Positions 1-4,703 of a stretch of DNA of 4,703 nucleotides are shown one piece after another. This stretch comes from a virus (taxonomy: Duplodnaviria; Heunggongvirae; Uroviricota; Caudoviricetes). The stretch lies in IMG/VR virus record IMGVR_UViG_2667527818_000004; one strand, written 5' to 3'. The notes under the pieces were generated by a model. The model worked only from the letters and a program-made list of their open reading frames with translations. It made no database searches and was not told the origin of the DNA. How positions within the stretch are numbered: position 1 is the first letter of the stretch; every line of letters begins with the position of its first letter. The position numbers were made by a program, and so were the translations under genes.

Positions 1-6
1 TAAGAC

Positions 7-26
7 TATCACTTATTTAAGTGATA
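7..26. promoter_or_regulatory. Dyad-symmetric candidate operator upstream of the first plus-strand gene
   Basis: Perfect 9-bp inverted repeat TATCACTTA (7-15) / TAAGTGATA (18-26) with a 2-bp spacer. Nearby are a weak -35-like TTGTCT (31-36) and an SD-like GGGAGG (66-71). Upstream context is cut off by the window edge, and the site could instead lie inside coding sequence if the 616-aa gene starts upstream. Confidence 0.3.
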
Positions 27-70
27 TTGGTTGTCTGGAGATTCAGGGGGCCAGTCTATTAGCGTGGGAG

Positions 71-1921
71 GTGCTCCTCTTCTTGGTACTGATGGCACTC
101 CAGTTAATGGCCAAAGCAGCTGATAATGCAGACTGGAAGGCCCGCTGGGGTAGCGTCCATCACACAGACCGTACGTTGTTAGCACATTATCGCGCGTCGT
201 TGAAAAGCGCCATTCAGCGCAAGGCTAATATCACTCAAGCCATCTCCCGCTATGAGAAATTATTGAACCGTACTCAGAAGGCCGCGACGGATATCAAACG
301 CCTGCGCCCGCTGGTGGAGGATGCAATAAATAAAGGCATTCTGGATGTTGATCCTGATCTGGTTAACCATGCGAATGAGTTCCTTGTTATCGGCGATCGC
401 TCATGGCGTGTAGGCCAATACTACGATTGTGCCGGTGATATCGTTCGCATTAAGTCGCTGGACTTCGACAGCCAGCGCGCAGACGTGGAGATCATCTTTA
501 CCTTCAAAGGTACCAAATCGGGTAACTGGGATGTGAAGACGCTGGATAAACAGGTTGATGTAATTCCCGATGAAGATGCTGTTATGCAGAAAATCAGTGG
601 TGGCGTCTCCATCGCCGGGATTAACGACATCATTTCCTGTGACGATTTCTACCGTTTCCAGCAGCGCGGCATGATCAAAATCACTGACTCATACGGCGTT
701 CAGACTACAGAGTCAGGCTATAGCATCGATTTTGTTGGTACCTATACGGACCCACTGAAGCATGCGGTTTACCCGGATCGCCGTGACGGCGCGCTGAAGT
801 CGTCAATTGCAAAATGGGTGCTTGGTATGATGTCGGAAGGGAATAACCGCCAGATCCGTTCGGCAGAAACATTCCTGGTTGAACTGTTTGGCTCCAATTA
901 TGGCGATGTAATCGCGTCATACGGAGATACGCTATCCCCTGAAGCAATTCAGGAGAAAATAGCGGATGCGATCGCCAGAATGCCGGAAAAAACAAGCCAG
1001 GGGGCTACTCGTAACGGGGATTCTGAACTTGAAGTCACCAATGCCATTTTCGGTACCAATGAGTTCCGGGCGTCAGATTATGAGATCACCACAGCACAGT
1101 TTGGCACCATTGGCATTTACAGCAATAAAGACGAGATCAAACAGTCAATGGACGCTGCAAGCGCGCGCATTGCAGCAGAACGCAAAGCCAATCTGAATCA
1201 TGCAGTTTCCGCGCTGACTCAATCGTGGGTAACAGCAATCAGGGAGGCCGCCACCACAGGAAAAATCACACCGGCAATTGCGGATGTCGTAAACGACGGC
1301 TCTAAATTTATGGATGCCTATAAAATGGATGCGGTGCAGTTGCCATCAGCCTATGGTCAACTCAGCTATCGCATGACCTACAACCTGGTATCAATGTTTT
1401 CCGACCTTGCCATCCTTGGGCTGGTGGATCTTAACGAGGTTACGCCGGAATTGCTCAGCATGCGCAAGAATCATGTGGAGATATTGCAGAGAATTAACAC
1501 GGTTCTTGCCGGGCGCACCGATGAAGAGAAACAGGCCGACGCTGATCGGATAAACCTGGCCCTTGGCAACATCACGGAGGAAGAGATTGCCGCCAGAAAC
1601 GAGAAACAAGAAGAGTTATCATCAATACAGGGTGATGCCACCAGCATAGCTCAGTCTCTTGGTCTGAATTATCGCGTATCCACCGCCGACCTGAAGATGA
1701 TGTTCGCACCAAAATTCGCCGCTGGCGAGGTATTTGGGCTTCAGGAAGCCTCAGGCATGAAAGGCGTTCTTTTCCGTGCGAAAGACGCAATCAAGGCGAA
1801 ATTCGGCGCTCGCTGGCTGCCAGCGAAGGCGAAGAACAGCGATTTCCCGGGTAACTGGTGGATTATCGAGACAAAACACAACGTGGCGGACGTTCTGGCC
1901 GTCATCCAACAATACGCATAA
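71..1921 (+). CDS. Hypothetical protein, 616 aa, function unknown; first gene of a probable three-gene plus-strand operon
   Basis: Long uninterrupted ORF ending at TAA 1919-1921, about 50-52% GC. The frame is open back to the window edge (no stop in positions 2-70), so the true start is ambiguous: GTG 71 overlaps an SD-like GGGAGG (66-71), and TTG 83 or ATG 89 are alternatives, or the gene may begin upstream of the window. No Walker A (P-loop) motif found by eye. Hydrophobic N-terminal segment LLFLVLMALQLMA. Confidence 0.7.
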   Translation: MLLFLVLMALQLMAKAADNADWKARWGSVHHTDRTLLAHYRASLKSAIQRKANITQAISRYEKLLNRTQKAATDIKRLRPLVEDAINKGILDVDPDLVNHANEFLVIGDRSWRVGQYYDCAGDIVRIKSLDFDSQRADVEIIFTFKGTKSGNWDVKTLDKQVDVIPDEDAVMQKISGGVSIAGINDIISCDDFYRFQQRGMIKITDSYGVQTTESGYSIDFVGTYTDPLKHAVYPDRRDGALKSSIAKWVLGMMSEGNNRQIRSAETFLVELFGSNYGDVIASYGDTLSPEAIQEKIADAIARMPEKTSQGATRNGDSELEVTNAIFGTNEFRASDYEITTAQFGTIGIYSNKDEIKQSMDAASARIAAERKANLNHAVSALTQSWVTAIREAATTGKITPAIADVVNDGSKFMDAYKMDAVQLPSAYGQLSYRMTYNLVSMFSDLAILGLVDLNEVTPELLSMRKNHVEILQRINTVLAGRTDEEKQADADRINLALGNITEEEIAARNEKQEELSSIQGDATSIAQSLGLNYRVSTADLKMMFAPKFAAGEVFGLQEASGMKGVLFRAKDAIKAKFGARWLPAKAKNSDFPGNWWIIETKHNVADVLAVIQQYA

Positions 1922-1927
1922 CAGGAG

Positions 1928-1945
1928 CGCCCGGTTCGCCGGGCG
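1928..1945 (+). promoter_or_regulatory. Intercistronic GC-rich RNA hairpin with UUCG tetraloop between the 616-aa and 146-aa genes
   Basis: cgcccgg (1928-1934) pairs with ccgggcg (1939-1945), giving 7 G:C pairs around the loop ttcg (1935-1938), plus a possible G1927:U1946 wobble. AGGAG (1923-1927) lies immediately 5' of the stem and the ATG (1955) 9 nt 3' of it. No U-tract follows, so it is not a classic intrinsic terminator. Confidence 0.4.
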
Positions 1946-1954
1946 TCGCATAAT

Positions 1955-2395
1955 ATGGCCACACTATCTGATACAATAAAACCGAATAAAACATATCTTG
2001 AGGCGGTACTCCGTACAGCGTTGTTAGGAAAGACAGAAGACGAATACGTTGATTTCTTCCTGTCAGGGCTACGCGGGCGATTACTGAAAAATCCCCGCCT
2101 GTACCGCAGCTATGGTCCATACTGGTCGGAAATTAAAAAATTATTACTGGAGCGCGGTTATGGTAATTTCGGTCGTCTCGTTGACCGTGACGTTCGCAAA
2201 ATTTACCGTTATGACCGCCCGGCGCTAACACTCATAGCCGCGACGCTCTACAGCCAGGAGCGTTTTGATAATGGTCAGATATACTCAGCCTGGCATTTAC
2301 TGCCAGTGCCTGAAGAGGTTGACGACCAGGACTATGAGTTTGAGTCTTACGATTTGGAAGTTGAAGCCTTGGCACAGGCTGGAGAGAAAACTTGA
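1955..2395 (+). CDS. Hypothetical protein, 146 aa, with acidic C-terminal tail; function unknown
   Basis: ATG at 1955 lies 33 nt after the upstream stop. The ORF has the same GC content as, and sits in tandem with, the 616-aa gene. The C-terminus is rich in D/E (EEVDDQDYEFESYDLEVE). Stop TGA 2393-2395 overlaps the start of the next ORF. No canonical SD directly upstream; an AGGAG at 1923-1927 is separated from the ATG by a hairpin. Confidence 0.6.
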   Translation: MATLSDTIKPNKTYLEAVLRTALLGKTEDEYVDFFLSGLRGRLLKNPRLYRSYGPYWSEIKKLLLERGYGNFGRLVDRDVRKIYRYDRPALTLIAATLYSQERFDNGQIYSAWHLLPVPEEVDDQDYEFESYDLEVEALAQAGEKT

Positions 2396-2640
2396 AAAAG
2401 CGATACTACACAGTAAAGCATGGGACGCTACGAGCATTACAAGAGTTTGCTGACAAGCATAACGTTGAGGTGCGCAGGGAAGGGGGAAGTAAAGCTCTGC
2501 GCATGTACCGTCCGGACGGAAAATGGCGGACGGTCGTCGATTTCAAAACTAACAGCGTTCCCCAGGGCGTCCGCGACCGGGCATTCGAGGAATGGGAGCA
2601 GATCATCATAGATAACGCATTGCTCCTGAATGCTGATTAA
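2392..2640 (+). CDS. Hypothetical small basic protein, 82 aa (TTG start); weak motif-level resemblance to HicA/YcfA-like small RNA-binding proteins, unverified
   Basis: TTG 2392-2394 overlaps the TGA stop of the upstream ORF (TTGA), suggesting translational coupling. SD-like GGAGAG at 2381-2386 sits 5 nt upstream of the TTG. Stop TAA 2638-2640 is followed 5 nt later by a hairpin. The alternative first in-frame ATG (about 2500) would give only 46 aa. The HicA-like resemblance (GGSKAL...RPDGKWRTVV...VPQGV) is recalled from memory and lacks the usual His residues. Confidence 0.5.
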   Translation: MKKRYYTVKHGTLRALQEFADKHNVEVRREGGSKALRMYRPDGKWRTVVDFKTNSVPQGVRDRAFEEWEQIIIDNALLLNAD

Positions 2641-2644
2641 GAAC

Positions 2645-2673
2645 TCTCCGGCCTAGGGAGATTAGGCCGGAGA
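2645..2673. terminator. Probable bidirectional transcription terminator hairpin between convergent operons
   Basis: Perfect 11-bp inverted repeat tctccggccta (2645-2655) / taggccggaga (2663-2673) with a 7-nt loop gggagat. It lies 5 nt after the plus-strand stop (2640) and 8 nt before the minus-strand gene end (2682). There is no clean U-tract on the plus strand; the minus-strand transcript would continue as GUUCUUAAUC (partial U-tract). Confidence 0.5.
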
Positions 2674-2681
2674 TAAATATA

Positions 2682-3986
2682 CTATATAAACTTAGATATA
2701 ATATCGTGAATCTGTTGTAGCGGGATTTCTTCCATCTTACTCTTAATAAGAGAGCGGTTAGATGCTGTCAGTGAAGGCCATTTTGTTTTCCAGGCTAGAT
2801 ATGCTCGCCATGAGTAGCCTGTTTCGTAAGGTTTATTCATATAAGTCATTGAGTGTTCAACCGCATGTATGTATTTTTTCTCAAAGTTGGTTCCTTTTAC
2901 TTCAAATAAACTACCGAAATAAATAAGCCATTTTGCCAGGTGTTCATACTGCTCCCATGCGCTAGACTCTTTAGTAAGATCTATTTTTTTATCTATTATA
3001 TCACAAAAAACATTTAATACCTTTTCATCATTCCAGCTATATCCAGATGATGAAATGGAGGAAATGATATGATAAAAAGAATCCTCTAACTTCAAGAACT
3101 CTATTTTATACTCTCTTCCGTTTTTTATTACCGATTTGATTGAGTGCCTCAATTTGTCTTTTATTTTTTTTGCTTCTGGAATTTTCTTGTTAAGTTTTCT
3201 AAAGAAATCAGACACCTCTGTTTTATCTATAACCCTAATCCCAAAGCAGGAAAAATAGTAATCTTTAATAGGTTGCAATAGTTTCCCTCGGGAAATAAGG
3301 AAAATATTGGAGGACATTACGTTGTCCCGTGAAAATACCTTATATTCATTTATAATCGCCTTGAGGTTCGCGTCACTTAGAGAATAGCCAAGAATAACAA
3401 TAGTGTTTTCATGTAGAACTGTGCTTAGTTTATTTGAAAAGTAAGAATTACCATTTATAAATCTGAAATAATCCTCGCTAGTAACAACCATATCTGATGG
3501 GGAGTCTATAGAGCCGTGAACATGGTAGACTTTAACCTCACAATTATATTTTGGAATTGGCAGGCCGGGGGTGATTGTACACGTTCGATTCTCTCCAGCC
3601 AGTTTTTCTGCTAACTTGTCATAATTTGTCGTAATTACTTTAAATGTGTTTTCTTTGAAAAAGTCTTGAATATATTCAATTGATGGATCAAGTTCGATTG
3701 AGGCTATGATTTTCTCAATCTCCTGGTAAATATTTTTCCCCGAAAGTATAAATTTTAGTGCAATAACCTGAGCAGCCTCTTCAAGGCTAAGGTCTTTTGC
3801 TTTTCCATCAGGAAATAATTCCTCTTTGAGTGAGTCACCATCCTTCAATAAACCGCACAGTTGCTCCAATAAAGATTGCCAACTTGGGGCTTTATCATCA
3901 GAAACAGCCTTTGAAAATCCAGTGCCTGTAAGAAAGCACAGCCTATGTGTAGCTGCTGCATAGGCAATTTCTATATACTCGCTCAT
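2682..3986 (-). CDS. SIR2-like (sirtuin/DHS-like NAD-binding) domain protein, 434 aa; ThsA-type SIR2 N-terminal domain plus an uncharacterised C-terminal domain; candidate NADase anti-phage effector
   Basis: ATG at 3986-3984 (minus) is preceded by GGAG (plus 3993-3996) with a 6-nt spacer. Stop TAG at 2684-2682. Motifs read from the translation: FLTGTGFS (residues 18-25, glycine-rich NAD-binding loop), VITTNYDKL (residues 117-125, N121) and VYHVHGSID (residues 153-161, H155/H157), followed by IVILGYSLSDANL. These match the order and spacing of SIR2_2-type defence sirtuins as I recall them for ThsA. The gene is about 30% GC against about 50% in the flanks. Confidence 0.8.
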   Translation of the reverse strand: MSEYIEIAYAAATHRLCFLTGTGFSKAVSDDKAPSWQSLLEQLCGLLKDGDSLKEELFPDGKAKDLSLEEAAQVIALKFILSGKNIYQEIEKIIASIELDPSIEYIQDFFKENTFKVITTNYDKLAEKLAGENRTCTITPGLPIPKYNCEVKVYHVHGSIDSPSDMVVTSEDYFRFINGNSYFSNKLSTVLHENTIVILGYSLSDANLKAIINEYKVFSRDNVMSSNIFLISRGKLLQPIKDYYFSCFGIRVIDKTEVSDFFRKLNKKIPEAKKIKDKLRHSIKSVIKNGREYKIEFLKLEDSFYHIISSISSSGYSWNDEKVLNVFCDIIDKKIDLTKESSAWEQYEHLAKWLIYFGSLFEVKGTNFEKKYIHAVEHSMTYMNKPYETGYSWRAYLAWKTKWPSLTASNRSLIKSKMEEIPLQQIHDIISKFI

Positions 3987-4042
3987 TACTTACTCCATTT
4001 ACTTATAGTTCTACGGAGAAGTATACCCTAATGCATTGACGT

Positions 4043-4684
4043 TTATAGATAATTTCCTTTTCCTGTTAATACTCCCTTAGGCACCTGTTTTTGTGCCAGC
4101 GTTTGGGTTCCGCGAATTATGTTAATCAGAGGGCTTAGTAACGATGGTTCCTGGCGTGCCTCAACTTCTCCAGCCATTGCCCTGATGTAGTCTGCGCTGG
4201 CAACGTTGTTGTATTCCGTCGCAAAGCAACATAGTAACGTCAGAACATGCTCTGTCGTTATTTCGCTCCAGTTGATGTTGAAAAATTCATCGCCTTTTTT
4301 GTCGTGTTCGGAATCGAAGATGCTTTGGTGGAGGATGTATTTGCCGGATTCTTTGCGCGGTAACTTGATCGCTTTCTGGCGTTCCAATTCCTTGTAAATC
4401 TGCATTGCTTCAATCAGTACCGGCCTGCCGTTCATAAAGGGATCTCGCAACCTTACACGCTGGCCAACTCGACCAGTAATAAAGCTGTTTTCCTCTTCCA
4501 CCAGCACGATAAAACCCTTTTCCTCTTTTTCTCGCAATTCGCGCAGCAGCTGGAGTTCCATGTCGCGGCGGCGTTCAGGGTAGCTGGTCCGCTCAGCCAT
4601 TATCAGCTCATTGTTGATCCATGCAGCAGTCATTGACGCCGGTTTGCCGACGCTCATTGAAACAACGCATATTTTCTTATCCAT
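4043..4684 (-). CDS. Hypothetical protein, about 214-217 aa, function unknown; encoded immediately upstream of and co-oriented with the SIR2-like gene
   Basis: ORF on the minus strand with stop TAA (plus 4043-4045). Likely ATG start at 4684-4682 giving MDKKICVV...; the ORF track's TTG at 4696 is an alternative, and the frame stays open to the window edge at 4703, so a 5' extension cannot be excluded. About 49% GC. Predicted beta-alpha-beta N-terminus (KICVVSMSV ... GFIVLVEEE). No P-loop, and no TIR or HEPN motif that I can support. Confidence 0.65.
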   Translation of the reverse strand: MDKKICVVSMSVGKPASMTAAWINNELIMAERTSYPERRRDMELQLLRELREKEEKGFIVLVEEENSFITGRVGQRVRLRDPFMNGRPVLIEAMQIYKELERQKAIKLPRKESGKYILHQSIFDSEHDKKGDEFFNINWSEITTEHVLTLLCCFATEYNNVASADYIRAMAGEVEARQEPSLLSPLINIIRGTQTLAQKQVPKGVLTGKGNYL

Positions 4685-4703
4685 AGCGCCCCACAAAAAA
4701 GAA

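Follow-up and report, generated by a model that had tools for sequence, protein, structure and literature searches.

A conserved hairpin between the Shine-Dalgarno sequence and the start codon suggests a split ribosome binding site for ulx in P1-like phage-plasmids

How might a ribosome find the start codon of a phage gene whose only Shine-Dalgarno (SD) element lies far outside the usual linear distance? The question is raised by a 146-aa open reading frame in a 4,703-nt stretch of Caudoviricetes DNA (IMG/VR record IMGVR_UViG_2667527818_000004; the whole stretch is hereafter termed the window), for which an original prediction made from the letters alone proposed that a hairpin folding between SD and AUG would set the spacing in the manner described for phage T4 gene 38. 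An mRNA processing or stability element and a partial terminator were named there as alternative roles for the same hairpin.

The window belongs to a P1-like phage-plasmid and covers its darB–ulx–lxc–(variable)–mat segment, with megablast matches to P1, P7, SJ46, RCS47 and others at 97-99% identity over positions 105-2640 and the mat end; the gene names darB, ulx (146 aa) and lxc/bof are those of the curated P1 record. The product of darB is the P1 antirestriction methylase/helicase. The first 700 nt of the window are 100% identical to E. coli plasmid pF719-2, in which an IS3-family transposase is encoded directly upstream of the matching stretch; the extreme left end of the window is thus an IS end, presumably resembling an IS2 terminal repeat, and darB is here reduced to its 3' remnant (Table 1). 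Although ulx is intact, Dar is probably defective in this replicon. Further downstream, the slot occupied by res/mod in P1 is taken by a gene for a SIR2_2-domain protein, in what appears to be a defence-gene swap in the variable region; this domain was the sole Pfam match among five ORFs, with nothing returned for Ulx. A perfect 11-bp hairpin between the convergent lxc and SIR2 genes was the top minus-strand hit of a scan for terminator-like sites. The TTG start of lxc overlaps the ulx stop (TTGA, 2392-2395), which suggests that lxc is translationally coupled to ulx, besides being served by the lxc promoters annotated inside P1 ulx.

Table 1. Coordinates of the features discussed, in window positions
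Feature	Position	Strand	Remarks
IS end	1-59 (to ~104)		IS3 family; cuts off darB
darB 3' remnant	71-1921	+	stop TAA 1919-1921; 97-99% identity to P1 darB
Shine-Dalgarno AGGAG of ulx	1923-1927	+	linear distance to ATG 27 nt; sole SD-like element upstream of ulx
RNA hairpin	1928-1945	+	5' arm CGCCCGG 1928-1934, loop UUCG 1935-1938, 3' arm CCGGGCG 1939-1945
9-nt spacer	1946-1954	+	DNA TCGCATAAT, RNA UCGCAUAAU; mostly predicted unpaired
ulx start ATG	1955-1957	+	
ulx	1955-2395	+	146 aa; Dar antirestriction component aiding DarB packaging; 99% identity to P1 Ulx
lxc (bof)	2392-2640	+	C1 co-repressor modulator; P1 annotation mapped via L001, ORF list; TTG start
Hairpin between lxc and SIR2 genes	2645-2673		TCTCCGGCCTA…TAGGCCGGAGA
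SIR2_2-domain protein	2682-3986	-	434 aa; Pfam E = 1.4e-23; between lxc and mat

Ulx was detected by LC-MS/MS in P1 virions (PMC9024508), and its N-terminus is kept from M1 onward in relatives down to 30% identity (M-A/T-T-L-S/I-D-T-V/I-K-P); because of this detection and of the conservation from the ATG, Ulx is a real, translated protein, and it is a recognised component of Dar antirestriction (PMC12810830).

No in-frame ATG, GTG or TTG occurs in the ORF list between the darB TAA and position 1955, and no SD-like run is found in the spacer. The AGGAG adjoins a 7-bp all-G:C stem without a gap, such that the SD-ATG separation is 27 nt when counted linearly and 9 nt when the hairpin is excluded. 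The positions originally assigned to the SD, stem and loop were verified, as was the count of 9 nt from the folded hairpin to the AUG. Thermodynamic folding also returned the proposed structure, at -13.6 kcal/mol for the 7 bp (-15.6 kcal/mol with an optional G1927·U1946 pair), with stem pair probabilities of 0.85-1.0 in folding contexts of 51-401 nt; G1927, the last SD base, pairs with U1946 at a probability of 0.2-0.83. When more flanking sequence is folded, the prediction has the SD partly paired to the upstream coding sequence, a pairing that translating ribosomes would disturb.

Compared to shuffled sequence, the energy of the hairpin alone is unremarkable. Its z-score is -0.94 in a 71-nt context, and when the 33-nt intergenic region is shuffled by mononucleotides, 1.4% of the shuffles fold equally well; the arms form a perfect 7-nt inverted repeat in a repeat search, of a kind that is common across the window. 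With so weak an energy signal, we relied on covariation. The UUCG loop, which the original prediction had stressed, is incidental: it is closed by G1934-C1939, whereas the extra-stable cUUCGg motif needs a C-G pair, and it gains nothing over a GAAA loop in ViennaRNA. An extra-stable tetraloop was rejected on account of the wrong closing pair and the replacement of the loop in relatives. A permissive Rfam search yielded no family for the hairpin, the lone match in the window being a chance-level CyaR (2641-2723, E = 3.4), and the curated P1 GenBank record has no feature annotated in the darB–ulx gap.

Related ulx loci were gathered from phage and plasmid records, GTDB genomes, IMG/VR and metagenomes. 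The first scan of viral contigs consisted of 80 near-identical P1 copies, and the genome contig scan yielded 4 loci; diversity was obtained via a D6 Ulx query and a metagenome scan led by a diverged sequence. Across 192 of the 200 ulx loci, GGAG is followed directly by a perfect 6-8 bp GC-rich stem with a 3-8 nt loop, then by 5-9 nt (13 once) and the ATG. These loci comprise 18 distinct combinations of SD, stem, loop and spacer, all with perfect stems when placed in a structure-aware register, for which (i) GGAG abuts the stem in 17 (a single C intervenes in L165), (ii) the stem-to-ATG spacer measures 5-9 nt in 17 (13 nt in L165), (iii) the linear SD-ATG distance is 22-32 nt in all 18, and (iv) the hairpin begins 8-17 nt past the first base of the darB stop codon in every variant. 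The bases between the darB stop and GGAG vary in both sequence and length (0-7 nt), and the tails that follow the stem in relatives are A-rich (AAUUUGA, AAUAACCGU, AAUAAAC).

The stem itself comes in some nine types: CGCCCGG/CCGGGCG (P1 type), CGGCCCC/GGGGCCG (D6 type), CGGCCUC/GAGGCCG, CUGCCCC/GGGGCAG, UGGCCUGG/CCGGGCCA, CGGCCC/GGGCCG, CGCCCCC/GGGGGCG, UCGCCC/GGGCGG and a G·U variant of the P1 stem. Compensatory double changes occur at stem pairs 2, 3, 6 and 7. Loops are of at least 14 kinds, among them UUCG, UUAG, CGCG, CGGAG, GAAG, AUGU and GAAA, as well as AACC, AACU, AGCC, AUCC, GGUU, GUGA, GCAA and more. When 26 distinct sequences were aligned by MAFFT and left unadjusted, 89.9% of cells paired, even with six misregistered rows thus counting against the structure; the covariation score in this alignment is 0.406, compared to at most 0.169 for slid partners, and none of 500 shuffles reaches it. 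RNAalifold recovered 5 of 7 pairs from the raw alignment, and since rows with 6- or 8-bp stems were misregistered there, the pairs were also tabulated in the stem register. L010, L121 and L154 contain wobble pairs that hold on the plus strand only, the opposite strand carrying A·C mismatches; the conserved object is thus a sense-strand RNA helix. This comparative evidence is decisive for the hairpin being more than chance.

Some relatives depart from this arrangement. Of two Vibrio loci, one has a conventional SD (GAGGA + 7 nt) and no bridging hairpin (L007), and the other has GGAG + 6 nt with a hairpin that sits upstream of the SD (L008). Another locus (L194) likewise has no bridging hairpin and carries AAGGG + 11 nt, and in Marinobacterium (L012) the ulx start overlaps the upstream gene (ATGA). 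The distribution is hence complementary: where no hairpin separates SD and AUG, there is a proximal SD (6-11 nt) or a gene overlap. In two variants (L120, L121) the ATG is preceded at 2-3 nt by a weak AAGG. In L154 (~75-117), an outlier, a CUCCGU further downstream is able to pair with ACGGAG and the minimum-free-energy stem runs into the GAG of the SD, so that the SD may be partly sequestered in the folding model.

We also inspected, as possible natural knockouts of SD or hairpin, loci with darB replaced (L005, L180/187) and one with an IS in the loop (L204). Rearrangement junctions lie in or beside the ulx hairpin at ~1440-1500 in L005, ~1160-1200 in L180/L187 and ~1150-1200 in L204. One lineage has lost darB and the SD to a replacement that reaches as far as the 5' arm, and its 3' arm carries a G-to-A substitution; in the E. 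albertii locus L005 the ulx gene is a pseudogene, and the hairpin loop of L204 holds an inserted IS-like end. Because ulx in these loci is freshly recombined or decaying, they do not discriminate between mechanisms.

Taken as a whole, the comparisons lead us to propose, with moderate confidence, that P1-like phages have a split (noncontiguous) translation initiation region for ulx in the gap between darB and ulx. The hairpin would belong to the ulx ribosome binding site because GGAG abuts the stem, the stem-ATG spacing is canonical, and no SD lies downstream. The SD is situated beyond ~15 nt from the start, the folded distance falls within the functional range, and the arrangement is phylogenetically conserved, with an ordinary ribosome binding site found otherwise. 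Comparative tests (i.e., abutting GGAG, narrow spacer, compensatory changes) thereby agree with the T4 gene 38-like spacing that had been predicted from the window.

The proposed sequence of events is as follows. The 18-nt hairpin would fold on the mRNA directly 3' of AGGAG and loop out of the 30S mRNA track, leaving an effective single-stranded spacer of 9 nt. The 30S subunit would bind the SD via its anti-SD, with the AUG at 1955 being set in the P site; were the hairpin unfolded, the SD would be too distant from the AUG. Folding of the hairpin would thus be required for, or would enhance, initiation at ulx. With 1-8 nt between the darB stop and the SD, a terminating ribosome may pass to the ulx SD; termination-reinitiation from darB could also make a contribution for which the hairpin is not needed.

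A second junction of the same kind is found elsewhere in P1. We scanned the complete P1 genome (MH422554.1) for an SD, a hairpin, 3-13 nt and a start codon, and the pattern was present at 2 of 98 annotated starts, namely those of ulx and pmgG, compared to 3 of 3442 non-start ATGs, with cutoffs that were unequal (dG <= -7 kcal/mol for starts, <= -10 for the null) and with both start hits folding at -15.6 kcal/mol or better. The pmgG hit lies behind gene 21, a baseplate or tail tube gene, at 47653-47700 (-) in MH422554.1 (L206) and at ~660-700 in AF234172.1 (L210). It reads TAA-AGGAGG-AGGCCGG(A/G)-GAAC-(U)CCGGCCU-UUAACUUGA-AUG, and no proximal SD is present at the P1 gene 21–pmgG junction. Five loci of the P1 clade (P1, JK004, L211, L212, L214; L213 being the same as L212) share this architecture, consisting of TAA, (A)AGGAG(G), a GGCCGG…CCGGCC stem with variable loop, 9-10 nt and ATG; the junction is kept with loop changes in JK004 and in IMG/VR relatives.

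The D6 clade (phage D6 itself, L208 640-700, and L215-L246) also has a covarying hairpin after gene 21, there located 5' of the SD (GGGAG or GGAGG), which lies 3' of the hairpin and 7-9 nt before a TTG, GTG or ATG. This codon, 18 nt upstream of the ATG annotated in D6, is probably the D6-clade pmgG start; in L235 and L245 the position annotated as the start in D6 is not a start codon. Whether measured from the SD itself or from the SD with its hairpin folded, the distance to the start is therefore 5-10 nt in every case, which supports the spacing logic. Conservation of the junction hairpins even where they do not bridge SD and AUG makes an additional, SD-independent role probable, and from the sequences compared this role would most plausibly be in intercistronic mRNA stability. 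As a separate observation, the P1 sheath gene (48513-50102) has a GC-rich hairpin without a U-tract, GCGCCCCC-GUG-CGGGGCGC, 15 nt before its start (L206 50103-50150, -), and is preceded by no SD match of at least 4 nt at canonical spacing, only by a GGGA run ~7 nt upstream; this constitutes a third intercistronic hairpin among the P1 late genes.

These junctions bring forward the strongest competing explanation, namely that the darB–ulx hairpin is mainly an intercistronic stability or processing element, which we consider somewhat unlikely as the whole account. According to this explanation, the hairpin would act as a 3'→5' exonuclease barrier, or as the end of a decay intermediate for the darB segment, and would set the amounts of upstream versus downstream message; ulx translation would be independent of folding, proceeding via darB termination-reinitiation or via weak SD-independent initiation on the A/U-rich spacer. 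It would account for the GC-rich, U-tract-less hairpins after stop codons at several P1-family junctions, for the covarying hairpins kept upstream of the SD as well (D6-clade gene 21–pmgG, P1 sheath gene, Vibrio L008 darB–ulx), and for a position 8-17 nt past the darB stop at which, from the inferred ribosome footprint, a terminating ribosome need not melt the hairpin. However, it leaves unexplained why GGAG abuts the stem (save for the one C in L165) while neighbouring bases vary, and why 192 loci combine a stem-ATG distance in the canonical range with the absence of a downstream SD. A stability role is compatible with the split-site reading as a second function, not as its replacement: the hairpin is probably also an intercistronic mRNA element, e.g., a 3'-exonuclease barrier protecting the darB segment. 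Since the hairpins of D6-clade pmgG and Vibrio L008 are conserved without bridging, SD bridging is probably not the hairpin's only reason for being, and perhaps not the original one.

A more speculative extension, which we hold to be doubtful, sees in the hairpin an intercistronic module that serves two purposes in P1/D6-like phages and has come to lie, in the course of evolution, on one side of the SD or the other. The SD-independent role would then be that of a stability barrier, or of an insulator holding the terminating darB ribosome at the foot of the hairpin; with the SD 5' of the hairpin, initiation at ulx would become strictly dependent on refolding behind that ribosome. Were this true, Ulx synthesis would be tied to DarB synthesis, P1- and D6-clade pmgG would form a natural 'SD-swap', and a folded hairpin of 18-20 nt would be spacing-neutral to ribosomes.

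Very improbable is the notion that the hairpin is a partial intrinsic (Rho-independent) terminator attenuating transcription from darB into ulx-lxc. A stable GC-rich stem-loop right behind a stop codon would suit such a role, but the hairpin has no U-tract and is thus not an intrinsic terminator; its tail is that given for the spacer in Table 1, and the tails of relatives are A-rich as described above. The terminator scan gave 10 terminator-like sites in the window, with the hairpin not among them, and the curated P1 record annotates no terminator there. Moreover, ulx has no annotated promoter of its own, the promoters inside it serving lxc, so that termination at the hairpin would silence a gene that works with DarB. 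This part of the original prediction accordingly falls away. Least credible of all is a DNA-level palindrome (a protein-binding site, or a recombination/insertion hot spot) in place of an RNA structure, given that, for all the perfect palindromy of the element and the rearrangement or IS junctions in or beside it in L005, L180/L187 and L204, complementarity is conserved while sequence is not, the loop is free, the G·U-type pairs of L010, L121 and L154 would turn into A·C mismatches if read on the opposite strand or extruded as a cruciform, and the position is locked to SD and ATG.

A search of the literature open to full-text searching returned no description of a split ribosome binding site for ulx or pmgG of P1; the mechanism is of a known kind, with P1 ulx apparently an undescribed instance. 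Functional split ribosome binding sites are textbook curiosities that rest mainly on two T4 genes, and ulx and pmgG as third and fourth cases would mean that the mechanism is no peculiarity of T4. For ulx, the case draws on many independent compensatory changes across P1/D6-like phage-plasmids of Enterobacterales; for pmgG, it draws on a handful of P1-clade loci only. Gene callers and ribosome-binding-site predictors score such starts as being without an SD. There is also a bearing on P1 phagemid engineering and on expression of Dar antirestriction, for which Ulx is needed for DarB function, and natural variants, in which a homologous hairpin has the SD on its 5' or its 3' side, provide a ready experimental series.

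Sites of this type have been termed 'noncontiguous or split' (PMC7297116). In T4 gene 38, a hairpin is cited as shortening the SD-AUG spacing from 22 to 5 nt (Gold 1988, cited in PMC3014915 and PMC7297116), and at the gene 26-25 junction, the spacing of T4 gene 25 is given as going from 27 to 11 nt (Nivinskas et al. 1999; Malys & Nivinskas 2009, reviewed in PMC3014915), with the split arrangement of gene 25 described in that review as confirmed by reporter fusions and DMS probing (PMC3014915). P1 ulx resembles gene 38 in that a hairpin between SD and AUG cuts the effective spacing, while differing in spacing values and gene context and sharing no homology. The likeness to gene 25 is closer: the linear distance is 27 nt in both, with a stable hairpin in between and folded distances of 11 nt (T4) and 9 nt (P1), both sites lie at an intercistronic junction of a virion-protein operon, and both are kept in close relatives and give way to an ordinary ribosome binding site in distant ones. 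There is no sequence relationship between the two, the P1 site belonging to another gene in the Punavirus/D6-like family; unlike in gene 25, the ulx SD abuts the stem without a gap, and the evidence for the P1 site is comparative.

Structured but non-inhibitory initiation regions are also cited for E. coli thrS, rpsA, rpmE and fis (in PMC7297116), where, as proposed for ulx, the ribosome tolerates a stable stem-loop that arranges the functional elements. Those are larger regulatory structures, often autogenous-repressor operators, whereas the ulx element is a minimal 18-nt hairpin whose variable loop argues against sequence-specific recognition by a protein. Finally, polycistronic mRNAs contain intercistronic stabilising hairpins or REP-like 3' barriers, as in the malEFG REP, puf and pap operons. 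These share with the ulx hairpin a GC-rich stem-loop that has no U-tract and sits just past a stop codon inside an operon, and the P1-family junction hairpins kept on either side of the SD recall them. Unlike the ulx hairpin, however, such barriers do not normally lie between an SD and its start codon.

Follow-up and report, generated by a model that had tools for sequence, protein, structure and literature searches.

The closest described relatives of the two small genes studied here are lxc and ulx of bacteriophage P1. Lxc ("lowers expression of c1", formerly Bof) is a corepressor of the P1 immunity repressor C1 (PMC8546580; PMC8198154). [quoted passage not shown] It lowers c1 expression via autoregulation and counteracts the antirepressor Coi. 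Coi-driven dissociation of the Lxc-C1-operator complex is blocked by Lxc (PMC8546580 and PMC8198154, citing Schaefer & Hays 1990; Velleman 1990, 1992), and overexpression of Lxc from a plasmid leads to a higher lysogeny frequency (PMC8546580, citing Velleman 1990/1992 and Schaefer & Hays 1990; PMC8198154). In E. coli, Lxc has also been overexpressed by IPTG induction from a plasmid, and the cells served for infection and lysogeny assays (PMC8546580). Ulx was found by mass spectrometry in purified P1 virions, and its tabulated role is "aids DarB localization" (PMC9024508). The protein belongs to a set of six Dar proteins packaged in the head; together with DarB and DdrB, it is needed against the type I restriction systems EcoB and EcoK (PMC12810830 and PMC12707154, citing Piya 2017). 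Ulx travels in the phage head and is needed for the incorporation of DarB and for the protection of incoming DNA from EcoB and EcoK. Both ulx and lxc were non-essential for lytic growth in a CRISPRi survey (PMC10695390).

The window analyzed in this study is the whole 4,703-nt stretch of DNA in IMG/VR record IMGVR_UViG_2667527818_000004. In its ORF listing, an ORF with an ATG start at 1955..2395 (+ strand) encodes 146 amino acids and an ORF with a TTG start at 2392..2640 (+ strand) encodes 82 amino acids. By BLASTP, the 82-aa protein was identical to P1 Lxc (GenBank AAQ13983.1) at 82 of 82 residues over the full length (E = 2e-63). The 146-aa protein was identical to P1 Ulx (GenBank AAQ13984.1; OlxA in P7), a component of the Dar anti-restriction system, at 143 of 146 residues. 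In PHROGs, the longer protein belonged to phrog_1629, "Ulx-like anti-restriction" (5.6e-65), and the shorter one to phrog_2160 (7.8e-57). The 801-bp region around the pair was 97.6-99.2% identical to P1, P7, SJ46, RCS47 and others, and the phage records name these ORFs ulx (olxA in P7) and lxc, downstream of darB. When the window was compared with complete E. coli genomes by megablast, the 100% match was plasmid pF719-2. Matches of 98-100% came from many plasmids of 93-117 kb, annotated with an N-6 DNA methylase/helicase, three hypothetical proteins and a SIR2 protein. The pair is almost certainly ulx-lxc of bacteriophage P1, the end of a darB-ulx-lxc string that an E. coli plasmid carries on a segment derived from P1. 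These two genes had been described before in P1, and the locus is an ordinary one.

The initial annotation had reported that the stop of the longer ORF and the start of the shorter one overlap, with a Shine-Dalgarno sequence 5 nt upstream, and the ORF coordinates and the sequence bear this out. The four bases TTGA at 2392-2395 contain both the TTG start and the TGA stop, two bases being common to both, and the junction of the window reads GCTGGAGAGAAAAC-TTGA. The Shine-Dalgarno sequence of lxc, GGAGAG at 2381-2386 (+ strand), lies within the final ulx codons with a 5-nt spacer to the TTG. It was kept in 79 of the 80 P1-like loci of IMG/VR, where the junction has the form GGAGA(G/T)AAAACTTGA. 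Relative to P1, lxc had nine synonymous and no non-synonymous differences, a pattern that points to purifying selection on lxc; ulx had six synonymous differences and three non-synonymous ones. We also found more divergent P1-like elements, in Enterobacter and E. coli, in which Ulx is about 50% identical and an ORF of 83-87 aa stands directly after ulx. Its product is remotely homologous to Lxc, at 21-27% identity and pairwise E values of 1e-5 and 2e-4. One divergent junction, ATGCTTAATG, has an ATG start and an 8-nt overlap; another, GTGGGTGATG, has a GTG start; and the third, TAATG, has an ATG start and a 1-nt overlap. Judged by these comparisons, ulx and lxc are real genes and not chance ORFs, because the change relative to P1 is mostly synonymous, the junction is kept in nearly all loci and the stop and start overlap or abut in the divergent elements as well.

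The initial annotation had taken TTG as the start of lxc and had mentioned an internal ATG at about 2500. This in-frame ATG is at 2503 and corresponds to codon 38 (Met38). The P1 and P7 records give the same CDS boundaries as in the window, with TTG as the start of lxc, and the TTG start is reportedly established since 1990. In the 20-member alignment of the Lxc family, residues T12, L16 and A20 were invariant. As all three precede Met38, translation from the internal ATG only would remove conserved structure. The TTG start is thus backed both by the P1 annotation and by the retention of these N-terminal residues in homologues of only 21-27% identity.

The overlap is kept whether the start is ATG, GTG or TTG, which fits a possible translational coupling of lxc to ulx. 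On a long darB-ulx transcript, ribosomes that finish ulx could re-initiate at the TTG of lxc. The P1 record also annotates three sigma-70 promoters for lxc, whose positions we took from the features of AF234172 with an offset of 1101. P3lxc at 1998..2024 (+ strand) differs from P1 by three substitutions in the window, including one within the -10 hexamer. P2lxc at 2141..2169 (+ strand) and P1lxc at 2319..2347 (+ strand) are identical to P1, the latter lying 45 nt upstream of the TTG. A simple consensus promoter scan of the window did not recover these annotated promoters. Since they are annotated inside ulx, lxc should be expressible without translation of ulx, for example in a lysogen. Transcripts from the internal promoters would carry no ribosomes translating ulx, and lxc has its own Shine-Dalgarno sequence; coupling is therefore possible on read-through from darB and is not required.

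The family of Lxc is narrow. A first search for homologues returned almost solely near-identical or frameshifted copies, and the divergent members were gathered from the neighbours of divergent Ulx homologues and by a profile search. With phmmer against 1.84 billion representative proteins, 13 proteins were found at E<=1e-3, and the credible ones were all Lxc-like; there was no HicA-like protein among them. The matches outside P1-like elements were long repetitive proteins and were discarded as probably spurious. The Lxc profile search found 33 proteins, all on contigs of ~80-140 kb typical of P1-like phage-plasmids, in Escherichia, Salmonella, Citrobacter, Enterobacter and Pantoea. As all credible homologues are P1-like, we consider Lxc to be a family specific to the P1 group. 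Some database entries named "modulator protein" (P0009 and P0014) switch in the middle of lxc into a +1-frame ORF, 2420-2611, and then back; by their sequences, these proteins evidently come from frameshifted lxc alleles, or from errors of sequencing, in other plasmids of E. coli.

Upstream of the pair, an intact darB was not found. An IS3-family insertion sequence, whose end occupies the first bases of the window, 1..103 (no strand assigned), has truncated darB, and matches to other P1-like records begin at base 105. In pF719-2, 34 nt separate the end of an IS3 family transposase gene from the window, and the annotation calls the darB remnant from base 104 onwards "helicase, missing N-terminus". 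The remnant at 104..1921 (+ strand) consists of the last ~605 codons of this anti-restriction methyltransferase/helicase gene. It is collinear with the end of P1 darB, is likewise incomplete in pF719-2 and matched phrog_21007 and phrog_1685 (E=0 to 8e-264). Because of the IS-darB junction, the GTG start at 71 in the ORF listing is an artefact. The spacer between darB and ulx contains AGGAG (1923-1927) followed by a GC-rich hairpin (1927-1946), together spanning 1923..1946 on the + strand. Directly before the ulx ATG there was no Shine-Dalgarno sequence, and folding of the predicted hairpin could bring AGGAG nearer to this ATG. The hairpin has eight G-C-rich pairs and an MFE of -18.1 kcal/mol, with a z-score of -1.4 that is not significant against shuffled sequences. 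The length of this spacer was not conserved in the divergent P1-like elements.

Downstream, the homology to P1 and P7 breaks off at 2640, precisely at the end of the lxc stop codon, and a 41-nt spacer comes next. The spacer holds a perfect hairpin with a 12-bp stem at 2645..2673 (no strand assigned; -22.2 kcal/mol, z-score -5.0) between the convergent lxc and SIR2 genes, which the terminator scan rated terminator-like on the - strand. This hairpin belongs to the inserted cassette and is absent from P1 and P7. The SIR2-domain gene at 2682..3986 (- strand) encodes 434 aa, has 35% GC and stands in place of P1 mod/res (RD-1). Its product matched PF13289 SIR2_2 (1.4e-23) and, in PADLOC, the candidate PDC-S25 (9e-24) as well as ThsA-like SIR2 models; it is ThsA-like solely in the SIR2 domain. 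P1 has the layout lxc-mod-res-mat; in the window, the segment 2641-4042 has this single gene replacing the type III restriction-modification genes mod and res. The maturation control gene mat follows at 4043..4696 (- strand). It is near-identical to and collinear with residues 34-250 of P1 Mat, the 5' end annotated in P1 falling outside the window. The SIR2 arrangement occurred in ~62 of 5426 complete E. coli genomes. Among the 80 P1-like loci of IMG/VR, at least 20 different sequences stood directly after the lxc stop (13 loci of the SIR2 type and nine of the P1 mod type). As so many sequences begin at this point, the lxc stop forms the sharp boundary of a cargo hot spot. The variable region RD-1, flanked by mat and lxc, has already been published (PMC10865808), and res-mod has been described as a low-GC hot spot (PMC6906374).

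The initial annotation had read the two ORFs as reminiscent of a toxin-antitoxin pair, had seen a weak resemblance of the basic protein to HicA/YcfA-like small RNA-binding proteins, and had remarked that the characteristic His residues were missing. The missing His was confirmed; the resemblance to HicA found no sequence or profile match. Neither Ulx nor Lxc matched any model in Pfam (E<=1 for Lxc), NCBIfam or PADLOC. HicA_toxin (PF07927) was not matched by any of the 20 members of the Lxc family at a Pfam E<=10, and the search of PDB sequences with the Lxc family profile retrieved no HicA at E<=10; the same kind of search with the Ulx profile retrieved no relative. We aligned the Lxc family alignment by hhalign with nine HicA sequences, one from hicA of E. 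coli K-12 and eight from plasmids. The probability was 0.5% (E 0.11). The invariant catalytic His23 of E. coli HicA, which belongs to the G-x-x-H motif after the first strand, aligned with Ala35 of Lxc, and the Lxc family alignment had no invariant His.

For the structural comparison, the single-sequence AlphaFold model of Lxc was too low in confidence (pLDDT 61.5), and the model based on the 20-sequence alignment was used instead (pLDDT 85.3, pTM 0.75). In this model, a helix at 13-21 is followed by strands at 26-30, 35-39 and 45-47 and a helix at 65-81. Foldseek found nothing at E<=0.001 in the PDB for the Lxc model. The same was true of BFVD at E<=0.001, where oddly the model did not match Lxc itself. 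Among the weak PDB matches, the HicA-family structure 1whz ranked second (E 0.30, TM 0.29/0.33) and 5yrz_B had an E of 1.3; the weak BFVD matches included HicA-named proteins with E of 0.09-0.39 and TM of 0.40-0.49. HicA-named structures recurred among the weak matches in all three structure libraries. These recurring matches fit the very common small alpha/beta topology of the model and do not demonstrate homology. Our searches thus found neither a solved structure nor a significant structural relative of Lxc.

The charges of the two proteins had also been taken as a sign of partnership. The last 31 residues of Ulx contain 11 D/E and one K/R (pI 4.05), and Lxc has a pI of 9.62. Over its whole length, Ulx is only mildly acidic (pI 5.13), with residues 1-115 being basic (pI 9.6). 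In the C-terminal part of Ulx, residues 112-146 (window 2288-2392), Y127, S131, D133, E135 and E137 were invariant in homologues down to 47% identity. These invariant positions suggest that the acidic tail is a peptide motif with a function, possibly in targeting to the capsid or in binding of DarB. Homologues of Ulx are labelled "peptide-binding protein" at NCBI.

Could the two genes nevertheless act together? One reading is a type II toxin-antitoxin pair in which Lxc is a HicA-like RNA-binding toxin that the acidic 146-aa protein neutralises. The two-gene layout with its stop/start overlap would suit such a pair, and the predicted order of elements in Lxc, helix/three strands/helix, is that of HicA. 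Against it stand the empty Pfam, NCBIfam and PADLOC searches for both proteins, the failure of every family member (0 of 20) to match HicA_toxin even at E<=10, the hhalign probability given above, the replacement of the catalytic His by Ala35 with no conserved His elsewhere in the family, and the lack of a HicB-type antitoxin beside lxc, whose neighbour is Ulx. In addition, strong toxicity is made less likely by the use of Lxc-overexpressing E. coli in assays of infection and lysogeny (PMC8546580), and both proteins have other documented functions. With the genes being P1 ulx and lxc, each with its own described role, and with no toxin-antitoxin model matched, we regard this reading as extremely improbable. 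It is quite unlikely, if somewhat less so, that Lxc is a very remote, catalytically dead derivative of a HicA/dsRBD-like protein that was recruited as a corepressor; a separate idea with a similarly small chance is that the overlap might couple the dose of the corepressor to late Dar expression. A functional link of another kind would have Ulx bind or titrate Lxc, or would have obligatory coupling tie the corepressor dose to the late expression of the Dar genes. Its attraction is that the adjacency of ulx and lxc, with overlapping or abutting stop and start, is kept across P1-like lineages although Lxc has fallen to 21-27% identity, that the junction is nearly invariant (79/80 IMG/VR loci), and that Ulx has a conserved acidic motif at its C-terminus while Lxc is basic. 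The published phenotypes of Ulx and Lxc are separate, though, and no experiment joins the two (PMC8546580, PMC9024508). In Thermus phages, Ulx homologues follow DarB-like genes and Lxc is not mentioned (PMC11437467). The lxc promoters of the P1 annotation lie inside ulx, and the conserved synteny could be mere common descent, as all Lxc homologues were found on P1-like contigs. We therefore give such a link little credence. A regulator-effector pair had been suggested as well. Lxc, the small basic one of the two, does act as a regulator, but a pair in which one protein acts on the other is not supported, and their roles in P1 are separate (PMC9024508, PMC12810830, PMC8546580). Since Ulx is a virion-borne anti-restriction protein and Lxc controls lysogeny, the two are neighbours rather than partners. 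The arrangement in Thermus phages fits the view that Ulx is functionally tied to DarB and not to Lxc.

With the pair taken as P1 ulx and lxc, the remaining question concerns their state in this replicon. In pF719-2, c1, cre, mat, lxc and phd/doc are intact, fragments of ant are kept and ref is frameshifted. The annotation of the plasmid has a "phage repressor protein C1" at 65972-66823. The plasmid is an IS-rich mosaic with insertions of cellulose-synthase and DMSO-reductase genes, and the 50 kb that we inspected contained no phage structural genes. The phage is degraded in this replicon, and the classical P1 functions may therefore not all operate here. With darB interrupted by an insertion sequence, Ulx is probably no longer functional in this replicon; its identity as Ulx is not affected. 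It is conceivable, but rather doubtful, that ulx and lxc are both inert relics of a decayed P1 prophage. The truncation of darB by an IS3-family element, the frameshift in ref, the IS-rich mosaic structure of the plasmid and the lack of structural genes in the inspected regions would all agree with it. However, both ORFs are intact, Lxc has no amino-acid change from P1, and the plasmid carries an intact c1, so C1-Lxc immunity could persist. From the 100% identity with pF719-2, Lxc would still have its c1 partner on the same plasmid. Relic status is likely confined to Ulx.

The locus itself matters little, as P1 lxc/bof has been named and studied since 1990 and ulx since 2017, and the proteins here are identical or nearly so. 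The useful outcome is a negative one: the locus should not be entered as a toxin-antitoxin candidate. Compared with HicA toxins (PF07927; PDB 5YRZ, 1WHZ), Lxc is alike in being a small basic protein with a predicted helix/three strands/helix order. It differs in having no sequence or profile similarity, no significant structural match, no catalytic His and no HicB-type partner; HicA cleaves RNA, whereas the known activity of Lxc is corepression through protein and DNA. Compared with P1 Ulx, the copy in the window shares 98% identity across all 146 residues and, as in P1, comes immediately after darB, but it carries S58P, I83F and Q101H, and its partner darB is truncated by an insertion sequence. 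Compared with P1 Lxc (Bof), the copy in the window has the same 82-aa sequence, the same TTG start, the same overlap with the ulx stop and the same place at the edge of the mat-lxc variable region; it differs by nine synonymous nucleotides and by its downstream neighbour, which is the SIR2 gene instead of mod/res.

What the first reader, a model, noticed from the sequence alone, without database searches (positions are those of the whole stretch)
2674..4042. Sharp compositional island: the SIR2 gene is about 30% GC inside about 50% GC flanks
Sampled 60-bp stretches inside 2682-3986 give 22-33% GC, against 40-58% in the 217-aa gene and about 50% in the plus-strand operon. The transitions coincide with the terminator hairpin at about 2674 and the 56-nt intergenic region at about 3990-4040. 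This points to recent horizontal acquisition of a single-gene cargo inserted downstream of a resident gene, a pattern common for defence genes in prophage or island hotspots.
Basis: seen in the sequence. Interest (0 to 1): 0.6.

Follow-up and report, generated by a model that had tools for sequence, protein, structure and literature searches.

The report
SIR2 defence cassette in phage P1 hotspot
The AT-rich island is real: it is a swappable one-gene cassette, encoding a probable NAD-destroying anti-phage protein, in the slot of P1-like phage-plasmids where phage P1 keeps its restriction enzyme, and that slot was already known to be variable and AT-rich.

Summary
The gene at 2682-3986 is 35.3% GC (GC3 33%), against 50.2% to its left and 47.7% in the 217-aa gene. 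Maximum-likelihood breakpoints fall at about 2670 and 4070 (z = -10.4).

The window is a P1-like phage-plasmid segment: darB (cut by an IS), ulx, lxc | cargo 2641-4042 | mat. Homology between P1 relatives stops at the lxc stop codon and resumes at the mat stop codon.

The slot is empty in phage RCS47 and holds the EcoP1I type III restriction-modification genes in P1. Elsewhere it holds RelA/SpoT, PIN, DUF2971, AraC+EAL, or one of three SIR2 alleles. Every cargo is 33-37% GC. Published work already describes this slot as variable and low in G+C, though without mentioning SIR2.

The cargo protein (434 aa) has a SIR2_2 domain with invariant Asn121 and His157, followed by a 175-aa alpha-solenoid. 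Its nearest structural match is DSR2. It has no conserved partner gene and is under purifying selection (dN/dS 0.12). Homologues sit in prophage ends and defence islands and are AT-rich in every GC-richer host examined.

It is most likely a stand-alone sensor-NADase abortive-infection protein. That function is inferred, not tested. The case is ordinary in kind and modest in interest.

The parts
1..104 (.). Context only. An insertion-sequence end (about 1-58) plus 46 nt of unplaced sequence that truncate darB.
   Evidence: 1-104 matches 20,420 places in 4,700 of 5,426 E. coli genomes, but only 17 records cover at least 80% of it; an IS3-family transposase lies directly upstream in pF719-2. P1-like plasmids match only from position 105.
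71..1921 (+). C-terminal part of darB (P1 defence-against-restriction methylase/helicase). It is a pseudogene here because the IS cuts it. This is conserved backbone.
   Evidence: phrog_1685, profile positions 1648-2278 of 2278; annotated DarB in P1, P7 and RCS47. RefSeq marks it incomplete.
1955..2395 (+). ulx (Ulx-like anti-restriction), conserved backbone.
   Evidence: phrog_1629, 5.6e-65. Searches show the same gene at the same place.
2392..2640 (+). lxc (modulator of the C1 repressor). This is the left flank of the slot; homology between P1-like elements ends at its stop codon (2638-2640).
   Evidence: alignment A1 has near-invariant columns up to the stop codon and unrelated sequence afterwards. 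P1 annotation of lxc.
2641..4042 (.). The cargo cassette (1402 bp, 35.7% GC) that occupies the lxc-mat slot.
   Evidence: junction alignments; GC of all cargos; 65 plasmids carry it at 93-100% identity.
2645..2673 (.). GC-rich hairpin between the convergent lxc and SIR2 genes. It is terminator-like and carried by the cargo.
   Evidence: 11-bp perfect stem.: -22.2 kcal/mol, z = -6.05. Seven of nine slot states have their own, unrelated hairpin at this spot.
2682..3986 (-). Gene for a 434-aa SIR2_2-family protein (RefSeq WP_000006034.1).
   Evidence: ORF. PF13289, 84 bits against a cutoff of 24.5; phrog_7567 matched over its full length; dN/dS 0.12.
3216..3986 (-). SIR2 (Rossmann-type) catalytic domain, residues 1-257. 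Asn121 is encoded at 3624-3626 and His157 at 3516-3518.
   Evidence: alternating strands and helices up to residue 253. N121 and H157 are invariant in 39 homologues. Searches confirm the codons; aligns to the TTNYD and HG motifs of DSR2 and ThsA. The DSR2 H171A and KomC H146N mutant sequences score 3-4 bits lower than the wild-type sequences.
2685..3215 (-). C-terminal all-helical alpha-solenoid domain, residues 258-434. Proposed sensor or regulatory domain.
3987..4042 (-). 56-nt spacer between mat and the SIR2 gene, with GGAG six nt before the ATG. It is nearly identical in all three SIR2 alleles.
   Evidence: sequence; 0-1 mismatches between alleles a, b, c and L020, while the coding DNA is only 63% identical; no sigma-70-like site and no terminator-like site on the minus strand here.
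4043..4696 (-). mat (maturation control). This is the right flank of the slot; homology resumes at its stop codon.
   Evidence: phrog_1837. (annotation); alignment A2; breakpoints inside its 3' part differ between plasmids.

Best explanation
The island is a 1.4-kb cargo cassette in the known variable slot between lxc and mat of P1-like (Punavirus) phage-plasmids. Published names for the slot are RD-1 and variable region 1, the res-mod region. Phage P1 carries its type III restriction-modification system EcoP1I there.

Cassettes are exchanged between related elements by homologous recombination in the conserved flanks. Each cassette brings its own gene and usually its own terminator hairpin. 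All are AT-rich because they come from a mobile pool of AT-rich genes, most of them defence-type.

This cassette encodes one 434-aa protein: an N-terminal SIR2 NAD-binding/hydrolysing domain with an intact Asn/His active site, fused to a short alpha-solenoid.

Proposed mechanism (inferred, not shown): in a cell carrying the plasmid prophage the enzyme is held inactive. When a competing phage infects, one of its proteins binds the alpha-solenoid. The SIR2 domain then hydrolyses NAD+, and the cell stops supporting phage growth. This is abortive infection, as in DSR2 but with a much smaller protein.

Shown here: slot identity, variable occupancy, the composition of all cargos, domain architecture, conserved catalytic residues, purifying selection, and the absence of a conserved partner gene. 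Inferred: NADase activity, the trigger, the anti-phage phenotype, and how the gene is transcribed.
For: Slot identity. The window is colinear with darB-ulx-lxc and mat-ref-c8-cre of P1. P1 has res and mod between mat and lxc.

Variable occupancy. RCS47 has only 39 bp there. SJ46 has RelA/SpoT, JL22 a PIN protein, MH422554 a DUF2971 protein, and Ro157c2YLVW an AraC plus EAL pair. PLSDB counts are: 702 plasmids with the flanks, 65 SIR2-a, 58 SIR2-b/c, 108 res, 88 DUF2971, 123 AraC+EAL, 22 PIN, 21 RelA, and at most 71 empty or short.

Exact junctions lie at the two stop codons.

Composition. All cargos, including P1 res-mod, are 33-37% GC, against flanks of 47-51%.

Literature. The slot is reported as variable and low in G+C (PMC9603915), and as flanked by mat and lxc with variable content (PMC10865808).

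Recombination. mat breakpoints differ between plasmids. Allele dS of 0.28 far exceeds backbone divergence of 1-2.4%. No flanking repeats were found.

Protein. PF13289 at 84 bits. N121 and H157 are invariant. The model has pLDDT 84 and pTM 0.82. The top Foldseek hits are DSR2, ThsA and KomC, all NADase defence effectors. The C-terminal domain is an alpha-solenoid, like the DSR2 C-terminal domain that binds the phage tail tube (PMC11850899).

Homologues. They are 55-60% identical and the same length. They sit at a prophage end beside the integrase in E. coli, beside type I R-M and GmrSD in Marinobacter, and near PDDEXK and SMC-like genes in Paracidovorax. The neighbouring genes differ in each case. 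dN/dS is 0.12.
Against: No experiment links this family to phage defence. The accession was not found in the paper library.

It matches no defence family over its full length. PADLOC and NCBIfam hits cover only the SIR2 core.

No sigma-70-like promoter was found upstream of the gene, and it lies 56 nt downstream of mat. In P1, mat is controlled by the C1 repressor and a late promoter. If the gene is only co-transcribed with mat, it might be silent in lysogens, which would be awkward for a defence gene.

One common cargo of the same slot (AraC+EAL) is not defence-like, so the slot is not exclusively for defence.

The PLSDB counts for the other cargos were not individually verified to lie in this slot.
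Confidence: 0.72

Rival explanations
1. The SIR2 protein serves the P1-like element itself rather than defence. For example, it could be a protein deacylase or ADP-ribosyltransferase that modifies host or phage proteins during lytic growth, expressed together with mat.
For: RefSeq names it an NAD-dependent protein deacylase. It lies 56 nt downstream of mat on the same strand, with no promoter-like or terminator-like site between them. In P1, mat is driven by a C1-controlled promoter and a late promoter. The AraC+EAL cargo shows the slot can carry regulators.
Against: Only about 18% of P1-like plasmids have any SIR2 allele, and some have an empty slot, so it is dispensable for the P1 life cycle. 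Its closest sequence and structure relatives are NADase defence effectors, not deacetylases. Homologues occur outside phages, in defence-island-like surroundings. PF13289 is the SIR2-like branch found in defence proteins.
Confidence: 0.13
2. It is a selfish stabilisation (addiction) or inter-element competition module. It would kill or arrest cells that lose the plasmid or acquire a rival plasmid, replacing the post-segregational role ascribed to res-mod.
For: The slot normally holds a restriction-modification system, which PMC6906374 lists among P1's plasmid addiction systems. NAD+ depletion is toxic. The relAP1 cargo of the same slot imposes a conditional fitness cost (PMC10865808).
Against: There is no antitoxin-like second gene in the cassette (only one ORF fills 2641-4042). 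A single stable protein gives no obvious way to sense plasmid loss. Homologues sit in chromosomes.
Confidence: 0.08
3. The AT-rich composition arose in place, through mutation bias or selection on an ancestral P1 gene. Alternatively, the segment arrived by transposition or site-specific insertion rather than by cassette exchange.
For: An IS lies nearby in this particular plasmid. IS elements do hit this slot elsewhere: IS5 in P1 mod and ISKpn26 in pKD0845-2.
Against: The site is empty in RCS47, and at least seven unrelated cargos sit between identical flanks. No direct or inverted repeats bracket 2641-4042 and the cassette has no recombinase. Homologues in unrelated bacteria have the same low GC. 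The same cassette sits in intact P1-like plasmids that lack the IS.
Confidence: 0.03

Closest known systems
Variable region 1 / RD-1 (the res-mod region between lxc and mat) of P1-like phage-plasmids
   Same: The flanking genes, junctions and low G+C are the same, with content that varies between elements. P1 and P7 carry type III R-M here. relAP1 is a published alternative cargo (PMC9603915, PMC6906374, PMC10865808).
   Different: The three papers checked do not mention a SIR2 cargo (0 occurrences). The counts made here suggest SIR2 alleles fill about 18% of such slots in PLSDB.
DSR2 (defence-associated sirtuin 2, Bacillus subtilis)
   Same: Both are single-chain proteins with an N-terminal SIR2 NADase domain carrying the same Asn/His motifs, followed by helical-repeat regions. 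DSR2 is the top structural match (Foldseek E 2e-11) and a sequence match in the SIR2 core. DSR2 senses a phage tail tube protein through its alpha-solenoid C-terminal domain (PMC11850899).
   Different: The protein is 434 aa, against about 1,005-1,220 aa for DSR2. It scores 30.5 bits on NCBIfam Dsr2, where the cutoff is 1,400. Identity is about 15%. Its solenoid is about 175 aa and shows no specific similarity to the DSR2 middle or C-terminal domains. The trigger and oligomeric state are unknown.
Thoeris ThsA (SIR2-SLOG effector)
   Same: The SIR2 domain is similar (PDB 7uxt E 3e-9, 6lhx E 4e-8; PADLOC ThsA 7e-18), and the overall length is similar.
   Different: The C-terminal domain is all-helical, not a SLOG fold. 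There is no ThsB/TIR partner in the cassette or next to homologues.
P2/P4 prophage and satellite defence hotspots
   Same: A fixed slot between conserved phage genes holds interchangeable, mostly single- or few-gene anti-phage systems, including SIR2-domain proteins (PMC9122126).
   Different: The mobile element is different (a plasmid prophage) and so are the flanking genes. No cargo of this slot other than res-mod has been tested for defence.

Membership tests
P1-like phage-plasmid variable region 1 / RD-1 (lxc-mat slot) | Lies between orthologues of lxc and mat in a darB-ulx-lxc ... mat-ref-cre backbone | tested here: met
   Junctions fall at the two stop codons.
P1-like phage-plasmid variable region 1 / RD-1 (lxc-mat slot) | Content differs between elements while the flanks stay 95-99% identical | tested here: met
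   empty, R-M, RelA/SpoT, PIN, DUF2971, AraC+EAL, and three SIR2 alleles.
P1-like phage-plasmid variable region 1 / RD-1 (lxc-mat slot) | Low G+C relative to the backbone | tested here: met
   all cargos are 33-37% GC against 47-51%. PMC9603915 states this for res-mod.
SIR2_2 (Pfam PF13289) NAD-binding domain | Passes the curated domain score | tested here: met
   84 bits against a cutoff of 24.5, residues 117-245.
SIR2-type NADase defence effectors | Catalytic Asn and His conserved (DSR2 H171 and ThsA H152 equivalents) | tested here: met
   N121 and H157 are invariant in 39 homologues. They align to the TTNYD and HG motifs of DSR2 and ThsA. Codons verified.
SIR2-type NADase defence effectors | NAD+ hydrolysis triggered by phage infection, with protection of the culture | not testable with these tools
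   Needs enzymology and plaque assays.
DSR2 | Full-length match to the Dsr2 equivalog model; protein of about 1,000-1,200 aa | tested here: not met
   30.5 bits against a cutoff of 1,400. The protein is 434 aa. The PADLOC Dsr2 hit covers only profile positions 121-240 of 1,222.
Thoeris (ThsA/ThsB) | SLOG (or Macro/TM) signal-binding domain C-terminal to SIR2 | tested here: not met
   Residues 258-434 are predicted all-helical with confident pLDDT. ThsA profile hits end at position 215-230.
Thoeris (ThsA/ThsB) | Adjacent TIR-domain ThsB gene | tested here: not met
   The cassette has one ORF. The window's other proteins have no TIR or any other Pfam hit. No TIR gene lies next to homologues.
Lamassu LmuA (SIR2 effector type) | LmuA C-terminal region plus an adjacent SMC-like LmuB gene | tested here: not met
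   The PADLOC LmuA hit covers only profile positions 21-221 of 433. There is no SMC-like gene in the window or in the E. coli, Marinobacter or Pseudoalteromonas loci. One Paracidovorax locus has an SMC-like gene about 1 kb away on the other strand; this was not pursued.
SIR2-HerA (Nezha) | Adjacent HerA helicase gene | tested here: not met
   No such gene in the window or next to homologues. PADLOC SIR2 (SIR2-HerA type) hits are weak, 2e-6 or worse.
PADLOC candidate PDC-S25 | Full-length match to the candidate's profile | tested here: inconclusive
   This is the best PADLOC hit (9e-24), but it covers only residues 100-253 against profile positions 127-283 of 517. They share the SIR2 core and probably differ in architecture.

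The most novel reading that the evidence does not exclude
This 434-aa protein is the smallest stand-alone, DSR-type immune protein: a SIR2 NADase switched on directly by a phage protein through a 175-aa alpha-solenoid. The three alleles found in the same P1 slot (59% and 87% identical, diverging most towards the C-terminus) would then recognise different phages. P1-like plasmids would be trading a restriction system for interchangeable abortive-infection sensors.
Probability: 0.4. Interest if true: 0.5.

Novelty: new member of a known kind. Interest (0 to 1): 0.35.

Why it matters
P1-like phage-plasmids are common in E. coli and Salmonella and spread resistance genes. Knowing which defence gene fills their res-mod slot helps predict which phages, including therapeutic ones, a lysogen will resist.

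The SIR2 family here is compact, widespread in Proteobacteria and untested. It offers a small model for how a sirtuin NADase is gated by a helical-repeat sensor.

The finding itself, an AT-rich cargo in a known variable slot, adds a catalogue entry rather than a new principle.

Tried and rejected
(1) Partner gene. I looked for a conserved neighbour of homologues in five genomic settings and found none. A 207-aa gene just upstream in Pseudoalteromonas resembled the mat-SIR2 spacing, but it has no similarity to Mat (E 0.3).

(2) Insertion signatures. No direct or inverted repeats bracket 2641-4042, so transposition or site-specific insertion was rejected.

(3) Own promoter. The consensus scan found no sigma-70-like site upstream of the SIR2 start on the minus strand. 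How the gene is transcribed remains open.

(4) Filing under ThsA, DSR1/2, LmuA, SIR2-HerA or PDC-S25. All hits cover only the SIR2 core.

(6) Diversifying selection. dN/dS is 0.05-0.25 in every segment, so there is no positive-selection signal at this resolution, although the C-terminal half diverges most between alleles.

(7) Literature. Searches for the protein accession and for PDC-S25 gave nothing relevant. The P1 genome paper (PMC523184) is not held.

(8) A match to only the 56-nt spacer in pKD0845-2 suggested a non-SIR2 cargo sharing it. It turned out to be a SIR2 allele split by ISKpn26.
Full report
OBSERVATION

A 200-bp sliding window shows GC of 48-55% from 1 to about 2600, a fall to 29-40% between about 2600 and 4100, and a return to 44-53%. 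Exact values:
- 1-2640: 50.2%
- SIR2 ORF 2682-3986: 35.3%
- spacer 3987-4042: 35.7%
- 217-aa gene 4043-4696: 47.7%

Third-position GC is 33% in the SIR2 gene and 46-58% in the four other genes. Otherwise the picture is right.

The best two-breakpoint fit puts the transitions at 2670 and 4070, with a log-likelihood gain of 46. Cargo against flanks gives z = -10.4. The hairpin is at 2645-2673: an 11-bp perfect stem, -22.2 kcal/mol, and no shuffle out of 200 folds as well.

WHAT THE WINDOW IS

The window is 100% identical to E. coli plasmid pF719-2. It is 98.8-99.9% identical to dozens of plasmids of roughly 93-105 kb whose matching genes RefSeq names N-6 DNA methylase and SIR2 family protein. 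PHROG matches and phage annotations identify the genes as follows:
- darB C-terminus, 71-1921
- ulx, 1955-2395
- lxc, 2392-2640
- mat, 4043-4696, on the other strand

Downstream in pF719-2 come ref, a 103-aa hypothetical gene at the position of P1 c8, and a site-specific integrase of Cre's size (343 aa). This is the order found in phage P1. In P1 the interval between the mat stop and the lxc stop holds res and mod, the EcoP1I type III restriction-modification system. The window therefore comes from a P1-like (Punavirus) phage-plasmid in which the res-mod interval holds something else.

THE SLOT IS A CASSETTE SITE

Alignments of six elements show near-invariant sequence up to the lxc stop codon (window 2640), then unrelated sequence. 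Homology resumes at the mat stop codon (window 4043). The foreign segment is therefore 2641-4042.

The states of the slot are:
- RCS47: empty, only a 39-bp GC-rich hairpin.
- SJ46: a RelA/SpoT-domain gene, a full-length match to PADLOC candidate PDC-S33.
- JL22: a PIN-domain gene.
- MH422554: an unannotated DUF2971 gene.
- Ro157c2YLVW: an AraC-type regulator plus an EAL-domain gene.
- P1 and P7: res-mod.
- Other plasmids: two further SIR2 alleles, here called b and c. They are 59% identical in protein to this one and 87% identical to each other.

In PLSDB, 702 plasmids contain lxc or mat. Counts by cargo are 65 with this allele, 58 with alleles b or c, 108 with a P1-type res gene, 88 with the DUF2971 cargo, 123 with AraC+EAL, 22 with PIN and 21 with RelA/SpoT. 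At most 71 have an empty slot or a cargo shorter than about 1 kb. The positions of the non-SIR2 cargos were not checked one by one.

Among 5,426 complete E. coli genomes, 69 carry this allele. Of 137 matching places, 135 are on plasmids.

COMPOSITION OF THE OTHER CARGOS

Every cargo is AT-rich:
- SIR2-a 35.7%, SIR2-b 34.6%, SIR2-c 35.0%
- RelA/SpoT 36.7%
- PIN 35.1%
- DUF2971 35.3%
- AraC+EAL 33.0%
- P1 res-mod without its IS5, 35.7%

The flanks are 47-51% GC. The island is therefore a property of the slot, not of this gene alone.

The SIR2 family is also AT-rich wherever it was found:
- 33% in an E. coli prophage (flanks 49-55%)
- 39.6% in Marinobacter (flanks 53-55%)
- 42% in Paracidovorax (flanks 62-66%)
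- 37% in Pseudoalteromonas, where the genome itself is 38%

Low GC therefore marks membership of a mobile gene pool. It does not date the acquisition.

HOW CASSETTES MOVE

No direct or inverted repeats bracket the cargo, and it encodes no recombinase. Where homology to the RCS47 mat gene begins differs from plasmid to plasmid, at query positions 293 to 421.

A second SIR2-a allele (p2_115106) is 92.5% identical in the gene. The same plasmid is 97.6-99% identical in darB, ulx and lxc, and 94.6% identical in mat. Synonymous divergence between the two alleles is 0.28. The alleles are therefore much older than the backbones that carry them. This fits exchange by homologous recombination in the flanks from a standing pool.

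The 56-nt spacer and the first codons are almost identical in alleles a, b and c, although the coding DNA is 63% identical. The right-hand breakpoint for allele swaps therefore lies just inside the gene.

Seven of nine slot states, including the empty one, have a strong hairpin immediately after the lxc stop, and its sequence differs in each. The exceptions are P1, where mod runs in the same direction as lxc, and Ro157c2YLVW.

THE PROTEIN

The 434-aa product passes PF13289 (SIR2_2) at 84 bits. Database homologues are 431-444 aa with few exceptions and 54-61% identical. They come from Vibrio, Halomonas, Pseudoalteromonas, Marinobacter, Klebsiella, Pantoea, Pseudomonas, Delftia and Paracidovorax. 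Across 39 of them, 91 columns are invariant, including Asn121 in TTNYD and His155/His157 in HVHGS (codons checked).

Sequence matches to solved structures are limited to the SIR2 cores of ThsA, DSR2 and KomC. The catalytic-His mutants DSR2 H171A and KomC H146N score 3-4 bits lower than the wild-type sequences over the same stretch. This places His157 at the catalytic position.

An AlphaFold2 model built on the 39-sequence alignment is confident (pLDDT 84.3, pTM 0.82). It shows a strand-helix SIR2 fold to residue 257 and only helices after that. Foldseek against the PDB ranks DSR2 first (E 2e-11), then SeThsA, KomC and BcThsA.

dN/dS is 0.12 overall and below 0.25 in every segment, so the gene is functional.

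GENOMIC COMPANY OF HOMOLOGUES

- In E. coli chromosomes, a 56%-identical homologue is the last gene of a lambdoid prophage. It sits next to the integrase and the ccm operon.
- In Marinobacter, a homologue sits in an island beside a type I restriction subunit and a GmrSD-like gene.
- In Paracidovorax, it lies near PDDEXK and SMC-like genes.
- In Pseudoalteromonas, it lies among housekeeping genes.

The neighbouring genes differ every time, and in the P1 slot the gene is alone. It therefore works as a single protein or with universal host factors.

MOST LIKELY FUNCTION

The most likely function is a stand-alone sensor-effector of the DSR type. The solenoid would keep the SIR2 domain off until a phage protein binds, NAD+ would then be hydrolysed, and the infected cell would abort the infection. 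That would protect the lysogen population and the plasmid.

The architecture, active site, selection and context are shown here. The activity, trigger and phenotype are inferred. I put the cassette and hotspot reading at about 0.9, and the NADase defence reading at about 0.6.

The main weakness concerns expression. No promoter-like site lies upstream. In P1, mat is under C1 and late-promoter control, so co-transcription with mat alone would not obviously give expression in lysogens. For another cargo, relAP1, 134 bp of upstream sequence sufficed for a phenotype (PMC10865808). This shows that cargos can carry their own signals.

COMPARISON WITH WHAT IS KNOWN

The slot is already published. Venturini et al. 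note that res-mod is absent from three P1 variants (PMC6906374). [quoted passage not shown] A survey of 77 P1-like phage-plasmids lists res-mod as variable region 1 and states that the variable regions have low G+C (PMC9603915). None of these mentions SIR2.

The protein fails the membership tests for DSR2 (score and size), ThsA (no SLOG, no ThsB), LmuA (no LmuB, half-length match) and SIR2-HerA (no HerA). It matches PADLOC candidate PDC-S25 only in the SIR2 core. It works like a DSR-type effector but is not a member of any named system.

VERDICT

The phenomenon is a known kind of thing in a known place.

What is new is modest. SIR2 alleles fill roughly a sixth of these slots. They also define a compact, untested SIR2-solenoid family.

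Noticed in passing
window 1-104: The first roughly 58 nt match an insertion-sequence end present in 4,700 of 5,426 E. coli genomes (up to 41 copies). From memory it looks like the IS2 left end. Positions 59-104 belong neither to the IS nor to the P1-like darB match, which starts at 105, and the whole stretch occurs in only 17 records. The IS cuts darB, so the 616-aa ORF called from 71 is an artefact at its 5' end.
   Followed up: partly
L001 (pF719-2), whole locus: The exact-match source is not an intact P1-like element. It is a 118-kb mosaic plasmid with many IS copies, an autotransporter, a DMSO-reductase operon, a truncated darB and a frameshifted ref. The SIR2 cassette therefore survives in a decayed P1 remnant.
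   Followed up: no
window 2641-2685 and the same position in L002-L009: Seven of nine slot states have a strong hairpin directly after the lxc stop codon, each with a different sequence (-12 to -22 kcal/mol). The 'empty' RCS47 site consists of little else. Each cassette seems to bring its own terminator.
   Followed up: partly
window 3960-4042: The 56-nt mat-SIR2 spacer and the first codons are nearly identical in three SIR2 alleles whose coding DNA is only 63% identical. This could be a recombination boundary or a conserved expression signal. No promoter-like match was found in it.
   Followed up: partly
window 3941-3965: A 9-bp-stem palindrome (GCCTATGTG...CACATAGGC type) lies inside codons 8-16 of the SIR2 gene and was flagged as terminator-like on both strands. 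The part of this stretch compared in alleles b and c (3961-3965) differs, so it may be chance.
   Followed up: no
window 4043-4300 (mat 3' part); The point where homology to RCS47 mat begins varies between plasmids in discrete steps (query positions 293, 304, 334, 349, 360, 407, 410, 418, 421). The 3' end of mat appears to travel with particular cargos.
   Followed up: no
L011-L014, 8001-9311: A 56%-identical SIR2 homologue (33% GC) is the terminal gene of a lambdoid prophage, next to its integrase and the ccm/narP region of the E. coli chromosome. In two loci a 38-aa ORF lies 40 nt upstream of it.
   Followed up: no
L007 (OP279344, P1 'del res del mod'), 2837-4553: This P1 isolate, labelled as lacking res and mod, carries two ORFs in the slot. 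Their size, arrangement and GC (32.5%) are similar to the AraC+EAL cargo of Ro157c2YLVW. Whether they are the same cargo was not checked.
   Followed up: no
L021 (pKD0845-2), 1006-3568: A SIR2-b/c-type allele is separated from its spacer and start by an ISKpn26 insertion, a natural knockout of the cassette.
   Followed up: partly
L019 (Paracidovorax avenae), 8335-12278: About 1 kb from the SIR2 homologue, on the other strand, lie a 1,135-aa gene with no Pfam hit and a 189-aa AAA_23/SMC_N fragment. This may be a split SMC-like defence ATPase. It is the only locus where a Lamassu-like partner cannot be excluded.
   Followed up: no

Follow-up and report, generated by a model that had tools for sequence, protein, structure and literature searches.

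The window, the whole stretch of 4,703 nucleotides that was analysed, derives from a P1-like phage-plasmid and holds a variable slot ("RD-1") between the lxc and mat genes, in which a SIR2-family gene is the sole cargo. The following features make up the locus:

2392..2640, plus strand: lxc, encoding the C1 modulator and forming the conserved flank on the left of the slot
2641..4042: entire cassette carried in the lxc-mat slot (RD-1 of P1), 1402 bp with a GC content of 0.357, delimited by homology breaks
2645..2673: GC-rich hairpin with an 11-bp stem, between the convergent lxc and SIR2 stops, conserved in the alleles and assigned to the minus strand by the scan
2682..3986, minus strand: SIR2-family gene, 434 aa, supported by an ORF call (ATG start), Pfam SIR2_2 and a full-length phrog_7567 match
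3993..3996, minus strand: Shine-Dalgarno sequence GGAG, 6 nt before the ATG, identical in four alleles
4042..4069, minus strand: candidate sigma-70 promoter TTAACA-16 nt-TATAAA, a pattern match overlapping the mat stop codon, identical in four alleles
4043..4684, minus strand: mat (maturation control), conserved right flank, on the same strand as the SIR2 gene and upstream of it

The low-GC gene for a 434-residue protein that the initial annotation had singled out is borne out by an ORF with an ATG start, on the minus strand (a detail missing from that annotation), and a GC content of 35%, compared with about 50% in the flanks (0.353 in the SIR2 ORF vs 0.47-0.51 in darB, ulx, lxc and mat). Its product is identical to WP_059039611.1, which differs by one change, S342G, from the commoner WP_000006034.1, and is named "SIR2 family NAD-dependent protein deacylase" in RefSeq and UniRef. 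A near-identical copy of the gene, with one residue different, is carried by a complete 96.8-kb plasmid. The phrog_7567 match covers 434 of the 434 residues, and its PHROG annotation is "unknown function". The family of this protein is large, widespread and partially flagged already (PDC-S25, PHROG 7567), and is therefore uncharacterised rather than unseen; searches of the literature on PDC-S25, the WP accession, SIR2 at the P1 hotspot and standalone SIR2 brought up no functional study.

The cassette and its slot

Homology with RCS47, SJ46 and other elements is lost precisely at the stop codons of lxc (2640) and mat (4043), and the cassette in between is 99.9% identical among P1-like plasmids. 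The hairpin at 2645..2673 is likely a bidirectional terminator that forms part of the cassette; other cargoes of the slot carry different hairpins at the same place. A stricter promoter scan called no promoter in front of the SIR2 gene, the candidate being missed because its -10 hexamer ends in A. Taken together, the ribosome binding site, the candidate promoter and the terminator, all conserved across alleles, would count in favour of the gene having its own expression. The SIR2 gene directly follows mat, and no terminator was predicted between the two; co-transcription from the C1-repressed and late mat promoters, rather than expression in the lysogen, constitutes another possibility. We also considered a hidden small or antisense partner ORF within the cassette, and rejected it, as two of the four candidates are broken by stops in other alleles and the others are unsupported.

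RD-1 has been described as a variable low-GC hotspot (PMC6906374; PMC10865808). The slot contains a type III restriction-modification (RM) system in P1 and P7 (EcoP1I in P1) and a CapRel gene in SJ46, in the same orientation as the SIR2 gene, and it is empty in RCS47. The PADLOC candidates PDC-S31 and PDC-S34 occupy it in other P1-like phages, and one type of cargo, an AraC and EAL pair, is not defence-like. The defence function of the SJ46 CapRel has been validated (PMC9712102), and the CapRel-type gene from the same slot functions when 134 bp of the sequence preceding it are included (PMC10865808); in the 2023 release of PADLOC, CapRel-SJ46 figures only as the candidate PDC-S33. The lxc-mat slot works as a site of defence-gene exchange in P1-like phage-plasmids, and location in RD-1, a point that the initial annotation had missed, gives strong contextual support to a defence role for the SIR2 gene. 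Among the ~700 P1-like plasmids in PLSDB, about 9% carry this gene; as it is missing from about 90% of them, it has no core phage role.

The SIR2 domain and the helical C-terminal domain

The protein is divided into two parts, encoded as follows:

3222..3986, minus strand: SIR2 domain of Rossmann type at the N-terminus (aa 1-255), for NAD binding and catalysis
3912..3935, minus strand: glycine-rich NAD-binding loop FLTGTGFS, aa 18-25; G21, T22, G23, F24 and S25 invariant in 118 sequences
3618..3632, minus strand: TTNYD, aa 119-123, with putative catalytic N121; invariant and aligned with the TTNYD of SeThsA
3510..3524, minus strand: HVHGS, aa 155-159, with putative catalytic H157; H155, H157, G158 and S159 invariant, aligned with the catalytic-His motif of ThsA and DSR2
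2685..3221, minus strand: long connecting helix (aa 258-289) and all-alpha C-terminal domain (aa 295-433), from the AF2 secondary structure

The initial annotation had proposed a ThsA-like SIR2 domain, and profile searches agree with it. Pfam SIR2_2 (PF13289) matched aa 117-245 with E=1.4e-23 (84 bits vs a cutoff of 24.5), PADLOC SIR2-type models matched down to 9e-24, and ThsA, DSR2 and KomC were among the PDB sequence matches. The three motifs begin at aa 18 (FLTGTGFS), aa 119 (TTNYD) and aa 155 (HVHGS), and N121 and H157 are the residues that the annotation had named. Invariance was counted over 118 homologues with 53-60% identity, across which G21-T-G-F-S25, T119-T-N-Y-D123, H155 and H157-G-S159 showed no variation. 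The glycine loop for NAD binding is intact, as is the catalytic pair of Asn and His (N121 and H157), and NADase activity is predicted.

An AlphaFold (AF2) model built from the 118-sequence alignment reached a pLDDT of 86, a single-sequence model giving 38. The confident model exhibited an immune-type SIR2 fold followed by an all-helical C-terminal domain, and a structure search returned KomC, ThsA, Avs5 and DSR2 as the closest structures. Many structural relatives of the SIR2 domain have been deposited as helical filaments, according to PDB entry titles. Structural likeness was far higher to immune NADases than to deacylases, and the Pfam match is to SIR2_2, not to the classical SIR2 family. 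The protein has six Cys residues, with only C17 and C44 invariant and no CxxC pair, so the sirtuin zinc module is absent.

From residue 258 onwards the model is all-alpha, and the C-terminal domain itself forms a compact helical bundle of ~140 residues. The claim that this end of the protein is not a SLOG domain stands: in addition to its all-alpha fold, the C-terminal part had no match in a Pfam search, and the PADLOC ThsA alignments stop at the SIR2 core. A PDB profile search with the C-terminal domain likewise found no credible homologue in solved structures. With phmmer, a search against 1.84 billion representatives produced 76 matches to the domain, every one in the same SIR2-fused architecture. 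Its occurrence on other effectors was rejected, as a profile search of 5.8 billion proteins yielded the same architecture or fragments only. The ~180 C-terminal residues are an all-helical domain exclusive to this SIR2-fused family, presumed to be a sensor or regulator.

Within this domain, W344, Q346, W353, S379, M383, G390, S392, W393, W399, W403, N410 and R411 are invariant among the 118 homologues, and identity is 45% in the C-terminal half vs 62% in the enzyme half. In one pair of alleles, 13 non-synonymous and 3 synonymous changes fall in the C-terminal domain vs 4 and 10 in the SIR2 domain (Fisher p=0.009), an excess that was absent from the other allele comparison. The lower conservation and the non-synonymous excess in that one pair would fit a sensor-like evolution of the C-terminal domain.

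Homologous loci and candidate functions

All ORFs within 3 kb were clustered across 56 homologous loci from many phyla. No conserved neighbour emerged among the 56 loci, each neighbour family being present in at most three. The initial annotation had reported no TIR, HerA or Argonaute gene and no Walker A motif among the neighbours, which was confirmed for the window, where every ORF lacks a Walker A/P-loop motif; the absence of TIR, HerA and Argonaute genes extends to the complete 96.8-kb plasmid, STAND genes were likewise found in neither, and no TIR gene was found within 9 kb on either side. The plasmid-wide gene survey and the all-alpha C-terminus both speak against an ordinary Thoeris system with its TIR gene just outside the window. 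With no conserved neighbour and no TIR, HerA, Argonaute or STAND gene, the SIR2 gene stands as a standalone module outside the described SIR2 systems.

A TIR-domain gene lies less than 1 kb away in 3 of the 56 loci, at variable distance and on either strand, and is absent from the other 53; PADLOC assigned it best to PDC-S66, with ThsB second. As a partner it was rejected, being a single-gene TIR candidate in three loci with no fixed arrangement.

Homologues in E. coli are found at a prophage end, adjoining an integrase, and elsewhere the surrounding genes include integrases and Gabija, Septu, AriA, Mrr, HsdR and TIR genes. Members of the family have a patchy distribution over phyla, in islands and mobile elements, and across phyla they retain a full-length architecture of 431-437 aa and every catalytic residue at 53-60% identity.

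We consider that the gene probably encodes a standalone, single-protein SIR2 NADase defence module, and that it travels as interchangeable cargo in the lxc-mat hotspot (RD-1). Its own promoter would drive synthesis of the protein in the lysogen, where the protein would stay inactive. The C-terminal domain would sense a component or a consequence of infection by another phage, and this would activate the SIR2 domain, probably via oligomerisation, given that the proteins nearest to it in structure function as filaments or tetramers. The ensuing NAD+ hydrolysis would lead to metabolic collapse and aborted infection, which would protect the resident prophage along with the clonal population of its host. 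We infer the NADase activity, the phage protection and the trigger by analogy. A further, decidedly tentative proposal is that the ~140-residue helical C-terminal domain represents a new kind of direct phage-protein sensor, following a logic like that of the CapRel C-terminal domain and the tail-tube-binding domain of DSR2. If so, it would be the smallest self-contained SIR2 immune receptor known, uniting sensor and NADase within 434 residues and needing neither a partner nor a second messenger, and encoded by a cassette that is swapped with CapRel and type III RM at the P1 hotspot.

Alternatively, the protein might be a Thoeris-like receiver without a linked synthase, its C-terminal domain binding a small-molecule signal and its SIR2 domain being activated as ThsA is by gcADPR; the signal could come from, for example, a TIR protein encoded elsewhere or the infecting phage. 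We regard this as unlikely. In both sequence and structure, the SIR2 domain has ThsA as one of its closest relatives, the invariant C-terminal Trp, Gln, Ser, Asn and Arg residues could line a ligand pocket, and the three loci with a nearby TIR-domain gene fit this scheme, but the remaining 53 have no such neighbour, its distance and strand are variable where it occurs, and both the window and the whole plasmid are devoid of TIR. Moreover, the all-alpha C-terminus has no SLOG fold, and the PADLOC ThsA profiles cover the SIR2 core only.

The RefSeq and UniRef name raises a different option, that of an NAD-dependent protein deacylase or ADP-ribosyltransferase that would modify a protein of the host or of a phage and so adjust P1 lysogeny, maturation or the maintenance of the plasmid, with no anti-phage role. 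The position of the gene just 3' of mat and on the same strand, with a transcript possibly common to both, is consistent with it, as is the regulatory rather than defensive nature of the AraC and EAL cargo. Nevertheless, this option is quite improbable given the SIR2_2 rather than classical SIR2 match, the lack of the sirtuin zinc module and a structure much nearer to immune NADases than to deacylases. A patchy spread over islands and mobile elements is what defence genes typically show, unlike housekeeping regulators, and about 90% of P1-like plasmids do without the gene. Finally, participation in a multi-gene system with mat, lxc, ulx or darB, or decay from a two-gene SIR2 system (SIR2-HerA, Lamassu-Sir2 or Kongming) into a non-functional remnant, is very improbable, as those four genes are unchanged in P1-like elements with other or no cargo, SMC, HerA and KomAB-like genes are conserved nowhere among the 56 loci, and the conserved 431-437-aa architecture and catalytic residues point to a working protein under purifying selection.

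SIR2 NADases count among the most widespread bacterial immune effectors. To our knowledge, the mechanistically understood cases are all either large (DSR1/2, Avs5) or dependent on a partner (ThsB, HerA, pAgo, KomAB, LmuB). A compact standalone defence module would thus provide a minimal model of how a SIR2 enzyme is restrained and switched on, and a tractable one, with an E. coli host, a 1.4-kb cassette with its own expression signals, and natural "empty", CapRel and RM versions of the locus usable as isogenic controls. As SIR2 lysogens may abort infection by other phages, the gene is also of relevance to phage therapy and P1-based transduction. Should the protein prove not to be defensive, a substrate would still have to be tested to justify the generic name "protein deacylase" in RefSeq.

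Comparison with known systems

No described SIR2 system accommodates the gene, in agreement with the initial annotation: what defines ThsA, DSR1/2, SIR2-HerA, Lamassu, SPARSA and Avs5 is lacking here. SIR2-HerA (Nezha) requires an adjacent HerA-type ATPase, and none is present in the window or on the plasmid, or conserved in the 56 loci. For Lamassu, the LmuA alignment is limited to aa 20-219 of the 433 profile positions, and an SMC gene, as would be expected for the SMC-like ATPase LmuB, is absent from the window and plasmid and not conserved in homologous loci. The APAZ and short pAgo of SPARSA and the fused STAND NTPase of Avs5 have no counterpart in the protein or its neighbours. In Vassallo et al. 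2022, the sole Sir2-linked system is PD-T7-2, whose second protein resembles the HerA of Sir2/HerA; these PD systems were rejected as a match, since the protein did not match the PADLOC PD-* models.

KomC of Kongming acts with KomA/KomB and a nucleotide signal, as PDB entry titles also indicate. At 264-278 aa it consists of a SIR2 domain only, whereas the protein described here has an additional C-terminal domain, and KomA/KomB-type genes are not found near the 56 family loci. In ThsA (type I Thoeris), the SIR2 domain is joined to a SLOG/STALD domain, which is absent here, the C-terminus being all-alpha and the PADLOC ThsA alignments reaching only to the end of the SIR2 core; the ThsB/TIR gene that adjoins ThsA is missing in the window, on the plasmid and in 53 of the 56 loci.

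PADLOC gave only a partial match to a candidate, PDC-S25, the best hit with E=9e-24 and profile positions 127-283 aligned. The PDC-S25 profiles (517-528 positions) align to aa 100-253 and 88-216 only, and as the alignment is confined to the SIR2 core, the C-terminal domain is not shared; PDC-S25 is itself a predicted candidate. PHROG 2695 and 7567, like PDC-S25, are among the closest known entries.

CapRel-SJ46 is encoded in the same lxc-mat slot and orientation of a sister P1-like phage, and is also a single polypeptide, in which a toxic enzyme at the N-terminus is followed by a C-terminal domain with regulatory and sensory roles. However, its RelA/SpoT-type enzyme is unrelated to the SIR2 NADase, and sequence similarity is absent.

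Like DSR2 and DSR1, the protein consists of one chain in which a SIR2 NADase domain precedes an alpha-helical C-terminal region, and it has no partner gene. DSR2 was at the top of the Foldseek results, with isolated DSR2 SIR2 chains at TM 0.73 (normalised to target length), and matched in sequence over aa 51-260 (E=1e-8). The protein had been judged too short for either, and its 434 aa vs ~1000-1260 aa in DSR1/DSR2 are reflected in NCBIfam scores of 30.5 bits (Dsr2) and 21.2 bits (Dsr1) vs cutoffs of 1400, all from the SIR2 core; outside this core, no sequence similarity to DSR1/DSR2 was detected, and the DSR C-terminus is a long HEAT-like solenoid in contrast to the compact helical bundle found here. 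DSR2 depletes NAD+ on sensing a phage tail-tube protein, according to PMC11087589. DSR1/DSR2 are the nearest match in likely mode of action.

The SIR2 gene, its active site and its expression signals

The initial annotation had singled out a low-GC gene with three SIR2 motifs, and its description proved accurate: an ORF of 434 codons was found at that position, with a GC content of 0.353 compared to 0.47–0.51 in the adjoining genes, and the three motifs were present, with Asn at 121 and His at 157 as it implied.

Features of the SIR2 gene and its product
2682-3986, minus strand: SIR2 gene, 434 codons, ATG start (ORF call)
From aa 18 of the product: FLTGTGFS motif
From aa 119: TTNYD motif, residue 121 being Asn
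From aa 155: HVHGS motif, residue 157 being His
6 nt before the ATG: GGAG ribosome-binding site (read from the sequence)
4069-4042: candidate promoter TTAACA-16 nt-TATAAA, overlapping the mat stop codon
2645-2673: GC-rich hairpin with an 11-bp stem, between the SIR2 stop and the convergent lxc stop

The assignment to the SIR2 family, which the initial annotation had tied to a profile match, was upheld by Pfam SIR2_2 (PF13289) over aa 117-245 (E=1.4e-23; 84 bits against a cutoff of 24.5). PADLOC matches were obtained for PDC-S25 (9e-24), ThsA (7e-18), LmuA (4e-13) and Dsr2 (3e-8), all four alignments being confined to the SIR2 core. A sequence search of the PDB retrieved SeThsA (3e-9) and DSR2 (1e-8), as well as BcThsA and KomC, and the TTNYD and H-x-H-G motifs were aligned. 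Moreover, G21-T-G-F-S25, T119-T-N-Y-D123, H155 and H157-G-S159 did not vary in an alignment of 118 sequences. The protein thus has an intact active site of the immune type, and its identity as a SIR2-domain protein is near certain. Within the coding sequence, four short antisense ORFs were dismissed as mechanical, and other alleles interrupt two of them.

A search of 5.8 billion proteins yielded 660 relatives. The best 120 were nearly all 431-437 aa long (a few outliers, 405-465 aa) and shared 54-61% identity across 90-100% of their length (mostly 95-97%); their hosts included Vibrio, Halomonas, Pseudoalteromonas, Marinobacter, Klebsiella, Pantoea, Pseudomonas, Delftia, Paracidovorax and others. 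The best database labels were phrog_7567 ("unknown function") and PDC-S25, itself an unvalidated candidate that matched only in part. As the gene is annotated "SIR2 family protein" in hundreds of records and its family is large, it is not an unseen gene; a search of the literature, in which a recent paper may be missed, found no functional study, name or fitting described system for it.

The SIR2 gene follows mat in the same orientation after 56 nt in which no terminator was predicted, and in P1 mat has one C1-repressed sigma-70 promoter and one late promoter. The candidate promoter overlapping the mat stop was not reported by a stricter scan. The stretch from this candidate to the ATG, ribosome-binding site included, was identical in the four plasmid-borne alleles compared, and hardly any change was seen in the terminator hairpin or in the upstream 100 nt, coding divergence among these alleles reaching 95 of 1305 nt (7.3%). 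We infer that the SIR2 gene is expressed in the lysogen.

A C-terminal domain private to one architecture

Used by itself as the query against 1.84 billion representative proteins, the C-terminal domain gave only 76 matches. Every full-length one was 406-480 aa long with the domain in the same place, and SIR2_2 lay upstream of it in all ten matches checked (seven divergent full-length, three shorter). A profile search of the 5.8 billion proteins found it in no other architecture, and its additional hits were all fragments from this family. As all matches were of this architecture or such fragments, the domain is exclusive to the SIR2-fused form and private to this protein's family. Mean identity to the window protein was 45% for the C-terminal domain versus 62% for the SIR2 domain; W344, Q346, W353, S379, M383, G390, S392, W393, W399, W403, N410 and R411 were invariant in the 118-sequence alignment.

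Plasmid-borne alleles fell into classes of at least 99%, about 97.6% and about 92.5% nucleotide identity, and two comparison alleles (L083 and L082, 1501-2805) were set against window positions 2682-3986. Against the 97.6% allele, non-synonymous and synonymous codon changes numbered 4 and 10 in the SIR2 domain versus 13 and 3 in the C-terminal part (Fisher p=0.009), whereas against the 92.7% allele the two halves were alike (18/37 and 12/20). Faster protein evolution of the C-terminal domain is therefore weakly and partially supported, by one allele pair and not the other.

The RD-1 slot of P1-like phage-plasmids

The slot is flanked by P1 genes, and homology with other P1-like phages ends exactly at the lxc and mat stops; the cargo is therefore 2641-4042.

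Genes flanking the slot
Left flank of the window: darB, C-terminal part (P1 gene)
1955-2395, plus strand: ulx (P1 gene)
2392-2640, plus strand: lxc (P1 gene)
4043-4684, minus strand: mat (P1 gene)

Other contents of the slot (L handles denote fetched comparison loci)
Phage P1: mod/res of EcoP1I
Phage P7: mod/res of EcoP7
RCS47: empty
SJ46 (L012, 3074-4195): RelA/SpoT-family gene, 373 aa, oriented as the SIR2 gene
MH422554.1 (L084, 2789-3829): unannotated 346-aa DUF2971 protein, PADLOC PDC-S31
JL22 (L085, 2798-3748): PIN_12-domain protein, partial PDC-S34 match
Two other genomes (L013 and L014, 3075-4700): AraC-HTH and EAL pair

As the RelA/SpoT gene of SJ46 is the only one of its kind under the match and encodes 373 aa, we take it to be CapRel-SJ46, a fused toxin-antitoxin protein with experimentally demonstrated anti-phage activity, activated by a phage capsid protein (PMC9712102). 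In the 2023 release of PADLOC this gene is still the candidate PDC-S33. The SIR2 gene thus resides in a slot that bona fide defence genes use. The slot has been named RD-1 and described as a hotspot of low GC with mat and lxc invariably at its two sides, and a CapRel-type gene was functional when transferred together with the 134 bp preceding it; neither source mentions a SIR2 cargo (PMC6906374, PMC10865808). Of about 699 PLSDB plasmids bearing ulx-lxc, 66 had the SIR2 gene, as did 70 of 5,426 complete E. coli genomes (71 of 72 places on plasmids), its hosts being E. coli, E. fergusonii, Salmonella and Klebsiella.

Directly after the lxc stop lies a GC-rich hairpin that differs for each cargo (window 2641-2680; same positions in L011, L012 and L013). 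Since each cargo has its own hairpin and homology breaks exactly at the lxc and mat stops, the sequences suggest that cassettes are exchanged by recombination in the conserved flanking genes and not by a site-specific mechanism.

Several further observations concern the slot and its surroundings. OP279344.1, titled "P1 isolate del res del mod", carries the AraC and EAL pair and not an empty site. In a few unrelated genomes, SIR2 homologues also have DUF2971 or PDC-S31 proteins beside them (3 and 2, respectively, of the 121 neighbours). Window positions 1-58 are the terminal 58 nt of IS2, and 80-106 match darB about 2.1 kb upstream of where homology resumes (105 onward), so darB (1-1921) is broken: IS2 has inserted, and about 2.1 kb has been lost from the interior of what is, when intact, a 6768-nt gene. 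The 616-aa GTG "ORF" at 71-1921 is a darB remnant, and the DarB anti-restriction function has probably been lost.

Neighbours, mechanism and relation to known systems

We fetched 67 homologous loci, one genome per species, among them loci of Gamma-, Beta-, Alpha- and Zetaproteobacteria, Desulfobacter, Actinobacteria and one MAG labelled Proteiniphilum. Clustering of every ORF of at least 60 aa within 3 kb, in the 56 loci with a full-length gene copy, revealed no conserved partner: no neighbour family occurred in more than 3 of the 56. The SIR2 gene is autonomous of its neighbouring genes. A homologue of 56% identity occupies a prophage end in E. coli chromosomes, directly after the integrase. 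Among 121 larger neighbours PADLOC detected mad3/mad8, AriA, PtuA, GajA/GajB, PDC-S31 and TIR proteins, and Pfam detected phage integrases, Mrr, HsdR, ResIII and AAA_21, so the surroundings are defence islands and mobile elements. In the Halomonas locus L007 (8700-11664), a 401-aa gene with no assigned family and a 591-aa DUF87 (HerA-like) gene follow about 1.4 kb downstream of the homologue, with HNH, HSDR_N and DUF4145 genes upstream; this dense defence island may contain a separate HerA-type system.

A Thoeris-like receiver responding to a small-molecule signal made in trans is an unlikely reading. The invariant polar and aromatic positions would suit it, as would a TIR-domain gene within 1 kb of the homologue in 3 of the 56 loci (L018 7406-8308, L024 7979-8842, L040 4459-5205; two lie downstream and are co-oriented, the third lies upstream in the opposite orientation), but the protein has no SLOG fold and its locus no linked TIR gene. 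The best PADLOC match of these TIR genes was the single-gene candidate PDC-S66, with ThsB second; we read them as island neighbours, maybe coincidental or occasionally paired in function, and keep them as a caveat on the Thoeris question. The absence of nearby TIR, HerA or Argonaute genes noted initially extended to a complete 96.8-kb plasmid bearing a near-identical copy (one residue different), whose annotations included no TIR, HerA, Argonaute, SMC or STAND gene and against which tblastn with the three TIR proteins gave only noise; likewise, a Walker A motif is absent from every ORF of the window, in line with the initial remark on the neighbours. The RefSeq name implies a true deacylase or ADP-ribosyltransferase; such an enzyme, with a role in phage regulation, is improbable, since the fold comparison speaks against it, as do the lack of a zinc module and the scattered occurrence on mobile elements. 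It is very improbable that the gene belongs to a multi-gene system or has decayed as an orphan, with flanks constant under any cargo and the full architecture kept across phyla.

The window protein probably serves in defence. In DSR2, the helical C-terminal region binds a phage tail-tube protein and NAD+ is then depleted (PMC11087589), and structures of KomC, ThsA, Avs5 and FAM118B are deposited as helical assemblies, judging by entry titles. By analogy with DSR2 and these relatives, the resting protein would be autoinhibited; the C-terminal domain would recognise an infection cue, the SIR2 domains would then come together, NAD+ would be hydrolysed, and the infected cell would cease to support phage growth. 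This mechanism as a whole is favoured on balance. NAD+ depletion is a likely effector step; that the C-terminal domain senses a phage protein directly is a tentative proposal. The protein may be described as a putative further architecture within a known kind, single-protein SIR2 NADase immunity. That another SIR2 architecture exists will not surprise the specialist; even so, this one is appealing and simple to test, being compact, having a private sensor-like domain and being swapped as a cassette with CapRel and type III RM at a single P1 locus.

The initial view that the gene fits no described SIR2 system held for each one compared. With 21 and 30 bits, the Dsr1 and Dsr2 equivalogs fell far short of their cutoffs of 1400, consistent with its exclusion from DSR1/DSR2; the SLOG domain and ThsB partner that define ThsA are both missing, as had been noted; and the defining features of SIR2-HerA, Lamassu-Sir2, SPARSA, Avs5 and Kongming are lacking. 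In its logic of action the protein would be nearest to DSR1/DSR2, while as regards its locus the gene is likened to CapRel-SJ46, though it is a member of neither.

What the first reader, a model, noticed from the sequence alone, without database searches (positions are those of the whole stretch)
2682..4696. Possible two-gene operon: unknown 217-aa protein followed by the SIR2 effector
The two minus-strand genes are co-oriented with only a 56-nt gap. I see no convincing sigma70 promoter in the gap (best -10-like TATACT has no matching -35), while the SIR2 gene has a good SD (GGAG, 6-nt spacer). The SIR2 gene may therefore be transcribed from the upstream gene's promoter. In other SIR2 systems a separate protein senses infection or produces the activating signal (ThsB makes the signal for ThsA), so the 217-aa protein could be a sensor or regulator. 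The differing GC content argues instead that the pairing may be incidental.
Basis: inference. Interest (0 to 1): 0.65.

Follow-up and report, generated by a model that had tools for sequence, protein, structure and literature searches.

The report
SIR2 defence gene beside P1 mat
The "unknown 217-aa protein" is the conserved phage P1 maturation gene mat, and the SIR2 gene after it is a stand-alone, swappable anti-phage cargo gene in a variable slot of P1-like phage-plasmids, so the pair is a neighbourhood and not a two-protein system.

Summary
Two minus-strand genes (SIR2 2682-3986; upstream ORF 4043-4696) lie 56 nt apart, with a GGAG Shine-Dalgarno, no consensus promoter in the gap, and a GC drop from 47% to 35%.

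The upstream ORF is not unknown. It is P1 Mat (96% identical), a core gene confined to P1-like phage-plasmids. The window is the P1 segment darB-ulx-lxc-[cargo]-mat.

The lxc-mat interval is a variable slot:
- P1 carries res/mod there and RCS47 has nothing.
- Other relatives carry RelA/SpoT, PIN, DUF2971, YaaC, GNAT or EAL genes, on either strand.
- mat occurs in about 700 PLSDB plasmids. SIR2 follows it in about 18%, as three alleles that are 59% identical.

The 434-aa SIR2 family is widespread in Proteobacteria. In 74 loci from different species there is no Mat homologue and no recurrent neighbour.

The protein is a SIR2 NADase fold (nearest KomC, ThsA, DSR2, Avs5) with invariant catalytic Asn/His, fused to an all-helical C-terminal domain. 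The likely reading is a single-protein abortive-infection NADase.

Transcriptional read-through from mat cannot be excluded, because no terminator intervenes. A weak promoter-like site overlaps the mat stop codon. This is an ordinary new member of a known kind.

The parts
1..58 (.). End of an IS2 copy, inserted in or abutting darB
   Evidence: 100% matches to IS2 ends in many phage records, one annotated 'insertion sequence:IS2'. The same IS-darB junction occurs in 35 plasmid records.
105..1921 (+). 3' part of darB, the P1 antirestriction methylase/helicase (backbone)
   Evidence: 97-99% nt identity to P1, RCS47 and SJ46 darB. PHROG 21007/1685 match the C-terminal part only.
1955..2395 (+). 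ulx (backbone)
   Evidence: phrog_1629 Ulx-like, E 5.6e-65; P1 annotation.
2392..2640 (+). lxc, modulator of the C1 repressor; left anchor of the variable slot
   Evidence: Identical position and annotation in P1, RCS47 and SJ46. Homology between SIR2 alleles stops at its stop codon.
2645..2673 (.). GC-rich 11-bp hairpin between the convergent lxc and SIR2 genes (terminator-like; part of the cargo)
   Evidence: Terminator scan. RNA fold -21.2 kcal/mol, z = -3.9, 0 of 200 shuffles as stable. Not shared with the other SIR2 alleles.
2682..3986 (-). SIR2-family protein, 434 aa: the cargo gene of the slot
   Evidence: Pfam SIR2_2 E 1.4e-23. PADLOC PDC-S25, ThsA, LmuA and Dsr2 hit the SIR2 domain only. 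phrog_7567 full length. 100% identical cluster of 827 sequences, and a family at 55-61% identity across Proteobacteria.
3222..3986 (-). N-terminal SIR2 (Rossmann) NADase domain, residues 1-255, with Asn121 (TTNYD, 3624-3626) and His157 (HVHGS, 3516-3518)
2685..3215 (-). All-helical C-terminal domain, residues 258-434: presumed sensor or oligomerisation domain
3987..4042 (-). 56-nt leader with SD GGAG (3993-3996). AT-rich like the cargo, and 55/56 identical in all three SIR2 alleles
   Evidence: Absent upstream of SIR2 homologues outside P1-like elements. No P1 late promoter (PWM 4.2 versus 17.7-22.7) and no C1 operator. A predicted SD-sequestering hairpin is not significant (z = -1.1).
4042..4069 (-). 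Candidate weak sigma-70 promoter TTAACA-N16-TATAAA overlapping the last mat codons and stop codon
   Evidence: The only site with at least 9 of 12 matches on this strand between 3900 and 4703, and one of 7 such sites in the whole window on both strands. The same position reads TTAACA-16-TATAAT in SJ46 (co-oriented RelA/SpoT cargo) and only 8/12 in empty or convergent slots. Consensus match only, not shown to function.
4043..4684 (-). mat, the P1 maturation-control gene; right anchor of the slot. The ORF stays open to 4696 and the window end
   Evidence: 96% aa identity to P1 Mat. phrog_1837 full length. The family has only 70 clusters, essentially all Enterobacteriaceae P1-like contigs.
4043..4175 (-). 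Mosaic 3' end of mat (last ~44 codons) that travels with the cargo
   Evidence: Homology to P1 decays over the last ~40 codons and ends at the stop codon. mat matches in other plasmids begin at query positions 1, 5, 38, 61, 72 and 119-133. The Mat C-terminal tail is hypervariable in the alignment.

Best explanation
The window is a piece of a P1-like phage-plasmid: IS2 end, darB, ulx, lxc, cargo, mat. The interval between lxc and mat is a recombinational hot spot that holds a different accessory or defence module in different relatives. Here it holds a single gene for a 434-aa SIR2-family protein. mat is a backbone gene needed for P1 virion maturation, and it sits next to SIR2 only because it is the right-hand anchor of the slot. 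The SIR2 protein most likely works alone. Its helical C-terminal domain would sense an infection cue, most plausibly a protein of a competing phage. The protein would then oligomerise, and the N-terminal SIR2 domain would hydrolyse NAD+, stopping the infected cell (abortive infection) and protecting the lysogen population and the plasmid. Expression is probably from a weak promoter overlapping the mat stop codon, from read-through of mat transcripts, or from both. Shown: gene identities, slot variability, absence of any conserved partner, fold, and catalytic residues. Inferred: NADase activity, defence role, the trigger, and the promoter.
For: Backbone identity: 97-99% nt identity to P1, RCS47 and SJ46 on both sides of the cargo but none across it; Mat is 96% identical to P1 Mat. 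Slot variability: P1 has res/mod on the other strand; RCS47 is empty; SJ46 and pE94-3 have RelA/SpoT; others carry YaaC plus a deoxyribosyltransferase-like gene, PIN, DUF2971, or AraC plus EAL. An even sample of 60 of 712 records shows at least 10 cargo types, with SIR2 in 10 of 60. Several cargos hit PADLOC single-gene defence candidates: PDC-S33, S34, S31, S25. Counts: mat in 696 plasmid records, SIR2 of any allele in 127. Stand-alone nature: 74 full-length homologues from different species give 0 Mat hits and no neighbour family in more than 4 loci, those few being same-genus contexts. Individual contexts differ: a defence island, next to a prophage integrase, next to LysR. Composition: cargo and leader 35% GC versus 47-51% in the flanks. 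There are no flanking repeats. Enzyme: SIR2_2 domain; model pLDDT 84; nearest structures are the defence NADases KomC, ThsA, DSR2 and Avs5; Asn121, His155 and His157 are invariant.
Confidence: 0.75

Rival explanations
1. One reading: Mat and SIR2 form a two-component defence system in which Mat senses infection or makes or relays a signal that activates the SIR2 effector, as ThsB does for ThsA.
For: The genes are co-oriented, 56 nt apart, with no terminator and no consensus promoter between them. The arrangement and leader are kept in all three SIR2 alleles. The Mat C-terminal tail variant is linked to the cargo type.
Against: About 82% of mat-bearing plasmids lack SIR2, and P1 itself lacks it. 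None of 74 SIR2 loci in other species has a Mat homologue or any shared neighbour. Mat is restricted to P1-like elements, whereas the SIR2 family spans alpha-, beta- and gamma-proteobacteria and beyond. Literature lists mat as an essential P1 gene, labelled 'maturation control' (PMC10695390). The tail-cargo linkage is explained by recombination breakpoints inside the mat 3' end.
Confidence: 0.04
2. Transcriptional operon only. SIR2 has no promoter of its own and is made from the mat transcript (Pmat/LPmat, which in P1 is C1-repressed and late-activated). It would then be expressed mainly when the P1-like element goes lytic, without any functional partnership of the proteins.
For: No terminator-like structure lies between mat and SIR2, whereas slots with convergent or no cargo have hairpins right after mat. 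No sigma-70 consensus site, no P1 late promoter and no C1 operator lie in the gap. The leader is conserved. The P1 record annotates Omat, Pmat and LPmat upstream of mat.
Against: A 10/12 promoter-like site (TTAACA-16-TATAAA) sits exactly at the mat stop codon, and its -10 is best in elements whose cargo is co-oriented: SJ46 has TATAAT at 11/12. Cargo in this slot occurs on either strand, so slot genes generally bring their own signals. A defence gene silent in lysogens would have little selective value. The mat promoter region lies outside the window and could not be inspected here.
Confidence: 0.15
3. The SIR2 protein is not an anti-phage NADase. It would be a protein deacylase or ADP-ribosyltransferase serving the plasmid-prophage itself, for example in regulation, stabilisation or addiction.
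For: RefSeq names it 'SIR2 family NAD-dependent protein deacylase'. No experimental data exist for the family. PADLOC and NCBIfam give only sub-threshold or partial matches to validated systems.
Confidence: 0.08

Closest known systems
DSR2 / DSR1 (defence-associated sirtuins; single-protein SIR2 NADases activated by phage tail-tube protein)
   Same: Single polypeptide with an N-terminal SIR2 NADase domain followed by a helical region. Top Foldseek PDB hits. PADLOC and NCBIfam Dsr2/Dsr1 models hit the SIR2 core. Stand-alone gene with no partner.
   Different: 434 aa versus about 1000-1200 aa. NCBIfam scores are 30.5 and 21.2 bits against a cut-off of 1400. Structural similarity is confined to the SIR2 domain: TM about 0.46 whether or not the DSR2 C-terminal part is present in the target chain. 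Trigger unknown.
Thoeris ThsA (SIR2-SLOG NADase activated by the ThsB-made signal)
   Different: No SLOG domain; the C-terminus is all-helical and has no Pfam match. No TIR/ThsB gene in the window, and no recurrent neighbour in 74 loci.
KomC of the Kongming (KomABC) system
   Different: KomC is a bare 264-278-aa SIR2 domain working with KomA and KomB. Here there is an extra 177-residue helical domain and there are no partner genes.
EcoP1I res/mod locus of phage P1, and defence hot spots of P2-like phages and P4-like satellites (Rousset 2022, PMC9122126)
   Same: Same physical slot between lxc and mat that holds P1's type III restriction system. As in the P2/P4 hot spots, conserved anchor genes flank interchangeable defence cargo.
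   Different: Different mobile element (phage-plasmid) and different cargo. I found no paper in the library that describes the lxc-mat slot as a hot spot. An older report, Tyndall 1997 (listed in the references of PMC12707154; title only, not read), noted type IC hsd loci flanked by P1 DNA.
PADLOC candidate PDC-S25 (single-gene SIR2 candidate)
   Same: Best PADLOC hit (E 9e-24), a single-gene SIR2 candidate.
   Different: The match covers only residues 100-253 against profile positions 127-283 of 517, that is the SIR2 core, so it is not the same full-length family.

Membership tests
Two-gene defence system / functional operon (Mat + SIR2) | The two genes co-occur across genomes beyond one mobile-element lineage | tested here: not met
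   0 Mat hits (tblastn E<=1) in 74 SIR2 loci of different species. SIR2 is downstream of mat in only about 18% of P1-like plasmids.
Two-gene defence system / functional operon (Mat + SIR2) | Co-transcription from one promoter | not testable with these tools
   No terminator in the gap, but a promoter-like site lies at the mat stop codon. RNA mapping is needed.
Phage P1 Mat (maturation control protein) | Sequence identity to P1 Mat and synteny cre-c8-ref-mat | tested here: met
   96% identity over 215 aa. A plasmid identical across the SIR2-gap-mat junction (100% over 216 nt) shows ref, c8 and cre next to it.
P1 lxc-mat variable (defence) slot | Conserved flanks with unrelated cargo between them in related elements | tested here: met
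   At least 10 cargo types, including an empty site. Identity drops from over 95% to 33-78% exactly between the lxc stop and the SIR2 start.
Defence-type SIR2 NADase | SIR2 Rossmann fold with conserved catalytic Asn and His | tested here: met
Defence-type SIR2 NADase | NAD+ hydrolysis on infection and phage protection | not testable with these tools
   No experimental report found.
Thoeris ThsA | C-terminal SLOG domain and an adjacent ThsB (TIR) gene | tested here: not met
   No SLOG in Pfam and a helical C-terminus. PADLOC ThsA models match residues 117-236 only. No conserved neighbour.
DSR1 / DSR2 | Score above the NCBIfam equivalog cut-off, and a ~1000-1200-aa architecture | tested here: not met
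   30.5 and 21.2 bits versus a cut-off of 1400; 434 aa.
SIR2-HerA (Nezha) | Adjacent HerA ATPase gene | tested here: not met
   No such ORF in the window. PADLOC SIR2 (HerA-type) models give only weak partial hits.
PADLOC PDC-S25 | Full-length match to the profile | tested here: inconclusive
   E 9e-24, but only 157 of 517 profile positions are matched.

The most novel reading that the evidence does not exclude
The 434-aa 'SIR2 plus short helical domain' proteins would be an uncharacterised, widespread family of miniature stand-alone defence sirtuins. In P1-like phage-plasmids their expression would be deliberately wired to the C1-repressed, late-activated mat transcript through a conserved 56-nt leader that can sequester the Shine-Dalgarno sequence. 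The NADase would then be deployed during the element's own lytic or derepressed state, for example against co-infecting phages or as a timing or kill device, rather than constitutively in lysogens.
Probability: 0.1. Interest if true: 0.6.

Novelty: new member of a known kind. Interest (0 to 1): 0.28.

Why it matters
It prevents a mis-annotation: Mat should not be listed as a SIR2 partner or sensor. It documents the lxc-mat interval of P1-like phage-plasmids as a defence and accessory hot spot with at least ten interchangeable cargos. These elements are very common in E. coli and Salmonella and often carry resistance genes. It also flags a compact, widespread and experimentally untested single-gene SIR2 family that would be easy to clone and assay. 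Beyond that, the finding is ordinary.

Tried and rejected
- **Mat fold.** An AlphaFold2 model from a 15-sequence alignment was too poor to search (pLDDT 52). Pfam, PADLOC and NCBIfam gave nothing for Mat, so its molecular function stays 'maturation control' from genetics only.
- **P1 late (Lpa) promoter in the gap.** A PWM from 7 annotated late promoters scores the best gap site (CAATGCATT-N4-TATACT) at 4.2 against 17.7-22.7 for real ones. Rejected.
- **C1 operator near the gap.** None with 3 or fewer mismatches anywhere in the window; the best has 4, inside the SIR2 gene.
- **SD-sequestering hairpin in the leader.** It is predicted, but it is no more stable than shuffles (z = -1.1), and there is no covariation because the leaders are nearly identical. 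Kept only as a note.
- **Transposon-like borders.** No direct or inverted repeats flank the cargo.
- **Structured RNAs.** No Rfam hit at E<=1.
- **Sequenced phage genomes.** The SIR2 gene is absent at DNA level, and only four weak partial protein hits, confined to the N-terminal SIR2 region, appear in Gram-positive phages. The gene is seen only in plasmid or prophage records.
- **Candidate partners elsewhere.** Small upstream ORFs in Halomonas and Pseudoalteromonas are unrelated to each other and to Mat. The recurrent Acinetobacter neighbour is aconitase.
- **Literature.** No hits for the RefSeq accessions, and nothing relevant for 'P1-like' plus 'SIR2'.
Full report
**1. Observation**

The window has two minus-strand ORFs, 2682-3986 (434 aa) and 4043-4696 (217 aa from a TTG), separated by 56 nt. 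The sequence shows GGAG 6 nt before the ATG of the 434-aa ORF. The consensus scan found no sigma-70 site in the gap. GC is 35.3% for the SIR2 gene, 35.7% for the gap, 47.4% for the upstream gene and about 50% for the rest. The description is accurate. The likely true start of the upstream gene is ATG 4684 (213 aa). The PHROG profile begins there and RefSeq annotates 642-nt genes in identical plasmids. The frame remains open to the window edge, and P1's own record annotates a longer 250-aa form.

**2. What the genes are**

The 434-aa protein has a Pfam SIR2_2 domain (E 1.4e-23). Its SIR2 core hits PADLOC models for PDC-S25, ThsA, LmuA and Dsr2. The "unknown" upstream protein has no Pfam, PADLOC or NCBIfam hit, but it is phrog_1837 over its full length and 96% identical to Mat of phage P1.

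The other ORFs are the C-terminal part of DarB, then Ulx and Lxc. The first 58 nt are an IS2 end. The window is therefore the darB-ulx-lxc-X-mat segment of a P1-like phage-plasmid. Identical segments occur in about 95-kb IncY/IncHI1B-typed plasmids, mostly of E. coli with a few from Salmonella, Klebsiella and E. fergusonii.

**3. The slot between lxc and mat is variable**

- P1 holds the type III restriction system res/mod there, on the opposite strand to mat.
- RCS47 has an empty slot, with 39 nt between lxc and mat.
- SJ46 and pE94-3 hold a RelA/SpoT-domain gene co-oriented with mat.
- Other plasmids hold a YaaC protein plus a deoxyribosyltransferase-like protein, a PIN protein on the other strand, a DUF2971 protein on the other strand, or an AraC-type regulator plus an EAL protein.

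A search with the "empty" RCS47 configuration found 712 plasmid records. An evenly spaced sample of 60 shows at least ten cargo types, with SIR2 in 10 of 60. mat itself is in 696 plasmid records. A SIR2 gene is present in 127 of these records: 66 carry this allele and 61 carry diverged alleles. Several of the alternative cargos match PADLOC single-gene defence candidates PDC-S33, S34 and S31. The slot therefore behaves like a defence and accessory hot spot.

Homology to P1 fades over the last ~40 codons of mat and stops at its stop codon. mat matches in other plasmids begin at several different positions within the last 133 nt. The Mat C-terminal tail is hypervariable in otherwise 87-97% identical proteins. 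No repeats flank the cargo. Exchange is thus most simply explained by homologous recombination in the flanking genes, with the mat 3' end travelling with the cargo. That mechanism is an inference.

**4. Does SIR2 need Mat?**

The 434-aa protein belongs to a large family conserved over its full length. It is 55-61% identical to proteins of Vibrio, Halomonas, Xenorhabdus, Pseudoalteromonas, Marinobacter, Pantoea, Pseudomonas, Delftia and Paracidovorax. A scan of one genome per species confirmed 181 relatives and kept the best 80 loci.

In the 74 loci with a full-length homologue, tblastn with Mat finds nothing even at E<=1. Clustering the three ORFs on each side finds no neighbour family in more than 4 loci. 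The few recurrent ones are the same prophage or the same genus, and the Acinetobacter one is aconitase. Individual contexts differ: a defence island in Halomonas, a spot next to a prophage integrase in the E. coli chromosome, and a spot next to a LysR gene in Paracidovorax. The small upstream ORFs are unrelated to Mat and to each other.

Conversely, the Mat family is tiny, with 70 clusters that are essentially all from P1-like contigs of Enterobacteriaceae. Literature lists mat as an essential P1 gene, labelled "maturation control" (PMC10695390). The phyletic patterns do not overlap outside one mobile-element lineage.

**5. The protein and its likely mechanism**

The AlphaFold2 model (pLDDT 84, pTM 0.82) has a Rossmann-type SIR2 domain (residues about 1-255), a long helix, and an all-helical C-terminal domain (258-434).

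- Foldseek ranks DSR2 first, but the TM-score does not improve when the DSR2 helical region is included.
- Asn121 (TTNYD) and His155/His157 (YHVHGS) are invariant in 20 homologues. They align with the catalytic motifs of ThsA.
- The C-terminal domain is more divergent than the catalytic core: 48-55% versus 65-69% identity.

From what is established for ThsA, DSR2, Avs5 and KomC, I infer a single-protein abortive-infection NADase in which the helical domain provides sensing or assembly. Activity, trigger and protection are untested. No paper on this family was found.

It is not a member of Thoeris, because it has no SLOG domain and no ThsB neighbour. It is not DSR1 or DSR2, with 21-30 bits against a cut-off of 1400. 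It is not SIR2-HerA.

**6. Transcription**

Three SIR2 alleles, 58-59% identical to the window protein and about 66% at nucleotide level, occupy the same slot with exactly the same 56-nt spacing. The leader is 55/56 identical, while identity collapses at the start codon and again at the lxc stop. The leader is absent from SIR2 homologues outside P1-like elements and has the cargo's low GC.

It contains no P1 late promoter: the PWM scores 4.2 against 17.7-22.7 for seven annotated late promoters. It contains no C1 operator and no Rfam element. A hairpin that would sequester the SD is predicted but is not better than shuffles.

With the requirement for T at -10 position 6 relaxed, one promoter-like site appears on the gene strand: TTAACA-16-TATAAA at 4069-4042, overlapping the mat stop codon. 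At the same position SJ46, whose cargo is co-oriented, reads TTAACA-16-TATAAT (11/12). Empty or convergent slots reach only 8/12 and instead have a hairpin right after mat. This is a trend in 12 elements, not proof.

Because no terminator separates mat and SIR2, read-through is also expected whenever the mat promoter fires. In P1 that promoter is annotated with a C1 operator and a late promoter. "Operon" in the purely transcriptional sense therefore cannot be decided here.

**7. Verdict**

The pair is a P1 backbone gene next to a swappable single-gene SIR2 cargo in a hot spot that in P1 itself holds the restriction system.

I rate it a new member of a known kind: a defence-type SIR2 protein on a prophage hot spot. 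The compact untested SIR2 family and the conserved leader are mildly interesting.

Noticed in passing
window 1-104: The window starts with the terminal 58 nt of IS2, followed by about 46 nt that are not matched to P1 darB; homology starts at 105. darB is therefore interrupted or truncated in this element. The same IS-darB junction is present in 35 plasmid records, several of them 110-214 kb (possible cointegrates).
   Followed up: partly
window 4043-4175 (mat 3' end): The last ~44 codons of mat are a mosaic that changes with the cargo, while the rest of Mat is 87-97% conserved and a terminal P.G.LTG motif is kept. Breakpoints fall at several discrete positions (query positions 1, 5, 38, 61, 72, 119-133).
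   Followed up: partly
window 3987-4042; L005 5156-5211; L007 5210-5265: The 56-nt leader is 55/56 identical between SIR2 alleles whose coding sequences are only about 66% identical, with the identity break exactly at the start codon. Either the leader is under strong constraint or alleles are swapped with a breakpoint at the start of the gene.
   Followed up: partly
window 4042-4069; L004 (SJ46) mat stop region: A -35/-10-like element overlaps the mat stop codon. Its -35 comes from the conserved Leu-Thr-Gly codons of Mat. Its -10 is good (TATAAT or TATAAA) mainly when the downstream cargo is co-oriented, and poor when the slot is empty or the cargo is convergent.
   Followed up: partly
window 4348-4366 (-): Inside mat there is a partial match to the P1 late-promoter consensus (AAGTTACCGCGCAAAGAAT; PWM 10.2 against 17.7-22.7 for annotated late promoters). 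This is probably chance.
   Followed up: no
window 4684-4703 versus L001 2800-2825: Just upstream of the Mat ATG the window differs from P1 by a 2-nt indel (GTGGGGCGC versus GTAGGGGGCGC). This changes whether the 250-aa N-terminally extended Mat annotated in P1 can be read, and gene callers disagree (213, 250 and 262-aa forms are in the databases).
   Followed up: no
L011-L014 5001-6311: A 56%-identical SIR2 homologue sits in the E. coli chromosome directly after a prophage integrase gene, beside the ccm cytochrome-c maturation genes and a response-regulator gene. This is a second, independent 'moron' position for the same family.
   Followed up: no
L008 (Halomonas) 100-10667: The Halomonas homologue lies in a dense defence island with HNH, DUF4145 and HSDR_N genes. 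About 1.4 kb downstream is a 401-aa ORF with no Pfam hit, followed by a 591-aa DUF87 protein, a possible HerA-type pair that I did not check.
   Followed up: no
L099 5301-6850 (pRHB27-C04_2 slot cargo): One alternative cargo is a YaaC-like protein followed by a small protein with a weak, sub-threshold nucleoside 2-deoxyribosyltransferase-like hit. Neither has a PADLOC match, so this is a possible uncharacterised two-gene module in the same hot spot.
   Followed up: no
L069, L071, L077 (Acinetobacter): The 43-44%-identical Acinetobacter homologues share an 868-878-aa upstream neighbour. It turned out to be aconitase, i.e. conserved chromosomal synteny and not a partner.
   Followed up: yes

Follow-up and report, generated by a model that had tools for sequence, protein, structure and literature searches.

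SIR2 NADases are recurring immune effectors of Bacteria and, via FAM118, they are also found in animal immunity. How it gets switched on is a question for every SIR2 variant, including the product of the gene described here, which joins a SIR2 domain to a C-terminal domain (CTD) that had been singled out in the initial annotation as an uncharacterized candidate sensor. The gene lies in a window of 4,703 nucleotides, which is the whole stretch of DNA analyzed.

A P1-like phage-plasmid with a SIR2 gene as mat-lxc cargo

The window is from a P1-like Escherichia coli phage-plasmid: it is 100% identical to the E. coli plasmid pF719-2 and ~98-99% identical to many P1-like plasmids of ~92-118 kb. The gene order is darB (cut here by an IS3 element), ulx, lxc, SIR2 (on the minus strand), mat, ref and cre. 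The locus has the following features:

1955-2395, plus strand: ulx, P1 backbone gene flanking the slot
2392-2640, plus strand: lxc, P1 backbone gene flanking the slot
2641-4042, no strand assigned: low-GC cassette carried as cargo between mat and lxc of the P1-like backbone, as shown by the GC drop and the homology breakpoints
2645-2673, minus strand: hairpin with an 11-bp stem where the lxc and SIR2 genes converge, resembling a terminator of the SIR2 transcript (terminator scan)
2682-3986, minus strand: SIR2-CTD gene, complete 434-aa open reading frame from the list of open reading frames (stop codon 2682-2684, ATG 3984-3986)
4043-4696, minus strand: mat (maturation control), P1 backbone gene, as annotated in P1-like records

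The 434-aa reading frame is the longest on the minus strand of the window, and a GGAG ribosome-binding site can be read in the sequence ~8 nt 5' of its ATG. In pF719-2 the protein has the RefSeq entry WP_000006034.1, named 'SIR2 family NAD-dependent protein deacylase'; in PHROGs it is matched over its full length by phrog_7567, labeled 'unknown function'. The mat gene is directly upstream on the same strand, with a gap of 56 nt, and the terminator scan detected no terminator between the two genes.

The GC content is 0.32-0.35 in the SIR2 gene versus ~0.50 in the flanks. Homology among P1-like elements breaks at the lxc stop codon and restarts at the mat stop codon, and these breakpoints delimit a 1.4-kb cassette whose sole gene is the SIR2-CTD gene. 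The same slot is empty (39 bp) in RCS47, contains the res/mod genes of the EcoP1I type III restriction-modification system in P1, and in SJ46 encodes a 373-aa RelA/SpoT protein, on the same strand as the SIR2 gene here. This last protein is taken to be CapRelSJ46, since phage source and length agree (PMC9712102). The res-mod region has been included among eight variable, low-GC regions of P1-like elements (PMC9603915). In Ro157c2YLVW the slot holds an AraC-type regulator and an EAL protein, and it is not exclusively defensive.

The SIR2 domain

Along the protein, the following parts can be distinguished:

3222-3986, minus strand: SIR2 (SIRim-type) domain, residues 1-255, with predicted NADase activity
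3117-3221, minus strand: connecting helix, long and Lys/Glu-rich, residues 256-290 (AlphaFold2 helix 258-288)
2727-3116, minus strand: CTD core, residues 291-420, modeled as all-alpha (possibly a HEAT/ARM-like solenoid)
2925-2987, minus strand: conserved motif 1 of the alignments A1 and A3, with Lys334 (2985-2987), T338-x-E340 and 'AWxQYxxLAxWL' at residues 343-354 (2925-2960)
2778-2852, minus strand: conserved motif 2 of the alignments, with Ser379 (2850-2852) and 'G-x-S-W-x-A-Y-x-x-W-x-x-x-W' at residues 390-403 (2778-2819)
2685-2726, minus strand: variable C-terminal tail, residues 421-434, of low model confidence (pLDDT <50 at 423-434)

The Pfam SIR2_2 family is found at residues 117-245 (1.4e-23). 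The NAD loop, GTGFS, corresponds to residues 21-25, and the two motifs of the active site are TTNYD, with Asn121 (3624-3626), and HVHGS, with His157 (3516-3518). Asn121 and His157 are invariant among homologs down to 25% identity, and His157 is aligned with the catalytic His of DSR2. Seven beta-strands are present in the AlphaFold2 model (16-20, 115-119, 135-138, 151-155, 195-199, 228-231 and 250-253); the Cys4 zinc site is absent and no CxxC pairs occur in the protein sequence. SIRim proteins are defined by at least seven beta-strands and by the lack of the zinc-binding Cys tetrad (10.1101/2024.09.18.613514), and the modeled protein, with its Rossmann fold, the Asn and His of the NAD site, its strand count and no Cys tetrad, fits this class.

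The closest structures of the SIR2 domain are those of KomC and ThsA. The nearest relatives, by both sequence and structure, are all defense NADases, and according to their descriptions the closest structures include helical or filamentous assemblies, namely the KomC/KomBC helices, the Avs5 filaments and the FAM118B filament.

A predicted all-alpha C-terminal domain

The initial annotation had set the C-terminal region at residues 251-434. Its coordinates are exact, residue 251 beginning at 3236 and residue 434 ending at 2685, and the extent is right apart from the start, since residues 250-253 still belong to the SIR2 Rossmann fold, as its last beta-strand, and the module begins at ~256. The two peptides quoted there are indeed present, at residues 342-363 and 391-406, and the described composition is borne out: Lys and Glu account for 22.3% of residues 251-434 versus 15.2% of residues 1-250, and Phe, Trp and Tyr for 13.6% versus 11.2%. 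Six of the seven Trp of the protein are in this region, where Gly is 2.7%. The reported lack of a glycine-rich nucleotide-binding motif extends to the whole protein, in which no GxGxxG or Walker-A pattern occurs.

AlphaFold2 modeling of the full protein, with an alignment of 35 sequences, gave a mean pLDDT of 83.2 and a pTM of 0.79, and that of residues 255-434 alone a pLDDT of 81.4 and a pTM of 0.75. As anticipated, the CTD is largely helical, with helices throughout and zero strands: a long Lys/Glu-rich helix (258-288) is followed by about seven further helices (295-298, 303-314, 321-337, 344-360, 369-381, 393-405 and 408-418) and by a low-confidence tail. The model points to a folded, conserved and separate all-alpha module, possibly HEAT/ARM-like, and the full-length pTM suggests that the packing between the SIR2 domain and the CTD is defined.

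SLOG and Macro domains are alpha/beta folds, and both are therefore excluded by an all-alpha CTD. The proposed dissimilarity from the SLOG domain of ThsA agrees with this, as no SLOG, Macro or P-loop features could be found in the CTD. When a SLOG or Macro match to the CTD was looked for there was none, the best fold matches being alpha-solenoids; no ATPase-fold or APAZ-containing structure is among the fold matches listed. The domain was rightly called uncharacterized, since it has no significant match in Pfam, PADLOC, NCBIfam or PDB sequences and its PHROGs entry has no assigned function. Two Pfam matches are attributed to chance: OTU (13.8-15.9 bits versus a cutoff of 23.3) and Ig_Pom152 (13.5 bits versus a cutoff of 27), whose Ig-like nature also conflicts with the all-alpha fold. 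Sequence and profile searches of the PDB with the CTD gave only matches with E>0.5, e.g. the GU4 nucleic-binding protein, and these were discarded.

Coupling of the two domains and conservation

The full protein has 660 significant homologs, nearly all of them 431-437 aa long, with 55-60% identity across 95-100% of the length. Given this conservation and the purifying selection described below, the CTD is a genuine domain and no accidental extension of the reading frame. A search with the CTD alone, over 1.84 billion cluster representatives, retrieved 78 proteins; the full-length members among them carry the CTD at ~250-440 of 406-480-aa proteins and the remainder are fragments. Ten of the most distant CTD matches all have an N-terminal SIR2_2 domain, and a profile search built on 34 diverse CTDs added only further fragments of the same family. 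Shuffling of the CTD among other proteins was considered and rejected, as both searches returned only SIR2-fused proteins or fragments; for the same reason the CTD is an obligate partner of the SIRim-type SIR2 domain and not a mobile module.

Mean pairwise identity was calculated by region in a close set of homologs (A1) and in a broad set (A3):

Rossmann core: A1 0.78, A3 0.40
CTD core (291-420): A1 0.60, A3 0.28
SIR2 helical insert (29-112): A1 0.52, A3 0.25
Connecting helix (256-290): A1 0.45, A3 0.19; rated the least conserved part
Tail (421-434): A1 0.46, A3 0.13

The CTD is not hypervariable, and the SIR2 helical insert varies at least as much. In the broad set, motif 1 contains K334 (37/37), Y347 and W353 (36/37 each), A351 (35/37) and L354 (34/37), and motif 2 contains S379 (36/37), W399 (35/37), G390 (34/37), S392 and W393 (33/37 each); in A1, the closer set, W403, N410 and R411 show no variation. 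The Lys, aromatic and Ser/Asn set of the CTD is kept across homologs of 25-55% identity. The lack of hypervariability, this residue set and the absence of shuffling are explained by a conserved ligand, by an interdomain latch or by an assembly interface no less readily than by a protein-recognition surface shaped by an arms race.

Five P1 alleles, 92-100% identical and mosaic, were used for dN/dS estimates. The CTD is under purifying selection: in most of the pairs the values lie at 0.07-0.23, for the SIR2 domain and the CTD alike. A surface engaged in an arms race with phage proteins would be expected to give a different pattern. One close pair differs in the CTD by 14 nonsynonymous versus 4 synonymous changes (omega 0.85; 4:6 in the SIR2 domain), mostly at charged surface-type positions (D320N, K322N, D329N, E340K, R394L and K417E). 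Positive selection in the CTD was rejected, since it would rest on one pair, with counts too small and mosaic alleles; the variation in this single pair is a weak hint of surface variation.

Genomic neighborhoods and distribution

In a one-genome-per-species collection, 181 genome stretches among those matching the search patterns encode relatives of the protein. No conserved neighbor was found within the 3-kb flanks of 67 non-redundant loci, each neighbor family occurring in at most 3 loci, and in the few cases of shared neighbors the genomes are mostly closely related. This lack of a conserved neighbor implies that sensor and effector reside in one polypeptide, or that the cue comes from the phage. 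The mat gene was discarded as a partner, as it is present without SIR2 in P1, RCS47 and SJ46; it is also unrelated to the 207-aa gene found upstream of the Pseudoalteromonas SIR2-CTD homolog. The 870-aa gene upstream in Acinetobacter loci was discarded as well, being an aconitase in ordinary local synteny.

The family is patchily distributed, with members in Proteobacteria, Actinobacteria and Bacteroidota. The Idiomarina homolog adjoins an integrase and Hachiman genes (HamA and a DEAD helicase), the Delftia one adjoins an Mrr_cat nuclease and the Vibrio cholerae one is near a GmrSD_N gene; the Klebsiella oxytoca homolog is inside a satellite-like element (integrase/Phage_ASH/primase/P2-type-capsid), and one E. 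coli homolog is at the integrase end of a prophage. In E. coli the gene is present in 70 of 5426 complete genomes, with 71 of 72 copies on plasmids; the plasmid carriers listed are of ~92-141 kb, the size of P1-like elements. No full-length homolog was found in INPHARED phage records, the P1-like carriers being deposited as plasmids.

The gene has a defense context, made up of EcoP1I and the presumed CapRelSJ46 in the same slot, defense or mobile neighbors elsewhere, low GC content and patchy spread. The initial view of a SIR2 variant is upheld by this context and by the stand-alone nature of the protein.

Comparison with known systems

DSR2 and DSR1 share with this protein a single-gene organization in which an N-terminal SIRim-type SIR2 NADase precedes an all-alpha region, and the SIR2 domains of DSR2 and of the present protein are detectably homologous (E 1e-8). 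The similarity is however confined to this part: the NCBIfam models score 30.5 bits (Dsr2) and 21.2 bits (Dsr1) versus a cutoff of 1400, with only residues 111-209 matched, and PADLOC Dsr2 covers only residues 117-235, whereas the DSR models have ~1200 positions (SIR2 plus a long helical MID/CTD). The analogy with DSR drawn at first is nevertheless reasonable, since the best fold matches of the CTD are alpha-solenoids, the class reported for the C-terminal domain of DSR2 (PMC11850899). The tail tube protein is reported to activate the DSR2 NADase.

ThsA is described as gated by cyclic ADPR isomers (PMC11204291). It differs from the present protein in its alpha/beta SLOG domain, the CTD being all-alpha here, and no thsB/TIR gene could be found near the SIR2-CTD gene, either in the window or in the 67 other loci. 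Kongming signals through a base-modified nucleotide (10.1101/2024.12.20.629578); its KomC is a SIR2-only protein of 264-278 aa, solved with KomB, while here an extra CTD of 180 residues is present and partner genes are missing. More generally, SIR2-HerA (Nezha), Kongming, SPARSA and Avs5 rely on components that are missing here, i.e. the HerA ATPase, KomA/KomB, a short pAgo with APAZ and a STAND NTPase, respectively. Genes for these partners are absent from the window, none is conserved across the 67 loci, and the protein has no P-loop motif.

CapRelSJ46 is a validated fused toxin-antitoxin defense protein of phage SJ46. It resembles the SIR2-CTD protein in its plan, in which a toxic enzyme at the N-terminus is joined, within a single polypeptide, to an antitoxin-like region at the C-terminus (PMC9712102). 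If the SJ46 protein is CapRelSJ46, as we take it to be, the two also share the mat-lxc slot and the strand on sister P1-like elements. However, its effector is a toxSAS pyrophosphokinase and not a SIR2 domain, and no sequence or fold kinship exists, so that the analogy is limited to architecture and location.

The best match in PADLOC is PDC-S25 (9e-24), but it pairs just residues 100-253, the SIR2 core, with positions 127-283 of a 517-position profile, and the CTD alone matches nothing in PADLOC. Since only the SIR2 core is matched, the protein does not belong to this candidate family in its modeled form. The single-gene SIR2 of Rousset et al. 2022 (pFR88, P4 hotspot) was also considered; its N-terminal sequence differs, it appears to be another family, and it is not among the seven systems that Rousset et al. 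describe as protective. No published test of the SIR2-CTD family was found in the searchable literature.

Thus, the SIR2-CTD protein falls outside each named system considered, i.e. ThsA, DSR1/DSR2, SIR2-HerA, Kongming, SPARSA, Avs5 and PDC-S25. It is rated as a putative sirtuin NADase to which a non-catalytic, probably regulatory domain is fused, resembling a compact DSR-like sirtuin.

Proposed mechanism and alternative explanations

The CTD is probably the regulatory or sensing part of the enzyme. The evidence tilts, by a little, towards an all-alpha CTD (residues ~256-434) acting as the obligate partner of a SIRim NADase in a single-gene anti-phage protein, the sole cargo of the mat-lxc slot. 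The mechanism that we propose combines a predicted NADase activity, a putative role in phage defense, a presumed autoinhibition or sensing by the CTD and a candidate type of trigger. In the lysogen the CTD would pack on the SIR2 domain and hold the NADase off. Upon infection, binding of a cue by the CTD would release this latch and/or induce self-assembly. By analogy with DSR2 and with CapRelSJ46, whose C-terminal region reportedly senses the capsid, the cue would most likely be a phage protein. The SIR2 site (Asn121/His157) would then hydrolyze NAD+, aborting the infection and protecting the population of P1 lysogens. We infer, in line with the initial annotation, that the CTD may be the sensor that defines trigger specificity. 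An observation against this reading is that KomC and ThsA, to which the SIR2 domain is structurally nearest, are switched on by small nucleotides and not by proteins.

In a different, unlikely explanation, the CTD would be an assembly or scaffold domain for the oligomerization (constitutive or induced; tetramer or filament) needed by the SIR2 site, and the cue would be read elsewhere, for instance in the helical insert at residues 29-112. This insert, the more variable region, could be the real sensor; indeed, its identity is lower than that of the CTD (0.52/0.25 vs 0.60/0.28). The helices of KomC/KomBC and the filaments of Avs5 and FAM118B, being among the closest SIR2 structures, are consistent with an assembly role, but the KomC and FAM118B filaments are built by SIR2 alone, from chains of 264-299 aa, and a 180-residue extra domain would be unnecessary. 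Similarly, the near-invariant aromatic stripe formed by W344/Y347/A351/L354 and W393/Y396/W399/W403 resembles a packing interface or core, yet the near-invariant polar residues K334, Q346, S379, S392 and N410 point to a specific site and not to a hydrophobic interface only.

It is quite unlikely that the CTD is instead an all-alpha receptor that recognizes a conserved small molecule, or a conserved feature of nucleic acids, arising on infection, making the protein a ligand-gated NADase like ThsA or KomC. Candidate cues would be a signal of nucleotide type, or a metabolite that the phage makes or alters; since no host signal synthase is encoded alongside the gene, such a ligand would have its origin in the phage or in a changed host metabolism. 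In favor of this explanation, KomC and ThsA, to which the SIR2 domain is structurally closest, both belong to nucleotide-signaling systems, and the invariant Lys together with Trp, Tyr, Gln, Ser, Asn and Arg may be read as a mix typical of base-stacking and phosphate-binding pockets. A conserved ligand would also account for the CTD not being hypervariable.

It is very improbable that the protein has no immune role and acts as a protein deacylase or an ADP-ribosyltransferase, encoded by an ordinary accessory gene, with the CTD bringing in a substrate from the cell or from P1. The RefSeq deacylase name, the possibility of non-defense cargo in the P1 slot and the position immediately after mat, in the same orientation and with no terminator detected between, speak for it, but the Cys tetrad that binds zinc in true sirtuins is missing from the protein, which shows SIRim clade features instead, its nearest sequence and structure relatives are all defense NADases, and its neighborhoods are rich in defense genes and mobile elements, with a patchy taxonomic distribution.

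Implications for sirtuin immunity and phage-plasmids

The architecture of the protein is unsurprising to specialists, while its CTD is a domain without a characterized relative. Should the CTD be a latch or a sensor, as in the preferred reading, it would represent a new sensor domain family, in a defense gene not modeled by PADLOC v2. Should it bind a ligand through a Lys/Trp/Tyr/Ser/Asn pocket, the 434-aa protein would on its own constitute a ligand-gated NADase immune system, and its sensor fold would be new to sirtuin immunity. Compact (434 aa), stand-alone, widespread and located in the slot where CapRelSJ46 is placed, the protein may serve as a tractable minimal model of a sensor-plus-effector sirtuin, and it bears on how phage-plasmids protect their hosts.

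The SIR2 slot and its variation among P1-like elements

Comparison of P1-like elements indicates that the interval between mat and lxc (window 2641-4042) is a clean cargo slot, whose sharp edges coincide with two stop codons, those of lxc and mat. The same slot is occupied differently in the related elements.

Contents of the mat-lxc slot in other P1-like elements
P1: res/mod
SJ46: a RelA/SpoT protein (373 aa), presumably CapRelSJ46
RCS47: empty, 39 bp
Ro157c2YLVW: AraC-HTH and EAL proteins

The SIR2 alleles carried by P1-like plasmids (window 2682-3986 compared with loci L088-L091) fall into groups at 92-100% identity and are mosaic. In particular, the L089 allele shares its sequence with that of the window as far as about residue 149 and, from there on, with the divergent allele of L088; at the sequence level, this switch implies intragenic recombination within the SIR2 gene. 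As regards the C-terminal domain (CTD) of the 434-aa protein, residues 279-434 correspond to a separate PHROGs family of 156 positions (phrog_35181), and several database entries of 150-270 aa, retrieved by CTD sequence and profile searches, span this domain alone; most of the CTD-only entries appear to be truncated gene predictions from short contigs.

Transcription signals

One candidate signal is located where the convergent genes lxc and SIR2 meet.
2645-2673, terminator-like on the minus strand: hairpin with a stem of 11 bp (7 GC)
At the equivalent position SJ46 also has a hairpin, but a different one. On the other side, the mat stop and the SIR2 start are separated by only 56 nt (window 3987-4042), both genes lying on the same strand, and simple scans of this gap detected neither a promoter-like nor a terminator-like site. 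The mat gene of P1 is under the control of the C1 operator Omat and of a late promoter; SIR2 expression in the lysogen may depend on mat read-through, or else on an undetected promoter.

The left edge of the window

71-1921: darB, annotated in pF719-2, a plasmid that the window matches at 100% identity, as a 5'-truncated 'helicase' pseudogene
P1 backbone is absent from about the first 105 bases; other P1-like plasmids align from base 105 onward only, and in pF719-2 an IS3-family transposase lies directly upstream of the window's first bases. The anti-restriction gene darB is thus inactivated, specifically in the window's element.

Neighbourhoods of SIR2 homologues

Two homologue loci look like defence islands.
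Idiomarina locus L100, 5175-9311: SIR2 homologue 100 nt downstream of a Hachiman-like pair, HamA and a DEAD-helicase, with an integrase also adjoining
Delftia locus L098, 8001-10773: SIR2 homologue convergent with an Mrr_cat nuclease gene
No fixed association with any such defence gene was seen among the 67 homologue loci examined. As for the P1-like plasmids, the slot contents across all of them could be a source of more defence candidates.
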